Origin: a virus
Lineage: Duplodnaviria > Heunggongvirae > Uroviricota > Caudoviricetes
Direction: 5' to 3' (one strand)
Virus record (IMG/VR): IMGVR_UViG_3300036760_000193
Location: 27,395 to 91,394 of that record
DNA length: 64,000 nt
The notes under the pieces are model-generated. The model searched no databases. It was given only the letters and a program-made list of their open reading frames with translations, and was not told the origin of the DNA. This document shows positions 1 through 64,000 of the stretch, one piece after another. Both the position numbers and the translations under genes were made by a program. Positions within the stretch are counted from its first letter, which is position 1; each line of letters begins with the position of its first letter.

Positions 1-321
1 TTCAAATGACAACGATTCGTCAATCAATTCAACATATGCTTTCGCACCGAATTTCTCAACACTGGTCTTAGAGACCTTCCAACCTTCATTGTGCATCTTG
101 TCTAGGATTGGGTCTAACGCCGCTTTATGGCCTACCAGTTCGTAACGGTCAGAAACAATGGCAAGCGTTTTAGCAGTGTCCGTTCGAGTAACACCAATGA
201 AACCAGGAATGACAACGCCATTCTGGTTAAAGATGGGCTGCTTCTGAACGGGAATATCCAACAGCCTCAATGATTCTAGGCCGTTTTGCGTGGCTTTCTT
301 CGTGGCAGTGAGTGTTTCCAT
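1..321 (-). CDS. hypothetical protein; N-terminal part in window, continues past the window edge
   Basis: ATG at 321-319 with GGAGG SD at 328-332; open frame (METLTATKKATQNG...) runs to position 1; promoter P1 just upstream. Confidence 0.5.
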   Translation of the reverse strand, partial: METLTATKKATQNGLESLRLLDIPVQKQPIFNQNGVVIPGFIGVTRTDTAKTLAIVSDRYELVGHKAALDPILDKMHNEGWKVSKTSVEKFGAKAYVELIDESLSFE

Positions 322-356
322 AATGTGCCTCCCTTGCTTCGATTTGGTTACAATAC

Positions 357-385
357 AGTATACCATGTTTTCCTGGTTTTGTCAA
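357..385 (-). promoter_or_regulatory. sigma70-type promoter P1 (-35 TTGACA 385-380, 17-nt spacer, -10 TATACT 362-357)
   Basis: Minus strand reads TTGACA-N17-TATACT; member of the repeated TATACCATG...TTGTCAAGGG family. Confidence 0.6.
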
Positions 386-858
386 GGGTTTATTGACACT
401 CAAAAAATAGGAGGTTGATGGGTCTTCTACGGACTGAACCCAGGGAACCTGAATTCACCCGTGCCTTATTCGTTTATTCGGCACCGACCCACCAACCGAG
501 GGGGAACTACACTACATTGTACATCAATACTGCTGAAAAGTCAAGGCTTTTTGAAAGCCCCTATCAACGCCATAATCACGTCGTATACCAACGCCAATGG
601 CGATAGAATTATAACAAACCAAAATGGGGCTGTGAAAAACATCAAGAACGGATGATTTCCCGCGAACGTGAAAAACATCCTGATTATTTCAAGCAGCATT
701 ACGCCGCCTTCTCTTTGCTTCTGCCCGTTTCTTCTTGTTCCCTTTCTTAATTCTTCGTTCTACCGACTTGAAAAAAGTCTTATCCCGCCTCTGCATGGTG
801 TTCTCCTGTGGAACTCGTTTCTACATTATACGTAATAAACGTGTGTCTGTCAACCTAA

Positions 859-2118
859 TTATTTGGAATCGCGGAACGAAAGGAAAATTGGAAATCTCAA
901 ACTCTCCTTACCTTCCGTCACTTCAAAGCCTTTCAACTTTATCCACTGCCGCACATAGGGGTATGGATTCTTCCAAATCTCTGTCCGCTGTGCCTCAGTG
1001 AATCCAGAACCCACACTGACGGCGTTTCTAATTCCTTCCACTTCAACAATGAAAGAACCCAGCATACCTTTGTGTTGTCCTGTGCCTTCTTCAAATCCAA
1101 TTATCTGTCCATCGTATTCGTCATGTGGTTTTAATTTCATCATGATGCCGCTCTTCACCGTAACGCGCTTCCATTGATATGCGCCATTTGGGTCTTTCAA
1201 CATCAATCCCTCGAAACCTTGATCCAATGCCCACTGATAGAAATTCTGCACAGCGGCTTCATTTTGCAAATCTTCACTCGTTACAACGCTGACATTCTTA
1301 ACACCTTCTTTATTCCATTGCTTCACAGCGATTGCCAAATTGTTTATGCGTGTCAGATAAACGTATACACTTTTCTGACATGCCCATTCATCTTCTCTCA
1401 TGAAATCATACGCGCAATAGTAAATGCCGTCCAACGGCTTATCCTCAGAATTCAAGATGGAAGCGATCTCATTAAAAGATAGTGTATCAGAGTAAAGCTC
1501 TCCGTCAATCACATGCTTGGTGTTTCTCTTCACGAACTCTTCAAAGTATTTGTTTAGATTCTCGTTACGCACAGGCTTACCGTTGCGCCCCATGAATACC
1601 CGCTCTTTAGGAAAGTATACGCACCTGAACCCGTCCAGTTTCGTCTGAGCTATGATGGGGTACTTTATGTCAGCCAGCTTCGGTTGTTTGGCGTCCGCCA
1701 ACATCAATCCGAACTCTGGAATTAATCGCGGCTTCACCTTATTTATAAGTTTAGCCCCGAAGTTCAGAGGCTCTTTTAAGAGGATGGTTTGAAATACCCA
1801 AGCTTCATCTTCATTGCAGTCTTTGAAGAAGTCATAAACTGCGGCCAAGGCTTCATGACCTGTCACTGTTCTCCGATGTAAAATTCCAGTGAGTTGAAGG
1901 AAACGATCATAGTTGGTGCTGTTCATGAACGGAAATGCTTTGGCGTCTGGCCGTGCCACTGGGAGCTTCGTCACATAGAACTGACGGAACGGATTTAGAT
2001 GAAGCTCTAGAAGTTGGAACAATTTGAAATTGCTCACATTGTCCTTTAACAGCTTCTCCTTTTCTTTGGTGGAAGCGGTGTTGGAAATCTTCTCTATGAT
2101 CTCTCGTAAGTCTTTCAT
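859..2118 (-). CDS. lig: ATP-dependent DNA ligase
   Basis: KxDG adenylation motif (TKLDGFRCVYF), OB-fold C-terminal region. ORF table starts at GTG 2145; ATG 2118 has GGGGGAG SD and overlaps the upstream stop as TAATG. Confidence 0.8.
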   Translation of the reverse strand: MKDLREIIEKISNTASTKEKEKLLKDNVSNFKLFQLLELHLNPFRQFYVTKLPVARPDAKAFPFMNSTNYDRFLQLTGILHRRTVTGHEALAAVYDFFKDCNEDEAWVFQTILLKEPLNFGAKLINKVKPRLIPEFGLMLADAKQPKLADIKYPIIAQTKLDGFRCVYFPKERVFMGRNGKPVRNENLNKYFEEFVKRNTKHVIDGELYSDTLSFNEIASILNSEDKPLDGIYYCAYDFMREDEWACQKSVYVYLTRINNLAIAVKQWNKEGVKNVSVVTSEDLQNEAAVQNFYQWALDQGFEGLMLKDPNGAYQWKRVTVKSGIMMKLKPHDEYDGQIIGFEEGTGQHKGMLGSFIVEVEGIRNAVSVGSGFTEAQRTEIWKNPYPYVRQWIKLKGFEVTEGKESLRFPIFLSFRDSK

Positions 2119-2423
2119 TACTCCCCCTTTTCTTTCTTTAGCCACAGATCAATGTCATCTGATGAAATTACAAATCCATCTTGTGCTGCCGCAACAATAA
2201 ATTTGTACTTGAATGCCTGATAATAATGAAGCGCGGTTGATCTGCCATACAATTCTAACAGGATCGCCAACGCTAACTGAGAAGGGCCACTGCCGCCATA
2301 GCCCCATTCAAATCCTGTTGGGGAATGGGAATACACTTCCAAAGACGGTTCCAGTGTAAGTTGTTCACCATCTATAAAAACTTCCGCCCCATTCTTTGTC
2401 CGTTTTCCTATGAAAAGCTTCAT
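2118..2423 (-). CDS. hypothetical protein (101 aa), possibly leaderless
   Basis: ATG at 2423 lies 6 nt downstream of the P2 -10 (TATAAT-atagat-ATG). Confidence 0.5.
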   Translation of the reverse strand: MKLFIGKRTKNGAEVFIDGEQLTLEPSLEVYSHSPTGFEWGYGGSGPSQLALAILLELYGRSTALHYYQAFKYKFIVAAAQDGFVISSDDIDLWLKKEKGE

Positions 2424-2429
2424 ATCTAT

Positions 2430-2458
2430 ATTATACCAGATAAATTACAATTTGTCAA
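2430..2458 (-). promoter_or_regulatory. sigma70-type promoter P2 (TTGACA-17-TATAAT)
   Basis: Plus tgtcaa 2453-2458 and attata 2430-2435; exact consensus on the minus strand. Confidence 0.6.
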
Positions 2459-2464
2459 TGGCTT

Positions 2465-2863
2465 TCATCTTGTCAAAGCTGGATGGTTGGGGCTTGTTAC
2501 CATAATCAGCGAGAATCCAACGACTTCTACACATCTTGCATCTACATAAACAAAATCATTGTGACCTTGAAAACCTATAAATGGTGTGAATCCCGCTCTC
2601 GTATCATCCCATTCCACTATCTGATTTACTTCCGCACCCATGTACGAATATCGTACAACATCCCATCGGTAAATTAATGTTTCATTTTTATCTCTTAAAC
2701 CAGTGGATGGGAGAATAACAAACTCACCTCTGCTTGGAAATTCCACAAGCAACACGCCGTTCTCATCTATACGTTCCAAACGCGCACCTGTGGAACCTTG
2801 CGTCTGTAAAAACAGAGTTTGAATATCCCACACCTTATTTTTGTACCATGCTCTCAGTTGCAT
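2465..2863 (-). CDS. hypothetical protein (132 aa)
   Basis: Minus ORF tiling with neighbours; no motif recognised. Confidence 0.45.
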   Translation of the reverse strand: MQLRAWYKNKVWDIQTLFLQTQGSTGARLERIDENGVLLVEFPSRGEFVILPSTGLRDKNETLIYRWDVVRYSYMGAEVNQIVEWDDTRAGFTPFIGFQGHNDFVYVDARCVEVVGFSLIMVTSPNHPALTR

Positions 2864-3028
2864 AATTTCTCCTTAAATCATAGGCCAGATTACCCACCCT
2901 TTTCCAGTGAAACCGGACAAGGAGGAACCACAATACTAGGCTTGTACTGGCGAGGGTCTGCGTTATTGACACGAAGTACGGCCAGCAGTCCTTGCCTCCG
3001 TATCACCTAATACCACTCCGCTGCTGCG

Positions 3029-3457
3029 CTACTTAAATAGGTTCTTGAAATTCAACCACAGGCATTTGAAAAAACCATGTTGTGACTTGATATAATTTCT
3101 CTGAGCTTCCTGGGCTTGCTCTTGTTTTATTCTAGCTTCCAATGGATTCTTTTCGATCCACTGTCTATGTGACCACTCATCACTCTGAAATTCGTAATCT
3201 TTGAGATATTCTTTGGCGGCAAAATACTTGTCTGATTGAAGCTCTTTAAGAACGTCTTCCCCTCGAATCAAGGAACAGAACGCATTAATACCATCGCCGC
3301 CGAACTTCTCTTCCACTTCCAACATCTTTGGTAAATCTTGGATATCTACACGTTCCGCATCTGCACACGCATAATAGAATGTGTCATTACAATTAACGGA
3401 GACTTCAAAACAATACTTCTCTAGCATCTTGAAGAGAGGATCGGTTTTGAGATTCAT
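3029..3457 (-). CDS. hypothetical protein (142 aa)
   Basis: Minus ORF; ATGA overlap with the upstream gene. Confidence 0.45.
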   Translation of the reverse strand: MNLKTDPLFKMLEKYCFEVSVNCNDTFYYACADAERVDIQDLPKMLEVEEKFGGDGINAFCSLIRGEDVLKELQSDKYFAAKEYLKDYEFQSDEWSHRQWIEKNPLEARIKQEQAQEAQRNYIKSQHGFFKCLWLNFKNLFK

Positions 3458-3816
3458 TATTTTCTCCTTTTTCCCGCTTCAATCCCGCTCTTAAACTGCT
3501 CCGTCAATAATGTTTGCAGATTAGAAATAGTTGCGTCAGTAAACTTCGATACATCGAAATGATACGATAAAAAATTAACAGCCAATAAACGGGCTGTCAA
3601 TGCTGGTTGAGAACGTCGTTTCATTACACGCAAAATTCCTTCTTCATAATTACTAATGTACTTGATACCTTCTGTGGGGCGTATTTTTTTCAGACGACGC
3701 TGTTCTTTACGATCTTCTACAAGATACATCGCAAGAGGTACAGTTTTCAAAAGTCTAGAAAGCTCTTTATATTTCGCCCGTGCTGTTCTTGCATACTTCC
3801 TATTTGCTTCGCTCAT
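3457..3816 (-). CDS. hypothetical basic protein (119 aa)
   Basis: Minus ORF, K/R-rich. Confidence 0.45.
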   Translation of the reverse strand: MSEANRKYARTARAKYKELSRLLKTVPLAMYLVEDRKEQRRLKKIRPTEGIKYISNYEEGILRVMKRRSQPALTARLLAVNFLSYHFDVSKFTDATISNLQTLLTEQFKSGIEAGKRRK

Positions 3817-3920
3817 TTTGTGTTACCTCCGTTTTTTGTGGTATTTGATCGACTACTTTAGCTTTCATGGTCAAACTCAAGACCCAAAAGAAAATGATAT
3901 GGACGGCTATGATAGGCATG

Positions 3921-4175
3921 TTACCTCCAGGCGTTATCAAAGTCATATCGAAGCTGTTCATTCTCAGCTTCTAGACGTTTGATCTCTTCCAATAGGAATT
4001 GAATATCGTCGGGAATTATAATCTTCCCGCCGTTCAATGGTAGAAACTCAACAGAAGTCTTATAGTTGTGGACGGCATCCCACAACCTAAAGAATCTATC
4101 AACTCTGTTTTCTTCTGGTCTATTTGACATATCCAAAACTTTTGGCAGCATCGGGGTTTTCCAGCAGGTGTCCAA
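3921..4175 (-). CDS. hypothetical protein; start uncertain (TTG at 4175 or internal ATG 4151/4130)
   Basis: Minus ORF; overlaps the upstream gene's end. Confidence 0.35.
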   Translation of the reverse strand: MDTCWKTPMLPKVLDMSNRPEENRVDRFFRLWDAVHNYKTSVEFLPLNGGKIIIPDDIQFLLEEIKRLEAENEQLRYDFDNAWR

Positions 4176-4389
4176 GAACAGCTAGAGCATGTTCAAGCTC
4201 CCAATCACCGCGAATGAATTGTTTAACTTTATTGTCATAAATTCGGACAAAGGTTCCTGTGGGTTTTCCACTACCTTTAGAATTATAAATATAAAACATC
4301 TTCGTTGTGAATCTAGTTTTTCTCACTTTAACGCGCTTCAATGCTTTGAGTGATTTGCGCCATTTTGCTATTTTCTTTGTTTTTGGCAT
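4120..4389 (-). CDS. hypothetical basic protein (89 aa)
   Basis: Minus ORF, K-rich N-terminus. Confidence 0.45.
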   Translation of the reverse strand: MPKTKKIAKWRKSLKALKRVKVRKTRFTTKMFYIYNSKGSGKPTGTFVRIYDNKVKQFIRGDWELEHALAVLGHLLENPDAAKSFGYVK

Positions 4390-4406
4390 AGTGTTCTCCT
4401 TGTGTA

Positions 4407-4955
4407 TTATACGTTCTTTTTACGGGTTTGTCTACGTTTCTTTCTAGCTCTGGGTTTCTTCTTGGCACCTGTGACAGCATCGTAAACTTCCATCATCTGA
4501 GACAACTCAATCGGTGAAGCTAAATGTGCCAGATCAACGGTGCAGGTGATTGACTCCAACAAAAATTCTCGGCTCTTATCATGTCTTAAAGATTGATACA
4601 CGCCATTGATGTATTGCATGATACCGCCCCGTGTCACATCATTGGCGGGTTCCCGTTTGTTAAGAGCCTCTTCCAACATCCGATGGAACTTTCTCAAGAG
4701 CAACCATTTCTTGAACGGCATCTCTCTCCGACAACTGATACAAAATCTATTACGGATATCAAACTTCTTGTTCCAATCAAATTGATAGTTATTGTAACAG
4801 TTCAAACAGGTTTGATAGGAAACAGCCTGTTCTGTAGTTTCATCATCATAACTATAGGTTTTGGTGGTAAGCCAACGCGAATAGGGAAGTCGCGTGATTT
4901 GCTTACGCCTGGGATTTTTCCGAATTGTTCTCTTTCTTGGCGGCATTGATCGCAT
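4407..4955 (-). CDS. hypothetical Cys-rich, very basic protein (182 aa)
   Basis: CLNC...C...CISCRRE motif; basic termini. Confidence 0.45.
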   Translation of the reverse strand: MRSMPPRKRTIRKNPRRKQITRLPYSRWLTTKTYSYDDETTEQAVSYQTCLNCYNNYQFDWNKKFDIRNRFCISCRREMPFKKWLLLRKFHRMLEEALNKREPANDVTRGGIMQYINGVYQSLRHDKSREFLLESITCTVDLAHLASPIELSQMMEVYDAVTGAKKKPRARKKRRQTRKKNV

Positions 4956-5388
4956 CCTTTATAATTTCTTCCATCGTTGACCTATAGACTTCAATCCTTT
5001 CACAGGCTTCGAGGTTATCTATTTTCTTGGGGTGAACATCATCAAAAATCAAAACGTCTCCAAAGGTTTCCGTGGTACGTTCTCTCCAAGGCCCAAGCTG
5101 ACTAAACTCCACAAATATGCTCCCAGTTTCGTCAACGCCATGAAAGGACAAATGCTTTAGAGACCACGGAATGTGCATCAGAATTGAACTTAGAACACCT
5201 CGCGGTATAACCAGATCATAATTGTCAGCACCCATCGCGTAGTAGACCATCGTATCAGTGACTGGCTCCGTATATAGAATGTATCTTGAATACGGCTCAT
5301 CTCTATTCACTGGTTCCCCGACAAATTTCTCTGCCATTTCTTTTGCTGCTTGGTGCGCCATTAAGAGTTCTCTGTAGCCTTCAAACAT
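4903..5388 (-). CDS. hypothetical protein (161 aa)
   Basis: Minus ORF. Confidence 0.45.
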   Translation of the reverse strand: MFEGYRELLMAHQAAKEMAEKFVGEPVNRDEPYSRYILYTEPVTDTMVYYAMGADNYDLVIPRGVLSSILMHIPWSLKHLSFHGVDETGSIFVEFSQLGPWRERTTETFGDVLIFDDVHPKKIDNLEACERIEVYRSTMEEIIKDAINAAKKENNSEKSQA

Positions 5389-5663
5389 AACTTCTCCGCG
5401 ATATACTGGTCAGCCAATCGTTTAACAAGCAACATGAGCCTGGCGGTGGAATCGTCTATATTACCTTCAAACCGCAAAACATTATCCTTGAAACCAATCT
5501 GGGCGATCTTCTCTCCATCTTTCCCCATGATATGAATTTCATGGTGGTTTTCAGCGGGTATCAATAGAATCATTTCTGATTGTGTGCCTTCACTGAATTT
5601 TAATACATTTGAATCTGGTACGCTATCAAATGTCCAATCACTCATATTATGCACACTTAACAA
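5361..5663 (-). CDS. hypothetical protein (100 aa)
   Basis: Minus ORF. Confidence 0.4.
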   Translation of the reverse strand: MLSVHNMSDWTFDSVPDSNVLKFSEGTQSEMILLIPAENHHEIHIMGKDGEKIAQIGFKDNVLRFEGNIDDSTARLMLLVKRLADQYIAEKLCLKATENS

Positions 5664-5889
5664 TCCAACCCATTATCTTCTTGAAGCACCTGCAACAAAC
5701 CCAATTCGTCAAAGGGTGATGAGGAAGTACAATTTCTTTACCCTCTACCATTATTCTACTAACCGCCTCATCTGCACATTGCTCAACTTTATGAGAAGCG
5801 GGACGCTTACACATAGAACATTTCTCTCCCACATACGATGGGTCTATCAAGTGTGGGATCGTCATTTTTAATTTCTTCTGAATAGCCAT
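5647..5889 (-). CDS. hypothetical zinc-ribbon protein (80 aa)
   Basis: CSMCKRP...CCRC motif. Confidence 0.45.
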   Translation of the reverse strand: MAIQKKLKMTIPHLIDPSYVGEKCSMCKRPASHKVEQCADEAVSRIMVEGKEIVLPHHPLTNWVCCRCFKKIMGWIVKCA

Positions 5890-6251
5890 TAGTCCTCCGC
5901 AACTCCGTCTCTGATTTTACTGCCCCACATTTCGCTGCCCATTTCTAGTTCACGCTTGAACGACTGGAAGTTTTCAATCGCCGCTTCTTTGGTCGGCTCT
6001 GGTTTAAGAAGCTTCGTAAGACAAGTAGACGTACACCGAAGAACGTAGTGAGAGCCAGTGCTGCTGACAGTAATTTCACCATAACACAGTGGGCATTCCA
6101 GCTTACTGTCCACTCCCCTGTTCCTTTGCAAGCTTCTCAGCGGCCTCGACTTTCGCCTTTTTACGGGCACGACGCTCTTCTGCATAAGCAGAAGAATTGA
6201 ACGCAAAAGTATTCTTGCGTTGGCTCTTACGCTGTTTCCGTGTTGCACCAT
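5889..6251 (-). CDS. hypothetical protein (120 aa), Cys-containing
   Basis: Minus ORF; CPLC...C..C motif. Confidence 0.45.
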   Translation of the reverse strand: MVQHGNSVRANARILLRSILLLMQKSVVPVKRRKSRPLRSLQRNRGVDSKLECPLCYGEITVSSTGSHYVLRCTSTCLTKLLKPEPTKEAAIENFQSFKRELEMGSEMWGSKIRDGVAED

Positions 6252-6286
6252 CTGCTACTGTTGCGTACTTCTTGAATGCTGGCATG

Positions 6287-6745
6287 TTAGTCAATCCTCC
6301 CTGGTGATTCGTATTTAGCTCTCAATCTCAAATATTCTTCTGATTCTCGCTTAACTTGTTCCTCGGCATCTTTCATCGCTTTCTCTTGCTTAAGCTGTTC
6401 TTGCTTTGTTTTGTAAGCTTCCATCCCTTCTATGAACAACGGATTGGAAAACAGGCGGGTTAGCCAACCGCCCACGTCAGAAACATCCCATTCCTTCTCG
6501 TTTCGTTCTGTTGGCACCGACACATCTTGAAACTCTACATATTCTTGTTCTAAAATGTCGTACTCAGATAGAGGAAATCCCCAAATACGATTAGGAACCA
6601 ATCGTTCGATAGCTCTATTCTCAAGGTCGTATAAAGTATCTGCTATAATTGTAATACGATCTAAGTCATCGTAGCAACTGCCACAATGTTGTTTCGGCAT
6701 TATCTGAAGCCGGTACTTAGTCTTGAGTTGGGCTGTTACTTCCAT
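6287..6745 (-). CDS. hypothetical protein (152 aa)
   Basis: Minus ORF. Confidence 0.45.
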   Translation of the reverse strand: MEVTAQLKTKYRLQIMPKQHCGSCYDDLDRITIIADTLYDLENRAIERLVPNRIWGFPLSEYDILEQEYVEFQDVSVPTERNEKEWDVSDVGGWLTRLFSNPLFIEGMEAYKTKQEQLKQEKAMKDAEEQVKRESEEYLRLRAKYESPGRID

Positions 6746-7232
6746 TTGTTTCCTCCGTAGGCGATGGAGCTACTGGCGTACACTCCATCACATCATTTAT
6801 AACAGGTCGCGGTCGTCTCAATATTGTGTACTTGATAAAGTTCTTTGTATCGTGTAAAAACCAATGGATTCGGCTTCGCAGTTTCCAATGCCATTTGCTG
6901 TTCCGCTCATCGACATCATACCAAGTCTTCCCCCCATCTTCTGAGAATTTGGCGGGATCGCGGCGGTTCTGCCATACTCCCTTACCATTAAAATATTGTG
7001 TCACTTCCATCCATTCTGTAGGATTAGAGGATATGGGTGTCAAGGTTCTGAACCTCGCTACCCTATTAAAGATTTCCAAGGTCATGCCAGCTGAGAATCC
7101 TGAGTGTCCCTGGGCTGCAAACTTTTCTACCAATTCCAATACTGCATTGCCAAGCATTCCGTCATAGTCGCTGTCTTTGTCAAACAGTCCAGCGCGAGTC
7201 AATTCTTCTTTTGCGTGTTGTACTAAGCTCAT
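6717..7232 (-). CDS. hypothetical protein (171 aa)
   Basis: Minus ORF. Confidence 0.45.
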   Translation of the reverse strand: MSLVQHAKEELTRAGLFDKDSDYDGMLGNAVLELVEKFAAQGHSGFSAGMTLEIFNRVARFRTLTPISSNPTEWMEVTQYFNGKGVWQNRRDPAKFSEDGGKTWYDVDERNSKWHWKLRSRIHWFLHDTKNFIKYTILRRPRPVINDVMECTPVAPSPTEETNGSNSPTQD

Positions 7233-7444
7233 TGTTGGTCTCCTTGTATTTCCTTTGTAACAAAGGCATCCGCCTCGTCTTCTATTAATTGAGACAAAAA
7301 TCCCACCAATGATATTCTTCGCTCCATTAACTCATGTTTATGAAGATCATGCACAATATAACCTGTCATGGGTTTTAGAATATCTAAGGCTTTGTCAATC
7401 TCTCGTATTAAACGATGTATTTCTAACTTCTTTTCTTCATTCAT
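7229..7444 (-). CDS. hypothetical protein (71 aa)
   Basis: Minus ORF with ATGA overlaps. Confidence 0.4.
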   Translation of the reverse strand: MNEEKKLEIHRLIREIDKALDILKPMTGYIVHDLHKHELMERRISLVGFLSQLIEDEADAFVTKEIQGDQQ

Positions 7445-8139
7445 AAAATGTTCTTTCGGAAGGGTTCAAAGACTTTGCGAAATGGTTTGGCTGCTCTCTT
7501 CATACTTTTTGAAGTCATGGTAAAGTGAAGGCCAGTTGCCAAGTACGCCTGAGCCTCATCATCATAAACATTGTTTGCGTATCCACGGCCTTTCAGCTTT
7601 TTCTTCATTGTACGCCAAATTTGTTCTGGAAGTTTATTTATAAGTTTCCCCATTGTCCTTTGGTATTCAGAGTTGGTAGAAAACAACGCATGAGCTAATT
7701 CATGACGCAAAGTCTGTTGGTCTTCTTTAGGGTTCATGACGCCAATCAAATAGAATTTATTATCTTGGTGCTGCTGAGATATAATCTTTAGCACTGTGCT
7801 GTACATCAAATCATCATAGGGCGTCCACATGTCATATTCAGAAGTCCTAAGTTCTTTCAAGACTGGTATAATTACATGACTTGGAAGGTTGAACCCAACA
7901 TAATCTGTGGGGTATGTGAAAGCTCCATCACCATACTTCTTTGAATACCATTCCATGAAATCAGAGATCGTAAAGAACTTCTCACGGAATTTGGGGGATT
8001 CGTAGTATTCCTGGTAACGTAAAAATGTCATGCTTAGGTCGTAAGCATTATTGAATTCTAGACAATAGATTTTATCGGCCAGCTTTCTTAACTTTGGCTT
8101 TTGCACAGGATATCTCCAACTCATGTAATAAATCTGCAA
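7441..8139 (-). CDS. putative Zn-metallopeptidase-like protein (HExxH)
   Basis: HELAHALF motif; start uncertain (several in-frame Met). Confidence 0.4.
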   Translation of the reverse strand: MQIYYMSWRYPVQKPKLRKLADKIYCLEFNNAYDLSMTFLRYQEYYESPKFREKFFTISDFMEWYSKKYGDGAFTYPTDYVGFNLPSHVIIPVLKELRTSEYDMWTPYDDLMYSTVLKIISQQHQDNKFYLIGVMNPKEDQQTLRHELAHALFSTNSEYQRTMGKLINKLPEQIWRTMKKKLKGRGYANNVYDDEAQAYLATGLHFTMTSKSMKRAAKPFRKVFEPFRKNIL

Positions 8140-8219
8140 GGGATGCGTACCTGCCCATCAAATAAGACCCGTTATATGAGGTTTTGTCTGCAAGGTGCCT
8201 TTCATAGGCTTTCCTGGCT

Positions 8220-8540
8220 TCAATCACTTTCTTCTGAACGATCTTCTCGAACGTCGTCACTGAATCTCTCCTTGAATCGTATTTTGTTCTTAACCTTTCT
8301 CAGAACATCATCCACTTCTTCTTGTCTTTGAAATGAAGCACGATCTTCTGATAATTTCTCATTCAACTTGTCCGTTGCTTTTGTCATGGCAATAGCAAAA
8401 TCCGTTAAGGCTCCCATCGCGGGTAACATTGAAATCCCAGAGGTTTTCTCCACCTCTAGTACATCGTTCTCAATGGCTGCATATAAATGTGTCAGCCTAT
8501 CATTAAGGGCGAATAGTTTTGACCACTCATTTCGTGTCAT
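8220..8540 (-). CDS. hypothetical protein (106 aa)
   Basis: Minus ORF. Confidence 0.4.
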   Translation of the reverse strand: MTRNEWSKLFALNDRLTHLYAAIENDVLEVEKTSGISMLPAMGALTDFAIAMTKATDKLNEKLSEDRASFQRQEEVDDVLRKVKNKIRFKERFSDDVREDRSEESD

Positions 8541-8660
8541 TGTAATTTATCCTCTTCTTTTGTAATGTCTTCGTCAGTTGGTTGATCTGGTTCCAACTTG
8601 AAATCCATAAGGGCTTTGAACGCATCGGCTAAGGCTTTCTGCCGTATCTTAGAAAATTCC

Positions 8661-9047
8661 TCAGACATGTTCTACTCTCAAAAAATCTGGTGAAAAGAAT
8701 CTGTCGCCCGTATGTTCGTTGTTACATGTCAAATCTACATCATACCCCGCAAACAGAGACGGGTGCATAACTCCTTGTCGATCTACGACTTGCCTACTAT
8801 AAACTTCTCGTAGAACGGTTCCCTTACAGTCTTCATAGAACCCGTGTTTCACTCGAACAAAAGCCCCCACTCCTAATGGTTGGGTGCTGTCCAAATAATT
8901 CTCACGAATCCCATGTATAACGGCTCCGATTACTAATACAGTGGACGCAATCAAAATGACTTTGATCTTCTGATCGAACGTCATTTTAATTCTCTTTAGC
9001 TTTCGCTTCTTTGTAAAGTTCCCACAGTCGGTCTGAAATGTCCGCAC
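8661..9047 (-). CDS. hypothetical membrane-anchored protein (128 aa)
   Basis: N-terminal hydrophobic segment ILIASTVLVIGAVIHGI. Confidence 0.45.
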   Translation of the reverse strand: MRTFQTDCGNFTKKRKLKRIKMTFDQKIKVILIASTVLVIGAVIHGIRENYLDSTQPLGVGAFVRVKHGFYEDCKGTVLREVYSRQVVDRQGVMHPSLFAGYDVDLTCNNEHTGDRFFSPDFLRVEHV

Positions 9048-9140
9048 CGAACGTGCTCATCACGTTCTTGGTGTACATGTTATCAGCCCACTGGAGAAGT
9101 TCTGAAAGCTCAGCCAATGACAACTCAACGATTAGCTTGC

Positions 9141-9377
9141 TCATAGAAGTCCCTCCGCTTTTAGTCTTGCGACATTGTGCTTAAGAGCTTGTGCCAAGAA
9201 CTGTTCTGGTGTAAGACCCGATACTTCAATGGCTCTCTGAATCAAATCTGCTGTCTTGCCATAGAAGAACACCCTGTTGCGGTACACTCTACATTGAACT
9301 TTCTTTTTACGTTTCATATTATATTTCCTCCACTTTGGTAAGTTCGACAATCTCCCACCCTTCGTATTCGTAATCAT
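9141..9377 (-). CDS. hypothetical basic protein (78 aa)
   Basis: Minus ORF. Confidence 0.4.
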   Translation of the reverse strand: MITNTKGGRLSNLPKWRKYNMKRKKKVQCRVYRNRVFFYGKTADLIQRAIEVSGLTPEQFLAQALKHNVARLKAEGLL

Positions 9378-9789
9378 TGTGATCGCGGATGATAGGCCAA
9401 GCTAGTCTGCCATCTTCGTTTTTTACAGCATCTAGGATTCTATCGTATTCGGCTTGGTCTACATTGTACTGCTTCAAATTTCTTTGATACTTATTAGCCT
9501 CCTCTCTTAAGACGGCCTGAACAGCGGTATTAATGGTTCGTTCTATTTCATCCAGAGAAATTTCTGGGTCTTCGGGTTTCTCTGGTTCACAATACCATCC
9601 CTCTGCAAACCTGCTTTTGACGATTTGCAGAGCCGCTGCATAAAGAACCTCGACGGTTGGAATAGCTACATGAACATCGCCATGCTTTTCATGTAAAATC
9701 AAAATAGAATCAGGGCTGACAAACTGTTCGTTGAATTTATCTATCCGCATAATGCGCTCTTCTGGTGTCAATTGTTTTGTCTTTTCCAT
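9319..9789 (-). CDS. hypothetical acidic protein (about 156 aa)
   Basis: ATG 9789 with AGGTGGA SD; table start at 9798 is GTG. Confidence 0.45.
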   Translation of the reverse strand: MEKTKQLTPEERIMRIDKFNEQFVSPDSILILHEKHGDVHVAIPTVEVLYAAALQIVKSRFAEGWYCEPEKPEDPEISLDEIERTINTAVQAVLREEANKYQRNLKQYNVDQAEYDRILDAVKNEDGRLAWPIIRDHNDYEYEGWEIVELTKVEEI

Positions 9790-9790
9790 A

Positions 9791-9937
9791 TTATCCACCT
9801 ATTCTCTTGACTGCGCCTTCGATCACTTCTACAATTCCAATCGCCAGAACACATGCCCAGCCGCCAAAGAGATGATACACGGCGACCGCTACCAAAATTT
9901 GCCCTACCAGCATTGGGATGTTAACTGTAAATTTCAT
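9791..9937 (-). CDS. small hydrophobic membrane protein (47 aa)
   Basis: ATG 9937 with AGGAGAA SD; MKFTVNIPMLVGQILVAVAVYHLFGGWACVLAIGIV; below the ORF-table size cutoff. Confidence 0.4.
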   Translation of the reverse strand: MKFTVNIPMLVGQILVAVAVYHLFGGWACVLAIGIVEVIEGAVKRIGG

Positions 9938-9953
9938 TTTATTCTCCTATACT

Positions 9954-9982
9954 ATTGTACATTCTTATTGTAACTTTGTCAA
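9954..9982 (-). promoter_or_regulatory. sigma70-type promoter P3 (TTGACA-17-TACAAT), weaker family member
   Basis: Plus tgtcaa 9977-9982 and attgta 9954-9959. Confidence 0.4.
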
Positions 9983-9996
9983 CCTAAATTTGTAAT

Positions 9997-10218
9997 TCAT
10001 TGATACTGAGGGTCATTCACCCATTTCACTGCATCTTGATAGAAGTAATTCAGGTCTATATCGACACCTTGATTGTGGTGGAACCACAGTACAAATGCCT
10101 TGTTGCATATTTCGGCCTTGTGAAGAGCGTAGTACCATCTGCAATTCAACATTACAGATAAAATCAAAAGCCAAATCATTCCTTTGATGCCCCATGTAAT
10201 TATTTTATCGTCATCCAT
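9997..10218 (-). CDS. hypothetical membrane protein (73 aa)
   Basis: Hydrophobic stretch MIWLLILSVML. Confidence 0.4.
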   Translation of the reverse strand: MDDDKIITWGIKGMIWLLILSVMLNCRWYYALHKAEICNKAFVLWFHHNQGVDIDLNYFYQDAVKWVNDPQYQ

Positions 10219-10348
10219 TTAGTCATCCCCCAAACTCAATGTGTCTTTTACTTCAATCTTTATTATCCGGCCAACAGCATGACATCGCGGACACAAAACT
10301 CTTACTACTCCAAATGCGTCTGTCCAAGCTGAATAGCGGGTGCAACAC

Positions 10349-10639
10349 TCAAGAATTACCTGGATTTCCATTCAGACCATCTACAATTGTAATGCCTTTC
10401 GCACACCATTCATTGACATCCGAAACATCAGGGCCGAACTGCGCCCCATACGATAGAGAGACAGGCTCTGAGTGTATTTCTTTATCATCAGCATTGTGAT
10501 CCCAAATGAATAGGTTCCCAATATGAGAGCCTGTGCGCCACACTTCTAATTGGTAACGTGCATCCAAAAAACTCACCCACACAAGTCCTACGGATTCATC
10601 TGGGTCTGCAATTCCGAACTTAGCTTTTGGTTGGTTCAT
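10349..10639 (-). CDS. hypothetical protein (96 aa)
   Basis: Minus ORF. Confidence 0.4.
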   Translation of the reverse strand: MNQPKAKFGIADPDESVGLVWVSFLDARYQLEVWRTGSHIGNLFIWDHNADDKEIHSEPVSLSYGAQFGPDVSDVNEWCAKGITIVDGLNGNPGNS

Positions 10640-10776
10640 CTTTCTTCTCCGTCTTTGGGGTTTTCTTATGCGGGGTGATATAAGTGTTCCATCGGTTACG
10701 AAAGGCTTTCTGAGACCGACTCATTACTTCACGCCAATTGATCGGCGGTCTTTCTGTAATCTCTTTAAGAACTATT

Positions 10777-11082
10777 TTAGGCTGTGGGCTTTCCATCGGT
10801 TTGCTCCTTTATTTTCTTCTCTGATATCTCAGCGGTGTTTTTGAGAATATCGAAGGACATCTGTCTTGCAGTTTCAAAGTTTAAGATCAAATGATCGTTG
10901 AACGGTTTTCCTGTTCGCAATAAATGCCAACACCAACGTAGCCGCTCTCTGAACGACATCTTTCCCTCACCAGGACTCATCATCCAACCTGTTATAAATA
11001 CTTCTGGAGCTTCGTCGTCATAGCTAACAGTTACGCCAGACGCGCTGCATTCACATGTGTAAAGCTTCTGTATATCATTCAT
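10777..11082 (-). CDS. hypothetical protein (101 aa)
   Basis: Minus ORF. Confidence 0.4.
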   Translation of the reverse strand: MNDIQKLYTCECSASGVTVSYDDEAPEVFITGWMMSPGEGKMSFRERLRWCWHLLRTGKPFNDHLILNFETARQMSFDILKNTAEISEKKIKEQTDGKPTA

Positions 11083-11091
11083 ACTTTCTCC

Positions 11092-11229
11092 TTATCCTCG
11101 TAAAATCCAAAATATCATCCAAAGCGTCACTGAGATCATAACTAGCAAGTCAACCAACGGATCGTCTTTTGTTGGCTTTGTAATGATTACTTTCTCATCA
11201 GGCTTTTTGATCTGTGTCTGGTCTGACAT
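11092..11229 (-). CDS. small membrane protein; trimmed from ORF 11092..11298 to ATG 11229
   Basis: C-terminal hydrophobic segment LLVMISVTLWMIFWIL; weak SD. Confidence 0.3.
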   Translation of the reverse strand: MSDQTQIKKPDEKVIITKPTKDDPLVDLLVMISVTLWMIFWILRG

Positions 11230-11815
11230 CGTAATTTCCTTTGAGGGGCTTAAGCTTGTTCTCTTGCATGGCTGATAGTTCTTCCAACAATTCAACAAGT
11301 GTTAGAGTGTCTCCAACATTGCCCCAGGTATACTTTTCAAGAGCGTCAAATAAAGGTTCGCGGGGTGCCTTATGTTTAATGGCGTAATAAACACTGAGAA
11401 TGATACCTAACACATCTTTGGTGCCGATAGACTTGCCTTCTTTATCTGTTTGTTTCTCCCCCCATTCTCCAAACTTTTTAATGAGGTTCAGTCCGCCCTC
11501 TGGGATTGCTTTAGCGCATTGTGGGCAAAAGACGGTACATAGCATATAATCAATGGTATCTAAATCGTACCCATCCTTGCAAACCGTGCATTCCTTAAAC
11601 ATGTCCCGCTTCTCCCGTCTCCATCCACTTAGAAATTCTTTGAAGTTGAAGATGATTATGACGATCAATAGAAAAACTATCATCAACTGAGATACAATCC
11701 AGTTGCCTAAACTTTGGTCTTGATACCGTGGGATTTCCAATAATTCCCGCAGGTCTGTCCATACGTTCCTCACTTCTTTCCACATTCTCCGTCTTCCCTG
11801 GGGGTCTGTGCCCAA
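11198..11815 (-). CDS. hypothetical membrane/zinc-finger protein (205 aa)
   Basis: TM segment LMIVFLLIVIIIF; CTVC...C..C motif. Confidence 0.45.
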   Translation of the reverse strand: MGTDPQGRRRMWKEVRNVWTDLRELLEIPRYQDQSLGNWIVSQLMIVFLLIVIIIFNFKEFLSGWRREKRDMFKECTVCKDGYDLDTIDYMLCTVFCPQCAKAIPEGGLNLIKKFGEWGEKQTDKEGKSIGTKDVLGIILSVYYAIKHKAPREPLFDALEKYTWGNVGDTLTLVELLEELSAMQENKLKPLKGNYDVRPDTDQKA

Positions 11816-12069
11816 CCCTTGAATCGCACTTCCACTTGTACAATGCCGTCTTCATCTACACACTTTCTGTGGGCTTTTAGAGAGGCCACGTCAGGATAAA
11901 CTTTATTGCCATCCGAAGCTTCCCCAAGCTCGAATTCGTAATCAACCCCACACATGTACCCAATGATTGATTGGGGCTTCGCTTTCTTAACTCTCTTTGC
12001 CATTTGATTTGATTTCCTCAATGCGTTTGTCGATCTGTTCTTCGACATACTCATATAAATTACGATCAC
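11770..12069 (-). CDS. hypothetical protein (99 aa)
   Basis: Minus ORF. Confidence 0.4.
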   Translation of the reverse strand: MIVIYMSMSKNRSTNALRKSNQMAKRVKKAKPQSIIGYMCGVDYEFELGEASDGNKVYPDVASLKAHRKCVDEDGIVQVEVRFKGWAQTPREDGECGKK

Positions 12070-12137
12070 TTAGCCCAGGACGTTCTTTCCAAATATCATG
12101 TCCTTTGGCTAAAATGTAGAGTGTCCGTGCTAAACGC

Positions 12138-12329
12138 TTAGCTGCTTTTAGGTCGTCCATTTTCTTCTATGACGATTTCTTTAAGCTTTTCTGTTATGAC
12201 CAATTGAGATTTCTGCATTGATAGCAAACAATCCAAGACGCCCACAATCCCTTCTGTCTTATAAACATGATCTATCATAATACGGAATTCTGCTTCTTCG
12301 GCAACTGGCATGTGTTCATCATTTATCAT
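12138..12329 (-). CDS. hypothetical protein (63 aa)
   Basis: Minus ORF. Confidence 0.35.
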   Translation of the reverse strand: MINDEHMPVAEEAEFRIMIDHVYKTEGIVGVLDCLLSMQKSQLVITEKLKEIVIEENGRPKSS

Positions 12330-12487
12330 TTGAATGCTCCCGTTAGGTGGATGTAGGTAATCGCATTAGCAAATGCTAATGCGTAAAAGAATGCTTTCCA
12401 AAACGGTTCTTTTGGGCTACACTCAAACGCACACCCCAACAACCAAACTCCAGCGGCGAGAGTAAACAGCCCAACTACAAAGCTCAT
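12326..12487 (-). CDS. small membrane protein (53 aa)
   Basis: ATG 12487 with AAGGAGA SD; two hydrophobic segments; contains the 10-bp palindrome cgcattagcaaatgctaatgcg. Confidence 0.4.
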   Translation of the reverse strand: MSFVVGLFTLAAGVWLLGCAFECSPKEPFWKAFFYALAFANAITYIHLTGAFK

Positions 12488-12732
12488 ACTTTTTTCTCCT
12501 TGTTTGGATGTTCTTGTTCAGCTAGTTTCTTAAACTCCTTGGAAATATCTCTATATCTATGCGCCAACTCATCTTGACCCACTTCAAAATAAGCGGTCGC
12601 TTTGGCGATCATGATTGTTGCTGCTCTTGATAATCCAGAAGAAATGCCGACTTGATAAGAATTATTAAGTTTCTCATCAAACTCTTCCTCAGTCATTTTC
12701 TCCCCATCCACATCTATTATATTTTTGCTCAT
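12484..12732 (-). CDS. hypothetical protein (82 aa)
   Basis: Minus ORF. Confidence 0.4.
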   Translation of the reverse strand: MSKNIIDVDGEKMTEEEFDEKLNNSYQVGISSGLSRAATIMIAKATAYFEVGQDELAHRYRDISKEFKKLAEQEHPNKEKKV

Positions 12733-13181
12733 ATCTTATTGTACGTCTTTTCTGTTTCTTTGTCAATTGGTTTTTGTCCCGTGGAATTATAATAACGGGC
12801 TACGCCAGTTGTGAAGAACGGCAAGTAACGGTCAGTGTCATCCAGGCATAAGTCGATACCTTCACGCTGGCAATACTCCGCTTTGGTCTTGCTCCATACA
12901 TCGTCATCCATCCACGGGTTCTTTTCATCACCCCACATCTTTGTCCCAATCTTTTTATGGTAATCTGAGATAGAAAAGAGATGAGTGTAATGCTCATAAC
13001 GATTGATCCCAAGACGTTTCAGTTCCGCTATGATACCATTCTCAATGTGCTTGCCCGTTAGGATGTGCACTTCCCAATTAGCATCGCGGAGGGTACACAG
13101 GAAGTCTGAAAAGAACTCTGGGTCTTTATCCAAGACTCCATGAATGTCTACAGCGACCTTACGACGGCTCAATCGGCTCAT
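12729..13181 (-). CDS. possible HAD-like hydrolase / nucleotidase-like protein
   Basis: N-terminal VAVDIHGVLD resembles HAD motif I (DxDGxL) with the second Asp replaced by His. Confidence 0.3.
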   Translation of the reverse strand: MSRLSRRKVAVDIHGVLDKDPEFFSDFLCTLRDANWEVHILTGKHIENGIIAELKRLGINRYEHYTHLFSISDYHKKIGTKMWGDEKNPWMDDDVWSKTKAEYCQREGIDLCLDDTDRYLPFFTTGVARYYNSTGQKPIDKETEKTYNKI

Positions 13182-13368
13182 GATGTTCCACCAGTACCTT
13201 TATTTCCGCCAACAGTCTATCTTTGGTTGCCCGTCGGATGGAACTCTCTGGGGAGCGGTGTTCAATCTCTATCCCCGTTGGCTTGTGAGTCATCCGGATA
13301 AACTCCCCCTTCCCCATCATGTCAATGGTCGAAGCGTCTATCTTAACGTCTTCAATCTTGAACTTCAT
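13159..13368 (-). CDS. hypothetical protein (69 aa)
   Basis: Minus ORF. Confidence 0.35.
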   Translation of the reverse strand: MKFKIEDVKIDASTIDMMGKGEFIRMTHKPTGIEIEHRSPESSIRRATKDRLLAEIKVLVEHHEPIEPS

Positions 13369-13699
13369 CCAAATAGCCCTGATGGAATTCTTTGTCTGTG
13401 ACTGCTCTTTCTTTCTTCATACGGTCGAATGCTTTGTCGTCACAATATTCCATTGTGTAGCCAGGCTGAGTGTCGTAAGAGTAGGCTTTACGAAATGCTT
13501 CTGCCGTTGGGAATACTTTGTATTGAATACTCGACTTCAAAGGGTTGGCTGGGTGTCCGCCAAACGTTCTCACAACTACCATACCGATTGGACGCGCTAT
13601 AATATAGACCCACGCTGAGAACATTTCGTGGAATCTCATTCCTGCTTTTGGCTTTGCAAAGGCTTTCTCTGTATCACGCTTCATTTTATCGTAGTCCAT
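13352..13699 (-). CDS. hypothetical protein (115 aa)
   Basis: Minus ORF. Confidence 0.4.
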   Translation of the reverse strand: MDYDKMKRDTEKAFAKPKAGMRFHEMFSAWVYIIARPIGMVVVRTFGGHPANPLKSSIQYKVFPTAEAFRKAYSYDTQPGYTMEYCDDKAFDRMKKERAVTDKEFHQGYLDEVQD

Positions 13700-13952
13700 T
13701 TTCTTTCTCCAATAGGTTTATAGTGAATGTTTTTCCTAACAGTTTTTTAATTTCATCCCCCTGATATTCAAGTGGAGCGAAAGTTCTCAGTACGCCTTTG
13801 ATTCTACTCTCTACAGTCTTTAGATCAGTTACGAAAAGCATATCACGCTTAATAGTCTTGAACCACCGCCGATCAAGATTCTCTACAACATAGTAAATAA
13901 ATGATCCGTCACCCTGTTGCACAACTTTTTCTACTCTTAATTGAATTCTCAT
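13686..13952 (-). CDS. hypothetical protein (88 aa)
   Basis: Minus ORF. Confidence 0.4.
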   Translation of the reverse strand: MRIQLRVEKVVQQGDGSFIYYVVENLDRRWFKTIKRDMLFVTDLKTVESRIKGVLRTFAPLEYQGDEIKKLLGKTFTINLLEKENGLR

Positions 13953-14584
13953 ATCAATTTCTCCAATTCCGCCCGAACTCTTTCAGGCGTAGTTTTTTCG
14001 TATGCTTCATTGAAAAGTGTTCGACAAGCGACAAGACTTTTAGGGTCGGGACGGTATCCCTTAGCAAGGAACCGATAGAAACGAAATACGCGAAGATAGT
14101 CTTCTTTGATACGGTCTTCGGGGCGTCCAATGAATCTAAGGATTTTCTTTTCAAGGTCTTCGGTTCCCTGTGATAAAGGATCAAGGATGGTTCCGTCCAA
14201 GCGCATGTAAAGAGCGTTGATGGTAAAATCCCTACGTTTGGCATCCTCTTCCAAAGTGCCAATAGAAACGCTATCAGGCCGTCGGCCATCTGAGTACACA
14301 CCATCTTTGCGATAGTTAGCAACTTCATACTGTTCGTTGTCCTTTGAAATGGAGAGCACCAAGAATGCTTTGCCTGTTGTGCTTACTGCCCATCCAGCCT
14401 CTTTGAAAATCTCTTCGAGTTTATCCATCGGTATGTCCGTAACAAAATCATAATCAGACGGCTCCTTATGTAAGATTGTGTCACGAACGCTTCCTCCAAC
14501 GAGATAATTGTTTTGACTGTATGTGTCCAGGATCATGAATATCTGGACAAGCTGCATTTGTATTTTAGGGTTTAACAGGTTCAT
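13949..14584 (-). CDS. tRNA nucleotidyltransferase / poly(A) polymerase family head domain (CCA-adding-enzyme-like, 211 aa)
   Basis: GGSVRD...DYDF...RRDFTINA motifs of the Pol-beta nucleotidyltransferase (PolyA_pol head) family. Confidence 0.65.
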   Translation of the reverse strand: MNLLNPKIQMQLVQIFMILDTYSQNNYLVGGSVRDTILHKEPSDYDFVTDIPMDKLEEIFKEAGWAVSTTGKAFLVLSISKDNEQYEVANYRKDGVYSDGRRPDSVSIGTLEEDAKRRDFTINALYMRLDGTILDPLSQGTEDLEKKILRFIGRPEDRIKEDYLRVFRFYRFLAKGYRPDPKSLVACRTLFNEAYEKTTPERVRAELEKLI

Positions 14585-15209
14585 GAATTGGTTTTGGGTA
14601 CGGCAATATTTTGTAATGAAGCTTCTTCAACAACTCTTTCTTCCGCTTCCTATTACAATTAAAGTAAACGTATCGGTGCTTCTGTGGTCTTTCCACCCAG
14701 ATCACTTCATCGCCCCACTTCTCATTGATCTCTTTGTTCGTCATGTGCTGAGCGAACGTAGTGTGATGCAAAGATGGGTTCGCTTTCAACTTAGGGTCTT
14801 TGAACTTTGTGGATAGTCCTGTGTAAAACCAATTGGTCGCCTGATATACAAAACCAACATGCCCCCTGCTTGCATCAGCAAAACTTACAATTATTTCTTT
14901 ATCAAGCTTCTTCAACGTATACCCAATCAAAAAACTTTCACAGTTACGTGGTAAGCTATCTTCAAGCCAAAGACGTGTCAACTCATATACATTACTGGCT
15001 TCTTCTTCTCCACAAACACCACGTCGTAGTGTGGTGGACGCGCTTACCCCATAAATGATAACCCCGACTAATTCTTCTGTGATTTTTCTGAATAGACCAA
15101 ATGCTTTGGAGCATGGTGCTTTACGGTGCAAGTAATGGTTTTTTACAACCATGTCTTGTGCGATAGGCTTTTCGACTGGTAGAATCTCGAAGTCTTCGGC
15201 AATACTCAT
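14565..15209 (-). CDS. Mom-like / GNAT-fold putative modification enzyme, paralog C
   Basis: Shares HYxH, PRNxESF, SFADxxxGHVGFVYQATNW and KHRYVY motifs with 17018..17581 and 17751..18338. Confidence 0.5.
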   Translation of the reverse strand: MSIAEDFEILPVEKPIAQDMVVKNHYLHRKAPCSKAFGLFRKITEELVGVIIYGVSASTTLRRGVCGEEEASNVYELTRLWLEDSLPRNCESFLIGYTLKKLDKEIIVSFADASRGHVGFVYQATNWFYTGLSTKFKDPKLKANPSLHHTTFAQHMTNKEINEKWGDEVIWVERPQKHRYVYFNCNRKRKKELLKKLHYKILPYPKPIHEPVKP

Positions 15210-15210
15210 C

Positions 15211-15798
15211 TTATTTTCTTATCTGTTTCGCCCGTTCTTCGTATGCGTCTGGTAACTTTGAATTTTCTAACTTTGTTCCTTCGGAAAAAAAGTGAGCGTT
15301 ACCACGACCCATAACACGCCCTTCTTTAGTGTGAATATCTAGAGCGTAATCTGGTATCGGTTTCTTTTCTTGTGAACCTTCAAAAAAAACTATATTTGCA
15401 TTATCTACGATGCGGGACTTGGGTTCACGAACAAGAAGAATAACGGCCTGTATAAAAAATAGTCTGTCACCTGGATTGTTATTCTTCTTCATCTTAGTCC
15501 ATAGTTCATGTAATGTTTGAATACGAACAACCGCATTAAAATCGGCGGGGCCAATATCTTCGGTAGCAATGATTTCAAAACGAGCCCAAGCTAGACTAGC
15601 ATGATTGCTTTTATACAACTCCACAGCCCAATATAAAGCATCTTCTTCGAGTCCTCTGCGAATTGATTTTTGAAGGGCAGATAAGACTTGATGTACGTCA
15701 TATCCTCCTACGGTTGGCATCTGCATAAAGGTATCTTTTGCAGTGGTAACTGCATTTGTCTTTACTTCCATGTTAATCTCCTTTAAGAATAATTTCAA
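15211..15798 (-). CDS. hypothetical protein (195 aa)
   Basis: Minus ORF; ATGA overlap with the upstream gene. Confidence 0.45.
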   Translation of the reverse strand: MKLFLKEINMEVKTNAVTTAKDTFMQMPTVGGYDVHQVLSALQKSIRRGLEEDALYWAVELYKSNHASLAWARFEIIATEDIGPADFNAVVRIQTLHELWTKMKKNNNPGDRLFFIQAVILLVREPKSRIVDNANIVFFEGSQEKKPIPDYALDIHTKEGRVMGRGNAHFFSEGTKLENSKLPDAYEERAKQIRK

Positions 15799-16751
15799 CC
15801 GTGACAGGTTGGTGAAAATGCTTTGAGAATACCGTCTTTCATTTTCACATTTGGTAATTTACATCCTGGGAATGCCTTTTTCAAATAATGAAATTCTTTC
15901 CACCAAGCAGGGTCTCGATAATGTCTGTCTTCCATTTTTTCGGTGGGAGGGTAACGAATGACAGCTCCTGTATACAACGATACGATACCGCCGTTTGCTG
16001 TTTCTGATAAAGAACGTCCACGATCTTCTAATTGATTAACAGGTCTCCAAATCCCCTTTGCATCTTTTGATATGATAAAAAGATTACGAATGTACCCATC
16101 ATAGCCAATTTTATGAAACATTTTGTCTTTATTTTCTCTTGGCATACCCATACCCTCAAAACGCGCCCCCACATTATTCTGGAGATAAGGACTGGATAAA
16201 GTAATTCCGAATAGTTTCATTCCTTGAAGTTGGTATGCAACCTCAGCACAAAAATTCTGTGGTGTCGAAAGACTTACACCGTTAACTCGGTCGGCTGGAA
16301 TCGCATGAAGAAAATCAGCATCTGAAATTAAAATAAACTCAGCATCTCCGATTAATTCCTTTTCTATATAAGTCCAATCTTCCCCAAAAGATTTTCCGTC
16401 AGGTCTACCAACAACTTCAAACCCCCGCATTATATCTACATATTCTTTTTTCTGTTCTAAACATTGTTTCTTTCTTTTATTTACACAGTCCTTCAAAGCT
16501 TTAGTACAGGCGTCTAACTGTCTTTGATATACAGAAATAATACGCCGACGGACTGGAATCAGCGGTTCACTTTTTCTATTCCACAGTCTATGGTGTGCGT
16601 CAAAACCTAACCATTCTAACTTAGTATTATGTCCTTCTCCATAGGGTCTAACAAGCGATTTTACCTGATGTGCCGCATCTTCTTCTGTTCGCGCCCCACA
16701 TCTAATGCCGATAGTAAGTGTCGGGCATTCTGGTAAATTTTGCGTTGCCAT
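15795..16751 (-). CDS. hypothetical protein, possible GT-A-like glycosyltransferase (DxD-type ISDAD motif)
   Basis: Start moved to ATG 16751 (GGGGG SD 9 nt upstream, directly after the upstream stop); ILISDADF motif. Confidence 0.4.
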   Translation of the reverse strand: MATQNLPECPTLTIGIRCGARTEEDAAHQVKSLVRPYGEGHNTKLEWLGFDAHHRLWNRKSEPLIPVRRRIISVYQRQLDACTKALKDCVNKRKKQCLEQKKEYVDIMRGFEVVGRPDGKSFGEDWTYIEKELIGDAEFILISDADFLHAIPADRVNGVSLSTPQNFCAEVAYQLQGMKLFGITLSSPYLQNNVGARFEGMGMPRENKDKMFHKIGYDGYIRNLFIISKDAKGIWRPVNQLEDRGRSLSETANGGIVSLYTGAVIRYPPTEKMEDRHYRDPAWWKEFHYLKKAFPGCKLPNVKMKDGILKAFSPTCHG

Positions 16752-16752
16752 A

Positions 16753-16935
16753 TTATTGACCCCCATATTGTTCTGAATTAAATACCTGAACAGCGAAAGC
16801 TTCTTGGATATCACATTCCTTAAAACCATGTTTCAATAACAGACGCCCAATTTGGTTGGTATTTTTTCCCACCCACAATTTGGTGTTTTCATCCAAAAAT
16901 TCTAACACCGATTCAAACCCACGTTTCTTTTTCAT
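16753..16935 (-). CDS. hypothetical protein (60 aa), probably leaderless
   Basis: ATG 5 nt downstream of the P4 -10 (TATAAT-ggagt-ATG). Confidence 0.4.
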   Translation of the reverse strand: MKKKRGFESVLEFLDENTKLWVGKNTNQIGRLLLKHGFKECDIQEAFAVQVFNSEQYGGQ

Positions 16936-16940
16936 ACTCC

Positions 16941-16969
16941 ATTATACCATGAAAACGATAATTTGTCAA
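16941..16969 (-). promoter_or_regulatory. sigma70-type promoter P4 (TTGACA-17-TATAAT)
   Basis: Plus attata 16941-16946 and tgtcaa 16964-16969; near-identical copy of P8. Confidence 0.6.
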
Positions 16970-17017
16970 GGGGAATCTGATTGTTGATTATTTGATATGA
17001 TTTTTAGAGGTGTTTTA

Positions 17018-17581
17018 CTATACCCATTGCTTTACTTCGTACTTCAAGGCAGGTTTCAAGCCGGGTTTTAACAGATACACGTATTTATGTTTTGGTTCTC
17101 TAGGTTCGGTTGTAATGGGTCCAACTCCCATTTCTGCCAGTTTTTTCATAGACGACGTACCGTAAAGATTATAGAATTGTTTGGGGTGCATTTCACGTCC
17201 ATTCAGGAACATACGGTCTCGATCTTGTTTCTGTTTTCCAAGGTAGAGAAAATTGCTGGCACGGTAAATGATGCCCTTATGACCATACTTAGGATCAGAG
17301 AAACTTACGATTGCTTTTACATCTGTATTCTTTTGGAGCCAACGCAAACACCACCCAACAAATCTAGATTCGCTATTCTTCGGTATTTCATCTAACAAAA
17401 CTAATCGTTGTAGTTCAAGATAATCCTTATAATTTTCATAGCCTTTAAGAACTTCAACGGCCTTTGGGTTTCCACCAATCATACCAAAAAGACAGGCACC
17501 AACCAAAATACCGTTCACTGTTATCTTAAACGCATGGGAAACAACTTTGTGGTGTGTGTGTGAATAATGATGTGTGTCCAC
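17018..17581 (-). CDS. Mom-like / GNAT-fold putative modification enzyme, paralog A
   Basis: Table ORF runs to 17677 but its first 17 codons are the tRNA; likely GTG start at 17581. Motifs HHYSH, PKNSESRF, SFSDPKYGHKGIIYRASNF, PKHKYVY. Confidence 0.45.
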   Translation of the reverse strand: MDTHHYSHTHHKVVSHAFKITVNGILVGACLFGMIGGNPKAVEVLKGYENYKDYLELQRLVLLDEIPKNSESRFVGWCLRWLQKNTDVKAIVSFSDPKYGHKGIIYRASNFLYLGKQKQDRDRMFLNGREMHPKQFYNLYGTSSMKKLAEMGVGPITTEPREPKHKYVYLLKPGLKPALKYEVKQWV

Positions 17582-17618
17582 AAAATTAGCAACTTCTTTT
17601 AATGGACACTTTTCAAAA

Positions 17619-17692
17619 TGGAGCGGAGGGGTCGGGATCGAACCGCCATCCTGTTCGGGAAGAACAGATTTTTCCACTTAAACTACCTCCGC
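17619..17692 (-). tRNA. tRNA, probably tRNA-Gly(UCC)
   Basis: 74 nt GCGGAGG...CCTCCGC-T-CCA. 7-bp acceptor stem, TTCGATC T-loop, 5-bp anticodon stem CTGTT/AACAG with loop CTTCCCG (anticodon UCC), CCA encoded. Confidence 0.7.
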
Positions 17693-17725
17693 AAATTGAA
17701 CAATCAAAGATTTCATACTATCTAT

Positions 17726-17754
17726 ATTATACGAAATATTTTCATTGATCTTAA
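17726..17754 (-). promoter_or_regulatory. candidate promoter upstream of the tRNA (-10 TATAAT, weak -35 TTAAGA, 17-nt spacer)
   Basis: Minus strand TTAAGA-N17-TATAAT about 35 nt upstream of the tRNA 5' end. Confidence 0.3.
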
Positions 17755-18338
17755 GAACTTCTAGTGAATTCATACAAATAAATTACCTTGCCTTTCTGTT
17801 CCTTGTAGAACGCTTCTCCAGTTTCCAACGCCGCTTTAACTCTGGCGGCGAACGGTTTCAATCGCCCTTTATACTTTGTTCTAATAGCTTTATCATGGTA
17901 CTTCTTACCATTCCACAAGATCACTCGTCCCTTGGCGGTTTCCCCAAGGCGTTTGAAATTGCTGGCTTGATAGATAATCCCCTGATGGTTATAATTAGTA
18001 TCCGCATAGGAAATGATACGTTTGATCTGAGTATTTTTCTTAATCCAAAGAAGGCATTTGGATATAAAGAATGATTCAGTATTCTTGGGGGTGTCATCAA
18101 TACAACACAACCTGCGAAGTTCTATAAGGTCTTCTTCTTTTTCAGCGTACTTCTTCCAGACATTAGCCATCGCCAATCCGCCAAATAGCGCAGCCCCTAT
18201 CAATTGTTCACCATTACGTAGGGCAAAACAATAAGAAAGCCGCAACCCATTCACCGATTTAGAATAATGCCATTGTTCTACGAAGGGTCGCAACTTATCT
18301 ATTGTTGATAATTCAACTCGGAAAGCCTTAACATCCAT
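17751..18338 (-). CDS. Mom-like / GNAT-fold putative modification enzyme, paralog B
   Basis: Motifs WHYSKS, ELRRL, TPKNTESFF, SYADTNYNHQGIIYQASNF. Confidence 0.5.
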   Translation of the reverse strand: MDVKAFRVELSTIDKLRPFVEQWHYSKSVNGLRLSYCFALRNGEQLIGAALFGGLAMANVWKKYAEKEEDLIELRRLCCIDDTPKNTESFFISKCLLWIKKNTQIKRIISYADTNYNHQGIIYQASNFKRLGETAKGRVILWNGKKYHDKAIRTKYKGRLKPFAARVKAALETGEAFYKEQKGKVIYLYEFTRSS

Positions 18339-18353
18339 TAAAGAATTATACGC

Positions 18354-18674
18354 TTATTTTGACTTGTTGTCTAGGTAAAACTTTTGAAACTGACTCCAAC
18401 CCCATTTTACATAAGGTTCGGGCACTGGCTCTCCAAGGTAAAACCGCATAAAGCTCTGCAACTTCTGTTGGAATATCTCGAAGGTCGGGCAGTCATTGAC
18501 CAACTTCCTCAACTTATACTCAACGTTCTCTGATGTTCTTTCTTTAGACTCAAGGTCTTGTTCTGCAAGAAAATCTTCTGCCTCTTTGCGGGTGCGAAAT
18601 TGTTGTATGGCAAGTCCGTCTTCTGCTGTTACCGCAAAATTATTTGCGTTTTCGTTGAACTCTATTTTTAACAC
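18354..18674 (-). CDS. hypothetical protein (106 aa)
   Basis: Minus ORF. Confidence 0.4.
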   Translation of the reverse strand: MLKIEFNENANNFAVTAEDGLAIQQFRTRKEAEDFLAEQDLESKERTSENVEYKLRKLVNDCPTFEIFQQKLQSFMRFYLGEPVPEPYVKWGWSQFQKFYLDNKSK

Positions 18675-18843
18675 GTTGTCTCCTTTTTGTAACTCTTAAC
18701 TCAATGCCAAGTAACCCAAAACTCAAGGCATAACAATTCTCGTCTGAATTATCCCATTCATGCCACGGATGCCAGAACCAGAAGTCTGACACCTCAAGCT
18801 TTAGATTGTAACGGCTAACGCCGATGTGGGTCTCAATGTACAT
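18640..18843 (-). CDS. hypothetical protein (67 aa), uncertain
   Basis: Overlaps both neighbours. Confidence 0.25.
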   Translation of the reverse strand: MYIETHIGVSRYNLKLEVSDFWFWHPWHEWDNSDENCYALSFGLLGIELRVTKRRQRVKNRVQRKRK

Positions 18844-19310
18844 TGTGTCTCCTTTTGTTTATTCTGTTGAACATTACACCACGGTTGATACTCCCAAAAG
18901 AAGTTCAACGGGAATTTACTTTGCTTCTTCTGATTGCACCTTGAACAAGCGATGCACAAATTATTCTTGTCATACCGATCTCCGCCCCGCGATAATGGAT
19001 GGATATGGTCAACCGTTGCGAGGATGGACTCATCGGGCGAGTAGATATGTAAATCTGTCTTGTTACAATAAACGCAGGTGAGTGCACCTTCTTGTTGTTT
19101 CTCTATCAGGTACGTGTACCGAAATTGCATCCAACGGTCGGAGTTGGTCATCATTTCCAATGAAGCCAACCAACGCAGGTACTTGATGAAAGCGGCATAG
19201 CTCTTCTCATGCGGTTGCTTCACATGAATGCAGTGAATGTACTGCCAATCAAAAGTTCGATGCTTAAATCTAGCCACGTTCCATTGCCTTAAGGATTCGT
19301 GGTAATTCAT
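18801..19310 (-). CDS. HNH homing endonuclease
   Basis: CVYCN...DHIHPLSRGG...NLCIACSRCNQKK HNH motif. Confidence 0.7.
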   Translation of the reverse strand: MNYHESLRQWNVARFKHRTFDWQYIHCIHVKQPHEKSYAAFIKYLRWLASLEMMTNSDRWMQFRYTYLIEKQQEGALTCVYCNKTDLHIYSPDESILATVDHIHPLSRGGDRYDKNNLCIACSRCNQKKQSKFPLNFFWEYQPWCNVQQNKQKETQCTLRPTSALAVTI

Positions 19311-19635
19311 ATCTGCTCTCGACGCCCAGCTTAATCAAAGACTTCTTAAATGTGCCTCGATGCCCACGGTTCCCATGCACTTGATAATTGTGCAAATGCG
19401 CTAGTTCGTGAATCGCCAACCCCACGGAGAAAGGTCGCTTCGGCAACTTGATGCCAGCCACTCTTGCGTATGCGTGTCCCCAACTCTGCGAATCGAATGT
19501 AACCCATCTGACTTGAATCCCAAAGAACCTAGCAAGTCTGTCAATAATCGCCGCTCGATACTTAGGAAGAAGGTAAATACTGTACAGGTCTTTGAACGTC
19601 TCTTGTTCCCAATCGTAGATTTTCAGACGCGCCAT
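19270..19635 (-). CDS. SprT-like Zn-metalloprotease domain protein (121 aa)
   Basis: AIHELAHLHNYQVHGNRGH (HExxH...HG). Confidence 0.4.
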   Translation of the reverse strand: MARLKIYDWEQETFKDLYSIYLLPKYRAAIIDRLARFFGIQVRWVTFDSQSWGHAYARVAGIKLPKRPFSVGLAIHELAHLHNYQVHGNRGHRGTFKKSLIKLGVESRYELPRILKAMERG

Positions 19636-19644
19636 AACGCCCCC

Positions 19645-19848
19645 TTATTTGAAGTTTTTTAGAAGGTCAAATGTTTCTTGATGTTTCAATGATAGATTAC
19701 GAAGAGTCTTACCTTTCCGTGTCCCAAGATATTTTGCGACTGCGGTTGTGAATTCTCTTTGGCTCATAGCTCCCAACATGGAATCACGATCAAGGATGAT
19801 CGCCAACTTCGCTAAGCTTCTTCGATTCAATTCAACTTTAACTTTCAT
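19645..19848 (-). CDS. hypothetical protein (67 aa)
   Basis: Minus ORF. Confidence 0.35.
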   Translation of the reverse strand: MKVKVELNRRSLAKLAIILDRDSMLGAMSQREFTTAVAKYLGTRKGKTLRNLSLKHQETFDLLKNFK

Positions 19849-19858
19849 ACTACCCCCT

Positions 19859-20059
19859 TTAGACTTTTCTTAAATCGTCTACTGACTGCATCGCTTTTGA
19901 AATCTGTACTATCTCTTTTGTGCTGAGGTGAAGCCGTTGACTGTAGGTCTTTTCATCTGCTTCAAAGACCTCAACGATGATCCCGTCCATATTATCGGGG
20001 TCTCCTGAAATATGCGCCACTTGGTCTGCCTCAAGAAACACTTTCAATGTCACGAACAT
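19859..20059 (-). CDS. hypothetical protein (66 aa)
   Basis: Minus ORF. Confidence 0.35.
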   Translation of the reverse strand: MFVTLKVFLEADQVAHISGDPDNMDGIIVEVFEADEKTYSQRLHLSTKEIVQISKAMQSVDDLRKV

Positions 20060-20140
20060 ATCACGCCCCCTGATGCCACTTTTCCCAGGCGAAGATCAGT
20101 GCCTCGGTTAAAGCCGTTAGAATTAAAATGTTGGTAGCCA

Positions 20141-20341
20141 TTAGCCTATCTTGTCGCCGTCTTTGTATGTCTGCACCAGACGGTCTATCCAGTATTTGTG
20201 GTTCTTCTCTGCTGACAGAAAGTCCCCCACTACAGCTTTGGCTCCATCTGCAAAGGCTTCCAAATAAAGCTTCGCCAGAGTAATCGCCGTGGGCGAACTC
20301 TTCTCATCAGCTAAAATTGTTACAGCTTCGTCTCTTGTCAT
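20141..20341 (-). CDS. hypothetical protein (66 aa)
   Basis: Minus ORF. Confidence 0.35.
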   Translation of the reverse strand: MTRDEAVTILADEKSSPTAITLAKLYLEAFADGAKAVVGDFLSAEKNHKYWIDRLVQTYKDGDKIG

Positions 20342-20342
20342 A

Positions 20343-20600
20343 TTAAGATTCCTTCACTAATTCGTAACTAGAAAGTTTGCGGCCACGGAAGTATCGAATC
20401 ACCCCAAGCTCCCGTCCCTTCGGTGAGATAATGCGATAGTCACAGCAAGCCCCCAAGTCGTTCACAAATTTGACGCCGTGCCAAACAAACTTATTCCGTG
20501 TGATCGTTTTCTCAGACTTCGGGGCAACCTCAAAGAAGTTCTGAATGGTCAACTGGCTTTCGATCTCAATGACTCTTAACGTTCTGTAAGGTGTAGGCAT
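20343..20600 (-). CDS. hypothetical protein (85 aa)
   Basis: Minus ORF. Confidence 0.4.
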   Translation of the reverse strand: MPTPYRTLRVIEIESQLTIQNFFEVAPKSEKTITRNKFVWHGVKFVNDLGACCDYRIISPKGRELGVIRYFRGRKLSSYELVKES

Positions 20601-20605
20601 GGCAC

Positions 20606-20923
20606 TTACCTTTCCGATCCGTCAAAGAGTTGTGGGGTAGGCCAAATCACCACGCCCAGGCCGTCGTGAGTCGCTGGCTTGCCTTCCCGTTCTATAAGCT
20701 CCACGTTTTGGTCATACGTCCAATGAACGTTTCCTTGAGCGTCTTTGACGCCCAGCTTGAAAGTGGTGGTAGCGAAACGGCTTTGCCCGTACACCAAAGG
20801 ATTGCTGACCCAAAACACTTCACCCTCAGTCCCGATAGGAACCTTGCGGCCAGCCACAACCTTAACCTTGTCGTACTTCTGAAATCTACACTCTCTTGGT
20901 TTCGGTGATCCGTAGAAGCTCAT
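20606..20923 (-). CDS. hypothetical protein (about 105 aa)
   Basis: Start trimmed to ATG 20923 (AAGGAGG SD); the table start 20962 lies upstream of the P5 -10. Confidence 0.5.
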   Translation of the reverse strand: MSFYGSPKPRECRFQKYDKVKVVAGRKVPIGTEGEVFWVSNPLVYGQSRFATTTFKLGVKDAQGNVHWTYDQNVELIEREGKPATHDGLGVVIWPTPQLFDGSER

Positions 20924-20952
20924 GGTGTTGCCTCCTTGTTTTGACCTACTAT

Positions 20953-20981
20953 AGTATACCATGAAAACCCAAAACTTTCAA
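20953..20981 (-). promoter_or_regulatory. sigma70-type promoter P5 (TTGAAA-17-TATACT)
   Basis: Plus agtata 20953-20958, tttcaa 20976-20981. Confidence 0.55.
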
Positions 20982-20984
20982 GGG

Positions 20985-21206
20985 CTATTTTGGGAGGGTA
21001 ATAAATAGTTGGCCGTTTTGTTGCTTAGTGTGGGTCTCCCAATATACCTTGTCCACGAACCCCAGCCGCCAGGTCTCAGGCTTGTCTTTGTCACCTGCCA
21101 GCACTGAGGCGTAATTGTCCATCCAATTGTCATGCTTCCATAGCACTGTCCCACCCGACAGCACAGGCAAATCTACAGTCTCGTCACCAGGTTTCGCTTG
21201 TCGCAT
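20985..21206 (-). CDS. hypothetical protein (73 aa)
   Basis: Minus ORF. Confidence 0.35.
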   Translation of the reverse strand: MRQAKPGDETVDLPVLSGGTVLWKHDNWMDNYASVLAGDKDKPETWRLGFVDKVYWETHTKQQNGQLFITLPK

Positions 21207-21207
21207 C

Positions 21208-21393
21208 TTAGTCTACCCAATACCTGGGGCACTTAGAACAAAAGAACTTATCCGTTCGCCCGTTCTTGTCCAGGTGGGTTTCGACATGTGACATATACTT
21301 CTGATGGAAGAGGATACAAAAGATTGCTAGTAGTTTAGTTTTCATTTTTTCTTCTCCGGAATAGAGTCTATGAAGTCTCTTGTGGCGTCCCAC
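21208..21393 (-). CDS. hypothetical Cys/His-containing protein (61 aa)
   Basis: Minus ORF. Confidence 0.3.
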   Translation of the reverse strand: MGRHKRLHRLYSGEEKMKTKLLAIFCILFHQKYMSHVETHLDKNGRTDKFFCSKCPRYWVD

Positions 21394-21536
21394 TTGGGAT
21401 TCAAGCTGAATGGCTCCCGACCTGCTTTGTAGTTCTTCACGATCTTATGCAAAACCCAAACGGTAAGCACGGCCAACATCATTCCTATGAAGAACGTCGA
21501 AGCATATACTAACTGGGTGTATGCTAACTGGCTCAT
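21342..21536 (-). CDS. hypothetical membrane protein (64 aa)
   Basis: TM segment FFIGMMLAVLTVWVL. Confidence 0.35.
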   Translation of the reverse strand: MSQLAYTQLVYASTFFIGMMLAVLTVWVLHKIVKNYKAGREPFSLNPKWDATRDFIDSIPEKKK

Positions 21537-21811
21537 ACGCTCTCGCCCCGCACCTTCCTGCTTAGCTCATCCAAATCCGATCTGTCCAAAGGTCCTCCAG
21601 CATTACGAAGGGTGAACCGATCTGGTAATCCCAAATCTATCCACAGGCAAAAATCAGGAAGGGTGGGCGTATCATACGGCGACCAGTCCATGCTGACCGT
21701 TGACCCGTCTGGCCGCTGAACCTCATGCCAAATCTTGACGTTCTCAGGCCGTCCATCGCCGTCGTATTCTGTTTCGGTGTATGGTTGGTAAATGTGTCCT
21801 TTGTATTCCAT
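21533..21811 (-). CDS. hypothetical protein (92 aa)
   Basis: ATG 21811 with AAGGAGG SD; promoter P6 upstream. Confidence 0.5.
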   Translation of the reverse strand: MEYKGHIYQPYTETEYDGDGRPENVKIWHEVQRPDGSTVSMDWSPYDTPTLPDFCLWIDLGLPDRFTLRNAGGPLDRSDLDELSRKVRGESV

Positions 21812-21835
21812 AATGTCCTCCTTTGTTCTTCCTAC

Positions 21836-21864
21836 AGTATATCAGGAGTTTGCTGTAATTTCAA
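21836..21864 (-). promoter_or_regulatory. sigma70-type promoter P6 (TTGAAA-17-TATACT)
   Basis: Plus agtata 21836-21841, tttcaa 21859-21864. Confidence 0.55.
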
Positions 21865-21867
21865 GGG

Positions 21868-22278
21868 TTATTCTGCCCAGACTGGTTCATCTGTCTTGGG
21901 TGTGGGCTTCTGATCGCTTGGAAATGCTTCATACTTAGACATTTCAGACTCGAAGCTACCTTCGTTGTTGTTGATCTTAACCAGCTTAGGGCGGAACACA
22001 ACATCCAACAAGATGTCCTTCTCAATCCGTGGAACGTTCCAGGCCACGGCTTTGTACACACCGTCTACCACTCGATAGACTGTGTACAGCTTCTTATCTA
22101 ACAGCTGTTCTTTCTTCTCCGCTGCGCTGCGCTCTTGGAACAATGGTTGGCCTACTTTCTCGTCACCATCAAACCAATTAGGTGTGGACTTCTTTAGATC
22201 GTAGCCTTTTGTAATGCCCTCAATCTTTTTGAAGAATTGTTGCCGCTTCTCTCTTGAATCCATACTATCTGCCATCAT
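21868..22278 (-). CDS. hypothetical protein (136 aa)
   Basis: Minus ORF. Confidence 0.45.
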   Translation of the reverse strand: MMADSMDSREKRQQFFKKIEGITKGYDLKKSTPNWFDGDEKVGQPLFQERSAAEKKEQLLDKKLYTVYRVVDGVYKAVAWNVPRIEKDILLDVVFRPKLVKINNNEGSFESEMSKYEAFPSDQKPTPKTDEPVWAE

Positions 22279-22377
22279 AGTGCCTCCCGATTTTTTATCT
22301 TAAATTGTGCACCCTCTATCCTTGCGGAAACGGTGTTGTCATTCATGCAACACCTTTTTAGAGAGTGACTGACTGAC

Positions 22378-22740
22378 TTACTTAATTGGCTCTACTGATA
22401 TGTTTCCGTCTACGTCAAACGTCTGTCCATTCTTGTCTGTGAGAGTGGCTCCGATGATTCTGAATTGGAAGGTTGTAATCCCATCATAAGACTCAACCAC
22501 CTTTCCAGCATCGTCCAACACTTTCACGCGATAGACTTTGGCAACCTTCTCTACCTTCGGAACAAACACTTTCTTAATCACAGGCACTTCTCTAATGACT
22601 TCTTTTGTGATGACTACTGGTTTCACTTGAGGAACAAAGTCTGGCAACTTAAAGCCTTGACTCACTCCGCCAAGTGCCAACAGCGCACCTATTACTGCAC
22701 CTGCTCCGTATCTTGATGTGTTCTTTAATTTATCGCTCAC
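22378..22740 (-). CDS. membrane-anchored hypothetical protein (120 aa)
   Basis: N-terminal TM segment GAGAVIGALLALGGV; K/V-rich repeats. Confidence 0.45.
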   Translation of the reverse strand: MSDKLKNTSRYGAGAVIGALLALGGVSQGFKLPDFVPQVKPVVITKEVIREVPVIKKVFVPKVEKVAKVYRVKVLDDAGKVVESYDGITTFQFRIIGATLTDKNGQTFDVDGNISVEPIK

Positions 22741-22751
22741 GGCATCCTCCC

Positions 22752-24017
22752 TTACTTCACGTCTTTCAAGTGAAGGAGTGCTTTCTTCTCATTGGCAACT
22801 TTGAACGTGCTCAACTGCTTTTGCATGTCGCGGATCAATGCCTGTTGCTCACGTAGAAGCTTCTCTTGTTGTTCAAGCATCCGACGGGCTTCCGTGTCTT
22901 TCGGCACGCCCACCGTGGAGTTGCGGTTAGAACTGTTCTCGATCAACTTCTCTTCATAGCTCTTACCCAATTTGTAACCAAGAACCAAGCCAATAGAATC
23001 ATTGTGCTTGCGACGAGTGTCGTAGTTATCAAACAGGTTCAACTGCCATTTGCGAGAATCCAACAAGCGAACCGCACCACCAAGGATGTACTTCGTCTGT
23101 CCAAGTTTATGCACTTCGTTTTCCAGGCCATTCACACGACTGTCCAATCCGTCCACACGGCTGTTGGTGTTGTTGATGTTATTCTGGAGGACTTCATCGC
23201 CAGCTTTGCGCTCAGTGGTCTCGTTGTTGATCTTCGAGTCCAAGAGATTATCGCCGTCGATTCTGCTGTTGGTTTCATTGTTGATGTTGTTTTGAAGCAC
23301 GTTGTCACCAGCGATACGACTGTTCGTTTCGTTGGTAATGTCTGTGCCCAAGTTTGTGATGCTGGTCGAATGATTGTCCAACGTGTTATGAACGTCAGTC
23401 AAGTCAGTCGAGTTGTTGTTAACTGTATCTGTAAGGTTACTGATGTTGGTTTCATTGGTATTGCCTTGGGTAGTTTTGAGTCCACTCAAGTCAAGAGTCG
23501 CATCGGCACCACTTCCTGATACCGTCACGCCTTCTCCAACTACATCAACATGTCCCGCGCCTGAAACGCTTCCATCGACTCCACCGTTCGCGGTTAGATT
23601 TCCAACCACGCCAGTTTCGCCTTGAACTCCTTGATCTCCCTGGACGCCCTGCACTCCTTGGATTCCCTGATCGCCTTGAACTCCCTGCGCTCCAGTTTCT
23701 CCCTGGGCACCTTGAATTCCTTGCTCACCTTGAACGCCTTGGATACCTTGAACTCCAGAGGCACCAGTGGCTCCCGTCGCTCCGATTGATCCCGTCGCGC
23801 CAGTGGCTCCTGTTGCACCAGTAGCACCTGTCAATCCAGGAATAGAACTAGGCGCAGCCCATGTTCCTTCTGAATTACCAGATACTCCATTGTAATACAG
23901 GATATCTCCTGCTGCTGGTGTTTGCCCATTTGTCAGTGTGTCTGTTACGTTGTTGGCTCTCACGAAAGAGGTTAATCCCCCGATGAGAATTGCTGCTATT
24001 GCGATTAGCTTCTTCAT
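22752..24017 (-). CDS. secreted collagen-like triple-helix repeat protein with C-terminal tandem repeats (421 aa)
   Basis: Signal peptide MKKLIAIAAILIGGLTSFVRA; about 30 Gly-X-Y triplets; 17-aa NNINNETNSRIDGDN repeats; AAGGAGA SD. Confidence 0.7.
   Translation of the reverse strand: MKKLIAIAAILIGGLTSFVRANNVTDTLTNGQTPAAGDILYYNGVSGNSEGTWAAPSSIPGLTGATGATGATGATGSIGATGATGASGVQGIQGVQGEQGIQGAQGETGAQGVQGDQGIQGVQGVQGDQGVQGETGVVGNLTANGGVDGSVSGAGHVDVVGEGVTVSGSGADATLDLSGLKTTQGNTNETNISNLTDTVNNNSTDLTDVHNTLDNHSTSITNLGTDITNETNSRIAGDNVLQNNINNETNSRIDGDNLLDSKINNETTERKAGDEVLQNNINNTNSRVDGLDSRVNGLENEVHKLGQTKYILGGAVRLLDSRKWQLNLFDNYDTRRKHNDSIGLVLGYKLGKSYEEKLIENSSNRNSTVGVPKDTEARRMLEQQEKLLREQQALIRDMQKQLSTFKVANEKKALLHLKDVK
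23150..23345 (-). repeat. about 51-nt tandem repeats inside the collagen-like gene
   Basis: Repeated ctgttggtgttgttgatgtt...tcgccagc units encoding the NNINNETNSRI(A/D)GDN repeats. Confidence 0.5.
23567..23837 (-). repeat. 9-nt periodic repeat encoding the collagen-like Gly-X-Y region
   Basis: Periodicity is visible in the DNA (ccttg(g/a)a(t/c)(a/t)cc...). Confidence 0.6.
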
Positions 24018-24238
24018 TGTTGTGTCTCCTTTGTTTTTTGTTTACTGATAAAAAAATGGTTAAGGGCTTCTTGCTGTACCAACTGTGCGTCCAATGTTCG
24101 CGCACAACATCGGCACACCTTTATACAATAAAGAGATTCTACAACTCCGTCGTGTCCCCAAAAATGTCTTTCGAGTATACCCATCTTCGGGCAACGCCCC
24201 ATATCTTTTATTATGCTGATCTGACAAAATGCGTTCAT
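24014..24238 (-). CDS. hypothetical Cys-rich small protein, possibly leaderless (74 aa)
   Basis: ATG 24238 lies 5 nt after the P7 -10 (TACAAT-taacc-ATG); the table ORF 24014..24304 overlaps the promoter and is trimmed. Confidence 0.3.
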   Translation of the reverse strand: MNAFCQISIIKDMGRCPKMGILERHFWGHDGVVESLYCIKVCRCCARTLDAQLVQQEALNHFFISKQKTKETQQ

Positions 24239-24243
24239 GGTTA

Positions 24244-24272
24244 ATTGTACGTTATAATTTCCAGTTTGTAAA
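24244..24272 (-). promoter_or_regulatory. sigma70-type promoter P7 (TTTACA-17-TACAAT)
   Basis: Plus attgta 24244-24249, tgtaaa 24267-24272. Confidence 0.45.
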
Positions 24273-24275
24273 GGG

Positions 24276-24599
24276 TTATTTATAATAGGTGTAGGCAATG
24301 TCACTCATCTTCTGAAAACCTAAACCCAAAGCTATTCGACCTGTCTGCCCATATGATGACCCGTCAAGGATTCTCACTTCACTGATAAGCTGAAACTTGA
24401 ATATCTCGTTCAAGCATTCTTGTACGATTTTCTTACCATACCCTTGAAGACGGTATTCGTCAAGCACAAACAAATCCTCGATGATTGCCGTGTGTGGACT
24501 GAACACACATATAATGAATCGCCCACGGCCAATGCACCGTTTGCCCTCGAAGGCAAACAGATTAAATTTCGTGCCCGTTCGTTTGACTTGGAAGGTCAT
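24276..24599 (-). CDS. GNAT-family N-acetyltransferase (107 aa)
   Basis: VLDEYRLQGYGKKIV matches GNAT motif A (Q/RxxGxG). Confidence 0.55.
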   Translation of the reverse strand: MTFQVKRTGTKFNLFAFEGKRCIGRGRFIICVFSPHTAIIEDLFVLDEYRLQGYGKKIVQECLNEIFKFQLISEVRILDGSSYGQTGRIALGLGFQKMSDIAYTYYK

Positions 24600-24894
24600 T
24601 TTCTAACCCTGCGGTTTCTTTTTCTAATTTATAAAACGCTTCGTGTATATGTTCTTTAACAGATGGATTCTTACGCATTAAATGTGCGGCACGACTGGTA
24701 ACACGGGCATCACTTAACAACCAATTAGCATATGAGCGTGGAAGAATGCGAAGATGCCACAAGAAAGCAATCGGACTCATTTTCAATACATCGTCCAAAA
24801 TTAGATTAAGAATTGTATCATTTGGTTTCGGGGTAATAATCTCCCCCGTTTCTGGTTCAGATTTTATTACTGGTTGTTTCTTTGCTTTTTTCAT
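24562..24894 (-). CDS. hypothetical protein (110 aa)
   Basis: Minus ORF. Confidence 0.4.
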   Translation of the reverse strand: MKKAKKQPVIKSEPETGEIITPKPNDTILNLILDDVLKMSPIAFLWHLRILPRSYANWLLSDARVTSRAAHLMRKNPSVKEHIHEAFYKLEKETAGLENDLPSQTNGHEI

Positions 24895-25144
24895 TTTCAG
24901 CCTCTCTTACAATTTGGTCGATGATCTCGGACTTCTCCATCGGTGATACACTTAAAGCGTTGATAAGTTCTACCAGCCATTCGTATGACACTTTGCCTTG
25001 GGCTTTACACGCTTCACATGCTTCTTGAACTTGTACTGGAATGGGGCACCCTTCATGACAATTCTCTCCCGTGCAGTTTCTTGAATGGTCTGCTTCTGTC
25101 TTGAGAAACCATCCATGCCCGTCACACATTGGACAACGATACAT
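24857..25144 (-). CDS. Cys-rich zinc-finger protein (95 aa)
   Basis: CPMCDGHG...C..C...C..C motifs. Confidence 0.45.
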   Translation of the reverse strand: MYRCPMCDGHGWFLKTEADHSRNCTGENCHEGCPIPVQVQEACEACKAQGKVSYEWLVELINALSVSPMEKSEIIDQIVREAENEKSKETTSNKI

Positions 25145-25371
25145 TAAGCGTGTGCCCCGATTATCACATGATCTCCATTCTCTAGAACATGTTCAGAAGG
25201 TTCATCACATGAATCAGTTTTACTCATCCACGACGGTAGACCATATTCAAGCATGGTCTTTTTATAAATCGCTGGAATGAGGATAAGCCAATCTTCATCG
25301 CCCCCGTGCTGAGACAATGCTTGAAGCTCTTTCGGAGCGTCGTAGAATGCCCACACTTTAATAGGTTCCAT
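25144..25371 (-). CDS. hypothetical protein (75 aa)
   Basis: Minus ORF. Confidence 0.4.
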   Translation of the reverse strand: MEPIKVWAFYDAPKELQALSQHGGDEDWLILIPAIYKKTMLEYGLPSWMSKTDSCDEPSEHVLENGDHVIIGAHA

Positions 25372-25568
25372 TAGTTTAACCCCGTGATGTTAGCCCAGCC
25401 GCCTTGGAATCCCTCATCTTTTAACAACTGCTTACTCGCTGGAACGAGAACTCTAATTCCTTGGAACATCGCTTTAGGCTTCGTGAGTACACACAGCTTC
25501 ACGATCTCTTTTGTTACATCTTGGTGTCGTACAAACACTTTCATCAATTTATCAAACGGACATTTCAT
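25371..25568 (-). CDS. hypothetical protein (65 aa)
   Basis: Minus ORF. Confidence 0.35.
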   Translation of the reverse strand: MKCPFDKLMKVFVRHQDVTKEIVKLCVLTKPKAMFQGIRVLVPASKQLLKDEGFQGGWANITGLN

Positions 25569-25714
25569 ATTATTACCCCCAAATTAATACTGGCATGGAC
25601 GACGAACCATGCACAGCACCTACTGGACTACGAACCAGCCAGGAAATCAATGGTGTGTCCTTTCGGAGACGATGCCCGTCCCTAACCAAGTGGGCACCTT
25701 TTCACACGCAAATC

Positions 25715-26068
25715 TTATTTCAAGTATTCCGCACCCGTCCAACGGATACGGTACTCTCCAAAAATGTTACCACGCGCTTTGTTCTTGGCTGGGGCGTTCC
25801 AACTTGCGGCCTTTAGAATGTCGCCAGCCTTAAACTTGTCCTCATCTACAACTACGATGAATGAATGAACACTCTTGGAACTGCCTGATTTTGTAACCAC
25901 TTTCAGATACTTCTTACCAGGCACCACTTCAAGTCCAGCGTTAAATTCGTCTGTCATCTTCTGGCGGATAGCTAATTCTATCGCATCTGCTGGCTCATTA
26001 CGAACTGCACTCCAATTCGAGTAATCCGCCTTGATCGCTTCCAGGTATTTAGCCAATGCGTTTTTCAT
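25715..26068 (-). CDS. hypothetical protein (117 aa), probably leaderless
   Basis: ATG 26068 lies 5 nt after the P8 -10 (TATAAT-ggagt-ATG). Confidence 0.5.
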   Translation of the reverse strand: MKNALAKYLEAIKADYSNWSAVRNEPADAIELAIRQKMTDEFNAGLEVVPGKKYLKVVTKSGSSKSVHSFIVVVDEDKFKAGDILKAASWNAPAKNKARGNIFGEYRIRWTGAEYLK

Positions 26069-26073
26069 ACTCC

Positions 26074-26102
26074 ATTATACCATGAAAACTATAATTTGTC
26101 AA
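26074..26102 (-). promoter_or_regulatory. sigma70-type promoter P8 (TTGACA-17-TATAAT)
   Basis: Plus attata 26074-26079, tgtcaa 26097-26102. Confidence 0.6.
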
Positions 26103-26236
26103 GGGCAAAGTTTACAACAATCGTAGCCGTTACCAGGTAAATGCTATACTTCCGCCGCCTTTTGATATCCTTGCTTGATGTCGCAAAAGTGTGTCATCAG
26201 GGTGCGACTACGACTGCTGCTTACTTTGTATGCTTC

Positions 26237-26443
26237 TTACTTTACTCTAACGTTTTCGGCTTTAGGACCTTTCTCGCCAGCCACTACATCAAAAGTTACA
26301 TCCTGCCCTTCTTGCAAGCTCTTGTAACCTTCACTCTGGATTGCTGAGAAGTGAACGAACACATCTCCCGATCCATCAGCCTTGGATATGAAACCAAAGC
26401 CCTTTGTGCTATTGAACCATTTAACTTTTCCTTCTACACTCAT
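26237..26443 (-). CDS. csp: cold-shock protein (CspA family, 68 aa)
   Basis: [16 protein letters not shown] (RNP1) and VFVHFSAI (RNP2) motifs. Confidence 0.85.
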
Positions 26444-26476
26444 TGTAACTTTACCTCTTTTTCTATACTTCTATTT

Positions 26477-26493
26477 TTGCTACTCATTAGCAA
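26477..26493. promoter_or_regulatory. palindrome TTGCTA-ctcat-TAGCAA upstream of csp
   Basis: Perfect 6-bp inverted repeat about 35 nt upstream of the csp start. Confidence 0.3.
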
Positions 26494-26503
26494 ATTGTTT
26501 CTG

Positions 26504-26668
26504 TTATCGTTGTGGCTTACTCGTTAAATGCCAATTATGGCAAGTGGGGCATTTGTATGCTCGAAGCTTTGGACTCCAATCAATTCTTATAATATGATTA
26601 ATCATATCTAAGGCTTCTTGTTCTGTTTCATACCGCCGCTTCTCACACAATTTGAATTCTTCGTTCAT
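26504..26668 (-). CDS. small zinc-ribbon protein (54 aa), uncertain
   Basis: C..(n)..CPTCHNWH; weak SD. Confidence 0.25.
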   Translation of the reverse strand: MNEEFKLCEKRRYETEQEALDMINHIIRIDWSPKLRAYKCPTCHNWHLTSKPQR

Positions 26669-26686
26669 ATCAATATTCCGATATCT

Positions 26687-27160
26687 TTATCGGTTTCCCG
26701 ATAATTCGCAAAGGGTTCCGCCGTGACCTGATAACAACACTCGACAATTTTTGTTGGGGCGTGATTGTAGAATACGAAATCTCAATTCACGTTTTAAGTG
26801 GTCTTCCAATGATTCATCCCTCAACTCATCCAGTTTCACTTCAATACTGACGTGCTCCATTATATCACCTTCCCACTCATAAATACCATACACATCTTTA
26901 ACGTGTTGAGTGTACTGCATATCCAATCTCATGCTCTTGTGTTCCCACAAGAAAGTCTCCAACCATTCCCATTGTTTAGAGGATTGCAAATCAAATCTCT
27001 TAAGGGTGAAGATTGGTTCATTCCATCCCACCACGATACGCAACCACCCGCGATCTATCAATGCACCTTCGCTGATTCCGTGAACTCGATCAGACCATTC
27101 ATGGTGTCTCTCTTCCCCGATCTCATAAAACTTACCCCGTGGGTCTAGAAAGCCTCTCAT
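26687..27160 (-). CDS. hypothetical protein (157 aa)
   Basis: Minus ORF. Confidence 0.45.
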   Translation of the reverse strand: MRGFLDPRGKFYEIGEERHHEWSDRVHGISEGALIDRGWLRIVVGWNEPIFTLKRFDLQSSKQWEWLETFLWEHKSMRLDMQYTQHVKDVYGIYEWEGDIMEHVSIEVKLDELRDESLEDHLKRELRFRILQSRPNKNCRVLLSGHGGTLCELSGNR

Positions 27161-27162
27161 GG

Positions 27163-27564
27163 TTATTTTGGCTCAGGTATGTCCAAACAAGTTAGGTCAA
27201 CTTGATAAAGCAAATTGTACCTGCGAATCATAATCATGCTGGCACTTCCATGACCCGGGTTATGTGAAGCACACACTGTTCCTATCGCGGCACCTGTACC
27301 ATCCAAGAACTCAACAGCCAACAACCGTGCGTTATATGGCGTCCCGTCTGGTGCAGTGCCTTTGATCTCTGGCTCTACTATCGCTTTGACTGGCAACCCA
27401 GGAAGGTCTATCCGAACTGATACGCTTGACACTTCGACACCTGGAGCAATTGCCGTGGCGTTCTTATCATTGTTCTTCGTTACATAAACTTGCCACATCA
27501 CTTCTGCACTGGCCGTACTGCACAAAAGCCCTATGTTTAGTAACAAATATAGGTATGTTTTCAT
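27163..27564 (-). CDS. putative secreted protein or lipoprotein (133 aa)
   Basis: Signal peptide MKTYLYLLLNIGLLCSTASA with a possible lipobox GLLC. Confidence 0.5.
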   Translation of the reverse strand: MKTYLYLLLNIGLLCSTASAEVMWQVYVTKNNDKNATAIAPGVEVSSVSVRIDLPGLPVKAIVEPEIKGTAPDGTPYNARLLAVEFLDGTGAAIGTVCASHNPGHGSASMIMIRRYNLLYQVDLTCLDIPEPK

Positions 27565-27800
27565 TTCAAAACCTCCACGGTTAGGGCGGGTTCAAAGGTT
27601 GTGGTAGCATCTATTTGAACGGTGCCTTTATTGATTCTCTCGTACACGATCTCTTCGGCTCTTGCTTTGGCAGTCTCCGCATCCTTGGCGAATACCAACA
27701 CACGCAACTCTACATCTACAGGCACTTCATATTCGTACACTCGTCTCTTCATCTTAATCTCCTTCTCGCTCTTCCTTGATGCACTCCAACTCATCAACAA
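27561..27800 (-). CDS. hypothetical protein (79 aa)
   Basis: Minus ORF. Confidence 0.4.
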   Translation of the reverse strand: MLMSWSASRKSEKEIKMKRRVYEYEVPVDVELRVLVFAKDAETAKARAEEIVYERINKGTVQIDATTTFEPALTVEVLK

Positions 27801-28017
27801 GGTTAGCGATCTCTAAATCTGATAGGTCTGTCCACACATGCAACTCATCTATCATAAAGTCCAATGTAACATACCCACCCACAACGTAACTTTCCACCAA
27901 CTCAAGCATGTACGTATATGCACTGTCCGTTATTTCACTGGTTGTGTTGTCATACCGTATGTATGTATGCTCTGCTACAAGTTCGTCAAATACTTTCTTG
28001 AGGTGGTTGCTGTTCAT
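27754..28017 (-). CDS. hypothetical acidic protein (87 aa)
   Basis: Minus ORF. Confidence 0.4.
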   Translation of the reverse strand: MNSNHLKKVFDELVAEHTYIRYDNTTSEITDSAYTYMLELVESYVVGGYVTLDFMIDELHVWTDLSDLEIANLVDELECIKEEREGD

Positions 28018-28870
28018 TCTTAAACTTCGTCAACTCTTCTGTCAACTTAAACTTGGCGTACTCTTTGGCCTTCTCATACACTGCGGTCGCATCAGCTTGA
28101 TTAGGATTAAATATGTCAATAGGAATCAACAAGCTGGGCTTTAGGTGAATTATCTTGGTCTTGCCGATCATGTCAGGCCACACTTCGGATTCGTGCATGG
28201 CAAACACTCGACGGATGATCTCAAGGATTGGTAGCTTCTCGTTCTCTAGGTAATGGTCATCTACTGCGACGTGTTCGTGGCTAAAGTTACTGACGATGAT
28301 TAGATCAAGGTCTGGTTCCACATCTATCAATGCTTGGGGTAGTTTCTCTTTCACCACAGCCCCGTCGATATAATTAATCTTCCCAATCTTCTTGGGCATG
28401 AACAACATAGGAATAGACGTTGATGCCCTCACCTTGTCTGATATGGTTCCTGTATGGAACAACTGTAATTGGTATGTGTCCAGGCTGGTTGCCGCGATAT
28501 ACAATGGGATATTGGTTTTCTCGAATTCATCTTTATCTTTCAAGGAATCTTTCAGGTAAGTTTCAAGTTTGTCACCAACCACAAAGCCTGTGAAGTTCTT
28601 GGCCTTTTTGATTATAAATTCATAGAGAAGACGCCAACGTGGTTGAAGGTCAATGAACTCTTCTACTTTAAGGGATACCATCTTGCGGTACATCGTTGTC
28701 TTGCTCAAGCCGCAAGCGTAGAAGGCGGCAATGATGCTACCTGCGGATGCCCCCAAGATTACATCTGGCTTAATACTCAATCCTTCTAACTCATCCAGGG
28801 CGGCAACGATCCCCGTGTGCCCGTAAACTCCCTTAAGGGAACCACCAATCAGAATCAGCCCCACCTTCAT
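27986..28870 (-). CDS. patatin-like phospholipase (294 aa)
   Basis: Gly-rich oxyanion motif GLILIGGSLKG and the GxSxG serine motif ILGASAGSI near the N-terminus. Confidence 0.65.
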   Translation of the reverse strand: MKVGLILIGGSLKGVYGHTGIVAALDELEGLSIKPDVILGASAGSIIAAFYACGLSKTTMYRKMVSLKVEEFIDLQPRWRLLYEFIIKKAKNFTGFVVGDKLETYLKDSLKDKDEFEKTNIPLYIAATSLDTYQLQLFHTGTISDKVRASTSIPMLFMPKKIGKINYIDGAVVKEKLPQALIDVEPDLDLIIVSNFSHEHVAVDDHYLENEKLPILEIIRRVFAMHESEVWPDMIGKTKIIHLKPSLLIPIDIFNPNQADATAVYEKAKEYAKFKLTEELTKFKNEQQPPQESI

Positions 28871-29076
28871 GACTTTACGTTAAGGCTTCCAATTCTTTTA
28901 GCGATAGTTGTAAACACTTTAACCAACCGCTTTTGGTTAGCGCGGGTCAACGGAAGGCCACGATACTTTGAATCGCTATCTTCGCCCACATTAAACTCCA
29001 TGCCAATGTACTTAGCATTGTACGGGTTGGTGAATTTATAAACGGTAATCAAACTGTCTTTGTAAACTGATCTCAT
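28867..29076 (-). CDS. hypothetical protein (69 aa)
   Basis: Minus ORF. Confidence 0.35.
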   Translation of the reverse strand: MRSVYKDSLITVYKFTNPYNAKYIGMEFNVGEDSDSKYRGLPLTRANQKRLVKVFTTIAKRIGSLNVKS

Positions 29077-29084
29077 ATTATCTC

Positions 29085-29366
29085 CTATTTTTTCTCTCGT
29101 AGACTTGCAAGCATGTCCCGGCGTTCTTTCTCAACCTTTTTCAGATTGATGCCAAAGAAGTCGGCCAACAATGATTCGATACTTAAACATGCTGGGACAT
29201 ATGGAAACTCATAAGAATCCCCTTTGCCCTGTTCGCAAACAATGAATCCCTTTTCACTCTGCAACCAATCCAAGAACTCTCCCACTGCTTGAGACTCTTT
29301 TTGTACTGCCGCCATCTTCTCACATTCTGGATACTTTTTCATATTGTCCCCTTTTACCAACCACAA
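29085..29366 (-). CDS. hypothetical protein (93 aa)
   Basis: Minus ORF. Confidence 0.4.
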   Translation of the reverse strand: MWLVKGDNMKKYPECEKMAAVQKESQAVGEFLDWLQSEKGFIVCEQGKGDSYEFPYVPACLSIESLLADFFGINLKKVEKERRDMLASLREKK

Positions 29367-29581
29367 CGATCTTCACTATTAACTCTGCGTACTTTAATCT
29401 TACGCTTTTTGGCTCTCTTTGTCAACTCTTGTTTATATAACTCTAGAAATTCTCGTTGCACATTTCGACGGGCGACTCTACGGCGTCCAAGAGGGATACT
29501 ACACAGCGCGTCGATCTGATCTACAGCGACTTTTAATAATAGGTTAAAGTCTTTCTTCATATTCTTTCCTCCAAGCTCCAT
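29354..29581 (-). CDS. hypothetical basic protein (75 aa)
   Basis: Minus ORF. Confidence 0.35.
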   Translation of the reverse strand: MELGGKNMKKDFNLLLKVAVDQIDALCSIPLGRRRVARRNVQREFLELYKQELTKRAKKRKIKVRRVNSEDRCGW

Positions 29582-29682
29582 TCCACCATTCTATTAAGTA
29601 TCTGGTACTCCAATGCAAAGCTATGTTCTCATTCAACTGATCCCCAATCTCTCGCGCCCGATTGAAACGGCGCATCCAGTAT

Positions 29683-29937
29683 TTAATCTTCTGACTTAAC
29701 TTCAAGGATCGCCTCTACCCACGTATGGTGAACTGGTATCACATCAAATATCTGCCGCCCGATCTGTACTGGCTCTAGCAACTGTAATCCATACATCTGT
29801 CCGCCATCCCCCACAGCTTCTATCTTAAGCTCCAATCCAAGGAACGGCTTCAATTCGTTTAGGTTACGGATGCCGAGATACCCCAACGGCAACTGCGCGA
29901 TACGCACCATGTCTCCCTTCTGAAAGACAACACTCAT
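29683..29937 (-). CDS. hypothetical protein (84 aa)
   Basis: Minus ORF. Confidence 0.4.
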   Translation of the reverse strand: MSVVFQKGDMVRIAQLPLGYLGIRNLNELKPFLGLELKIEAVGDGGQMYGLQLLEPVQIGRQIFDVIPVHHTWVEAILEVKSED

Positions 29938-30227
29938 CGTTCATCGCTCCCACAGCATCCACCATTACCAAGCACTTGTACTTCCTTCTCAAGCAGGGCT
30001 ATCATATTCTTTTGAATCTCAATGATTTCCGTGAGTTGTTTAATCTGGAACTCATGGTTCGCTAACAAAGCTTCTTGGTTCTTCAAAAGGGCTTGATCGT
30101 TAAGGCGAGATGCTTCCTTCAAATCTACTAATTCCTTTGAAATAATTAATGACGCATCATCTGGTACAATAGGGATATGAATTGGTTGATTCTGTTCGTG
30201 CTTAGGCCATACATTTCCATCACTCAT
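29934..30227 (-). CDS. hypothetical coiled-coil protein (97 aa)
   Basis: GGAGGT SD; promoter P9 upstream. Confidence 0.45.
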   Translation of the reverse strand: MSDGNVWPKHEQNQPIHIPIVPDDASLIISKELVDLKEASRLNDQALLKNQEALLANHEFQIKQLTEIIEIQKNMIALLEKEVQVLGNGGCCGSDER

Positions 30228-30246
30228 AAAGACCTCCGTTTCCTAC

Positions 30247-30275
30247 AGTATACATCCAAAGTTACAATTTGTCAA
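30247..30275 (-). promoter_or_regulatory. sigma70-type promoter P9 (TTGACA-17-TATACT)
   Basis: Plus agtata 30247-30252, tgtcaa 30270-30275. Confidence 0.6.
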
Positions 30276-30282
30276 GGGGAAT

Positions 30283-30579
30283 CTAACAATCACGGGAGAC
30301 TATCTGTTCTCTCAGGAAGTTCACGATATGCTGCGCGGTCGCTTCTGCTGCCTTTGCTGCTTCCTTCTCCAACCATGCTTCCATGTCATCATCGCGGTTC
30401 ATGTCGGCCAGCTGACCTTTCTTAAGCTTCTTGTTACGCTGATCTATTTCGTGACGATGTTCGTTGAGGGTTAGCCGAAAGTCTGTCATCAATAAATTGA
30501 ACAGCATGTCTTGTACCCGTTGATCTATGTACTCCGCTCTCCGTCTACGGCGTTCTGCTGCGTCTTCGCTGTCACTCAT
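30283..30579 (-). CDS. hypothetical protein (98 aa)
   Basis: Minus ORF. Confidence 0.4.
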   Translation of the reverse strand: MSDSEDAAERRRRRAEYIDQRVQDMLFNLLMTDFRLTLNEHRHEIDQRNKKLKKGQLADMNRDDDMEAWLEKEAAKAAEATAQHIVNFLREQIVSRDC

Positions 30580-30791
30580 TTGTACTCCTTTACTCTTTTG
30601 CGTTCAGCCCACCATATTCTTAATCTTCTCCAAATCAATATCTTGAGTGCCAACAGTAGGAACCCAAGTATGTACATTTCTAGCAATGACGAAAGCCGAA
30701 CTTGGGCACCCATCTTAAAGAACCCCTGTTCAACTTTCACTTCGATAAAGCTATTGTGCTTGGCGTCTGCTAATCTCATGCTGCTCCTCAA
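30576..30791 (-). CDS. hypothetical membrane protein (71 aa)
   Basis: TM segment ILGFLLLALKILIW. Confidence 0.35.
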   Translation of the reverse strand: MRSSMRLADAKHNSFIEVKVEQGFFKMGAQVRLSSLLEMYILGFLLLALKILIWRRLRIWWAERKRVKEYK

Positions 30792-30948
30792 TCCACACGG
30801 ACAGTTCTAATGGTGTCATCTGCTCGTAACCCCACATGCCAATTTTCGGGCACATATATGCTTCTGGGTTAAGTCTCAAAATATCTTTAATGTGATCTTT
30901 CCTCAACCGATTGCAGTTCTTGCACCTGTCCATCTCTATTTCGTTCAT
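30751..30948 (-). CDS. hypothetical zinc-ribbon protein (65 aa)
   Basis: CKNCN...C motif. Confidence 0.35.
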   Translation of the reverse strand: MNEIEMDRCKNCNRLRKDHIKDILRLNPEAYMCPKIGMWGYEQMTPLELSVWIEEQHEISRRQAQ

Positions 30949-30979
30949 ACTGTTCCTCTATATCCCGCCAATAATCCCG

Positions 30980-31222
30980 CTAAAATGGCGAGGTATCTTC
31001 TGGTATAGTATAGGGTGTTTCGCATGAATCCTTTTGGTAACGTGATCTTGCGTCGTCTGCTACATCTATGAACACACACGCATCCATAGGCTTGAACTCG
31101 TAGTTCTCTAGAAGCCTGATGAAGGCTTGCCGATCCATGTGACCTGTTACATAAAGCTTTCGTATTGTTGCTAACATTTCTCGCCCTATTACTTTGTGTG
31201 CAACATTATAATTCTCTTCCAT
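30980..31222 (-). CDS. hypothetical protein (80 aa)
   Basis: Minus ORF. Confidence 0.4.
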   Translation of the reverse strand: MEENYNVAHKVIGREMLATIRKLYVTGHMDRQAFIRLLENYEFKPMDACVFIDVADDARSRYQKDSCETPYTIPEDTSPF

Positions 31223-31394
31223 TCGTCATTGCCTCTATTCCTTCTTTACATCTATGAAGAATGTAATCATCCCAGCAAGCAGGTGTAATCTCTCCATTCT
31301 CCCAGGTGTTGTAGTAAATCTTCTTGCGCCCACAATACTTACAATTCGATTCTGACTTTGATGTCTTCTTGCGCTTCATAGTTTGCACGGGCAA
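31206..31394 (-). CDS. hypothetical zinc-ribbon protein (62 aa)
   Basis: CKYCG...C...C motif. Confidence 0.35.
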   Translation of the reverse strand: MPVQTMKRKKTSKSESNCKYCGRKKIYYNTWENGEITPACWDDYILHRCKEGIEAMTNGREL

Positions 31395-31531
31395 GCCATT
31401 ATGTATCGACCTTTAAGTCCGTGACTAACTCGTCCCTCCGTTACGGGCTTTATAGCATACCTTTATGGTATGCGCGTTACGACTGTCGCGGTTGGACAGG
31501 AGTGAAGCCAGCCGATGAAGGCTGCACCGCA

Positions 31532-32437
31532 TTATTTATCTGATCTGTCTTTAGAAGGTTGAACGTTGATGAAGGGAATTGTACCACCACCCATAATTGT
31601 ATCTGGCAGTTTACCATCCCATTTGCTAATGGCCTTTACTTGTGCTTCAATGCGTCTAAGCTCCAACAACTCTGACGTGATAACTTCACGTTGCGCTCTT
31701 AACCCTGCGGCTTCCGCTTGGGCTTTAGCGACTTGTTGTTCTGCTTCTGTCTTAACTTGGCGAAGAGTATTCTGCGCGGTTAAGGCATTCTGCTCTGCGA
31801 TCTGCTTCTGCTCGATAGCATGTGCAAACCCTTCACTGAACTTGAAGTTCGTGATGTACGTCTCTGTCAACACTAAGTCTGCTTTCTTAAGAAGCAAGGC
31901 CAAATGTTCTTGCACTTGGGCTTTAACAGCTTCACGCTTTGTGATAAGCTCTTCGGCTGTATACAATGCCGTCACAGCTTTTACTGCTTCTTGTACTGCT
32001 GGGTGGATAACCTTCTCACTATAATCTTTACCATAGTTCTGATAGATTTGTGGTACCGCTTCTGCACTTGGATGAACGTTCAATGTAACTTTGGTTGAAA
32101 CATCCTGCAAGTCTCTGCTGGCTGCGGTTGTCTCGAACTCTTCTTTCTGAATCCGAACGTCATATGTGATAGCACTTTGAACGAAGGGCATAATCAAATG
32201 GAACCCTTCCCCCAACGCTGTCTTCTGTACGCCATTAAACTTATCGAACACTACAACTCTCTCACCTGCACCGACGATTACAATTGAACTGGCAATGTTG
32301 GTAACACCAACAACACCAATGAACATGAAACCAGCGGCTACAACTGTGCCTACTCCGAACTCTTTACCTACTACTTTCTTGAAGACATAGGCGGCAATGG
32401 CCGCTGCTCCAAGGATGAACACTAGGAATGACAACAT
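31532..32437 (-). CDS. SPFH / band-7 (prohibitin/HflC-like) membrane protein (301 aa)
   Basis: N-terminal TM segments; band-7 core (VVVFDKFNGV...ITYDVRIQ) followed by a long Ala/Gln/Glu coiled coil. Confidence 0.65.
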   Translation of the reverse strand: MLSFLVFILGAAAIAAYVFKKVVGKEFGVGTVVAAGFMFIGVVGVTNIASSIVIVGAGERVVVFDKFNGVQKTALGEGFHLIMPFVQSAITYDVRIQKEEFETTAASRDLQDVSTKVTLNVHPSAEAVPQIYQNYGKDYSEKVIHPAVQEAVKAVTALYTAEELITKREAVKAQVQEHLALLLKKADLVLTETYITNFKFSEGFAHAIEQKQIAEQNALTAQNTLRQVKTEAEQQVAKAQAEAAGLRAQREVITSELLELRRIEAQVKAISKWDGKLPDTIMGGGTIPFINVQPSKDRSDK

Positions 32438-32542
32438 GTTTACTGCTCCTTTACTTTTATTTGAACTTCAAATTGTTTCAGCATCTCTACAGCTTTGGCT
32501 CTCTGCTCTGGTGTCATCTGTTCTAGAATACCCGCGATTGCT

Positions 32543-32851
32543 TCAAGAGCGTCTATCTTTTCCACGCTTCTCCCGTTCCTCTCTGAGTGACTGTATAATT
32601 AATGGAACATGCTTATCATCTGTCAACATCGTCAAAGCTTCTTCATGCAGTGTGTAGTAATTGTACGTCTCATTGTAATCCCCTTCACACCGGATTAAGC
32701 ACATCCGCAACAACGCCCAGCATGTCCCGCCTTGTACTCGATCATTGTCTACCCACCATCCGCCAGGGATTGATTGCGTCAACTCTTGGTTCTCTGAGTC
32801 TCTGATCTTCTCTATCAGCTTACACATCCTAGTTGTGAGAAATGGGTTCAC
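32543..32851 (-). CDS. hypothetical protein (102 aa)
   Basis: Minus ORF. Confidence 0.4.
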   Translation of the reverse strand: MNPFLTTRMCKLIEKIRDSENQELTQSIPGGWWVDNDRVQGGTCWALLRMCLIRCEGDYNETYNYYTLHEEALTMLTDDKHVPLIIQSLREEREKRGKDRRS

Positions 32852-32985
32852 TTAATGTCCCTTAAACCAACCGTAATCAGGAACATAGTTGACTCGATAG
32901 AAGGTGCACAAACTTGTACGGGAACAACGCTTCTCTCCCTTCTTACATAGCGAACACCGTTTCCGTTTGGCTTTCATTGGAACGT

Positions 32986-33297
32986 TCATAGGTTTATTAA
33001 ACTCTCCGACCCGCCCCAAATATAAATTAGAATAGACGCAATGGCTTCCAAACGAGTTTGTCGAAAAATATTGTAATACATTGGTTTGTCATCTTCGTCG
33101 ATTGTGTATACTCGCCATATCATACCGCCAAGTGTTGGTACATAATGCAGGTGCCATTTCCTCATAAGCCGTTGCCATCTGTACTTCATCCTCAAATATA
33201 TGCAATATGGATGGAGACTTGGGTGTTTCTGATAATCTCTACTCATTTGGTTTGCTTCCTTTTGGTTAATTATACGCTTAAGTTCGACGATAGTCAA
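32986..33297 (-). CDS. hypothetical protein (103 aa)
   Basis: Minus ORF. Confidence 0.4.
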   Translation of the reverse strand: MTIVELKRIINQKEANQMSRDYQKHPSLHPYCIYLRMKYRWQRLMRKWHLHYVPTLGGMIWRVYTIDEDDKPMYYNIFRQTRLEAIASILIYIWGGSESLINL

Positions 33298-33460
33298 GCT
33301 TATACCGCTCCCTTAAATACTCCATAGCCACTGCCATTTGCATTGGATTCATACCATGCTTCTGCAAGGCGTCAATAAACTCTTCTGTTGTTACACGCCC
33401 GTCCATCCAACCATATCCTTTCAGGCGTAGTTCTATCTTTGAAAACCATTCCCAGTTCAT
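33278..33460 (-). CDS. hypothetical protein (60 aa)
   Basis: Minus ORF. Confidence 0.3.
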   Translation of the reverse strand: MNWEWFSKIELRLKGYGWMDGRVTTEEFIDALQKHGMNPMQMAVAMEYLRERYKLDYRRT

Positions 33461-33563
33461 TGCTTCCCAATAAATCTATACCAACGTTGCACTGTTCGAT
33501 CTGTGATGAAGTCTTCTGTCTTCATCCACAGAATTATAAAGGTAAACAGTCTGATCCATCCGG

Positions 33564-33758
33564 TCATTGTACCAATGTAGCTGGGTCTATTTCTTCAAAT
33601 AACTCTTTCACATCTGGTAACAATTGTGCATTTTCATGTTCAATGAACTGTACTTGAAGTTGATTGATGACCGCTTCCAAATCTTTAATACGTCGTTCAA
33701 TTGGTGTAGTTCCGTCATCTCTATACACTGGCAACTTCTTTAGCTTGTAAACTTTCAT
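33564..33758 (-). CDS. hypothetical protein (64 aa)
   Basis: Minus ORF. Confidence 0.35.
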   Translation of the reverse strand: MKVYKLKKLPVYRDDGTTPIERRIKDLEAVINQLQVQFIEHENAQLLPDVKELFEEIDPATLVQ

Positions 33759-34009
33759 AATGTCTCCCTGTGTTTTTCTAATTCATCTGTTATCATCACT
33801 GCCCAATCATGTGTGATCCCAAGGTACTCCAGTTCTTGTATGAACGCATCGTAACCCCAAATGTTTCTGAGGTACTCCAATGATCTACGTATAGCAAAGG
33901 CAACCTTCGGGTCTACCTTCTCCGACTTGGCAATCATTTCACGCAATTTTCCTGATCCCATTTCAGAGAAAAAGTAATCAGTTGGTGGGGCTTTGACTGG
34001 TTCGTTCAC
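33755..34009 (-). CDS. hypothetical protein (84 aa)
   Basis: GTG start with AAGAGGTGA SD. Confidence 0.4.
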   Translation of the reverse strand: MNEPVKAPPTDYFFSEMGSGKLREMIAKSEKVDPKVAFAIRRSLEYLRNIWGYDAFIQELEYLGITHDWAVMITDELEKHRETL

Positions 34010-34170
34010 CCTATCACCTCTTTGCCAAGATTATAAATACCTTCTAACACCGCCCATACAATCGCAACTGCTGGCACCACTGTTACCAGTAGAACCAGGG
34101 CTATCACTGTTGCGATTGCCAACATAATCACTGTTACCAATCCAGTTAGAAAGTATCCAATGTGTTTCAT
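34006..34170 (-). CDS. small membrane protein (54 aa)
   Basis: ATG 34170; two hydrophobic helices (LTGLVTVIMLAIATVIALVLLVTVV); below the ORF-table cutoff. Confidence 0.35.
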   Translation of the reverse strand: MKHIGYFLTGLVTVIMLAIATVIALVLLVTVVPAVAIVWAVLEGIYNLGKEVIG

Positions 34171-34505
34171 AAGCCTTTGTATTTCCTGAACTTCTCAATC
34201 ATTTGGGATATCTTCACACCGTCTCCATCAAGCTCTGTAATTACTTCCATGAACTCTTTCTCATCCAACTTGTCAATCGAATCAAAGAAGTCCCACATCT
34301 TAAAGGCCAACTCACGGCGGCAATGCTTGATGACAGATCGCATCTCTTCCACACTTGATTGCTTCTCACACTTCACATCAGCATTAGGTGTCGTCGCCAT
34401 ACCAGGGAATATCGCTAATGATGCACTCTTAATTGTTTTCCATACTCCCGATGGTTTACCACAATTACCCCCACAGTATTTACAATCACTCATTACCGTT
34501 TCCAT
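34167..34505 (-). CDS. hypothetical Cys-containing protein (112 aa)
   Basis: CKYCGGNCGK motif. Confidence 0.4.
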   Translation of the reverse strand: METVMSDCKYCGGNCGKPSGVWKTIKSASLAIFPGMATTPNADVKCEKQSSVEEMRSVIKHCRRELAFKMWDFFDSIDKLDEKEFMEVITELDGDGVKISQMIEKFRKYKGL

Positions 34506-34879
34506 TGAATGTCAATGTAATGCCATTCATTGTGCTTTCCACTATTGGTTGGCTCTACCCAATAACCTAACTGGAAAAGCGCATCAATCACTTTCTTAAT
34601 AGCTTTATCAGAATAGTTATTGACTCGAAATGCCGTGGTGTATTGCCCATTTGCAATTGCTTCTTTAATCGAATCCTCTATTTGTAATGACAAGTCAATG
34701 TACTCTTTATCTTCTTGATGTGCAATAGCTACTGCGGTCTTAGCTGCGGAAATCTCAGCGGTCTGGAATCCTTTGGTTTGTTTTGCTTCCACTATGCCTA
34801 CTGTGAATAGACAGATTACAATTAAAGTAAACCATTTGTTCATATCATTCTCCTTTCTTCTCGTTGTCTGCCCATTCAA
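34493..34879 (-). CDS. putative secreted protein (128 aa)
   Basis: Signal-peptide-like FTLIVICLFTVGIVEA. Confidence 0.45.
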   Translation of the reverse strand: MNGQTTRRKENDMNKWFTLIVICLFTVGIVEAKQTKGFQTAEISAAKTAVAIAHQEDKEYIDLSLQIEDSIKEAIANGQYTTAFRVNNYSDKAIKKVIDALFQLGYWVEPTNSGKHNEWHYIDIQWKR

Positions 34880-35132
34880 TCACTTCGGCCATCAATATTG
34901 GTGTCAACTTACATAGCTTCATGTCGTCAATCAAATCCTCTTTGGTCTTGGTTCCAGCAATATACTTCTTCACCTTCTCATCTAAAGTCTGCACTGCCCC
35001 CATCGCGCATCGCTTCCAATAACCAGAAGGGGCTGAGTGTGCCATCGCTTGGAATATATAATCACCCTTGACGGGGTTCTCTACTTCACCAAAGAAGAAG
35101 TCTTCAAGTGTCTGTTCCAACTCTTTCTTCAT
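34845..35132 (-). CDS. hypothetical protein (95 aa)
   Basis: Minus ORF. Confidence 0.4.
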   Translation of the reverse strand: MKKELEQTLEDFFFGEVENPVKGDYIFQAMAHSAPSGYWKRCAMGAVQTLDEKVKKYIAGTKTKEDLIDDMKLCKLTPILMAEVIEWADNEKKGE

Positions 35133-35476
35133 TCTCCTGTCCCTCGCACTATCTTACGCTTTTTGATGTCATAAGTCAATACCTTGTTGGCTTCTATTTC
35201 TTCAATGATCTCTGACAACTCTATTGGAGTCGGCTCAATCTGCATCAGCCACTCAATCAATGCACCCTTAGATAACTTATCGAACACATATGCTTCTTGA
35301 ACTTGCGCGAACACCTTAACCATTTCGGTTGCCACTTTAGCTCCGCCTATATCCGCTTGGCCGTGCTTCCATTTCTGCATCCAGTCATAGCCGACTTCAT
35401 GTTTCATGACCAAATTATAAATGCGTCTCTCTACATCGTGGAAGGGGCTTGAGTTAGTGTAAGTGATGTTTCCCAT
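35129..35476 (-). CDS. hypothetical protein (115 aa)
   Basis: Minus ORF. Confidence 0.4.
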   Translation of the reverse strand: MGNITYTNSSPFHDVERRIYNLVMKHEVGYDWMQKWKHGQADIGGAKVATEMVKVFAQVQEAYVFDKLSKGALIEWLMQIEPTPIELSEIIEEIEANKVLTYDIKKRKIVRGTGE

Positions 35477-35937
35477 TTGTCTAATACCTCACAGAATTCT
35501 AATGCGTTATTCAAAATCATACAGGTGATGTTCTGCCACTTCTTTGCTGGTGGATACACTCGATACATCGCCATCAAAAAGGTTTCTTTCTCGTTGTACA
35601 AAACCAACGGTTGTCCTTTCATCAGAGTCAATGAAAAATCCAATGGCACACGGTTTACATTCAAGAACTTATACTTCTTGCTTCGGTATTGTGTCGTAGC
35701 CCTCTTACATACATTATACATTTTATTTGTAACAGGGTCAACAAGAATCGAATTAAGTTCGTACCTTTTGAAGTAGTCTGATACTTCTTCTGGGGTCAAT
35801 GGGATCATCATTTGCTTTCTACTATCGCATCCGTTGCGGCCATCGCACACAGGGCAATTATAACTGTAAACATCCCCGCTCCAAACGCTGACAGCCCAAC
35901 GCCAATCCAAATGGCTCCGATAGCCCAACCCTTCCAA
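35431..35937 (-). CDS. hypothetical protein (168 aa) with a CPVCDG zinc motif
   Basis: Minus ORF. Confidence 0.45.
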   Translation of the reverse strand: MEGLGYRSHLDWRWAVSVWSGDVYSYNCPVCDGRNGCDSRKQMMIPLTPEEVSDYFKRYELNSILVDPVTNKMYNVCKRATTQYRSKKYKFLNVNRVPLDFSLTLMKGQPLVLYNEKETFLMAMYRVYPPAKKWQNITCMILNNALEFCEVLDKWETSLTLTQAPSTM

Positions 35938-35954
35938 CTATTATTTCTTTTCAT
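35808..35954 (-). CDS. possible small membrane protein (48 aa), uncertain
   Basis: Internal ATG of ORF 35808..36053; TM segment WAIGAIWIGVGLSAFGAGMFTVIIALCAMAA. Confidence 0.25.
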   Translation of the reverse strand: MKRNNSWKGWAIGAIWIGVGLSAFGAGMFTVIIALCAMAATDAIVESK

Positions 35955-36126
35955 TCGCCTTCTCCAATCCATATCTGTAACCTGTGATCCCTGCTCCAAT
36001 GATAGCGGCCAGCATCCCCACCAGTCCACGAACGGCGTCTGTTGATCCTGCAACCATCAGAGGGGTCGTAACCCATCCCACCACAAAGAAGCTCATCAAT
36101 TGAACTATTCTCAATACGTCTTTCAT
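35941..36126 (-). CDS. small two-TM membrane protein, holin-like (61 aa)
   Basis: AAAGGAGAG SD; two hydrophobic helices; charged C-terminus. Confidence 0.45.
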   Translation of the reverse strand: MKDVLRIVQLMSFFVVGWVTTPLMVAGSTDAVRGLVGMLAAIIGAGITGYRYGLEKANEKK

Positions 36127-36554
36127 ATCTCTCCTTTAATTATAACTCAGGCAGTTTTGTAACTCCCACCAAACCGGCTCAACGAGCGGCCTTGAAAAGG
36201 CTACTGGTAGTACCCTACAAGTGTAGGGTGAGGCTAATTGTAAGTTATAATCGTTTGTTTCAAATCCTCTCTACTATCTCTTAGGCATTTGTAAGGGTAG
36301 ATGCCTCAGTTATAATTCCATATTTATAACGTTTTAGGCACGTTCTTAGGCATGTGCCCAGCTGTCAAAGAAGCAATATAACCTACTTTCTTATTGTGGC
36401 GTCCTCAACCTCATCCCAAGTAGTTTCTCTCGCTTTAGGGTCGTTCTGCTGCTCCTGATACAAGGATTTTTACGTAAGAAAGCTCTCACGTCACAGTACC
36501 CACAGGTACAGGTCTTGGTACAATTACAATTTGTATTGAACTTAAGCTTTTTCA
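36127..36554. other. 428-bp non-coding region with repeats and palindromes
   Basis: No ORF; palindrome CCCTACAagTGTAGGG (36213-36228); direct repeat tcttaggcat x2; hairpins AGGCAT..ATGCCT and GGCAC..GTGCC; minus-strand TATAAATA at 36321-36328. Confidence 0.5.
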
Positions 36555-36770
36555 TTAGCTCATCCCGTCCTTCTGGGCGTCAAAGAAGCTCAATGGGGTG
36601 TGGGCTTTCTCCACTATCCCGTCGATCTCGAACTCCCAATCGGTGTCTGATGTTATCTTCACCACCCTGATATCCCGTCCAAAGTATTGTGAGAAGATTA
36701 AGTCTCCTACTTTATATTCCATGCAACCTCCCAATCCAAAAGGGTGACGAGGCGATAAATAATACCACAA
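36555..36770 (-). CDS. hypothetical protein (71 aa)
   Basis: Minus ORF. Confidence 0.4.
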   Translation of the reverse strand: MWYYLSPRHPFGLGGCMEYKVGDLIFSQYFGRDIRVVKITSDTDWEFEIDGIVEKAHTPLSFFDAQKDGMS

Positions 36771-36806
36771 GTCCTAACCCTATAATGAATCCTATTATAA
36801 ATCCTT

Positions 36807-37028
36807 TCATGCACTTTCTCCTGCTTCTGGGTCTAAGTTGGGGTCGATCTCATCATCTAGGTCAAGGGTATCGTCTTCGTCTTCTGCTCCGACTTCTTCC
36901 ACCTTCGCATCCAAATCTATATTCTCATCCCACCCACAGTCCAAGCAATACAAATAGTCTTCGTAAGGTTCTCTGGCTATTTCTCCACCACATTCAGGGC
37001 AAGCTTTAGGGTCTTTCTTTTTGCTCAC
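36807..37028 (-). CDS. acidic zinc-ribbon protein (73 aa)
   Basis: CPECGG...CLDCG motif; D/E-rich tail. Confidence 0.45.
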   Translation of the reverse strand: MSKKKDPKACPECGGEIAREPYEDYLYCLDCGWDENIDLDAKVEEVGAEDEDDTLDLDDEIDPNLDPEAGESA

Positions 37029-37437
37029 GGCACTCCTCCAAAAGTTTAATGTTCTCTGTCTCTATAAGCTCTGCCATCACCAAAGGGGACTTCACTAACT
37101 TCGTATGCAGGTAATCATAAATATAATAGTGTCTCACATTGCCGCCATCTGCATCAAACCGTTCCTCTATACGCTTCATGTCGTCCACTACTTGCACCAT
37201 CATTACGGGGTCTTTTACCTTATCATCCCATGCTGCCATGTTTCGATAGACGATTAGCCCCTTGCCCATCAATGATGTTGTCGCTTTAACTAACTCATCA
37301 GGCAGCACTACAATCTTATGAAACGAAAACTGAATCCCTTCATCCCCAGCACTGTACATGGTCATGTTGTTGGCTCTCAACACCAGGCCAGTGATAGGTT
37401 CAATCAGAAAGATTGGAGCGATGTCTGTAGCGGTCAC
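37006..37437 (-). CDS. hypothetical protein (143 aa)
   Basis: Minus ORF. Confidence 0.45.
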   Translation of the reverse strand: MTATDIAPIFLIEPITGLVLRANNMTMYSAGDEGIQFSFHKIVVLPDELVKATTSLMGKGLIVYRNMAAWDDKVKDPVMMVQVVDDMKRIEERFDADGGNVRHYYIYDYLHTKLVKSPLVMAELIETENIKLLEECREQKERP

Positions 37438-37585
37438 GCACTTTCTCCAATGCCCAAAGAGTTAAGTCCCAGGCTATGTCCGTTGGTACTGTCCAGCACA
37501 AGAACACAATCCATTCTTTAGGATTCTCTTTGAAGTCTTCCCATAACAAACCTAAAAGAGTTTCAATGGGTCGAATGATAATCAT
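37400..37585 (-). CDS. hypothetical protein (61 aa)
   Basis: Minus ORF. Confidence 0.35.
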   Translation of the reverse strand: MIIIRPIETLLGLLWEDFKENPKEWIVFLCWTVPTDIAWDLTLWALEKVRDRYRHRSNLSD

Positions 37586-37687
37586 AAATTGTGGGCTAGG
37601 TCATTCCCGTAGCCAATGTCGCTCGACCTGAGACTGCTCATCGGGGGGTGGAGCATATCTCTCATTGGTTAGCCCGAACGGGTCTTC

Positions 37688-38821
37688 TTATATCTCTTTG
37701 GAACTTCTCACCATCTTGGCCGTGATCGCTGTCACTTCGCGTCTCGACACTAACACTTTGCAATAGGCTGAGGGTAGCTTCGACATAAACGTTGCTATGA
37801 TCTCTCCAGGAGCCTTCTGCATAAACTTTATGATGTTCTCTATTCTGTCATTGGTTGGGCTGTCATTAGCAAACATTTCTGCTGACATTTCAGTAAGAGT
37901 CGCATCCCATTCAGGAATCTTCTGCCCTTGTAGTTTGTGTGACACTTCGTCGTACCTATCAAGAACGTCGATGCCACGTACAGGGCGTTTGTACTCTTCG
38001 TTGATCCACTTCTCCAATGCCACTGCCGCCACATTACCCAAGAATCCCACAGCTACTTCATTAAAGATTTCCTGCGGTATCACTCCAGAGTCCATGTAGT
38101 CTCCCAACATGGTGTATTGGTCTGGTGTGTGTTCCAACTCTAATTCAATCTTCTCTTCATTCACAAGAAGGTTAGGATGCTGGGCAATAAAGCCTCGAAT
38201 CTTCTCATTGATGTCGGCCTTGGTCGCCCATCGCAACCAAATGTCTTCGTTGGTTCTCACCTTGATAACACAGAACCGACGGAACATGGCTTTGTCTAGG
38301 GTCTCGACTTGGTATTGTCCGTTGTCTGGGTTGATCGCGGCCACAATGAACCAACCTTTAGGAAGATTATGTGTATGCAGACGACGCTCTTTTACCAACT
38401 GGAAGATAGCTTGTCGCACATCGGTAGGCGCACGGTTAAGCTCATCCAAGAATAGAATGCCTCTTGTCCCTTCTTCGGGGAACCATTCGGGCTGAGCATG
38501 GGACAACACTTTGTACGCTTTCTTAAAAAGCTTTGAAATCTTATCAAGCAGGAAAGGATAACCAACAAGGTCGGCGGGTTCTTGCGTAGCAAGTCTCAGG
38601 TCTACGAATCCAAAGTTCTCTCGAAGTGTCTCTATATCTTTTGGATTGGTAAGATCAAATGACTTGGTGCCAAAATTGCCAAGCTCCACTGCAAGCTCGT
38701 TCACAACCTGCTCCACGATCTGTGTCTTACCTATTCCCATCTGTCCTACCATGAGAATGCCATGCCTTACTTGCGCTCTAGCACACCGTTTGATTAGTTC
38801 TTTTGCTTGGTCAATCCACAT
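37688..38821 (-). CDS. MoxR-like AAA+ ATPase (AAA_5 family, 377 aa)
   Basis: Walker A GQMGIGKT, Walker B ILFLDELNRA, arginine finger/sensor region. Confidence 0.7.
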   Translation of the reverse strand: MWIDQAKELIKRCARAQVRHGILMVGQMGIGKTQIVEQVVNELAVELGNFGTKSFDLTNPKDIETLRENFGFVDLRLATQEPADLVGYPFLLDKISKLFKKAYKVLSHAQPEWFPEEGTRGILFLDELNRAPTDVRQAIFQLVKERRLHTHNLPKGWFIVAAINPDNGQYQVETLDKAMFRRFCVIKVRTNEDIWLRWATKADINEKIRGFIAQHPNLLVNEEKIELELEHTPDQYTMLGDYMDSGVIPQEIFNEVAVGFLGNVAAVALEKWINEEYKRPVRGIDVLDRYDEVSHKLQGQKIPEWDATLTEMSAEMFANDSPTNDRIENIIKFMQKAPGEIIATFMSKLPSAYCKVLVSRREVTAITAKMVRSSKEI

Positions 38822-38864
38822 ATTTTCCCTCCGATTTATATTGTACGTATTTGTCTTTCAAAAG

Positions 38865-40082
38865 TCAATCCATATTTTGCTGTTTTCTATCCAGCACAAG
38901 AACATCGCCCCAAGGGGCTTTCATATTGGCGTCTATCGTAACCCATAGGGTAGGGTATCGGGGCGCATGGTCAGGAAATGTACCACATAAATCCGTGAAG
39001 TAAACAAGCAAATCTGTCTCCACTCTCTTTTCTGCAATGTGGTCAAAGACGGGCACGAATGATGTACCTCCACGACCTTTGAACTTGGGGTCAACCTTCG
39101 TATGTGGAGTCAGTTTGTAAACCTTCTGCACTTCTGCATCGCACTCAATAATAGTGATCTTGCTCTTGTATGATCTCATAATGCCTTGAATTTCCACCAT
39201 GAAAGCCTGTAAGTCCGCATCGGATACGCTGCCACTGGTGTCTATTGCTACGGTTATAAGAAGCTTGCGGGTCGGAATCTTTCCTTTCTGTGTCATCCCG
39301 AACCGTCTGTTAGGCCACTTCCAACTGTACTTGAAGGATGCCTTCACTCTCAACCCAACCCATTTACGGAGAAGTCGATGCCAAGGTAACACTGGCGGCT
39401 TAAACAACTGGTCAATATCGTCTTGGAGTTTGCCAGGCACTTTACCCTTTAAGCGTTGGGTTTCATCCACCGCTTTCTTAACCGTCTGCCGAATAACCTC
39501 TTCTGCTATGTCTTGGCTGTCCCCTTCTTTGTCTCCCCACTTCCCGTGATTGCCAGGAGCGTCCATGTCGAACTCTCCATGCGTAGAACCATCAGAGTTT
39601 TTGATCGTAACCTTGGTTGTTCCATCACTATTTTGAGAGAATGAAATTTGTTTTTGATGTTGCTTAAGAACATTGTAGTAATACTCGGCTGGTTTGCCCT
39701 TGTGCATTTTCCAATCTGGCGGGTACTTATCCGTAGTGTAAACCCAATCAGGTAGATTCTGAATGTCCTGGTTCACGGCTAGGTCAGCGGCTATGTTCCA
39801 TAGTTCTCTCTGCCGTCCACCCAAGCGGTTCAAATGGTTCTTGATAAGGTGGTGACACTCATGCTCCAAGATAGCTACACGTTGCTTAATATCTGAAAGC
39901 TCTTTCCACTTCTCAGGGTTCCAGTACATTTCTATGTACCCGTTCTTAATCCCCACGGCTGCTGCAAATGGTAGATCAGGTCTAGCGATACGGCGCATCT
40001 GTGTAAGGAGACGGGCGTAGAACACTCCGTCATTTCTCAAAAGGTGTACAACAACCTTTTCGATGTCCTCCATGTCACTCAT
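38865..40082 (-). CDS. VWA-domain protein with an N-terminal HExxH putative metallopeptidase domain (DUF2201-like, 405 aa)
   Basis: HECHH motif in the N-terminal half; MIDAS motif VAIDTSGSV in the C-terminal half. Confidence 0.6.
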   Translation of the reverse strand: MSDMEDIEKVVVHLLRNDGVFYARLLTQMRRIARPDLPFAAAVGIKNGYIEMYWNPEKWKELSDIKQRVAILEHECHHLIKNHLNRLGGRQRELWNIAADLAVNQDIQNLPDWVYTTDKYPPDWKMHKGKPAEYYYNVLKQHQKQISFSQNSDGTTKVTIKNSDGSTHGEFDMDAPGNHGKWGDKEGDSQDIAEEVIRQTVKKAVDETQRLKGKVPGKLQDDIDQLFKPPVLPWHRLLRKWVGLRVKASFKYSWKWPNRRFGMTQKGKIPTRKLLITVAIDTSGSVSDADLQAFMVEIQGIMRSYKSKITIIECDAEVQKVYKLTPHTKVDPKFKGRGGTSFVPVFDHIAEKRVETDLLVYFTDLCGTFPDHAPRYPTLWVTIDANMKAPWGDVLVLDRKQQNMD

Positions 40083-40773
40083 CTGTTAACCTATCCTTGG
40101 TATGTGGCATTTCGTAAAGTGTATCAACCAACTCTGCCAATTTCAACGTGGGCATTTTCTCATGCAGTCTCTCAACAAGTGTTCGTACACGAATAGTTCC
40201 TACTCGTTCTTTCAATTCCACACTTTCTAGCTTCAATGTATCGGTGCAAAGCTTTAATCTATCTTTGAACTCTGGCAATCTCAAACGATAAGCTACAAAG
40301 CAATCATCTGTAATCAATATGGAACTCGCATCACATGACTGAACCTGATAGGTTCCCTTCTCTAAAAATCTACTGCCACTGGGACTGTTGATAAGTTTCT
40401 TTACCAACCGCCCATTCTCATCGTACTTGTTCTCAACATTCTCTACAAGGTTCACTTTATCTCCACTTCGTATCAACGGAAAGGTGTAGTACGGACTCAT
40501 ACCTGTTAGAATTTCTAAAAAGTTGTTCTCAATAAAGTTTGCGCCTTTTTGAGTTAGCTGCATGACGGCCATTTCTTTGTTCTCTACCTTGTCTTTGTAC
40601 ACCACAGCGTAGTTATGTTTCTGAATGTCATCGAAAAAGGATTTCTGAGTGAAGACCTCACCTAGATCGAATATCCCATGCTTGTAAGAATTAAGAAGAA
40701 ACGGAATTGCTGCTGCCGTTAGGTCTTTCTTAACGAAAATGATAGAAATACTATTGGGGGTTTTGGGTTCCAT
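40075..40773 (-). CDS. hypothetical protein (232 aa)
   Basis: Minus ORF. Confidence 0.45.
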   Translation of the reverse strand: MEPKTPNSISIIFVKKDLTAAAIPFLLNSYKHGIFDLGEVFTQKSFFDDIQKHNYAVVYKDKVENKEMAVMQLTQKGANFIENNFLEILTGMSPYYTFPLIRSGDKVNLVENVENKYDENGRLVKKLINSPSGSRFLEKGTYQVQSCDASSILITDDCFVAYRLRLPEFKDRLKLCTDTLKLESVELKERVGTIRVRTLVERLHEKMPTLKLAELVDTLYEMPHTKDRLTDE

Positions 40774-41476
40774 CGACTGATTCTTTGCGCTCTTGAGTGG
40801 CGGCTTTTATAATCTCTCTAAGCTTTTGTTCTAATGAAACAGTGAACTCTTGAAACTTTATATCACCGTGGAAGGATTGGTAAATAACCAAAATATTATC
40901 TAACAGTTCGTCTACTAATCCTTCAAGATAAAGCTGCATGTCCTTTTCATCTTCTTTGTTCAGTTCTTTTCCATATTCGATACTCTTTTCCAAAATGGTT
41001 CTGATGCTTGTTACATAAGAAGAGATCGCATTTTCTAGTTGGGCACTTGGTAGCCCCGTAGACTGAGCACGTTCTAAGAATTGAATACGACCTTCACAAA
41101 ACTCTTTCCAGTATTCTAGCTGTTCTTTGGTGGAACCGCGATCATTATTCAAAACTGAATCAACAATGTTTGCTCCGTGTCGAAACCCCTCTTGCAATGA
41201 AGATGCTGTTTGTCTTTCAATTTCTGCTTCGCGCATTAGATCATCATAATGACGATCAATATATAATTGATAAGTGCCACGGCTGGATGGTATAATGTCA
41301 TTGAAGGTGGGAAACTTCTTTTCAAATTCCGTTTTTGTTTTCACCGCTCCATATCCTACTTTAATGATACTATGCAAAATATCCTTCATGGCCTGTGGAA
41401 GGTCTTCTAATTTAGTATTGTGTATGGGGGCTGGCTCAGGGGCTGGCGGCGGGGTTATTGGCTGTTCTTCATTCAT
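40751..41476 (-). CDS. hypothetical protein with a Pro-rich N-terminus (241 aa)
   Basis: Minus ORF. Confidence 0.45.
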   Translation of the reverse strand: MNEEQPITPPPAPEPAPIHNTKLEDLPQAMKDILHSIIKVGYGAVKTKTEFEKKFPTFNDIIPSSRGTYQLYIDRHYDDLMREAEIERQTASSLQEGFRHGANIVDSVLNNDRGSTKEQLEYWKEFCEGRIQFLERAQSTGLPSAQLENAISSYVTSIRTILEKSIEYGKELNKEDEKDMQLYLEGLVDELLDNILVIYQSFHGDIKFQEFTVSLEQKLREIIKAATQERKESVDGTQNPQ

Positions 41477-42861
41477 TGTAAGTCCTTGTTGGCACGACCT
41501 CGAATGTCTTCCAGGGTCTGTGTTCGTATAATCTCTCCGTTCTCATACACCAATTCCAATAGATCGGTGTGGTGTGACGGGTCTACACTACCTTCACGTA
41601 CTGTCCAAATCTCTCCAGGGTTTGGCTCGACAAGGATGAGACGCCCCGCCTTGCTCTTCTTACCTGGGTCTGTAATGGGATTCTTTGATACAGGAATATG
41701 TTTCCCATCAATTGTAATTTCACTGCACTTCAAAGCGAACTTTTGAGTATCACGGTTCAATTGTTGCAGAAGTGCCCCACCCATTCCAAAAGCAATGTTG
41801 GTTGCGCTATAGCCATCATCCGTGGCGGTCTTAAGAATCTCATTGATACTGTCCTGATTGATTCCATCCCCCTGAATAACTCGAACATTGTTCAGAACTT
41901 TATAGCCTTTGGTATTTACTGTAACACCGAACTTCGTTTCAAGCAATCGCAAGGTTTCCAAAACGATCTCAGGCGGATTGCCAGAGTCAGGACGAATAAT
42001 AACCGTCGCTCCTGAATTTATAACCTCATTCTTAAGAATCTCTCCCCATAAATGCTCAACTGCATTCCATAAATTGTACGAATCAGATACCACAGCCACA
42101 AGGCTACCAGGTTTTGCGAACTGTGTCAACATATTTCTGAAAGCATCTACCTCATGTTCTTTACCCCAAGCAGTGATTGTAGAATGTTCTGCCGCTGGTA
42201 TCGAAAATCCCGCCATGCCAGCTTGATAGTATTTGTTAGCGCACCATACGCCAGCGCATGTATCAGAACCCATGAAGTTAACAAGGTGAGAAGCCCCGCC
42301 AATGGATGCTGACTCTTGGCTCGACACTCCACGGGAACCAAAGTCATGAAGTTTGAAATTGATTTCAGCATCAGGATTGTCTGCGGTCTTTTTCAAATAT
42401 CCATAAATCAATCGTTTGATATGCCAGCTTTGGGTAGCCACAGTGATAGGATACCACATACGCATCAACATGGTCTCGAACCAGGATACCAACCAAAAGC
42501 ATTTAGGGTCTTGGCATTCCACAGTCATCAAAACGTTATGGGTTGGAACTACCAAACCTTCTGGCACTGCTCGAATCCTAAGCGGTATCTTGCCGCCCAA
42601 TTGCTCAACAACATACATCCACCCTTCCAATGGGAATGGTTCCCCATGACCTGCAAAGAAGGCTTGCGCTTCCAATACCATTTCTTTCGTTATACTAACA
42701 GTCAGGTATTTCTGCAAAATATATTGTAACCCAAAGAACACAGTACGATCATACTTTCCCCCACGGCTCTCCACGTATGAATACATACCAGTGGTCTTAG
42801 GTGGGTACTGCAAATGATGGGACGCCTTATACGAGTCTGTGTCAATAATGATGTTGTCCAT
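41473..42861 (-). CDS. nadV: nicotinamide phosphoribosyltransferase (NAMPT/NadV, 462 aa)
   Basis: N-terminal IIDTDSYKASHH (the NAMPT TDSYK motif); length and conserved blocks match NAMPT. Confidence 0.8.
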   Translation of the reverse strand: MDNIIIDTDSYKASHHLQYPPKTTGMYSYVESRGGKYDRTVFFGLQYILQKYLTVSITKEMVLEAQAFFAGHGEPFPLEGWMYVVEQLGGKIPLRIRAVPEGLVVPTHNVLMTVECQDPKCFWLVSWFETMLMRMWYPITVATQSWHIKRLIYGYLKKTADNPDAEINFKLHDFGSRGVSSQESASIGGASHLVNFMGSDTCAGVWCANKYYQAGMAGFSIPAAEHSTITAWGKEHEVDAFRNMLTQFAKPGSLVAVVSDSYNLWNAVEHLWGEILKNEVINSGATVIIRPDSGNPPEIVLETLRLLETKFGVTVNTKGYKVLNNVRVIQGDGINQDSINEILKTATDDGYSATNIAFGMGGALLQQLNRDTQKFALKCSEITIDGKHIPVSKNPITDPGKKSKAGRLILVEPNPGEIWTVREGSVDPSHHTDLLELVYENGEIIRTQTLEDIRGRANKDLQ

Positions 42862-43575
42862 TTATTGCTCCTGGTTTACTTTTAAGAATCGGCTATCGGA
42901 ATTTTCTATGATAACCTTGGCGATCCGACGAATCTCAATTATTTCTTGATTGATACGTTGTTTGGTGATTCCAAATTTCTGTGCAATGAATAGGTTGGTA
43001 GCCTTTGGTGTTCCCGACTTACTGAATGGCATACCGAACAACTCAGGCGCAACCAATACATCTAGGATAAACCCTTGACGTTCTGTCAAACGGGCTTTAA
43101 TGATTGACAGAAGTTGTTCATGTTCAATATTATACGTATTATCTTTCATGGAAAGCATAGTGGAAAGATTCTTAACTTGGCCTCGCTCCGCCGCATTAGC
43201 TTCAATCACACTCTCGTTTATGATTTGCGCTTTAGGCATACGTTTTTTCTGAACGTTCTTCCATGTTCCATCTTTGTAAACATGCCCAGCGGATATTAAC
43301 GCATTCACAATAGATCGGTGAAGAAGCGTATTGAAAAGAGTGCGTCCCGCTTTCGGAAGATGTTTACGTTTCGCTGGATCAAACTTAAAGTTGGGATCAT
43401 AATGTCTTGACACACGAATCAGAACACGAACGGCAATGTTCTCTTTTTCGTCGTCAAACAATACCGATGACTTAAACGACTGTGCTATAGTCAAAGCGTC
43501 TTCATAGTATTTAGAAACTAATTCCCGCTGAGTTGGTGTTAACTCTTGTGGTGTTTCGACGATTTCTTCATTCAT
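42862..43575 (-). CDS. putative sigma-70-family sigma factor-like protein (237 aa)
   Basis: C-terminal QKFGITKQRINQEIIEIRRIAK resembles a sigma region-4.2 HTH. Confidence 0.35.
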   Translation of the reverse strand: MNEEIVETPQELTPTQRELVSKYYEDALTIAQSFKSSVLFDDEKENIAVRVLIRVSRHYDPNFKFDPAKRKHLPKAGRTLFNTLLHRSIVNALISAGHVYKDGTWKNVQKKRMPKAQIINESVIEANAAERGQVKNLSTMLSMKDNTYNIEHEQLLSIIKARLTERQGFILDVLVAPELFGMPFSKSGTPKATNLFIAQKFGITKQRINQEIIEIRRIAKVIIENSDSRFLKVNQEQ

Positions 43576-44537
43576 AAGTCCCCCTTATCTTGTATGCCTT
43601 CATCAATGAAGGTCTCACCTTCCAAGTCGTCGCGGCGACCTTTCGAGTCTTTTTTTCCAAGATGCTGCAACAACGCTGTCCACAAAATCTTGTGAGATTC
43701 ATAAACAAGCTTTAATGTAGCATTGTTTATTGGATAGAACGCCACGTCTTGCAACTCTTCCGTACTTTCTGGATTCCCCCAGGTATGCTTTGCTACAAAA
43801 AACGATGTGATAATACGCTCATCTTTGGTGTATCTCCAATCATTCATCTGAAAACTGCCAACGTAATGCAACGCATCAGCACCCAGGCCAGATACCGTGG
43901 TCTCTTCGTCAAGCTCTCGTACTGCTGCCATCTCCAAGCTTTCATCTGCTGGGTCTACGAACCCACCAGGGAACACCAATGCCCCACCGACAGCCTTGCG
44001 CCCCAACAGAACCTTGTTGCCCTTCACTACAGCAATATCTATCGTCATGTGAAGTCTTGGATATTGGTTTTGCGTCGAATAGATGATCCCCGCTCGAAAG
44101 TCCGAACTGTTACGAATTGTCTTACCAGCGTCTTTACGAATGCTCGTACCAGATACATCGGGGAAGTTCTCGATCTTGCATGTCTTAAGACTTCCATCGT
44201 ACTGCTTCAAAAATGAGTCCTTGCCGCCATATAAACAAACTGTACCCATTGGGAACACTGTACGAATCATAACGTCCAGATTCTTGCTCCACTCTTTATT
44301 GGTTGGTCTGTCCATCAATGGCACCACAATGACATTAGGGAAGTCTGTCTGAATCATCTTAGCACGGCTTGTAAAGTCTAATGGGTCAACCTTCGTACCC
44401 AAGGTGGGAGCGACTCCCAGGAATACCAAAACATTCTTGGCCTCACTGGAAACAAACTCAAGCAGTTTCTTGTGTCCAACGTGAAGCTCTGGCACCTGGA
44501 ACCGCCCGACCACTACCCCAATGTCGTATTTAGTCAT
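43572..44537 (-). CDS. natV: bifunctional NMN adenylyltransferase + Nudix hydrolase (NatV-like)
   Basis: GRFQVPELHVGH (cytidylyltransferase H/TxGH) plus a Nudix box GGFVDPADESLEMAAVRELDEET; start set to ATG 44537 (GGGAGAG SD). Confidence 0.75.
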   Translation of the reverse strand: MTKYDIGVVVGRFQVPELHVGHKKLLEFVSSEAKNVLVFLGVAPTLGTKVDPLDFTSRAKMIQTDFPNVIVVPLMDRPTNKEWSKNLDVMIRTVFPMGTVCLYGGKDSFLKQYDGSLKTCKIENFPDVSGTSIRKDAGKTIRNSSDFRAGIIYSTQNQYPRLHMTIDIAVVKGNKVLLGRKAVGGALVFPGGFVDPADESLEMAAVRELDEETTVSGLGADALHYVGSFQMNDWRYTKDERIITSFFVAKHTWGNPESTEELQDVAFYPINNATLKLVYESHKILWTALLQHLGKKDSKGRRDDLEGETFIDEGIQDKGDL

Positions 44538-45441
44538 TTGATTCTCTCCCGTTATGCGCCCGTTTGATATCAAGAATCCGCCGCAACTGATCGCGGGTTA
44601 ACCCCGACAACTCCAAGCTATAGGTATCATAGTTGATGTTGTATTCAAGCTTCCCCTCTTTGATATAAAAAGATGCACGATTGCCCGTTACATACACATC
44701 TTTCGCTTCTGGAAACTCCACGGCCATCTTTTCTTTAACAACTGTGTCCGTCTCTTTTTGCTGAACTCGCGCTTCATACTTCGACTGCAACTCTTGAACG
44801 AACTCTGTAACCTTGGTATTGATTTTGGTTGCTAGGTCTTTTGTGGTTGGCGTCCAATTCTTCTTGAAGCTGACAGTCCAATCGTCTGAATCAATACGGA
44901 TATACGTTTTGTATCCCGTATGATGATAATGACCGTTACCTTTTAGATTGGCGAACACTCGAATTTTCTTATTGTAAGACGGATGATCTTCGGGGAACAC
45001 TTGAATCTTAATTTCAAAAGCATTTTTTTCCCAGCCATTGTCCTTCACCAATTCATAAACAAATGAATTTTTGACAGCAAATAGACCATCCAACTGATAG
45101 AAAAGCCGTTGAATCACGGCATTGGCTTCTCTCCGCGCTCTCTCATAGGGTGATTGTTTTGGCTCTTCCACTTTTTTCTCCACGACAGGTGGTGGTATGG
45201 GCTTAGCTTCTTCTTCTTTTACAGGATGAATCCCATAGACTCTTGTCAAATTAAATTCTTGAATCAACGCATTGGCCTGGACTGTTCCATGTTCGGATGC
45301 CACGCCACTAAGAACCAAACCCACAATATTATGTGAAAAAGGTCCTTTCTGTCTGATCGCCTTACGAATCTGCTCCCGCGCTTCGTCTAAACTTTCAATC
45401 CCGATTTTCATAAATCCCCCGTTATTTAGGTTCGACTTCAA
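44530..45441 (-). CDS. hypothetical protein (303 aa)
   Basis: Minus ORF. Confidence 0.45.
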   Translation of the reverse strand: MKSNLNNGGFMKIGIESLDEAREQIRKAIRQKGPFSHNIVGLVLSGVASEHGTVQANALIQEFNLTRVYGIHPVKEEEAKPIPPPVVEKKVEEPKQSPYERARREANAVIQRLFYQLDGLFAVKNSFVYELVKDNGWEKNAFEIKIQVFPEDHPSYNKKIRVFANLKGNGHYHHTGYKTYIRIDSDDWTVSFKKNWTPTTKDLATKINTKVTEFVQELQSKYEARVQQKETDTVVKEKMAVEFPEAKDVYVTGNRASFYIKEGKLEYNINYDTYSLELSGLTRDQLRRILDIKRAHNGRESND

Positions 45442-45643
45442 CGACCTGCACTGACCCCTTCGCGTCTGTGTAAATATAATCCCCTAAACTCTTTGACACT
45501 TTGTCCAACAGTTCCCGAATGGTCTCTGGATTCTCACTGCTCGAATTGACGCTCACCAGCACCCGAAACTCTTGAGATACAACGTTGCGTTTAGCCTCGA
45601 ACTTGTGATCTACAAAGTCCTTCGCTTCATCTAGAACGCTCAT
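45422..45643 (-). CDS. hypothetical protein (73 aa)
   Basis: AAGGAG SD; promoter P10 upstream. Confidence 0.45.
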   Translation of the reverse strand: MSVLDEAKDFVDHKFEAKRNVVSQEFRVLVSVNSSSENPETIRELLDKVSKSLGDYIYTDAKGSVQVVEVEPK

Positions 45644-45669
45644 GGGAGTCTCCTTTTTACGTATACCCC

Positions 45670-45698
45670 ATTATACACCCAAAATGGGGGTTTGTCAA
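45670..45698 (-). promoter_or_regulatory. sigma70-type promoter P10 (TTGACA-17-TATAAT)
   Basis: Plus attata 45670-45675, tgtcaa 45693-45698. Confidence 0.55.
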
Positions 45699-45701
45699 TA
45701 C

Positions 45702-46334
45702 TTATTTGAACGCTGGCTGATTCTTTTCCGCCCATGCCCAAACCTGTTCTTCAGAAACTTTGCGACCCAATTCCCGTTCAAGGTCTTGCAACTCGCGGTT
45801 CAGCCGCGCTCGACGGGCATTGACCTCACGAATTGGCAATTCCCCATCGCACGTTAGATTCTCAGGCGACAAGGCACCGAACACATCTGTCAATTGGTTC
45901 ATGATCTCTGCCTCAGTACGAGGGGCTTTCTTGATGCCCACAGTCTGCACAACGACCTTGGTATCCTCTGCGCCAACCTTCGTAAGAAACAACGTCTTGG
46001 CTCGATACTTCTTTGACAATGGGGAATTAAAATCACGGGTAGGAATAATGATAGCTGACCCACGCTTGGTGAACTCAACAATCTTGTACGTCTCTGGATG
46101 CCCCGCTAGTCTGACTTCATCCCCCGCCAATAGGCCAGAATAGTGAGACGTGATCTTATTGCTGGCTTGGTACTCCCCCGCCTTAGACGCCACAATGAAC
46201 TTAACGCGCCCCGTCACGTCCAAGTCACTGTACCGCAAGTTACCAGTCTGGAACACGAACCCGTTAGCTTCTGCGACCTTCTTAAGAGCCTCATTGATCT
46301 CTGCGTGTAACTTCTTGACCGTTGATCTTTCCAT
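45702..46334 (-). CDS. hypothetical protein (210 aa)
   Basis: Minus ORF. Confidence 0.45.
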   Translation of the reverse strand: MERSTVKKLHAEINEALKKVAEANGFVFQTGNLRYSDLDVTGRVKFIVASKAGEYQASNKITSHYSGLLAGDEVRLAGHPETYKIVEFTKRGSAIIIPTRDFNSPLSKKYRAKTLFLTKVGAEDTKVVVQTVGIKKAPRTEAEIMNQLTDVFGALSPENLTCDGELPIREVNARRARLNRELQDLERELGRKVSEEQVWAWAEKNQPAFK

Positions 46335-46345
46335 AATGCCCCCTT

Positions 46346-46606
46346 TTAACGTGTCGATAGTGGTGCGCCCATCGTTCCGGCTTTTACGTCAAACCGTGAC
46401 GGCACCACATTGCCATACGCATCCTTAAATCGTTTCTCTCCAAGCTCACACTGCCCCGCCCGAAGAAGCTCCATCGCCCGACGGCCATACGACCCTTGGA
46501 AATGCCACACAGACCCGTCGTTAATCATCCGCTGAAACATCGCCACTTCATCTTGCTCGTCTTGCTCCCCGTTTTCATGCTCGATGATTTCGTTGATGTT
46601 TTCCAT
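46346..46606 (-). CDS. hypothetical acidic protein (86 aa)
   Basis: Trimmed to ATG 46606 (AAGGAGA SD); the table start 46642 lies inside promoter P11. Confidence 0.45.
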   Translation of the reverse strand: MENINEIIEHENGEQDEQDEVAMFQRMINDGSVWHFQGSYGRRAMELLRAGQCELGEKRFKDAYGNVVPSRFDVKAGTMGAPLSTR

Positions 46607-46632
46607 GATGTTGTCTCCTTTTTGCGTACTTA

Positions 46633-46661
46633 AGTATACCATGAAAAGGATAAAAAGTCAA
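46633..46661 (-). promoter_or_regulatory. sigma70-type promoter P11 (TTGACT-17-TATACT)
   Basis: Plus agtata 46633-46638, agtcaa 46656-46661. Confidence 0.55.
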
Positions 46662-46690
46662 GAGAAATCTTGTAACAAAGTTGTAACAGT

Positions 46691-46876
46691 TTAATAAACC
46701 GTCAGGACACTGATCTCAATATCTTTGCTCAGTTCAGAAGCGACCTGCAATGTGTTCAATTCCTCTTCGTCTATGGCGGTCTTGCCCGTCACTGCCGCCA
46801 AAAGAGCTTTGCTGGCGTCCCCTTTAGGATAGAGATAGCCGTTCACTGCAACCAATTTCAGTTTCAATTTAGACAT
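46691..46876 (-). CDS. hypothetical protein (61 aa; MSKLKLKLVAVNGY...)
   Basis: ATG 46876 with GGAGGT SD; table ORF 46691..47074 trimmed because it reads through promoter P12. Confidence 0.45.
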   Translation of the reverse strand: MSKLKLKLVAVNGYLYPKGDASKALLAAVTGKTAIDEEELNTLQVASELSKDIEISVLTVY

Positions 46877-46903
46877 GATAACCTCCGATTTGAGACTTAC
46901 TAC

Positions 46904-46932
46904 AGTATACCATGAAAAGGACAAAAAGTCAA
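46904..46932 (-). promoter_or_regulatory. sigma70-type promoter P12 (TTGACT-17-TATACT)
   Basis: Plus agtata 46904-46909, agtcaa 46927-46932. Confidence 0.55.
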
Positions 46933-47129
46933 GGCTTTTTAACACCACACTTGCCACACTTGCCGTCGATGGTCTTGGTAGCACAGAAGCACCCATCCTT
47001 GCACAGCGACACTTCAAAGTCTTTGAAGAATACACGCTTAATCCAATCTGCCGCATCATAAGCCCCAATCTCATTGGCCTTGTCTAGGACGGATGCCATC
47101 TGATCGTAAAGGCTGTCTTGCCGTGGCAT
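46929..47129 (-). CDS. hypothetical Cys-rich protein (about 66 aa)
   Basis: Trimmed to ATG 47129; CKDGCFC...CGKCG motif. Confidence 0.35.
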   Translation of the reverse strand: MPRQDSLYDQMASVLDKANEIGAYDAADWIKRVFFKDFEVSLCKDGCFCATKTIDGKCGKCGVKKP

Positions 47130-47130
47130 A

Positions 47131-47388
47131 TTATCTCTCGAAGGGCACCAGAGTATTTGGCCGCTTCTTCTCAATGTAATTGGTGCCATTAGAATTGACT
47201 ATAGATAACGAAACGAATTTGCCATTATTTACAACAGACCCAATGATATAACGATAGCCACAGTTGTAAATGCGCTTCTCCCCAGGAACTAAGTCTTTGG
47301 CGGGTTTCGCTTCCACCCAGCCGATCTCCTGCAACCACACCGCAGGTTCCGAAGGCTTGAATTCTTTAGGATTGCTATATATTCTCAT
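47131..47388 (-). CDS. hypothetical protein (85 aa)
   Basis: ATG 47388 with AGGAGGA SD, downstream of promoter P13; the table start 47550 lies upstream of the promoter. Confidence 0.45.
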   Translation of the reverse strand: MRIYSNPKEFKPSEPAVWLQEIGWVEAKPAKDLVPGEKRIYNCGYRYIIGSVVNNGKFVSLSIVNSNGTNYIEKKRPNTLVPFER

Positions 47389-47415
47389 GGTATCCTCCTG
47401 TTTGTTGCGTAGTAT

Positions 47416-47444
47416 AGTATACCATGAATTGAGGAAAAAATCAA
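47416..47444 (-). promoter_or_regulatory. sigma70-type promoter P13 (TTGATT-17-TATACT)
   Basis: Plus agtata 47416-47421, aatcaa 47439-47444. Confidence 0.5.
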
Positions 47445-47923
47445 GGGTTTTTTGGATATCTTCGATGTGGTCTTTTGGCTTGTTTAGAAGCTTTTTTCTT
47501 AGATTTGCCCTTACTAGGGTTTCGGGGGTTTCTTTTAGATTTAGCCTCAAGCTTTAATGCTATACGAATCTTGCGATAGCATACCAATAAGGCGTCTGAA
47601 ACGTAGGGTTGTGTGACTTTAGATTGACGGGCAATTTCATTTTCTAATAGTCCAAATTTGTAACGCAATATAAAAATTTGAAATTGTAAGTCTGTAAGGC
47701 AGGATGCTGCTGCTTTATAAATATCTTCGGACATTTGGTCACGGCGTTTTCTATCAATAAGAAAGGACTCATCAAGTACGTTAGATTTAGAGAAACGTTC
47801 CTCATGTTCTTTTAGGAATATCTCAAGCTCCGCTGGCGATACGTGGACTTCTACAAAATCCAAGTCATATCGTGGACGCCGATCATCCCAATACTTCTCT
47901 CTTATCCATTCTTTTTTTTTCAT
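47441..47923 (-). CDS. sigma-factor region-4-like / ECF-like transcription regulator (160 aa)
   Basis: LTDLQFQIFILRYKFGLLENEIARQSKVTQPYVSDAL resembles a sigma-70 region 4 HTH; basic tail. Confidence 0.4.
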   Translation of the reverse strand: MKKKEWIREKYWDDRRPRYDLDFVEVHVSPAELEIFLKEHEERFSKSNVLDESFLIDRKRRDQMSEDIYKAAASCLTDLQFQIFILRYKFGLLENEIARQSKVTQPYVSDALLVCYRKIRIALKLEAKSKRNPRNPSKGKSKKKASKQAKRPHRRYPKNP

Positions 47924-48453
47924 TCTTTAATAACGAAACATGATGCAGGATCGACTTCGGCCAATACATCACGGCCAAAGACTGACACTTCTACGACTAC
48001 TTTATCCTTCTTCATATATTGAATTTTCCCAACGATACCTAAAAAAGGCCCCGTAGTGATCTCTACCTTCTGACCTATTTCAAGTTCATATCTATCGGCA
48101 ATGGATTGTGGGCTGCTTTTATCATCAGCAACCTTTCGGATGTGCTTCATTTCACTGTCACTTAAAGAAGCAGGATAGGAGCAACCAGGATGCTTAAGAA
48201 GATGCCCACCACAAGAGGTTTGGATCGCCTCTTCCACTTGTCCAGCTTCTATATCGACATTGATAAAGACGTAACCTGGAAACAAGGGGCGCAACAGTTC
48301 TCTGTTTTTACCTCTAATCTTCAAGTAGACTTTCTTCTCTGGAATCCAAACCGCTGAATCCAATACTACCGATTTGATCGCTGCTGGTAGCGCAGAGATA
48401 CGCTTTTGATCTCCAACAAAAGCGACGTACCATTTTTTGTTTGTGTCATTCAT
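47920..48453 (-). CDS. NusG/Spt5-like transcription antitermination factor (177 aa)
   Basis: N-terminal NGN-like KKWYVAFVG; C-terminal KOW motif IGQKVEITTGPFLGIVGKI. Confidence 0.5.
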   Translation of the reverse strand: MNDTNKKWYVAFVGDQKRISALPAAIKSVVLDSAVWIPEKKVYLKIRGKNRELLRPLFPGYVFINVDIEAGQVEEAIQTSCGGHLLKHPGCSYPASLSDSEMKHIRKVADDKSSPQSIADRYELEIGQKVEITTGPFLGIVGKIQYMKKDKVVVEVSVFGRDVLAEVDPASCFVIKE

Positions 48454-49166
48454 TACGAACTCCTTCCATTACTATTTAGCTTGATTACTTCAAGCTTAAA
48501 AAATTCATCGCGGCCACGTTCTCTTAGAAACTTATCGGGATCAAAGAACAATGGTAACTTAACATGAGAGAAAGACAATGCCAACTTAGGGAACTTCTGT
48601 ATCAATCCTTTCTTACCTGATCGTCCTGTTATTCTCTCAATCAACTTCTCTCCAGCTGTATCGCCATCTGGAACCAATAACACTTCGTCAACGAATCGGG
48701 ACAAGATGCTTAACTGTGTAATGCTCAATGTTGATCCAAGCATACCCACTACATTCTTCACACCACTTTGGTACATCATCAACGTATCCACGTTGCCTTC
48801 AACTACATATACTTTGTTCTCTTTAATGCACTCAGCCAGTGTAACACTTAGGCCATACAAGTGATCTGTTTTTTGATAAACAGTATTCACATACTTTAGG
48901 TCGGCATTGCTTTTGTAGTTTAATTTACGTCCTGATACTCCAACCATCCCACCATACACATTACAAACAGGGAACAAGGCCGTGTCAAAAAACTTGTAGT
49001 CCAATTCTAGACTTTGGTCTGGAAAGTCTGAATCCGAATATATATTACCCTTACCATCACAGTAAGCTAAATGAAACTGACGAATCGTTTCATCGGTAAG
49101 ATGTCTCTCTTTCTTTAAGTATTCAAATGCTGGTAACATTAGATTGAACACGCTCCAGTCGTGCAT
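48453..49166 (-). CDS. DnaG-like DNA primase, TOPRIM domain (237 aa)
   Basis: TOPRIM motifs VYVVEGNVD and LVPDGDTAG. Confidence 0.55.
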   Translation of the reverse strand: MHDWSVFNLMLPAFEYLKKERHLTDETIRQFHLAYCDGKGNIYSDSDFPDQSLELDYKFFDTALFPVCNVYGGMVGVSGRKLNYKSNADLKYVNTVYQKTDHLYGLSVTLAECIKENKVYVVEGNVDTLMMYQSGVKNVVGMLGSTLSITQLSILSRFVDEVLLVPDGDTAGEKLIERITGRSGKKGLIQKFPKLALSFSHVKLPLFFDPDKFLRERGRDEFFKLEVIKLNSNGRSS

Positions 49167-51022
49167 TGACTCTCTGCTGCTTTGCTCTCGTTCTCTAATT
49201 TCAAGGCTTGTTCCAAAGGTACTGGCTCCATCGGTTGATTACCTCTAGCCCCGTCTGGGTATAGAGTAACTCCCTTGATGCCACGTCGCAAGGCTTTTGA
49301 TACAGCCATCTTAACCTTTGATATATTGAACGTCCCCACCTTGGGAAGGTTTATTGTCTTGGACACTGAGTTATCTACAAATGTCTTTTGCGTCTTGATC
49401 TGGATAGCCAAATGCTGTTCAACCGTTAATGAAAAGCTATCTTCTACCTTGATACCTTTAGTTAAGCACTCCTTAGCCAATGGGTCTATGAACACTTTAG
49501 CATCCAACTTCTGGTCAGGCCCTCCTGTATAGTAATTCCTCTTATAGGCCGCACAGAACATAGGTTCAATCCCTGACGTAACTCCGATCATAATTGAAAC
49601 TGTACCCGTTGGGGCTACGGTTGTAACCGTTTCAGGTGCATTAATCCTGAGCTTTTTAGCGTACTTATTGGCATGTGCCCTGATACGATTGTACAACTCT
49701 ATAAAAAACTTCTCTTCTTCTTTGTCTATTATGAATGACTTACCTCTTTGAACTAACCACGTATGAAGCCCCAGGATACCAACTCCGATCCGACGATCTT
49801 TGTCTACTCTCTCACTGAACTCTGGCAATGGGAACTTCGACTTCAAAGTTCCATTTATCAGCATCTCTGTAAGTATAATAGCTGTGTCCATGATTTCATC
49901 AAAGGATTTATGTGCTGCCAAGTTAATGTGTCCAAGATTACAATTCCCATAAGCAGGTAGTGACTGTTCTCCACAAGGATTAGTTGCTATCGCTTCTGGT
50001 ACAGTTTTCCTGGCAAGCTCTATGTTCCACAATCCAGGTTCTCCATGTGTACACGCATGTTTGATAACTTTATCAAAAAGCTTATTGGCCTTTGTACCCT
50101 TGTTCTTGGATTGCTTGACAAAGGTGTTGTCGATGACTACCGATATGTTCATGCCTTCCAGGTCTCCATCTCTATCTTTACACGTTACAAATCTGTCAAT
50201 AGAATCATGTTGCCAATGGAGCATTGACATTTGGGCTGACCGCCTCTGTCCACCCGAACTCACCCCACGGCCAATGAAGTTTGCAATCTTCATCCAATCA
50301 ATAGGCCCTAACGTTCTCTTTTTAAGATAGCATCGCATGATGGAATTGAACAGCCCGTCGATCATCAAGATCAAAGACTCAGGCCCAGCCGATACTCCAC
50401 CCAAAGATTTTATAAGTGTACCCCTGGGTCTAATGTGACTCAAATTTAGAACTACCTCTTTACATTCCAACAACCCGTTAGCTGACTTAAGCAACGCTAA
50501 CCCCCATCCTTCTCTGGAATCTTCTACTTGGAATCCGACGTTGATGTCTTTACCGTTCTCTTCTGGATTCTCTTTAATCATGTATGGGTATTGGTTCATA
50601 AGCAAAGTAAAATCTGGATGACTCCTTGAAATATAAAGCTCTGGATAAAATGGCATACTCTTTTCAACCCTTGTCGTCGGATGTATGATGCCAGAATAAT
50701 TAACTCCCACACCACCACCCGTCATCAATGTAATACATAGATCGTGACAGAACTTCCCAAGTCCTTTATCAGTTGGGATAACGAAACAGTTGTTGATCTG
50801 TGGATAGTCTTTGCCAGCATTAGACCACCACCTACCTGCTGGAACCAATTTATGTTCCAAAAGTAGCTTCTCTATATGCCGTCTTTGTTCGTCTGTTTCC
50901 CCACCAAAAGTCGCTACTCTCTTACACGCTTCTTCAAACGTTTCCAATGGCTTTCCGTGCTCATCCCGTAAAGCATATGATCTATTGAAGATAGTTTCCC
51001 CTAAAGGGTTTTTCCACTCCAT
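49139..51022 (-). CDS. nrdJ: ribonucleotide reductase, probably class II (B12-dependent, NrdJ-like, 627 aa)
   Basis: NPCGEQSL active-site motif; C-terminal Cys pair (CTTGACSI); no nrdB-like gene in the window. Confidence 0.65.
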   Translation of the reverse strand: MEWKNPLGETIFNRSYALRDEHGKPLETFEEACKRVATFGGETDEQRRHIEKLLLEHKLVPAGRWWSNAGKDYPQINNCFVIPTDKGLGKFCHDLCITLMTGGGVGVNYSGIIHPTTRVEKSMPFYPELYISRSHPDFTLLMNQYPYMIKENPEENGKDINVGFQVEDSREGWGLALLKSANGLLECKEVVLNLSHIRPRGTLIKSLGGVSAGPESLILMIDGLFNSIMRCYLKKRTLGPIDWMKIANFIGRGVSSGGQRRSAQMSMLHWQHDSIDRFVTCKDRDGDLEGMNISVVIDNTFVKQSKNKGTKANKLFDKVIKHACTHGEPGLWNIELARKTVPEAIATNPCGEQSLPAYGNCNLGHINLAAHKSFDEIMDTAIILTEMLINGTLKSKFPLPEFSERVDKDRRIGVGILGLHTWLVQRGKSFIIDKEEEKFFIELYNRIRAHANKYAKKLRINAPETVTTVAPTGTVSIMIGVTSGIEPMFCAAYKRNYYTGGPDQKLDAKVFIDPLAKECLTKGIKVEDSFSLTVEQHLAIQIKTQKTFVDNSVSKTINLPKVGTFNISKVKMAVSKALRRGIKGVTLYPDGARGNQPMEPVPLEQALKLENESKAAESQCTTGACSI

Positions 51023-51161
51023 TGCTATACTCCTTATTTCTCAATCAAATTATTATATTTTTCTTGTTCTTCAACTGTCATAGTGCGGGTCTCTAACGTA
51101 TCGACGTTAAGAACCGTTTGCTCTTCCAGGTTGACGAACTCTCTTATGATTTTAGGTTTCT

Positions 51162-51590
51162 TCATTTTCTTTTCCTTAGTTTTGTTTGTGGTTGTGTTTT
51201 TGTTTCTCTACCCATATCTTGTTCTCTTCCTATGTATTCTACAAAAGTGTCTCCACGAACCAATTTCAACTTAGCCAGTCGTGCCTTGTATCCCAGGGCT
51301 TCATCAATGCGTTCCCAAAGTCGTGTCGCTATCACCTCTAATGTATGTGGAAGATAAGCCAACCCCTTGATTTCATCTAAATCTTTGCCGTTCACATCTT
51401 CAATGGCGTTCTCAACTGCATTATCTAGCTCATCTAATGGTAGCACTTCCCCTGTTAATGTATCTAGACGCCCTGACCTACTCTCAACAAATACAATCAA
51501 TCTATGTGCGTTGTCCTTCTTTGGTTTGAGAATGAGATTGAAATAGTATTCTTTACCTAGAACTAATTTCATTCTTTGCACCCTGCACAA
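51162..51590 (-). CDS. hypothetical protein (142 aa)
   Basis: Minus ORF. Confidence 0.4.
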   Translation of the reverse strand: MCRVQRMKLVLGKEYYFNLILKPKKDNAHRLIVFVESRSGRLDTLTGEVLPLDELDNAVENAIEDVNGKDLDEIKGLAYLPHTLEVIATRLWERIDEALGYKARLAKLKLVRGDTFVEYIGREQDMGRETKTQPQTKLRKRK

Positions 51591-52264
51591 TACTTGCTCT
51601 TACACTTCTGAGGAAGTCTCTTGGTTGTTTCATAATTTAAGACATATTCTTTAATTTCTTTAACCTTATTAAGAACATTATTCAATCTAACTTTGTCTAT
51701 GGGGATATGAAATTCCATGATATCCTGATTGTTCTTATTCTCGTAAAATACAATGGCTCTTGGAATATCCGTCATGAACATGTACAAATGAACTTGATCT
51801 AAATAGTCCTCACTTGGCGTTGATAATTCTTGGAACAGTTCTTGCTTGATTGATTTAAGTTCAAAGATATAAAGAAGGCCGTCTTGTCTATTAAGAATTA
51901 CAGCATCTGGTGCCCCACGCAACCATAACTCTTTGTTCTCTATGGTGCGCTCTATGAATGGTTCATGGTCTATAACTACCGCGCAACCCATCGCTGGTAT
52001 GTAAGTTTTCAAATATCGCTTGTGTACTGAATTGCCCATATCAAAAGTCCGTTGCTGCTTTGGCTCAGCTGGTGAATCCTTTACTTGATTCAATATAAGA
52101 CGAACGATCTTCCTAGTGCATTGTCCAATCTCTGACGGACGTATAGTGCGCTTTCGTTCATAATTGGAATTGGCTGAAGACTTGCTTTCCAAATATGTGT
52201 CCAACTCATGAGAAAACCAACCCTTCTCCATCTTTGGCGGTCTCTTGATGATCTTGATTATCAC
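51569..52264 (-). CDS. PD-(D/E)xK nuclease, Cas4/RecB-like exonuclease (231 aa)
   Basis: D...YIFELKS core; C-terminal Cys cluster CKSKYCAGCKE plus an N-terminal Cys (Cas4-type Fe-S arrangement). Confidence 0.45.
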   Translation of the reverse strand: MIIKIIKRPPKMEKGWFSHELDTYLESKSSANSNYERKRTIRPSEIGQCTRKIVRLILNQVKDSPAEPKQQRTFDMGNSVHKRYLKTYIPAMGCAVVIDHEPFIERTIENKELWLRGAPDAVILNRQDGLLYIFELKSIKQELFQELSTPSEDYLDQVHLYMFMTDIPRAIVFYENKNNQDIMEFHIPIDKVRLNNVLNKVKEIKEYVLNYETTKRLPQKCKSKYCAGCKE

Positions 52265-52773
52265 TTTAGTTCTCCAATTTGATACTTAATAAATTTAGGT
52301 AATGATCTCTTTAGGATGCCAAGCTTCCAAACAAATCTTTTTTTCCATGTACCCCAACGTTCATTTATAATCTGTGCCGCTTCTTCCAAGGAATAGGCAA
52401 TTACATCATCTTCAAATACCGTAATCATATGTGGAGAAGAACCAGGTCTATACACTCTGATGACTGGCTTCCATAGAAAGAACCTAGCGTACCCAAGTTC
52501 TCTCAAAACGCCTTCACTCTTGCTCTCAGGTGTTATGTCTATCACAACATGGGAACGTCGGATAGCTCTCTTGTCATTGTTCCAAGCTATCAACCCATCC
52601 GCTCCTGGCTTGTTTGGGATAACGTCATCCGTGTTTGGAATGTTTTCCTCTATCACAGGGTCTATTGTCGTAATCCCATGACGCCCAAGAATTATCTCAG
52701 TAATCGTAGACTCATTCCACAACTCTGACCCTGGCCTATTGGTCATAGCATGTGCGATATAGGCGTTTAACAT
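52261..52773 (-). CDS. hypothetical protein, possible nucleoside 2-deoxyribosyltransferase-like (170 aa)
   Basis: Weak N-terminal AYIAHAMT resemblance only. Confidence 0.3.
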   Translation of the reverse strand: MLNAYIAHAMTNRPGSELWNESTITEIILGRHGITTIDPVIEENIPNTDDVIPNKPGADGLIAWNNDKRAIRRSHVVIDITPESKSEGVLRELGYARFFLWKPVIRVYRPGSSPHMITVFEDDVIAYSLEEAAQIINERWGTWKKRFVWKLGILKRSLPKFIKYQIGELK

Positions 52774-53402
52774 TAAACTAAGCTCACTTTTGCTTCAACG
52801 GTATTGATAATGAAATTTAGAATCTGCTCAATGGGGGCGTCACCACGTACACCGTATACATGCCACTTATCACCATAGACTGTCTTGAACCTATCATACT
52901 CACTACGTACAATATTGATGAAGTCTAGATTAGTCATCTTCTCTGGCTGTTCTGTTTTTTGATGTCTCACTTGAAGAACATCATTAGACACGTCAAATAA
53001 AAAGGTCACTGTGGGGGTAAAAAAATTTCGTAACATGGTGTCCATGACACTTAAAAACAAGAAACTATACTTGTCAACATCTATTGCATTGTAAGCAAAA
53101 CACGATGGTAAGAATCTGTCAATCAAAATGATACTTTGTCCGATGTATGGCTTAATATTCTTGTAGAAATTATTGACTTGCCATGCCATATATTCAAAGT
53201 ATCTGGTATTAGCATTTGATAAATCGAACCATTCCTTGTCATGTGATTCTAAGAATACTGGATATGGTATGGAATCTACCACATGCACAGTTTCTCCTTG
53301 CTTTTCATAGAACTCCTTTAGGTGGTTCAGAGCGTAGGTCTTTCCTGATCCGTCTAATCCCTCGAACAATATGATTGGTTTGTTTTCCATAATTCTCCTC
53401 AT
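52773..53402 (-). CDS. tmk: thymidylate kinase-like dNMP kinase (209 aa)
   Basis: P-loop ILFEGLDGSGKT typical of thymidylate kinases. Confidence 0.65.
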   Translation of the reverse strand: MRRIMENKPIILFEGLDGSGKTYALNHLKEFYEKQGETVHVVDSIPYPVFLESHDKEWFDLSNANTRYFEYMAWQVNNFYKNIKPYIGQSIILIDRFLPSCFAYNAIDVDKYSFLFLSVMDTMLRNFFTPTVTFLFDVSNDVLQVRHQKTEQPEKMTNLDFINIVRSEYDRFKTVYGDKWHVYGVRGDAPIEQILNFIINTVEAKVSLV

Positions 53403-53938
53403 TTTCCAGATGATCCGAAACCACCTTGGCCTCGGTCACTGTCTGACAATTTATCGCTCTCCACCAATGTCACTTGCGGTGTTGGTAGGATGAGTGCCTG
53501 ACAAAATTTGCTCCCCGCTTCTATAATGAAGTCTTCATACCCATTGTTATAGGCTATGACCAATACTTCATTCCTATATCCTGAATCTATAATCCCAAGA
53601 TGATTTTTAACCTGAACTTTAGCATACGATGATCGCGTATGTACTTGCATGTGCCAACCCGTAGGAATTTCAAATGCCAATCCAGTGCGAACCATGCGCC
53701 ATTGCCCTGCTGGAATGTAAGTTCGTTCTAAGGCGTACAGGTCTATCCCAGCGTCGTCACTGTATGCTTTAGTAGGAATCATTGCTTTGGGGTCTAACTT
53801 TTTGAAGTGCAAAGTTAAGTTGTTCCGTTGATACACTTTACCCATGAATCCATCTATATCTCCCATGATGAGAGACAGAAACCATAGTTTTAATTTCCAC
53901 ATATTCTTACCTAGCGACCAGTTCTTTCTTAAATTCAT
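53399..53938 (-). CDS. dut: dUTP pyrophosphatase (dUTPase)
   Basis: dUTPase motifs AGIDL, GIIDSGYRNE and C-terminal RGQGGFGSSG. Confidence 0.75.
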   Translation of the reverse strand: MNLRKNWSLGKNMWKLKLWFLSLIMGDIDGFMGKVYQRNNLTLHFKKLDPKAMIPTKAYSDDAGIDLYALERTYIPAGQWRMVRTGLAFEIPTGWHMQVHTRSSYAKVQVKNHLGIIDSGYRNEVLVIAYNNGYEDFIIEAGSKFCQALILPTPQVTLVESDKLSDSDRGQGGFGSSGK

Positions 53939-56624
53939 ATGTCTTAGCCTCTCCCCAATTCTTTCCGACTTTGAATTCGGCTCTCATGGGGACATTCACG
54001 CCAGCGATTGGGCGTTCCATTTCTTCCTTCATCGTGTCTATACCACGTTGAAAATCTTCTACATCCACTTCACAATAGATAGCATCATGAACTAAGATGA
54101 GCACTTGTCCTTTGATCCCCTTGGTTTTGAAAGCTAGTCTCATTCTATTAGCGGCGTTACATGTCATATCCGATGCTGCGGCTTGAATAGGGCTGTTCAT
54201 CGCTAACCGTTCATGTTCTTCTCGAACAAACTGCACTGGACTATCAATCCCAGGTAGTCTACGTACTCTACCAAAAATGTCTCTGATCTGTTTGTATTGC
54301 TTCACGGTTATAATAGCCATGTCTAGCCATTGCTTAGCAATAGGATATCGTGCAAGAAATTGGTTGATGATCTCTTGTGCTTTCGTAACTGGAAAGGGCT
54401 TCCCCGTATCCTGACTGATCTGATCTGCAATGCTCTCAGCCTGTCTTCCATACATAATACCAAACACAATACGCTTAGCGGCCTCTCTCATTTCTTTTGT
54501 CACTTGGTCTATAGTGACACCCCAGGCTATAGAAGCAGTCTTTTTGTGGATGTCAGGGCCTGATCCATCATCAGCGGCTACGATGTCTCGAATCATATCT
54601 GGGTCTTGGGAGTAATTCGCCCAATGTCTGAACTCTGCTTGCCCATAGTCCGACTCAATCCAAACTTTCCCAGGTCTTGGAATGAACAAACTCTTGATTT
54701 TGATTTCCGTACCATCTGATAGAATAACAGGAGACCGTGGTATGTTCTGTAAATTGGGGTCACTGCTTGATAGACGGCCTGTCACTGTCCCATGAATCAA
54801 GAAGCTAGAATGCAAAGCATAATTCGCATCTACTCTCTTCTCTAAGCCTTCCACATACTTGCTTAATACACCTACGACCTCTCGGTATTCCAATACCATC
54901 TTGGGGATTGGATGCAAAGGGGCTAAACTCTTAAGAACTTCCTCATCTACAGCTGGCTTCTGGCTCTTTGCTGTTAGCTTATTGACGGGTAACTTCAATT
55001 TATCAAAGAAGATACCAGCCAATTGATCGTTTGAACTAAAATTGAACTCGTCATCCACGTCTGTTAAATTAGACTCCGCACACTTCTTACGAAGTTCTAT
55101 CTCTCGTTTAGAAATCTCTTCAAGTAGTTTGCTCTTGAATTGCTCCAACCGATCTTTGTCTAACATAACACCAGTCAATTCTGCTTCTGTCAATGTCTCA
55201 TTCAACGGCATAACCAACTTACCCATCAATGACTGTAGATTCTCTTCTTCTATTCTAGGCTTAAACAACTCATACAGTCTGAATGTCACATCCGCATCCA
55301 TACCAGCATAAGGATATAAGACTTCTGGGGGTACATGCGCGTAGTTGCGTGACTTCTTTGATCCGCTGGTATTTTCGTCAAACCATTTTTCAAGAGGATC
55401 ATTGTATCCACCCATGTCTGTGTAGTTTTGAGCGCACTCTTTCAAATCGTGCATACCTTCTGCGTTCTCATTCAGAAGGTGGTGAGCAAGCATAGTGTCA
55501 AACCAGAATTTGTTCACCATGATGTTCATGTACTTAAATAAAAATTTGTTATCGAACTTCCCATTATGAGCTATCTTGATAGCATCATTGGCGAATGTCT
55601 TTCTCAACTTCTCTAAAATGTAATCCTTCTTGTCTCCCCACCAATCAAAATACTCATCAATCACTATGGTACTCTTCTTAGGAATCTCTTTGACTCCTGT
55701 CTCTACCCATTGCCCATTCACTTTCTTTTTGGTTTTACGCTTAACCATCTCGATATGTTCTTCTGGCCGTCCATTGTATCTAGTGATTGGCAATATGCAA
55801 GCTGTACCACTCTGCCAACTGAATGAAATACAAAGAACTTTTCCAGTCATGAAGTTAAGACTGTTGGTTTCTATATCATAAGAGAAGGCGGGTACAGTAT
55901 TAAGGCGGGTTATAAGTTGATCGAACTTCTCTGGGGTGTCTACAATCACATACTTTCCAAGTTGTCTTGGTGTAAGCTCTTTATACTCAGAAGATTTCTT
56001 GATACGTCTCAAATCTTCAATGGTAAATCCCTCAAATTCAGGAGAGCGGCGAAGCGTCATTGGATGATAAATAGGAATCACTTTGCAATTATATTTCTCA
56101 CTCCAGACTTCGGCTCCACGGGTTCCCTTAATAGTAGAGACCTTGCCAAATATACGTTTCACAGCAATGGTTCCCATAGGGACAATGATAGTAGGTTGGA
56201 TCGCCGCTATCTCTTTATCTAGATAATCGGCACAAGCTTCGATTTCGTCTTTTTTAGGTTCGCGGATTCTTTCAGGTGGGGGTGCTTTAGGGTAGCATCT
56301 TACTACTGTAGTCAAGAAGACCTCTTGAGCGGAAATTCCCGCTTTCCATAGAAGTCTCTTTACTTCTTTGCCGATTGGGCCACCCCATACATCACCAGAT
56401 TCATCTTCTGGGGAACCAGGCCACTCACCGATAAGCATTATTTTGGCGGTGAGTGATCCCTTGCCGTTTACTACTTTTTTACGACCTTGGCACAATCCGC
56501 ATTTTTGACATGCGCTATTTTGTAGGTCTAACATTGCGTTTCTTTGCTTTAACTCTTCTTGGTTGCCTTTTCGATTGTTTTGGATACACAAGTTTCCCAT
56601 TAGCATCTGGGAATGTGAACTCAA
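53907..56624 (-). CDS. family A DNA polymerase with an N-terminal family-4 UDG-like domain (SPO1 type, 905 aa)
   Basis: N-terminal GEWPGSPEDESGDVWGGPIGK (UDG family 4); 3'-5' exo motifs; PolA motif B RIVFGIMYG and motif C VHDAI. Confidence 0.8.
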   Translation of the reverse strand: MSSHSQMLMGNLCIQNNRKGNQEELKQRNAMLDLQNSACQKCGLCQGRKKVVNGKGSLTAKIMLIGEWPGSPEDESGDVWGGPIGKEVKRLLWKAGISAQEVFLTTVVRCYPKAPPPERIREPKKDEIEACADYLDKEIAAIQPTIIVPMGTIAVKRIFGKVSTIKGTRGAEVWSEKYNCKVIPIYHPMTLRRSPEFEGFTIEDLRRIKKSSEYKELTPRQLGKYVIVDTPEKFDQLITRLNTVPAFSYDIETNSLNFMTGKVLCISFSWQSGTACILPITRYNGRPEEHIEMVKRKTKKKVNGQWVETGVKEIPKKSTIVIDEYFDWWGDKKDYILEKLRKTFANDAIKIAHNGKFDNKFLFKYMNIMVNKFWFDTMLAHHLLNENAEGMHDLKECAQNYTDMGGYNDPLEKWFDENTSGSKKSRNYAHVPPEVLYPYAGMDADVTFRLYELFKPRIEEENLQSLMGKLVMPLNETLTEAELTGVMLDKDRLEQFKSKLLEEISKREIELRKKCAESNLTDVDDEFNFSSNDQLAGIFFDKLKLPVNKLTAKSQKPAVDEEVLKSLAPLHPIPKMVLEYREVVGVLSKYVEGLEKRVDANYALHSSFLIHGTVTGRLSSSDPNLQNIPRSPVILSDGTEIKIKSLFIPRPGKVWIESDYGQAEFRHWANYSQDPDMIRDIVAADDGSGPDIHKKTASIAWGVTIDQVTKEMREAAKRIVFGIMYGRQAESIADQISQDTGKPFPVTKAQEIINQFLARYPIAKQWLDMAIITVKQYKQIRDIFGRVRRLPGIDSPVQFVREEHERLAMNSPIQAAASDMTCNAANRMRLAFKTKGIKGQVLILVHDAIYCEVDVEDFQRGIDTMKEEMERPIAGVNVPMRAEFKVGKNWGEAKTYEFKKELVAR

Positions 56625-57039
56625 TTTGTCTTAAAATATCTTTGATCCGTGGGTCATCAGATAATACTTCACCTACTATGTACATAATAACAGTGATCGC
56701 ATCAAGGTGAGGAATGTTGGTTCGCTTGAACTCATGCCCGTCAATCAAAATCGGAGGCAATTGATTCAATCTAGGAAGTTCAACACCATCTTTCTTAGGT
56801 GATGCTGCTTGTACTACTGTATTAGGATTGCGACCAGCTAAAAGTCCACCCTTTTCAACTTGCTCTTTGATAAGATCAGCTGGAGTATCTGTAGGTTGTG
56901 GTGTTCTTTTAATCATTGCGTCAGCGAGATTGTGTATGATCTTGGCGGTCTCAGGTATGTCAGACGCCTTCTCTTTCATCTCTCTGCGAATCTGATCTAG
57001 CTTAGTTTCTCTAGCCTCTAAGTCGTTCATTTTAGCCAA
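56515..57039 (-). CDS. hypothetical protein (174 aa)
   Basis: Minus ORF. Confidence 0.4.
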   Translation of the reverse strand: MAKMNDLEARETKLDQIRREMKEKASDIPETAKIIHNLADAMIKRTPQPTDTPADLIKEQVEKGGLLAGRNPNTVVQAASPKKDGVELPRLNQLPPILIDGHEFKRTNIPHLDAITVIMYIVGEVLSDDPRIKDILRQIEFTFPDANGKLVYPKQSKRQPRRVKAKKRNVRPTK

Positions 57040-57407
57040 TCTTTGTTCAACTTTTTGTTCAGTAATTCAATGGAATAGTCAATTACGAAGCTGATTGCAT
57101 ACTTCTTCACTTTCTTTTCCAAGAAATCAGGAACCCAAGGAATGTCAAAGTCCAGTAATCGTGATAGAACGTCCACTGATATCTCTTTCTTCTCTTCTCC
57201 CGTCAATCCTCCGAACAAGTTGTCCTTGCCAAGTTTCTCAACCTCTGTCAAAACCAAATCAATTGAAGTGAGAATTGCTCTTACATCTTTAACATCGAAT
57301 CCATCACCACGATCTACAAGTTTAACTTGTGAACTCGTCGATTGAATTGTGTTATATATCTCTTCCGCTATCTTCTTTGTGTCAACACTCATTTTATTGC
57401 CTCCCAT
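57027..57407 (-). CDS. hypothetical protein (126 aa)
   Basis: Minus ORF. Confidence 0.4.
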
Positions 57408-57991
57408 TTATTATTTTTTACTATATTCTCTTTTGGAGTTAAATATTGTAAATTCCAAACTACATGTAAACCCGAAACTAATTTTCCATTCAAAGGTATT
57501 ATATGGTCAACTTGATAACCTTTAGGACAATTCCTATAAAATTCGTTAATTCCTTCCTTACCAAATTCTATTTTTCCGCGCACCCGACGTTTTGCTTCAT
57601 TTTGGTTTCTAATGAATTGATTTTTTCTATCCCAATTTCTATGATGTTTAGCTCGTTTCTCTGGATACTTAGAAATCCACATTTTATTTAATTCTTTACA
57701 TCGTTCAAGATGTAATTGACGCCATTCTTTACTGAGAATCTTAGATTTTTCTCTATTGTTACATCGCCAATGGCTACTTGTTCTATTGACTTTTTCTTTA
57801 TTTCTATTACGCCAAGACTTATTCCAAGTTCGTTGACATTCTGAACAATGCCCTTGATTATCACTACCCACTTCACGTTTATCGTGCCCATGTATACAAA
57901 AATTACTTTTTTTCATTATCTTTGTTATTTTTTTTATCAGACTCATCTTTTTTAGATTTGCCAAAAAGCTTCTTGAAAAAGTTCTCAACAA
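57389..57991 (-). CDS. HNH homing endonuclease (200 aa)
   Basis: C..H...C..C Zn motif; C-terminal [12 protein letters not shown]...[10 protein letters not shown]; very AT-rich locus. Confidence 0.65.
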
Positions 57992-58132
57992 CTCTTATAT
58001 CCACAGAATAAGAGACATGAATGCCTTTATCTTCGCGTTTTTTTAAGAAATCTTTGAAGTCAAATCCCATAAGTTTTCCCTATCTTATTATACGAAAAAA
58101 GATAGAGTTACAAAAGGGAGCTTAATTGTATT

Positions 58133-59104
58133 TTAGGATTGTTTTGAAGCTTGTTCAAGCTTCTTGTGGAGATACTGTCGAAGCAGAGTGAGAGTCCTGT
58201 TGTTGATAAGTTTGGACACTTGTTTCCATTCGACGGCACCATCGGCGGTGAGTTTGTCTATTTCAGTTTTGCCTTCACGGAGAATATCTAGGTTCATCTC
58301 TTTTAGGACGTGTGGAGTTTCGTCAAGGCTGGTAACTATAATTCCTTGATCTCTCAAATGATCCATAACATGTTCCAAACGGGTATCTGTCACGAACTCA
58401 TCTGCAAAAGTGTGTACATCATTGGGCAAAGGAACGAAATCTTTCTTCTCTTTCTCAGATTTACGCTCCGACCACCTAGCGGCTTTGTATTTCGTTATCA
58501 ACCATTGGCCTGTGTTTTCATTTATAATTGACTTCGTAGGCTTAATTACAATTCCCTCATGAAGGTTGTTCTCAGTCTCTACTCCAAGCTCTTTGGCGAC
58601 CGTGGACTGAACATCAAGTAACTTATCAAATATGTCAAGTTTCGGAAATCCTCGGTAAAGCTCTGGCACCGTGCGTAACCCAATAGCATTGGAGAAGCGT
58701 ACCACGTCATCCCAATCTTGGTACTTACCATTGAGACGAACATCGAAAACTCTGAACTGTTTTTCTTTACCATAGTTGACACCCTTTTGGATGCCAGACC
58801 CAAACCATTCACCAAAGAAGATGATATTATCGCCGCGAAAGAATACACTGATTCGATTGGCTAGTGCGGACTCCCTCACCCATTTAACAAATCCCATCAC
58901 AGAATCCCCTTGCTCATCGTTGGTATGGTCTTGATTGCGACCACCTATACGGACTGTACCCTCTACCAACCCCACACGGGCATTTGTACCATGTATCTTT
59001 TCAGTGCAGACTACCTCTGGTTGTAGAAAAATGTTTTGGCATTCTGGTTTCGTTAATGATTCCAAATGCTGATATTTGACGAATCCGTCATTAGAGTCCT
59101 CCAT
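58133..59104 (-). CDS. RNA ligase, Rnl2 family (323 aa)
   Basis: Motif I EKIHGTN (ligase nucleotidyltransferase lysine); size near T4 Rnl2. Confidence 0.65.
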   Translation of the reverse strand: MEDSNDGFVKYQHLESLTKPECQNIFLQPEVVCTEKIHGTNARVGLVEGTVRIGGRNQDHTNDEQGDSVMGFVKWVRESALANRISVFFRGDNIIFFGEWFGSGIQKGVNYGKEKQFRVFDVRLNGKYQDWDDVVRFSNAIGLRTVPELYRGFPKLDIFDKLLDVQSTVAKELGVETENNLHEGIVIKPTKSIINENTGQWLITKYKAARWSERKSEKEKKDFVPLPNDVHTFADEFVTDTRLEHVMDHLRDQGIIVTSLDETPHVLKEMNLDILREGKTEIDKLTADGAVEWKQVSKLINNRTLTLLRQYLHKKLEQASKQS

Positions 59105-59570
59105 ACATTTCCTCCTTGCGTGAGTCTAGGCAGTCTTTAAGTTCTGGCTCCAACTCAAAAAGTCTCTCAAAAGTTTTTATACTAACACAGGTCAATTTAT
59201 CTACAGGCGACGGCAATTCCACGATACAATCCGTCACGTCAAACTGCGCTTCTAGGTCTGTTGTATAATGATCTATCGAAGCGCGGGGCATTTCAACCAA
59301 ATCATCTGGCTTTTTAAGCTCTGATTGTTTGTAAAGCCAAAATCCAGAGACTTCTGTATGTTCAGGATGCTCCATGACCATTTCTGGGGCGTCTGTTTCA
59401 ACAATATATTTGCAGTATGATCCAATAATCAAAAATGGGTTTACTGAACCAATAGAATTCAGATTACGAATCACGAACGGCTTGTCCTGATCTTTGTCGA
59501 TACCTGGGATATCAAAGTCTTTGCTGTTGTCTATGAGATAAAGGGCTATCTCTTTTGTAATCCTATACAC
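59091..59570 (-). CDS. hypothetical protein (159 aa)
   Basis: Minus ORF. Confidence 0.4.
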   Translation of the reverse strand: MYRITKEIALYLIDNSKDFDIPGIDKDQDKPFVIRNLNSIGSVNPFLIIGSYCKYIVETDAPEMVMEHPEHTEVSGFWLYKQSELKKPDDLVEMPRASIDHYTTDLEAQFDVTDCIVELPSPVDKLTCVSIKTFERLFELEPELKDCLDSRKEEMYGGL

Positions 59571-59571
59571 G

Positions 59572-59832
59572 TTATTTCCTCCTATACTTAAAGTAAAGTG
59601 CGAAGTAAAAAACTAAAAATGTCATTCCTATGCCGTGGCTAAACACTATCGGCCAAGCTTGAATAGATATGCTGTAAATCAATCCGCATGTATAAGCTGC
59701 GAACAAGAAGAACAAGTACCCTGCGCTGATGTCGTCTACCTTCTTTGTCTTAACTATTTTTACAATCTGAGGTACATAGCTCACATTGAAACAAATCGTT
59801 GTTAACCAACCAAGCAGAGTATAGAATGTCAT
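59572..59832 (-). CDS. PQ-loop / SemiSWEET-like 3-TM membrane protein (86 aa)
   Basis: Three hydrophobic helices; conserved PQ (NVSYVPQIVKIVKTKK). Confidence 0.45.
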   Translation of the reverse strand: MTFYTLLGWLTTICFNVSYVPQIVKIVKTKKVDDISAGYLFFLFAAYTCGLIYSISIQAWPIVFSHGIGMTFLVFYFALYFKYRRK

Positions 59833-60371
59833 CGTCTGCGCTTCTTTGCTTTGGGAGTTAATAGCAACTCTATCAGTTGTATAGCACGATCTTTAATCAG
59901 AGGTGGACGTGTCTTCGTTTTGTATTTTGATAGCATTTTCTTGGTTATCTGGATGTCTACAGTTGTCTTACGTATTGCGTTTTCTATTGCGTCCAATTCT
60001 AAATTGTATTTAATCGTATTGCGCTTCAATCGTTCTTTTGCTGTCTTCTTATCATGGCAGGGATCACAAATTCGCTGCAAGTTCTTCTTCTCACAAAACA
60101 GACGATCATGAAATATATTCCAGTCTTTGAATCCTTTTTCTTCGTCAATGACTGGGATCATGTGATCTACTTCCATGAACTTCCTCATCACCCAATTCCC
60201 GCAAACCTGACAATTAAACTGTACTTCATCTACTTTGTGTCTGCTACCATCTTTCTTATATCTGGGTACAGCCCGCCTTCCTTCGTTAAGAACCTCTATG
60301 ACAATAGGAGACCTAGCAAATATTCTTCTCCAAGCTCCACGACAAGCGGCATTCTCATTCCATGTTCGCAC
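59829..60371 (-). CDS. HNH homing endonuclease (180 aa)
   Basis: CQVCGN...EVDHMIPV...ICDPCHDKKT motif. Confidence 0.65.
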   Translation of the reverse strand: MRTWNENAACRGAWRRIFARSPIVIEVLNEGRRAVPRYKKDGSRHKVDEVQFNCQVCGNWVMRKFMEVDHMIPVIDEEKGFKDWNIFHDRLFCEKKNLQRICDPCHDKKTAKERLKRNTIKYNLELDAIENAIRKTTVDIQITKKMLSKYKTKTRPPLIKDRAIQLIELLLTPKAKKRRR

Positions 60372-60567
60372 GACGTTTGATTACCCCTTTCGAGTGTCTG
60401 ATAATTCTGTCTCCTAGACGCTCTCCACCAAAGCCATTTTCCTCTGCGGAACAACCACATGCGGGACATAGAACATATCCAACGGGTTTTGCCTTCGCTT
60501 TAACTTCAAACTCTGCAAAAAAATGACGACAATGTAATTGTGTACACAAATATAGATACAAGTTCAT
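60355..60567 (-). CDS. hypothetical zinc-ribbon protein (70 aa)
   Basis: CPACGC motif. Confidence 0.3.
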   Translation of the reverse strand: MNLYLYLCTQLHCRHFFAEFEVKAKAKPVGYVLCPACGCSAEENGFGGERLGDRIIRHSKGVIKRRANME

Positions 60568-61199
60568 GATGGTCTCTCTTCGGCTTTTGACAAGTCCCCC
60601 GTCTTAGATACTTCAAAAATACGATGTGCTTTGCCAGCAATGACAGGACTATGAGTAATCAGAATCGTCTGCAACGTAAGCTTCTCTGACACTTGCCGAA
60701 CGAACTCACCTAATGGTTCTTGATCTGATACACTGACAAACTTAAAATTCTCATCAAGAATCATGATCCTAGAAAGCACTGGCTCCCACTTTAATAGCAG
60801 AGCAATCTTCAAGGGGTATGTCACAATATCGGCAATACTGCCGCCACACGAATCCAATATGTCGTATTCCCGCTGCGTGGCTTTGTCGAATACTACAAAT
60901 TTCACATCCACCTGGTTACGTTCCGTGGACAGAAGCATACGAAACTCAAGGTTTGGGTCTTTGACCTTCTGAAGTGCATCGGTAACAATGTTGCTTATAC
61001 GATCAATTATCTGCTGCCGTGTCGTATCTGAAAGGGTTTGTAAGAATACCGATGCTTTACCCAGCGTATCTGTGTCCCGATCAATGGCTCCTAGCCTGTC
61101 ATTGGATTGCGACAGTTTCCGCGACAAAGTGTCGCGTCTGCCAAGCTTGACATAAAGCGCGTTATTCAACTGTTGGTACTCTATTTTAAGATCAATCAT
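60564..61199 (-). CDS. sbcC: SbcC/Rad50-like ABC ATPase, C-terminal half (211 aa)
   Basis: N-terminal coiled coil, then signature-like DSCGGSIADIV, Walker B RIMILDE and H-loop ILITHSP. Confidence 0.6.
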   Translation of the reverse strand: MIDLKIEYQQLNNALYVKLGRRDTLSRKLSQSNDRLGAIDRDTDTLGKASVFLQTLSDTTRQQIIDRISNIVTDALQKVKDPNLEFRMLLSTERNQVDVKFVVFDKATQREYDILDSCGGSIADIVTYPLKIALLLKWEPVLSRIMILDENFKFVSVSDQEPLGEFVRQVSEKLTLQTILITHSPVIAGKAHRIFEVSKTGDLSKAEERPS

Positions 61200-61214
61200 A
61201 TTTATTTTAATGTT

Positions 61215-61583
61215 TTAATGTTCCAAATACCATCTTACTGCTGCCATAAATACGGGGTTTTCTATTACCCCAAGACGAACATTACATTGGGTGCATAACA
61301 AACCTCTGACTCTATTAGTATTATGGTCATGATCTACTGATAATTTTTTACGTTTTCTACAGATAGCACAACGATAATTCTGTTTTCTGCGTAATCTGTC
61401 AAATTCTCCTTCTTGCATACCATAAATTCTTTTATAATGCCAATCTCTATGAAATATTTTATCGTGAGATAACCCATGAACAAAATTCGGATTCTTCTTC
61501 CCTTTTCTGTCTCTTAAAATAGAAAGAAGCTTATCCCCATTATTACGCATTTTAATTGGTAATTTTCTACGATCTAAAAGCAT
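61215..61583 (-). CDS. HNH homing endonuclease (122 aa)
   Basis: CAICRKRKKLSVDHDHNTNRVRGLLCTQCN motif. Confidence 0.7.
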   Translation of the reverse strand: MLLDRRKLPIKMRNNGDKLLSILRDRKGKKNPNFVHGLSHDKIFHRDWHYKRIYGMQEGEFDRLRRKQNYRCAICRKRKKLSVDHDHNTNRVRGLLCTQCNVRLGVIENPVFMAAVRWYLEH

Positions 61584-61815
61584 TGAACTGCTCCAGCTGC
61601 GCTTTGATGTCTTTGACCTCTTTAGAAAGCTCTTCTTCCTGCTGCTGAATAGCGGCCTCGATGCCCTTGGGGTCTACTCCTAACGCTTTGCACTCTTCCA
61701 AAAGCTGCGCTTTCTCGCTCTCTAGAGTCTGTAACCGTGTAGCAGTCTCAATCTTACGCACTTGGATACTCTCAAGCTCTCGTTTCAATCTTAGAATATC
61801 GTCATCAATACTCAC
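61567..61815 (-). CDS. coiled-coil protein, probably the descending coiled-coil segment of split SbcC/Rad50 (82 aa)
   Basis: Heptad-rich E/K/Q sequence; position between sbcD and the HNH gene. Confidence 0.4.
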   Translation of the reverse strand: MSIDDDILRLKRELESIQVRKIETATRLQTLESEKAQLLEECKALGVDPKGIEAAIQQQEEELSKEVKDIKAQLEQFNAFRS

Positions 61816-62744
61816 TTAAGCACCTCTTTCGCTTCTCGAAGTTTTGTCAAAATCAGTTCTAAAATTTCCCCGCCTACATCTTGCGCTTTCCCGACCGTTC
61901 GTACTACTTGTTCAATGTCGATGTCCTGAAACGATGTCTCTTCAAGGCTTCTAGCAAACTGTTCAATGTTTCGTTCCTGCTGTTTCAATATCTCTACAGC
62001 ATCCACATCAAAAATTTCATGTCCTGGCCGCGAAGATGTCAATTTCCTATAAGCTACATTTAACTTCCCCTTGTTGACGGTAATAAAAAGCACTTGAGGA
62101 GTATGATCTCTTTCAGTAATCTTCCAACGGCTGACCGCCCCAGGATTGATCCATCTTGTTTTACCATTGGTGTAATCAAATGCTACATGGTAATGACCAC
62201 ACAACACTAGGTCTGCATTGGTCTTGATATCTTTGGGATGAACAAATCCCCACGGCATACTGTCCGTTGGTATGACATAATTATGGGAGAGAATGATTTT
62301 TATATGATCGTCATATTTGCTGTCAAACATGTAATCTTTATTGAAGTCAAGGGATGAGTGAACTGCCTTTACCACCACCTTCTCTTTATCTTGCCACACC
62401 ATGTTCTCCAACCGCTCCACCGCACCTGACTCAAATAACACTCCCAGGCCACTGTTAATCACACTATCCAAATTGTACCCTGTGATGTCATGGTTCCCGA
62501 TCACTCCCACTATAGGCTTACTCAACATCTTGCACCAGTCAAGGATATGAACCACCAACCTATGGGACGGCTTCTTTGTATTGAAAAAGTCCCCACCATG
62601 TAGAATCACATCTATATCTTCTTCATTACAAATATGCAGAACCTCTCCAAGCTCATCAAACTGCGCCTTCATGATGTCATCCGTCCGACCTTTCGGCTTG
62701 TCATCGCGGTAATGCGTATCTGTTAGGAACAAAAACTTAAGCAT
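61812..62744 (-). CDS. sbcD: SbcD/Mre11-like nuclease (calcineurin-like phosphoesterase, 310 aa)
   Basis: Motifs DTH, GGDFF, GNHD, GHYH. Confidence 0.75.
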   Translation of the reverse strand: MLKFLFLTDTHYRDDKPKGRTDDIMKAQFDELGEVLHICNEEDIDVILHGGDFFNTKKPSHRLVVHILDWCKMLSKPIVGVIGNHDITGYNLDSVINSGLGVLFESGAVERLENMVWQDKEKVVVKAVHSSLDFNKDYMFDSKYDDHIKIILSHNYVIPTDSMPWGFVHPKDIKTNADLVLCGHYHVAFDYTNGKTRWINPGAVSRWKITERDHTPQVLFITVNKGKLNVAYRKLTSSRPGHEIFDVDAVEILKQQERNIEQFARSLEETSFQDIDIEQVVRTVGKAQDVGGEILELILTKLREAKEVLK

Positions 62745-63747
62745 TAAGATTCTCCAAAATCTGTTGGCATGTGTGATCGTCTATTGAACCAAAACATGTC
62801 GGACACTTCTGATTCTTTTGAAGTATAGCTACATACTTCTCTTTTGACAATCGTTCTGTGGTAGTAGTGTCTTCCAATAATGTTTTTGTGGATTTGTACA
62901 CAGTCGAAAATCGTTGCACTCGGTCGAAAAGTGCCCTTATTTTCTTAAGAGAGTCGAATTTCTCAATAAGGTTGTCTGTGTTCGTGACCGTTATGCTTTG
63001 AAGTTCTGCATGAAGCTGCTTGATAACGGTATAATCCTGCTTCCAGGAAGAAACTCGCCCAAACAACTCTTTCAACTTCTCCAATCTTTCTTGTGCTTGC
63101 GATAAGCTCTCGATACGCTGCCCAATCTTTTCCAACTGAATCTTTTCTGCATCCAAATGATCGAACTGTACAAGCTCAACACCAAGGTCTAACACTTCTT
63201 TTTCTAGGACTGTCTTCTCACCACTTAGCCGTTTCTTATCCCTGTTGATCTCTCTTAGAGCGTAGTCCAAATAATGCGCCTTTGATAGCTTGCCAAGAAC
63301 TTTAGCCTTATATGCCCCAGGGTTTGACAATAGAAATAGGTTGTCCAATTGGCTTGATAAGTTCAAGTTGATCTCTTCTTTGTCACCTACCTGCGCCTTA
63401 AAAATATGCAGAAGCTTCTCAATCTCTTCTGGCACATGCGTACCAAAATTGGAATAAATCTGCTCTGGTAGCTCTGGCACCCGCACAACGTACCGATTGA
63501 CCTTTTCCCCCTTCTCTCGAATCACCACGGTCTGGTTGTCCATGACCAAGGCGATACGACAAAAAGCGGCTCCGTTCCGAACCCAACTTGACTCCCATTG
63601 TCCGAAAAGGATAAAAGAAAGGGCACGAACGATTGCGCTCTTCCCGCTGTTACCTGTTCCTACAATGCAGTTGAAGTTAGGATGGAAGTCTAAGACGGTC
63701 TCTTTATGAGACTGAAAGTTCTCAATCCTTAACTGCTTTATCCACAT
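62737..63747 (-). CDS. sbcC: SbcC/Rad50-like ATPase, N-terminal half with coiled coil and CxxC zinc hook (336 aa)
   Basis: Walker A GTGNSGKSAI; long coiled coil; CPTC hook 20 aa before the stop. Confidence 0.65.
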   Translation of the reverse strand: MWIKQLRIENFQSHKETVLDFHPNFNCIVGTGNSGKSAIVRALSFILFGQWESSWVRNGAAFCRIALVMDNQTVVIREKGEKVNRYVVRVPELPEQIYSNFGTHVPEEIEKLLHIFKAQVGDKEEINLNLSSQLDNLFLLSNPGAYKAKVLGKLSKAHYLDYALREINRDKKRLSGEKTVLEKEVLDLGVELVQFDHLDAEKIQLEKIGQRIESLSQAQERLEKLKELFGRVSSWKQDYTVIKQLHAELQSITVTNTDNLIEKFDSLKKIRALFDRVQRFSTVYKSTKTLLEDTTTTERLSKEKYVAILQKNQKCPTCFGSIDDHTCQQILENLNA

Positions 63748-63749
63748 TA

Positions 63750-63956
63750 TTATTTTCTTACGGCGTCAAATACTTCTTTTGTTTTTTCGTAATTGAGTCC
63801 GAAATCAGCCAAGATTTCTTGGAAGGTTTGAACGTCATGTTTCCGCAACTGATACTTTTTCTTCTCGTCATCGTATCGGACGCGCAACAGCTGTTCATAC
63901 ACTAACAATGACCGTTGGTACTCATCTGATCCTTCCCAATTTCCTTTCCACACCAC
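63750..63956 (-). CDS. hypothetical protein (68 aa)
   Basis: Minus ORF. Confidence 0.35.
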   Translation of the reverse strand: MVWKGNWEGSDEYQRSLLVYEQLLRVRYDDEKKKYQLRKHDVQTFQEILADFGLNYEKTKEVFDAVRK

Positions 63957-64000
63957 AAGAACAAGCTTGCGATTGGTGAAGGCCGCTAAGAGACCGCTAA

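Follow-up and report, generated by a model that had tools for sequence, protein, structure and literature searches.

The question raised by this locus is whether a pair of NAD+ salvage genes separated by a regulator-like gene would serve a phage as an NAD+ reconstitution module, and whether the gene between them has a part in it. The locus belongs to an uncultured large phage represented by a 193 kb contig, of which a 64 kb window (the whole stretch of DNA analysed here) was inspected. Three contiguous genes occupy positions 41473-44537 on the minus strand: a natV-like gene for an NMNAT-Nudix protein, an ORF of 237 aa, and nadV, the gene of NAMPT. The reading that we prefer, with a probability of about 0.8, is a joint one: an NAD+ module of the NARP2 type, expressed as a coupled early unit, in which the sigma-family gene goes back to one insertion and probably has no link to NAD. 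The relevant features of the window are the following:

45670..45698, minus strand: sigma-70 consensus promoter TTGACA-17-TATAAT, 12/12 match
45422-45643, minus strand: 73-aa ORF, function unassigned, on the promoter side of the 303-aa ORF (from the ORF list and junction sequence)
44530-45441, minus strand: 303-aa ORF, function unassigned, upstream of natV (from the ORF list and junction sequence)
43572..44537, minus strand: natV-like gene, 321 aa, NadM-type NMN adenylyltransferase and Nudix hydrolase of a divergent subfamily
42862..43575, minus strand: sigma-70-family gene, 237 aa, divergent, two domains
41473..42861, minus strand: nadV, nicotinamide phosphoribosyltransferase (NAMPT), 462 aa
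40751-41476, minus strand: orf241, downstream of nadV and overlapping, putatively in the same unit
40075-40773, minus strand: orf232, downstream and overlapping, putatively in the same unit as nadV
38865-40082, minus strand: DUF2201 VWA/metallopeptidase-like gene, downstream and overlapping, putatively in the nadV unit
6717..7232, minus strand: 171-aa ORF of the Tad3 family (inhibitors of ThsB of type I Thoeris), outside the operon

The three central ORFs were found on the strand and at the coordinates that the earlier note had given them; the 322 aa reported there for NatV includes the stop codon, and the protein has 321 aa. We observed that the ATG of the sigma gene overlaps the natV stop codon (ATGA), while its own TAA stop abuts the nadV ATG, with a Shine-Dalgarno sequence at each of the two junctions. 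The natV ATG is overlapped by 8 nt by the 303-aa ORF, for which Pfam and PHROG scans gave no match. This ORF and the 73-aa ORF, both co-oriented with natV, separate it from the promoter (44530..45643) and have counterparts in contigs L002, L006 and L007. An alternative TTG start of natV at 44573 was disfavoured, since the homologues begin with M(T/S)K(Y/F)DIGV. On the other side of nadV, the synteny of orf241, orf232 and the DUF2201 gene is kept in 8/8 members of the clade. The natV, sigma and nadV genes are translationally coupled and are part of a longer polycistronic unit.

Perfect sigma-70 sites numbered 19 on the gene strand and four on the opposite strand, compared to about one in shuffled sequences. 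Along the gene strand from 45670 to 35741 there was no further site with at most one mismatch. Upstream of natV in L002, L007, L008 and L019 there is likewise a perfect promoter, at a distance of 0.38-1.16 kb, and the position of the perfect upstream promoter is kept in 5/8 clade members. It is probable that the promoter at 45670..45698 drives orf73-orf303-natV-sigma-nadV-orf241-orf232-DUF2201 as an early unit. Since the coupled genes lie downstream of a perfect sigma-70 promoter, the natV-sigma-nadV block is probably early and would be expressed by the unmodified host RNA polymerase; this timing is read from the match to a promoter consensus of host type.

The identity of NadV as a NAMPT is, by its sequence, unambiguous. 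The NAPRTase and NAMPT_N profiles of Pfam matched far beyond chance (8.8e-63 and 1.4e-29, respectively), as the earlier note had expected, and the protein scored 647 bits against NCBIfam PRK09198 (1.2e-194, cutoff 405) and 4e-154 against PHROG 448. The scores against Xanthomonas NAMPT (7yqo) and human NAMPT (2gvg) were 592 and 460 bits, and the identity to NadV of phage KVP40 was 44% (E=8e-123). The TDSYK N-terminus typical of NAMPT was present as DTDSYKASH at residues 7-15. Equivalents of human NAMPT Y18, F193, R196, D219, H247 and R311, as well as of D313, G353, D354, G383, G384 and R392, are kept, and the predicted enzyme thus has the full set of NAMPT catalytic and specificity residues.

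NadV would join nicotinamide to PRPP of the host, giving NMN, and the NadM-type domain of NatV would then use ATP to adenylate NMN, which yields NAD+. The phage must use host PRPP, as its operon has no PRPP synthetase. The likeliest substrates of the Nudix domain are ADP-ribose and/or NAD(H), whose hydrolysis would clear the other product of NADases and give ribose-5-phosphate and AMP back to the pool. The same two-step chemistry is that of NARP2 in KVP40, to which the locus is also similar in the NadM plus Nudix architecture and catalytic motifs of NatV and in the absence of Adps from the window. NARP1 (Adps + Namat) and NARP3 (PnuC + NadR) have the same outcome, i.e., NAD+ restored against NAD-depleting immunity. 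However, NARP1 requires a PRPS-like Adps and a transferase of the Namat clade, whereas NadV of the window is of the NAMPT clade, and NARP3 requires the PnuC transporter and NadR. We found no Adps/Prs, PnuC or NadR among the scanned ORFs of the window (66 of the 70 ORFs of at least 120 aa, in 64 kb of the 193-kb genome); therefore, the module is neither NARP1 nor NARP3.

In the preferred reading, NadV and NatV would sustain NAD+ when NADase-based immunity fires (Thoeris, DSR, aRES-like). The longer list of defences named at first (Thoeris, DSR, SIR2-HerA and SEFIR) had to be corrected, as it was shown for NARP1. NARP2 was assayed against type I Thoeris and DSR2, both of which are abolished by Nampt and Nmnat of KVP40 (10.1101/2024.02.11.579819), and later against aRES and Nezha, with the aRES defence abolished by the KVP40 pair (10.64898/2026.01.28.702374).

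It is possible, if doubtful, that natV and nadV make up an auxiliary metabolic module that provides NAD+ for replication and nucleotide metabolism regardless of host immunity, in a large phage whose biosynthetic needs are high. NARP2 yields excess NAD+ even in cells with no defence (10.1101/2024.02.11.579819), and NadV and NadM are frequent among large phages generally, with NadV in 33% of jumbo phages and NadV invariably present in NadM phages (PMC9503650). In cells, the homologous operons simply serve salvage, and the window abounds in genes of nucleotide metabolism and replication, namely those of class II RNR, dUTPase, thymidylate kinase, a dCTP-deaminase-like protein and DNA polymerase. 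On the other hand, the DNA ligase of the window is ATP-dependent, not NAD-dependent, so there is no obvious phage NAD+ consumer in the window, and the experimental anti-defence activity of the KVP40 pair (10.1101/2024.02.11.579819; 10.64898/2026.01.28.702374) speaks for more than metabolism. Also, the Tad3-family ORF, situated 34 kb from the NAD operon (Pfam PF25185, E=3.9e-35, 120.6 bits, cutoff 27), indicates selection by NAD-consuming TIR immunity and suggests that this phage is under pressure from Thoeris. It is a candidate for a second anti-Thoeris gene of the same genome; the mechanism of Tad3 has been described (PMC13402655; 10.64898/2026.01.28.702374). Metabolic and anti-defence roles are, in any case, compatible with each other.

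The position of the sigma gene had been contrasted with KVP40, as though natV and nadV were neighbours there. In KVP40, natV (94507-95532) and nadV (138214-139707) are 42.7 kb apart, while in the window they belong to one coupled operon with the sigma gene between them; eight genes lie between the two in the KVP40-like phage D479. The valid comparators for gene order are the nearest outgroups, Tunturi_5, LR756502, L010, L018 and L020, in which natV adjoins nadV, and this adjacency is the norm among them. Adjacent pairs were seen in Tunturiibacter phage Tunturi_5, huge phage LR756502, Rhizobium phages B1VFA, V1VFA-S and RHph_X66, and contigs L010, L018 and L020 (in the three contigs the genes overlap or abut). 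These phages share with the window the NatV subfamily (23-59% identity) and the natV-to-nadV order, but have nothing between the two genes and unrelated genomic neighbourhoods. The sigma gene lies between natV and nadV in eight syntenic contigs (the window, L002, L007, L008, L009, L016, L017 and L019), a distribution that fits a single insertion at the natV-nadV junction in one syntenic clade. The gene would have been inserted once, in the founder of the clade, at an ancestrally adjacent junction.

Could the sigma protein, nevertheless, be tied functionally to the NAD module? It would then be translated together with the two enzymes from an early promoter dependent on host sigma-70, displace sigma-70 from the core polymerase as its level rises and switch off its own operon, so that the wasteful and toxic NARP2 enzymes would be limited to a brief early burst; another possibility is that the sigma protein controls NAD-related genes directly. 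We consider such a tie unlikely, although several observations are in line with it. The coupling of the three genes is kept in 8/8 clade members despite saturated synonymous divergence, and 8/8 sigma orthologues with readable context lie between natV and nadV. NARP2 has been described as toxic and metabolically costly (10.1101/2024.02.11.579819; 10.64898/2026.01.28.702374), a consensus sigma-70 promoter stands upstream of the operon, and the bacterial operon likewise has a dedicated regulator, NrtR. However, synteny extends equally over all 10 kb of the neighbourhood (primase-NusG ... DUF2201-AAA), and the position of the sigma gene is therefore explained by one event followed by general synteny. 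The arrangement is not repeated in any independent lineage, and the sigma gene near the pair in Tunturi_5, gp211, is not orthologous (hhalign 15%). Moreover, evolution is 2.5-3 times faster in the sigma gene than in natV and nadV, in which respect it resembles the adjacent orphan ORFs, and the majority of NARP2 phages do without it. Thus, in the preferred reading, its position has been kept by general synteny, probably without a biochemical link to NAD. The window scan, for its part, found no promoter motif attributable to this sigma factor.

The conclusion on NAD+ synthesis depends on NatV, whose residues ~1-155 form the NadM-type NMN adenylyltransferase and ~160-300 the Nudix hydrolase. For the single sequence, the NUDIX profile of Pfam gave 1.3e-13, while CTP_transf_like (5e-4, 20.7 bits) was just under the cutoff of 21 and the PRK05379 equivalog of NCBIfam (65.7 bits) was far under its cutoff of 397. 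Support for the first domain came at the family level: the family profile A3 matched both domains of Francisella NadM-Nudix (2qjt, 1.2e-22) and of Synechocystis slr0787 (2qjo, 1.1e-17), and aligned to archaeal NMNAT (1f9a). Against KVP40 NatV, hhalign gave a probability of 97.3% (E=1.7e-11, 267 columns, both domains). The cytidylyltransferase string GRFQVPELHVGH of the earlier note is present at residues 11-22, and the catalytic residues named there, the NMNAT histidines and the Nudix glutamates, are retained. The (H/T)xGH, SGTxxR and REx2EE motifs are conserved. In 40 homologues from phages and bacteria GRFQ, H22, R134, G191-G192-F193 and E202 are invariant, as are R207, E208, E211 and E212 of REx2EE; position 19 is H, S or T. 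The Nudix box, called complete at first, has its catalytic REx2EE intact yet is not textbook-complete (G192-x6-E199-x7-R207-E208-L-D-E211-E212-T-T-V), the spacing from G to E being longer by one residue and the penultimate G being replaced by T.

From these motifs and profiles NatV is assigned to a divergent NadM-Nudix subfamily, seen in eight phage records compared to 469 with the KVP40 type, and the description of the pair as NAMPT and bifunctional NMNAT-Nudix is supported. It is quite unlikely, in our view, that NatV is mainly a Nudix hydrolase (an ADPR, NADH or signal-nucleotide pyrophosphatase) with an N-terminal domain that is degenerate or takes another substrate, in which case the module would not finish NAD+ synthesis alone. 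Besides the CTP_transf_like score, this reading could draw on precomputed Pfam annotation, where most homologues are listed with NUDIX only, on BLASTP against KVP40-type NatV aligning only 60 Nudix residues, on the replacement of the first His of HxGH by S or T in 8/40 homologues and of G by A in 10/40, and on the shortened linker. Still, a first residue of either H or T is what the canonical (H/T)xGH motif of the superfamily allows, and the invariant GRFQ, H22 and SGTxxR arginine, together with the profile alignments to NMNAT domains, argue for an adenylyltransferase. So does the place next to NadV, in phages and in bacteria: a bacterial homologue (45% identity, on a 1.59-Mb contig) lies directly upstream of NadV in an NrtR-NadM-NadV-Prs operon of the same NadM-to-NadV order, from which the phage operon differs by the lack of the NrtR repressor and PRPP synthetase and by its sigma-family gene. 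Since the kinship to KVP40 NatV is remote (~22% identity, profile-detectable only), the activity of NatV is a prediction, and with the PRK05379 score and a linker shorter by ~45 residues in this other subfamily the NMNAT activity and the Nudix substrate could differ.

The middle ORF, described at first as sigma-region-4-like, is sigma-like indeed, but is not limited to region 4: it is a complete two-domain sigma-70-family protein (sigma2 at residues ~11-100, a disordered linker, sigma4 at ~151-225), visible solely by family profile and predicted structure. Taken alone, it had no Pfam or PHROG match and a sub-threshold 16.9 bits against TIGR02937 (cutoff 42.9); as with CTP_transf_like, family-level evidence then supported the call. 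An exhaustive HMM search of 1.84 billion proteins gave 26 relatives (representatives), with Sigma70_r2 matches in 12/21 and Sigma70_r4 in 4/21. All 60 listed PDB matches of the family profile were sigma factors (best 5.8e-8). The AF2 model had a pLDDT of 78.6 overall and above 90 across most of both domains; its best 50 Foldseek matches in PDB were all sigma factors, and nearly all named matches in BFVD were phage sigma factors. The ORF is open, with pN<pS, in five lineages despite saturated synonymous sites. A generic helix-turn-helix DNA-binding regulator, to which the weak single-sequence scores and the GerE, HTH_11 or HTH_24 matches of certain relatives might point, is very unlikely in view of the region-2 signature YDPxxGxxFSTxLxxxIxNxL in the N-terminal domain, the Sigma70_r2 matches, profile alignments spanning regions 2 to 4 of SigH, SigA, RpoS and FliA, and a confident model with full-length matches to sigma factors only.

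The phage sigma factors compared in BFVD (Synechococcus phages ACG-2014f and S-CBWM1, Cronobacter phage GAP52 and Bacillus phages) are sigma-70/ECF-like, with the same sigma2-linker-sigma4 fold (Foldseek probability 1.00) and region 2 and 4 signatures. They differ in sequence (identity at most 17%), the family of the window protein is tiny, and location in an NAD-salvage operon is reported for none of the others. The window protein would most likely do what phage sigma factors usually do and steer the core RNA polymerase of the host to later promoters of the phage.

The two enzymes themselves were already known to make NAD+ from nicotinamide and to confer phage resistance to NAD-depleting immunity. 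The only unusual feature of this locus is the sigma gene wedged between them, a gene-order variant that is probably incidental.

Among the effects of bacterial immunity against phages, NAD+ depletion is one of the commonest; three phage pathways that reverse it are known, NARP2 being one. In the window, three consecutive minus-strand ORFs at 41473-44537 carry this pathway; both the ORFs and the motifs quoted for them by the earlier note were found as claimed. In the order of transcription, the features of the region are:

45698-45670, minus strand: promoter-like site, a perfect TTGACA-17-TATAAT, the nearest strong site upstream of the trio
43572-44537, minus strand: natV-like gene, NadM-Nudix, 321 aa
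42862-43575, minus strand: middle ORF, predicted sigma-70-family protein, 237 aa
41473-42861, minus strand: nadV, NAMPT, 462 aa
38865-40082, minus strand: DUF2201 gene (VWA-like plus putative metallopeptidase)
37688-38821, minus strand: MoxR-like AAA_5 ATPase gene, after the DUF2201 gene, with its own promoter-like site

Judged by its sequence, the identity of NadV as a NAMPT is unambiguous. The profile search suggested earlier placed it far above the curated Pfam and NCBIfam cutoffs: 102.6 bits for PF18127 (NAMPT_N; cutoff 25, 1.4e-29), 212.7 bits for PF04095 (NAPRTase; cutoff 20.8, 8.8e-63) and 647.3 bits for the NCBIfam equivalog PRK09198 (cutoff 405). It also matched PHROG 448 at 4e-154, the solved Xanthomonas NAMPT with 592 bits and human NAMPT with 460 bits, and shared 44% identity with the biochemically characterised KVP40 NadV. 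In a HMMER alignment with 2gvg, residues Y11, F174, R177, D200, H226, R290, D292, G331-D332, G361-G362 and R370 corresponded, in this order, to Y18, F193, R196, D219, H247, R311, D313, G353-D354, G383-G384 and R392 of human NAMPT. In the human enzyme, Y18 and F193 form the nicotinamide stack, D219 serves nicotinamide specificity, H247 is the phospho-histidine, and R196, R311 and R392 are the PRPP phosphate ligands in NAMPT crystal structures. Conservation of these residues puts NadV in the NAMPT clade and not in the NARP1 Namat clade.

The natV-like ORF stands as described earlier, except that the length of 322 aa had counted the stop codon. Searched with Pfam as a single sequence, its product had a clear NUDIX match (1.3e-13), as expected, while the cytidylyltransferase profile (CTP_transf_like) stayed just below its cutoff (20.7 bits vs 21). 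It also fell far below the NadM-Nudix equivalog cutoff of the PRK05379 group, the best model being NF003786 (65.7 bits vs 397). Since the KVP40-type NatV of Vibrio phage D479 was likewise under the cutoff (256 vs 397), the NCBIfam NadM-Nudix models are narrow. BLASTP between the window NatV and KVP40-type NatV recovered only a shared 60-residue Nudix stretch.

A profile of the NatV family alignment (40 members) matched 2qjt (1.2e-22) and 2qjo (1.1e-17), each in two stretches that covered both domains, and also matched the archaeal NMNAT 1f9a. With hhalign, KVP40 NatV aligned to the family at 97.3% probability over 267 columns; the linker is about 45 residues shorter in the window NatV than in KVP40 NatV. 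We found the motifs H19-V-G-H22, the ISSTxxR-like S129-G-T-S-I-R134 and R207-E208-L-D-E211-E212, so the (H/T)xGH and REx2EE residues, whose loss would have counted against the assignment, are kept. Among the 40 homologues, GRFQ, H22, R134, G191-G192-F193, E202, R207, E208, E211 and E212 were invariant, and position 19 was H, S or T, the variation of the canonical (H/T)xGH motif. To call the Nudix box complete was slightly generous: the catalytic glutamates are intact, with one extra residue in the G-to-E spacing (x6, not x5) and T where the last G is expected. These profile alignments identify the NatV subfamily as a two-domain NadM-Nudix, homologous to the solved enzymes and to KVP40 NatV.

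The subfamily was found by tblastn in 8 of 50,697 phage records (Tunturi_5, four huge phages and three Rhizobium phages), KVP40-type NatV in 469; an IMG/VR scan with NatV had no match. Many homologues with 42-48% identity were located on large bacterial contigs, some of them labelled Bacteroidota. For example, on the 1.59-Mb bacterial contig L022 the homologue lies in an operon of an NrtR-like regulator, NadM-Nudix, NadV and PRPP synthetase. This context independently supports the subfamily as the NMNAT partner of NadV, and suggests that the phage natV-nadV pair was derived from such a bacterial operon with loss of NrtR and Prs. Two TIR-domain genes (L022 1594-3152 and 4275-8212) are situated 2-3 kb upstream of NrtR-NadM-NadV-Prs, and the bacterial contig L021 is alike; in these host genomes, a NAD-consuming TIR system and NAD salvage may form a pair. 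NARP2 is not confined to KVP40-type NatV: it is found here with a divergent NadM-Nudix subfamily, rare in isolated phages and common in Bacteroidota-type chromosomes, which searches seeded with KVP40 NatV would readily overlook.

Osterman et al. (10.1101/2024.02.11.579819) define NARP2 by the presence, in a phage genome, of a Nampt of the KVP40 clade and an Nmnat homologue, without Adps. Both genes are present in the window, the Nmnat recognised by profile only, and Pfam detected no Pribosyl_synth/Adps domain among 66 of the 70 ORFs of at least 120 aa in this 64-kb window of a 193-kb contig. NARP1 and NARP3 were rejected, as none of these 66 ORFs was recognised as Adps/Prs, PnuC or NadR. By gene content, the locus is a NARP2 member with a divergent NadM-Nudix subfamily, and the enzyme identities proposed earlier (NAMPT and NMNAT-Nudix) were correct; conceptually, this adds little.

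The contrast with KVP40 drawn in the earlier note, which took the two genes to be adjacent there, does not hold. In KVP40, natV (94507-95532) and nadV (138214-139707) are 42.7 kb apart, and in D479, a KVP40-like phage, they have eight genes between them, so that the window locus is more compact than the reference, not less. The D479 gene directly downstream of natV (309-884 of contig L011) is annotated, by annotation only, as 'Srd anti-sigma factor'; if so, an unrelated lineage would likewise have a gene for transcription takeover between natV and nadV.

The KVP40 Nampt and Nmnat pair, which received the name NARP2, raises NAD+ and abolishes defence by type I Thoeris and by DSR2 (10.1101/2024.02.11.579819); a later study found that it also cancels defence by aRES (10.64898/2026.01.28.702374). 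The list of five defence systems attached to the pair in the earlier note was demonstrated for NARP1, not NARP2. By analogy with KVP40, an anti-defence role of the natV/nadV pair is plausible. NadV is carried by 33% of jumbo phages and by every NadM phage (PMC9503650), which makes the enzyme pair ordinary for a large phage. A further ORF bears on the role of the pair:

6717-7232, minus strand: Tad3-family ORF, 171 aa, PF25185 'Type I Thoeris inhibitor Tad3'

This ORF, 34 kb from the NAD module, matched PF25185 over residues 1-110 at 3.9e-35 (120.6 bits, cutoff 27), which makes it a second anti-Thoeris candidate of this phage. Members of the Tad3 family act on type I Thoeris by binding its TIR protein, ThsB, and blocking it (PMC13402655). 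Judging from these domain matches, the phage appears to have a blocker of the sensor as well as a pathway that repairs the damage. This favours an anti-defence reading over a solely metabolic one, although the two are not mutually exclusive. A layered counter-defence is suggested, in which the TIR sensor would be blocked and the NAD+ damage repaired.

The genes of the trio are tightly packed. The natV stop codon and the sigma start codon overlap as ATGA with AAGGGGG ahead, and the nadV ATG directly follows the sigma TAA with AGGAG ahead. Upstream, orf303 (303 aa) overlaps the natV ATG by 8 nt; downstream of nadV, orf241, orf232 and the DUF2201 gene overlap too. PHROGs had no match to orf303, orf241 or orf232.

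With at most one mismatch, sigma-70-type sites numbered 19 on the gene strand and 4 on the opposite strand, compared to about 1 in shuffles, and many gene-strand sites had the extended form CCCTTGACAAATT...TGGTATAATG. Further minus-strand examples are at 26102-26074, 16969-16941, 2458-2430 and 853-825; those at 26102 and 16969 are near-identical across about 39 nt. From 45670 down to 35741 there was no other gene-strand site with at most one mismatch; a weaker promoter-like site (10/12 match) at 38868-38840 is positioned ahead of the AAA gene. A perfect promoter also occurs 0.38-1.16 kb upstream of natV in four related contigs (L002, L007, L008 and L019). From these consensus matches, we infer one early host-RNA-polymerase-dependent transcript, orf73-orf303-natV-sigma-nadV-orf241-orf232-DUF2201. 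NARP2 would here be a compact, translationally coupled, putative early operon. The use of Shine-Dalgarno and TTGACA/TATAAT signals speaks against a host from the Bacteroidota, although NatV has its affinities there.

Two related contigs (L016 5116-5144 and L017 1043-1071) have a consensus sigma-70 promoter-like site within the sigma ORF, over the conserved ..IDEMLKKHYNDA.. codons. It is probably a coding coincidence, though it could be an internal promoter for nadV.

The middle ORF alone had no Pfam or PHROG match and a sub-threshold match to TIGR02937 (16.9 bits vs cutoff 42.9). Neither tblastn of this ORF against phages nor an IMG/VR scan with the sigma clade alignment had a match, and a scan of a single metagenome gave one contig (L015, 1.1 kb). 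A word-indexed search of a 5.8-billion-protein database returned one homologue, and an exhaustive HMM search of 1.84 billion representatives returned 26 relatives. The family consensus has the region-2 signature YDPxxGxxFSTxLxxxIxNxL and a C-terminal helix-turn-helix, LTxRQ...IAxxLGxS...IR. In Pfam, Sigma70_r2 matched 12 of 21 relatives and Sigma70_r4 matched 4 of 21. All 60 PDB matches listed for the family profile were sigma factors, from region 2 through region 4, and covered profile positions 45-200.

The AF2 model, built on a 21-sequence alignment, had a pLDDT of 78.6 (56.8 with two-sequence input), with values above 90 across most of both helical domains and a disordered linker of about 50 residues. 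The best 50 PDB matches of the model in Foldseek were sigma factors only, with probability up to 1.00; among the best 30 in BFVD, the named matches were phage sigma-70/ECF-like factors with one exception. TM-scores were low because the two domains are placed differently in the free model than in sigma factors bound in the holoenzyme. Profile and predicted structure therefore describe a divergent two-domain sigma-70-family protein with region 2 as well as region 4, and 'sigma-region-4-like', the earlier label, was right but understated. A k-mer enrichment search of 31 intergenic gaps for a phage-sigma-specific promoter motif yielded only the -35 and extended -10 elements of the host type.

The frame is open in five lineages with saturated synonymous sites (pS 0.72-0.87), and for this ORF pN (0.38-0.53) is below pS (0.74-0.86), which indicates a real gene; at this saturation, selection is readable as pN<pS only and not as a dN/dS value. 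The sigma gene evolves about 2.5-3 times faster than both enzymes, at a rate like that of the neighbouring orphan ORFs: amino-acid identity across lineages was 25-46% for sigma, 60-76% for NatV and 75-80% for NadV.

The window is phage-like throughout, with nearly all long ORFs on the minus strand. It encodes a family-A DNA polymerase, class II RNR, primase, NusG-like protein, ATP-dependent DNA ligase, dUTPase and endonuclease VII. Four features are located as follows:

53907-56624, minus strand: family-A DNA polymerase, about 30% identity to the best isolated-phage matches (Bacillus SP-10-like)
47920-48453, minus strand: NusG-like gene, Pfam NusG 2.5e-8
47441-47923, minus strand: 160-aa ORF, sigma4/YlxM-like helix-turn-helix, directly downstream of the NusG-like gene
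17619-17692, minus strand: single tRNA-Gly (TCC)

The low identity of the polymerase points to a phage with no cultured close relative. Megablast of the locus against phages had no match. The 160-aa ORF was considered as a relative of the middle ORF family and found to be unrelated. Within 1-37437 there are three separate Mom-family proteins (PF25680, best 4e-45), and such paralogues suggest elaborate DNA modification. The same part encodes Band_7/SPFH, a poly(A) polymerase/CCA-adding head domain, a patatin-like phospholipase, a collagen-repeat protein, MgsA_C and HNH endonucleases.

The order natV-sigma-nadV, followed by ORFs of about 240 and 230 aa, was observed in eight contigs, the window included, with NatV identity down to 60%, and at every junction the genes either overlap or are no more than 10 nt apart. 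Every member with a long enough contig has DUF2201 after the NAD module, followed by the AAA gene, with the primase, NusG-like gene and small helix-turn-helix ORF upstream; the NusG-like gene and 160-aa ORF are next to the primase wherever this flank is present (L002, L007, L008, L009 and L019). In three more distant contigs (L010, L018 and L020, with 59%, 54% and 49% NatV identity), natV and nadV overlap or abut in unrelated neighbourhoods. The two genes are also adjacent in Tunturi_5 and LR756502, in Tunturi_5 without an intervening gene. The sigma gene at the natV-nadV junction is clade-specific, and the simplest history would be an ancestral adjacent pair into which it was inserted once, in the clade founder. 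The sigma gene gp211 of Tunturi_5, located 2.5 kb from nadV, was rejected as an independent sigma-NARP2 association, being a non-orthologue (hhalign 15%).

The embedded sigma gene may act as a built-in timer, by which a toxic and costly early counter-defence operon limits itself through sigma competition. The three proteins would be co-produced from the host-sigma-70 early promoter, and the phage sigma would then outcompete sigma-70 and shut off its own operon. We consider this unlikely, at roughly one chance in eight. The whole region is syntenic, so the kept position of the sigma gene alone is no proof of functional coupling.

The embedded sigma gene offers a clean test case of whether gene order in counter-defence operons has a regulatory meaning. 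If the timer were true, NAD+ overproduction and PRPP drain would be confined to a short early pulse, and immune evasion would be coupled to the early-to-middle transcription switch.

Follow-up and report, generated by a model that had tools for sequence, protein, structure and literature searches.

The window, a 64,000-nt stretch of phage DNA, probably encodes a functional Mre11-Rad50 recombination nuclease of the SbcCD type whose Rad50 would be assembled from three polypeptides, and the divided state appears to be normal for a large and old family. The pieces are an N-terminal protein (N336), a short coiled-coil protein (cc82), and a C-terminal protein (C211), interspersed with sbcD and an endonuclease gene (Table 1). 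The first-pass annotation had proposed a Rad50/SbcC homolog in three ORFs, and its coordinates and motifs were confirmed, with Rad50 as the best match of both halves. Successive genes overlap (N336/sbcD, 8 nt; sbcD/cc82, 4 nt; cc82/endonuclease ORF, 17 nt), suggesting that the four may be translationally coupled and the pieces made in matched amounts. The locus lies in a replication module with a family A DNA polymerase and an RNA ligase.

Table 1. Features of the split Rad50 locus (positions in the window)
Feature	Position	Strand	Description
N336, Rad50/SbcC N piece	62737..63747	minus	336 aa; ATPase lobe I, ascending coiled coil, CPTC zinc hook, 18-aa tail
Walker A of N336, GTGNSGKS	63637..63660	minus	Residues 30-37
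Zinc-hook motif of N336, CPTC	62794..62805	minus	Residues 315-318; stop 18 residues later
sbcD, Mre11/SbcD nuclease	61812..62744	minus	310 aa; Pfam Metallophos and five phosphoesterase motifs
cc82, helix-turn(LGVDPK)-helix protein	61567..61815	minus	82 aa; GTG start; conserved
Endonuclease VII-family (His-Me finger) ORF	61215..61583	minus	122 aa; PF02945
Inserted low-GC segment	61200..61566	none	cc82 stop to new C-piece start; GC content and alignment gap
Former C-gene RBS GGAG (61591-61594) and start codon (61581-61583)	61581..61594	minus	Now those of the endonuclease ORF; alignment to loci L009 and L004
C211, Rad50/SbcC C piece	60564..61199	minus	211 aa; ~60 aa of descending coil and ATPase lobe II
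Signature-like motif of C211, SCGGS	60837..60851	minus	
Walker B of C211, IMILDE	60750..60767	minus	
H-loop of C211, ITHSP		minus	

Both halves of the ATPase head and an Mre11-type partner are encoded

N336 matched the Pfam families SMC_N, AAA_23, and AAA_15 (E = 5e-11 to 5e-14), Rad50 topped the solved-structure matches of the N-piece profile, and fold comparison showed a resemblance to Rad50/SMC head N-lobes. All NCBIfam matches fell far under their curated cutoffs, the best for N336 being Rad50. Among 68 aligned family members, the Walker A residues G30, G35, and K36 and the hook residues C315, P316, and C318 were invariant. When a 65-position profile of the hook region was compared with solved structures, the best match was the Pyrococcus furiosus Rad50 hook (1L8D; E = 1.4e-6), with CPxC aligned on CPVC, and a Rad50 hook also ranked third (6ZFF; E = 1.3e-5). 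By these matches, the CxxC of N336 is a genuine zinc-hook motif, flanked by coiled coil and predicted to bind zinc. The Walker A motif, the hook, and an end just past it had all been noted earlier and stood, but the tail is two residues shorter than the 20 aa originally given.

C211 had no Pfam match. Nevertheless, the C-family profile matched Rad50 C-lobes (E = 1e-8) with Rad50 as the top solved-structure matches, and C211 itself matched PHROG 15167, "ATPase" (E = 1.5e-26); its best NCBIfam match was RecN, weak and far under the curated cutoff. The signature, Walker B, and H-loop previously reported for this ORF are present, and SCGGS, IMILDE, and THS align with LSGGE, DE, and H of Methanocaldococcus jannaschii Rad50 (5F3W). 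Residues S117, G119, G120, D149, E150, and H183 are invariant across the C-piece family. The signature is a variant, S-C-G-G-S, where canonical Rad50 has LSGGE/Q.

For cc82, neither a Pfam nor a PHROG family was assigned. In almost all related loci, a gene of this type immediately precedes the C piece, and profile-profile comparison linked cc82 to ~80-aa proteins of Bacillus phages (probability 97%, E = 7e-11). We propose that cc82 forms the hook-proximal part of the descending coiled coil. The sbcD product matched Pfam Metallophos (E = 1e-14), carries all five Mre11 phosphoesterase motifs (DTH9, GGDFF50, GNHD83, SHNY153, and GHYH183), and had only Mre11/SbcD proteins as its best solved-structure matches. 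Its adjacency and motifs point to the cognate Mre11 nuclease of the split Rad50, a putative interaction.

Another SMC-like or ABC-ATPase system, for example of the defense or counter-defense type (LmuB of Lamassu, AriA of PARIS, GajA of Gabija, PtuA of Septu), was also considered and is very improbable. PADLOC did match N336 to AriA and LmuB models at E = 1e-14 and to many GajA and PtuA models; however, most of these matches were confined to the first ~50 to 70 residues, around Walker A, C211 had none, and no cognate partner genes were found. In addition, Rad50 is the best match of the hook as well as of both halves, the partner is a phosphoesterase with the full Mre11 motif set, and the genomic context is a phage replication module or, in a bacterium, the neighborhood of recA.

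The split is conserved across relatives

The division of Rad50 is old, widespread, and conserved, and it is not an error. All 71 N-piece homologs are 306 to 482 aa long, and in the 68 that were aligned the invariant CPxC lies 5 to 25 residues from the end. The C-piece homologs are likewise free-standing (52/52; 193 to 222 aa). An exhaustive search with the C profile returned 4,903 protein clusters at E <= 1e-3 (3,170 at E <= 1e-10), and 143 of the best 150 of these were 190 to 236 aa long. The layout of N piece, ~80-aa coil, and ~211-aa C piece was found in ~20 metagenomic and IMG/VR loci, and the same three pieces occur in Bacillus phages vB_BboS-125, phBC6A51, and 0305phi8-36 and in a Bacillota metagenome-assembled genome, between recA and rny. 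Across family loci, only the N piece varies widely in length, by ~200 aa (N, 311 to 518 aa; cc, 77 to 109 aa; C, 209 to 236 aa).

A sequencing or assembly frameshift, or decay of a once-intact sbcC, had been raised as an alternative, and an intact sbcC in related phages had been named as a possible refutation of the split. No single uninterrupted Rad50 ORF with both lobes and both coil strands was found among the relatives detected. Apart from the a priori oddity of three ORFs, nothing speaks for such an artifact, and its probability is close to nil: the same architecture recurs in the ~20 independent loci and in thousands of protein clusters; every piece is under strong purifying selection (dN/dS of 0.05 to 0.07; against locus L012, N 0.064, cc 0.074, and C 0.049, with synonymous sites near saturation); the start/stop overlaps between pieces are kept in relatives; and a second, independent assembly (Logan, SRR11714420) was identical at 3,661/3,661 nt, insert included. 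The identically split relatives and purifying selection rule out both frameshift and decay. An intron- or intein-mediated split was also rejected. An Rfam search of positions 59500 to 64000 (E <= 1) gave one chance match and no intron fold, Pfam detected no intein domain, no intein sequences were present at the break points, and cc and C overlap in different frames in relatives.

The earlier reading of sbcD as an insert between the pieces was not upheld. It occupies the same position in all close relatives, and the gene order N-sbcD-cc-C is fixed in the clade of the window; other clades carry sbcD upstream, downstream, or as a fusion with the N piece. Such fusions of Mre11 to the same kind of N piece were seen in locus L010 and in gp8 of 0305phi8-36, where gp5 is the C piece, the cc-like gp7 lies between gp8 and gp5, and one unrelated gene parts cc from C. 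In locus L028, sbcD is followed by a cc-like 89-aa ORF and then by a 659-aa fusion of C and N pieces ending in CPIC, a circular permutation with termini at the hook. Two further C pieces, P0195 and P0180, are extended at the N terminus by sequence that the cc profile recognizes (E = 8e-6 and 2.5e-4, respectively). The permutation and these extensions support a chain order of hook, then cc, then C.

An Endonuclease VII-family gene entered a preexisting junction

The 122-aa ORF between cc82 and C211 had been labeled an HNH homing endonuclease. Its position between the pieces and its mobile appearance stood, but the family did not: the Pfam match is PF02945 (Endonuclease_7; E = 1e-17), with PHROG endonuclease VII families in agreement, and not PF01844 (HNH). 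"HNH" remains loosely right, since Endonuclease_7 belongs to the same His-Me finger superfamily. The inserted segment has a GC content of 0.327, compared to 0.43 to 0.47 in the flanking genes. The endonuclease gene is absent from the cc/C junction of loci L004, L005, L007, L009, and L012; relatives at 76 to 85% identity lack it and show the same three pieces, and the insert forms one gap in all three relatives of the alignment. Furthermore, the start and ribosome-binding site of the endonuclease ORF align with the point where the C gene starts in L009 and L004, and the first ~9 codons of this ORF were once 5' codons of the C gene; the ATG at 61550 may be the true endonuclease start. The endonuclease gene is thus a recent insertion into the junction of two genes that overlapped and were distinct before it arrived.

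This low-GC gene inserted exactly into the 17-nt cc82/C overlap. The event preserved the 3' end of cc82 and captured the GGAG ribosome-binding site and ATG of the C gene; the first ~10 codons of C211 are now supplied by a new, diverged copy. In the present arrangement, no recognizable Shine-Dalgarno sequence precedes the C211 start, which counts against our main explanation as far as expression of C211 in this phage is concerned. The window also contains a second low-GC island with a His-Me endonuclease, at 57389 to 57991.

The inserted gene is most likely a free-standing homing endonuclease gene, where "homing" is our inference, as PF02945 also holds Holliday-junction resolvases. A somewhat unlikely alternative is that the protein serves the recombination operon as a recruited, beneficial junction resolvase and is not a selfish element. 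PF02945 includes T4 endonuclease VII, relatives are annotated as such in 1,534 phage records, and the distant locus L015 carries a 38%-identical Endonuclease VII gene at the same cc/C junction. Against recruitment stand the presence/absence polymorphism among close relatives, the strongly deviant GC content (0.33 here and 0.31 in L015), the appropriation of a neighbor's start signals, and the occurrence of the other His-Me island in the window.

The first-pass annotation had attributed the split itself to invasion by homing endonuclease genes. For this phage that cause is excluded, because its endonuclease-free relatives are split identically. The broader version, in which invasion here or in a family ancestor made the split and the pieces were then fixed as separate genes, we consider improbable. 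It draws on the Endonuclease VII gene at a junction between pieces in the window, on the homolog in L015 together with an HNH-like 58-aa remnant after the L015 N piece, on the vB_BboS-125 gene for an AP2-domain protein, which separates N from cc, and on HNH genes adjoining gp8 in 0305phi8-36. However, the insert described here sits between genes that already overlapped in different frames, and the junctions also receive unrelated small genes, so they may simply be permissive sites.

A model for assembly from three chains

In the assembly we favor, N336 would provide ATPase lobe I, the ascending coil strand, and the zinc hook, stopping 18 residues into the descending strand. That strand would be completed in trans by cc82 and then by the first ~60 residues of C211, whose lobe II (signature, Walker B, and H-loop) would complete the ATPase head by docking on lobe I. 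Mre11/SbcD would sit at the base of the coil, and two such assemblies would be joined by one Zn2+ held between two CPTC motifs. Within the clade of the window, the strand lengths are compatible with this pairing (ascending, residues 157 to 312, ~156 aa; descending, 18 + 82 + ~60, ~160 aa), and the two-chain Rad50 constructs 1F2T, 1II8, and 3QKR offer a precedent for assembly in trans. With N varying from 311 to 518 aa and cc and C constant, a simple 1:1 antiparallel coil cannot accommodate the long-N members if their additional N sequence does not loop out.

The same length variation fits an alternative in which the distal coil of the N piece folds back as a hairpin, placing CPxC ~38 residues above the ATPase head, with cc82 as an accessory or adaptor that, for example, packs on the hairpin or bridges protomers. 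By their helix lengths, the AlphaFold2 monomer models would suit such a hairpin: in N336, 55 aa (197-251) could face 56 aa (257-312) around a loop of 5 residues, and a kink falls at 194-197; in P0270, residues 440-534 (95 aa) could face 546-641 (96 aa), and the kink likewise lies 38 aa above the head. Proline and glycine also concentrate at the predicted midpoint in members of 333 to 341 aa. We nevertheless regard the hairpin as unlikely. Over 60 columns, the CPxC region shows homology to the apical hook of canonical Rad50, the two strands balance in the window's clade, and the helix breaks of N336 (252-256) and cc82 (LGVDPK, 45-50) are similarly far from the hook. Monomer predictions made without partner strands tend to fold an amphipathic helix onto itself, and a hairpin would leave cc82 and most of the ~60-aa N-terminal helix of C211 without a partner.

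Comparison with known systems

The locus shares with canonical Mre11-Rad50/SbcCD (Escherichia coli SbcCD, T4 gp46/gp47, and archaeal Rad50) a head with Walker A, Q-loop, signature-like motif, Walker B, and H-loop, a long coiled coil, a CPxC hook, and an adjacent Mre11-type nuclease with five phosphoesterase motifs. The summed length of its Rad50 (336 + 82 + 211 = 629 aa) is close to that of T4 gp46, ~560 aa. Canonical Rad50, however, is one polypeptide with its coil strands joined at the hook, whereas here the chain stops shortly past the hook and the rest comes from two proteins. In the Rad50 catalytic-domain constructs 1F2T, 1II8, 3QKR, and 1US8, the active head forms from lobes I and II carried by separate chains, and the A chains match the N profile while the B chains match the C profile. 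Those constructs are engineered truncations without coil or hook; the window would encode a natural, full-length, three-chain version.

Among phage genes split by endonucleases, nrdA of Aeromonas phage Aeh1 is divided by mobE, and the T4 topoisomerase genes 39/60 are of the same type. As in the window, a His-Me endonuclease gene lies between cistrons of one enzyme, with polymorphic presence and deviant GC content; in those cases, in contrast, the endonuclease made the split, whereas here it entered a conserved, preexisting one. "Fractured genes" (Dassa et al. 2009, PMC2677866) also have fragments parted by an endonuclease ORF, but they carry split inteins. The fragments in the window end or start without them (18 aa past the hook, an 82-aa coil, and a start of MIDLK...), and the window's relatives without the endonuclease gene remain split.

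No published description of a multipiece Rad50 broken at the hook was found in the literature. Tentatively, the locus could serve as type example for a very large Mre11-Rad50 family, as yet undescribed, in which the chain is always broken at the hook and the ~80-aa helix-turn-helix protein is always required as a fourth subunit, a possibility to which we give somewhat less than even weight. If so, the break may be functional rather than neutral, permitting opening of the coil "ring" or strand exchange at the hook; alternatively, CPxC may be a C-terminal zinc clasp near the head rather than an apical hook. In either case, the family would offer a natural test of why a continuous coil and hook are required in Rad50.

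Mre11/Rad50 fusion proteins were described by Yoshida, Claverie and Ogata (2011, PMC3175470), who stated that, in the Bacillus phage, one P-loop NTPase segment "was not observed". In gp8 of 0305phi8-36 and in locus L010 Mre11 is fused to the N piece, whereas Mre11 of the window is unfused. The segment not observed there is the separately encoded gp5 of 0305phi8-36, with the cc-like gp7 in between.

A predicted Mre11-Rad50 complex with Rad50 in three pieces

The first-pass annotation had reported five ORFs at this locus, and all five were confirmed in position and on the minus strand. The gene lying between the Rad50 pieces is indeed an endonuclease gene, but of the Endonuclease VII family rather than the HNH family to which it had been assigned.

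Genes of the split Rad50 locus and other window genes discussed in the text
Gene	Position (nt)	Strand	Features
N336 (Rad50/SbcC N piece)	62737-63747	minus	Walker A GTGNSGKS; CPTC 18 residues ahead of stop; matches SMC_N, AAA_23, AAA_15
sbcD (310-aa product)	61812-62744	minus	calcineurin-like phosphoesterase; five of five Mre11 motifs
cc82 (82-aa coil protein)	61567-61815	minus	no family in Pfam or PHROGs
122-aa ORF	61215-61583	minus	Endonuclease_7 PF02945, E = 1e-17; PF01844 unmatched
C211 (Rad50/SbcC C piece)	60564-61199	minus	SCGGS, IMILDE, THS; PHROG 15167 'ATPase' (211-position profile)
70-aa ORF	60355-60567	minus	weak zinc-ribbon match
180-aa HNH protein	59829-60371	minus	PF01844; PHROG 1985
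200-aa His-Me/Endonuclease VII-like protein	57389-57991	minus	PHROG 1035
Family A DNA polymerase (905 aa)	53907-56624	minus

The best solved-structure match of both the N and the C profile was Rad50 (M. jannaschii 5F3W and 3AUX, then P. furiosus), with E values of 1e-15 and 1e-8, respectively; in the C profile, SCGGS falls on the signature motif, and the Walker B and H-loop motifs align too. A Pfam search with C211 gave no match. The AlphaFold2 model of N336 (pLDDT 86.6) matched the head N-lobes of Rad50 and SMC, and Rad50 was best for N336 among the NCBIfam matches, all of which were under the cut-off. The solved structures matched by the sbcD product were only Mre11/SbcD. Matches to defense ATPases were mostly confined to the Walker A region, and such an identity seems very unlikely.

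A profile of the hook region (45 residues ahead of CPxC plus the tail) found the P. furiosus Rad50 zinc hook 1L8D as its top match (E = 1.4e-6), with CPxC over CPVC, and also matched the hook structure 6ZFF (E 1.3e-5), indicating that the CPxC motif is homologous to a true hook. The N chain is predicted to end ~15 to 18 residues into the would-be descending helix. A candidate fourth zinc ligand, an extra Cys/His past the hook, was not conserved; the related locus L007 has none. The window machine agrees with Mre11-Rad50/SbcCD in every sequence feature checked and is predicted to be such a complex; however, canonical Rad50 is a single chain by architecture, whereas that of the window comes in three pieces. 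We rate the split Rad50 as a variant of this known kind, and the window as an ordinary member with a neat endonuclease insertion.

Megablast of the locus against 50,697 phage records gave no match. The window's family A DNA polymerase, for which Pfam annotation of relatives' homologues gives an N-terminal uracil-DNA-glycosylase domain, shares only ~30% identity with its counterparts in cultured phages (SPO1-like, YungSlug). It comes from a ~190-kb uncultured phage lineage, to which the window belongs and which has no close cultured relative.

The split is shared by distant relatives

Distant cultured Bacillus phages share the window's arrangement of N, ~80-aa, and C proteins, with CxxC shortly before the N-piece end in all three.

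Rad50 pieces in cultured Bacillus phages
Phage	N piece	~80-aa protein	C piece
vB_BboS-125	gp32, 471 aa	gp34, 78 aa	gp35, 211 aa
phBC6A51	BC1852, 518 aa	BC1854, 77 aa	BC1855, 211 aa
0305phi8-36	gp8, 769 aa (Mre11 fused to N)	gp7, 92 aa	gp5, 236 aa

In a large protein collection, homologues of C211 were 193 to 222 aa long (52/52) and those of N336 were 306 to 482 aa long (71/71). Walker A and C315-P316-x-C318 were invariant across an alignment of 68 N pieces, every one of which stops 5 to 25 residues past CPxC. An exhaustive profile search for the C family returned 4,903 clusters (50% identity clustering) with E <= 1e-3, of which 3,170 had E <= 1e-10; 143 of the 150 best clusters were free-standing proteins of 190 to 236 aa. 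Profile annotation of all fetched loci showed ~20 independent contigs in which N, cc (the coil protein), and C follow one another as separate ORFs; in the clade of the window, sbcD lies between the first two. Nine of these are IMG/VR viral contigs recovered by a profile-based scan (a scan of viral contigs with the single C211 protein gave no match), and one, from a genome scan, is binned to a Thermodesulfobacteriota MAG. An 89-kb contig of the Bacillota MAG GCA_051744365.1 (L016) carries sbcD322-N482-cc83-C218 between cinA-recA and rny, a cellular copy that extends the split family beyond phages. The first-pass annotation had proposed comparison with an intact sbcC in related phages; the relatives examined are split likewise, and none is uninterrupted.

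The ~80-aa protein is a genuine part of the family: profile-profile comparison of cc from the window's clade with the ~80-aa Bacillus phage proteins gave a probability of 97% (E = 7e-11), and the two have a G-V/Y-x-P turn in common. Microbacterium phage Magritte (L013/L014) has a related C piece at the left genome end (gp2, 'exonuclease') and a related N piece without CxxC ~93 kb away (gp155, 'hypothetical protein'); this unlinked, hook-less variant is too distant to inform the window.

The open-access full text searched gave no account of a Rad50/SbcC that is naturally split. The pieces sit in databases under unrelated names ('exonuclease,' 'hypothetical protein,' 'ATPase / chromosome segregation ATPase / RecN'). 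A survey of Mre11/Rad50 fusions published in 2011 reported that one P-loop segment 'was not observed' in Bacillus phage 0305phi8-36 (PMC3175470), treating the missing half as absent; the segment is separately encoded, as gp5.

The pieces are functional genes

Amino acid identity between the window and L012, the closest complete relative, was 76% (N), 80% (sbcD), 84% (cc), and 85% (C). Relative to L012, dN/dS was 0.064 (N), 0.074 (cc), and 0.049 (C), with synonymous sites nearly saturated. The independent Logan assembly SRR11714420 showed no difference from the window over 3,661 nt. Taken together, the low dN/dS and the identical assembly exclude a frameshift artefact or pseudogene, which the first-pass annotation had offered as an alternative. 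Its reading of a split Rad50 holds, while neither artefact nor invasion by the resident endonuclease gene accounts for the split. Introns and inteins were rejected as the cause because Pfam and Rfam searches and alignment of the cc/C junction gave neither. A programmed frameshift was also rejected: cc and C lie 367 nt apart in the window, making their joining by frameshift impossible there.

How the chains would assemble

There is continuing debate over how signals pass from the Rad50 coil and zinc hook to the ATPase-nuclease head. A natural Rad50 chain that ends at the hook and takes its descending strand from two further pieces would mean that thousands of lineages can do without a covalent link through the hook, and the pieces, being small and separately expressible, suit dissection of coil and hook function. 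Solved Rad50 catalytic-domain references (1F2T A and B, among others) are two-chain constructs, giving a precedent for head assembly in trans. In the window's clade, the ascending coil spans residues 157 to 312 (~156 aa) of the N336 model, and the descending side comprises 18 residues of tail, 82 of cc82, and ~60 of C211 (those preceding the region aligned to the C chain, of 148 aa, of the Rad50 catalytic domain); the coil strand lengths thus balance. N336 would ascend to the hook, cc82 would come next, the C211 helix would descend, and lobe II would be last.

In L028 (JGI 3300054712, a 5.6-kb contig), sbcD and a cc-like 89-aa ORF are followed by a 659-aa C+N fusion ending CPIC, as expected of a Rad50 circularly permuted and opened at the hook. 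Four longer C proteins have N-terminal extensions whose profile-profile matches to cc were weak (probability 22 to 30%), and a broader cc profile backs only those of P0195 and P0180 (C family, ~280 aa; E = 8e-6 and 2.5e-4).

N-piece length varies across the family (311 to 518 aa), in contrast to the constant cc (77 to 109 aa) and C (209 to 236 aa). An alternative topology, in which the N piece would fold back as a hairpin within itself, seems rather unlikely to us. AlphaFold2 monomer models of N336 and of P0270, a natural C+N fusion, have helix lengths that would suit such a hairpin (197-251 opposite 257-312 and 440-534 opposite 546-641, respectively), with a kink 38 residues above the head in both; however, monomer models of a chain without its partners are prone to fold-back, and the surplus N sequence may just as well form a loop at the joint where both strands are interrupted. 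Pro/Gly positions in the N coil fit either topology. In the P0270 model, pLDDT was below 50 at residues 87 to 236, in the C lobe, and head assembly is not visible there. We infer the route from N336 through the hook to cc82 and then C211 as the preferred model.

An endonuclease gene at the cc/C junction

In five relatives (L009, L012, L004, L005, and L007), cc overlaps C directly by 11 to 29 nt with zero intervening genes. The same split thus occurs without the endonuclease gene, contrary to the proposal that invasion by this resident gene caused it. The L009 C piece is 84% identical to that of the window. In an alignment of the junction in the window and three relatives (A1), the insert forms one block. 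The ATG at 61583, which opens the 122-aa ORF, and a GGAG eight bases upstream are the ancestral C-gene start signals (start region ATGCTTTTAGATCG... in the window versus ATGCTGTACGAGCT... in L009). C211 starts at a new ATG, its first ~10 codons being a diverged copy (MIDLKIEYQQLN versus MLYELKALHQRLN). Ahead of this ATG, the window sequence has no recognisable Shine-Dalgarno sequence. The GC content of the insert is 0.327, with 0.43 to 0.47 in the surroundings. The distant locus L015 has a low-GC Endonuclease VII gene, 38% identical, at the same junction. The endonuclease gene reached this junction recently, as a passenger, with neither intron nor intein involved. The sequence pattern would fit a free-standing homing endonuclease gene; resolvases also belong to PF02945. 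For mobile-element biology, the window is a clean base-level case of an endonuclease gene that entered an overlapping gene pair, with the overlap duplicated, and took over the downstream gene's translation signals.

The 200-aa His-Me/Endonuclease VII-like gene forms a second low-GC island (0.307 versus 0.426 for the window) that also looks recently inserted, since its flanking 55- to 60-aa and 114- to 126-aa genes adjoin in L012, L004, and L005. The 180-aa HNH gene downstream of C211 looks resident rather than a recent invader, because its position is kept in most close relatives (182 to 191 aa; faint HNH match in precomputed Pfam data) and its GC content is near normal (0.40). Between it and C211, the position of the 70-aa ORF holds a similar-sized ORF in L004 (76 aa) and L012 (61 aa) and none in L005, L007, and L009.

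Cultured Bacillus phages, too, have genes of endonuclease-associated kinds at or beside the junctions of their Rad50 pieces. In vB_BboS-125, N and cc are separated by an AP2-domain protein (gp33; L001, 3084-3656); in 0305phi8-36, HNH paralogues (gp9/gp10; L002, 5443-6001) lie upstream of the Mre11-N fusion. In the ~373-aa N clade (IMG/VR and MAG loci L015, L019, and L021-L027), a YAcAr-domain gene (117 to 124 aa) occurs at the N/sbcD/cc/C junctions. The same junctions hold many paralogous small Cys/His-rich ORFs (45 to 106 aa) with ...DNL(E/K)(Y/F)LE..Y as a conserved terminal motif, none of which occurs in the window and which look like a proliferating family.
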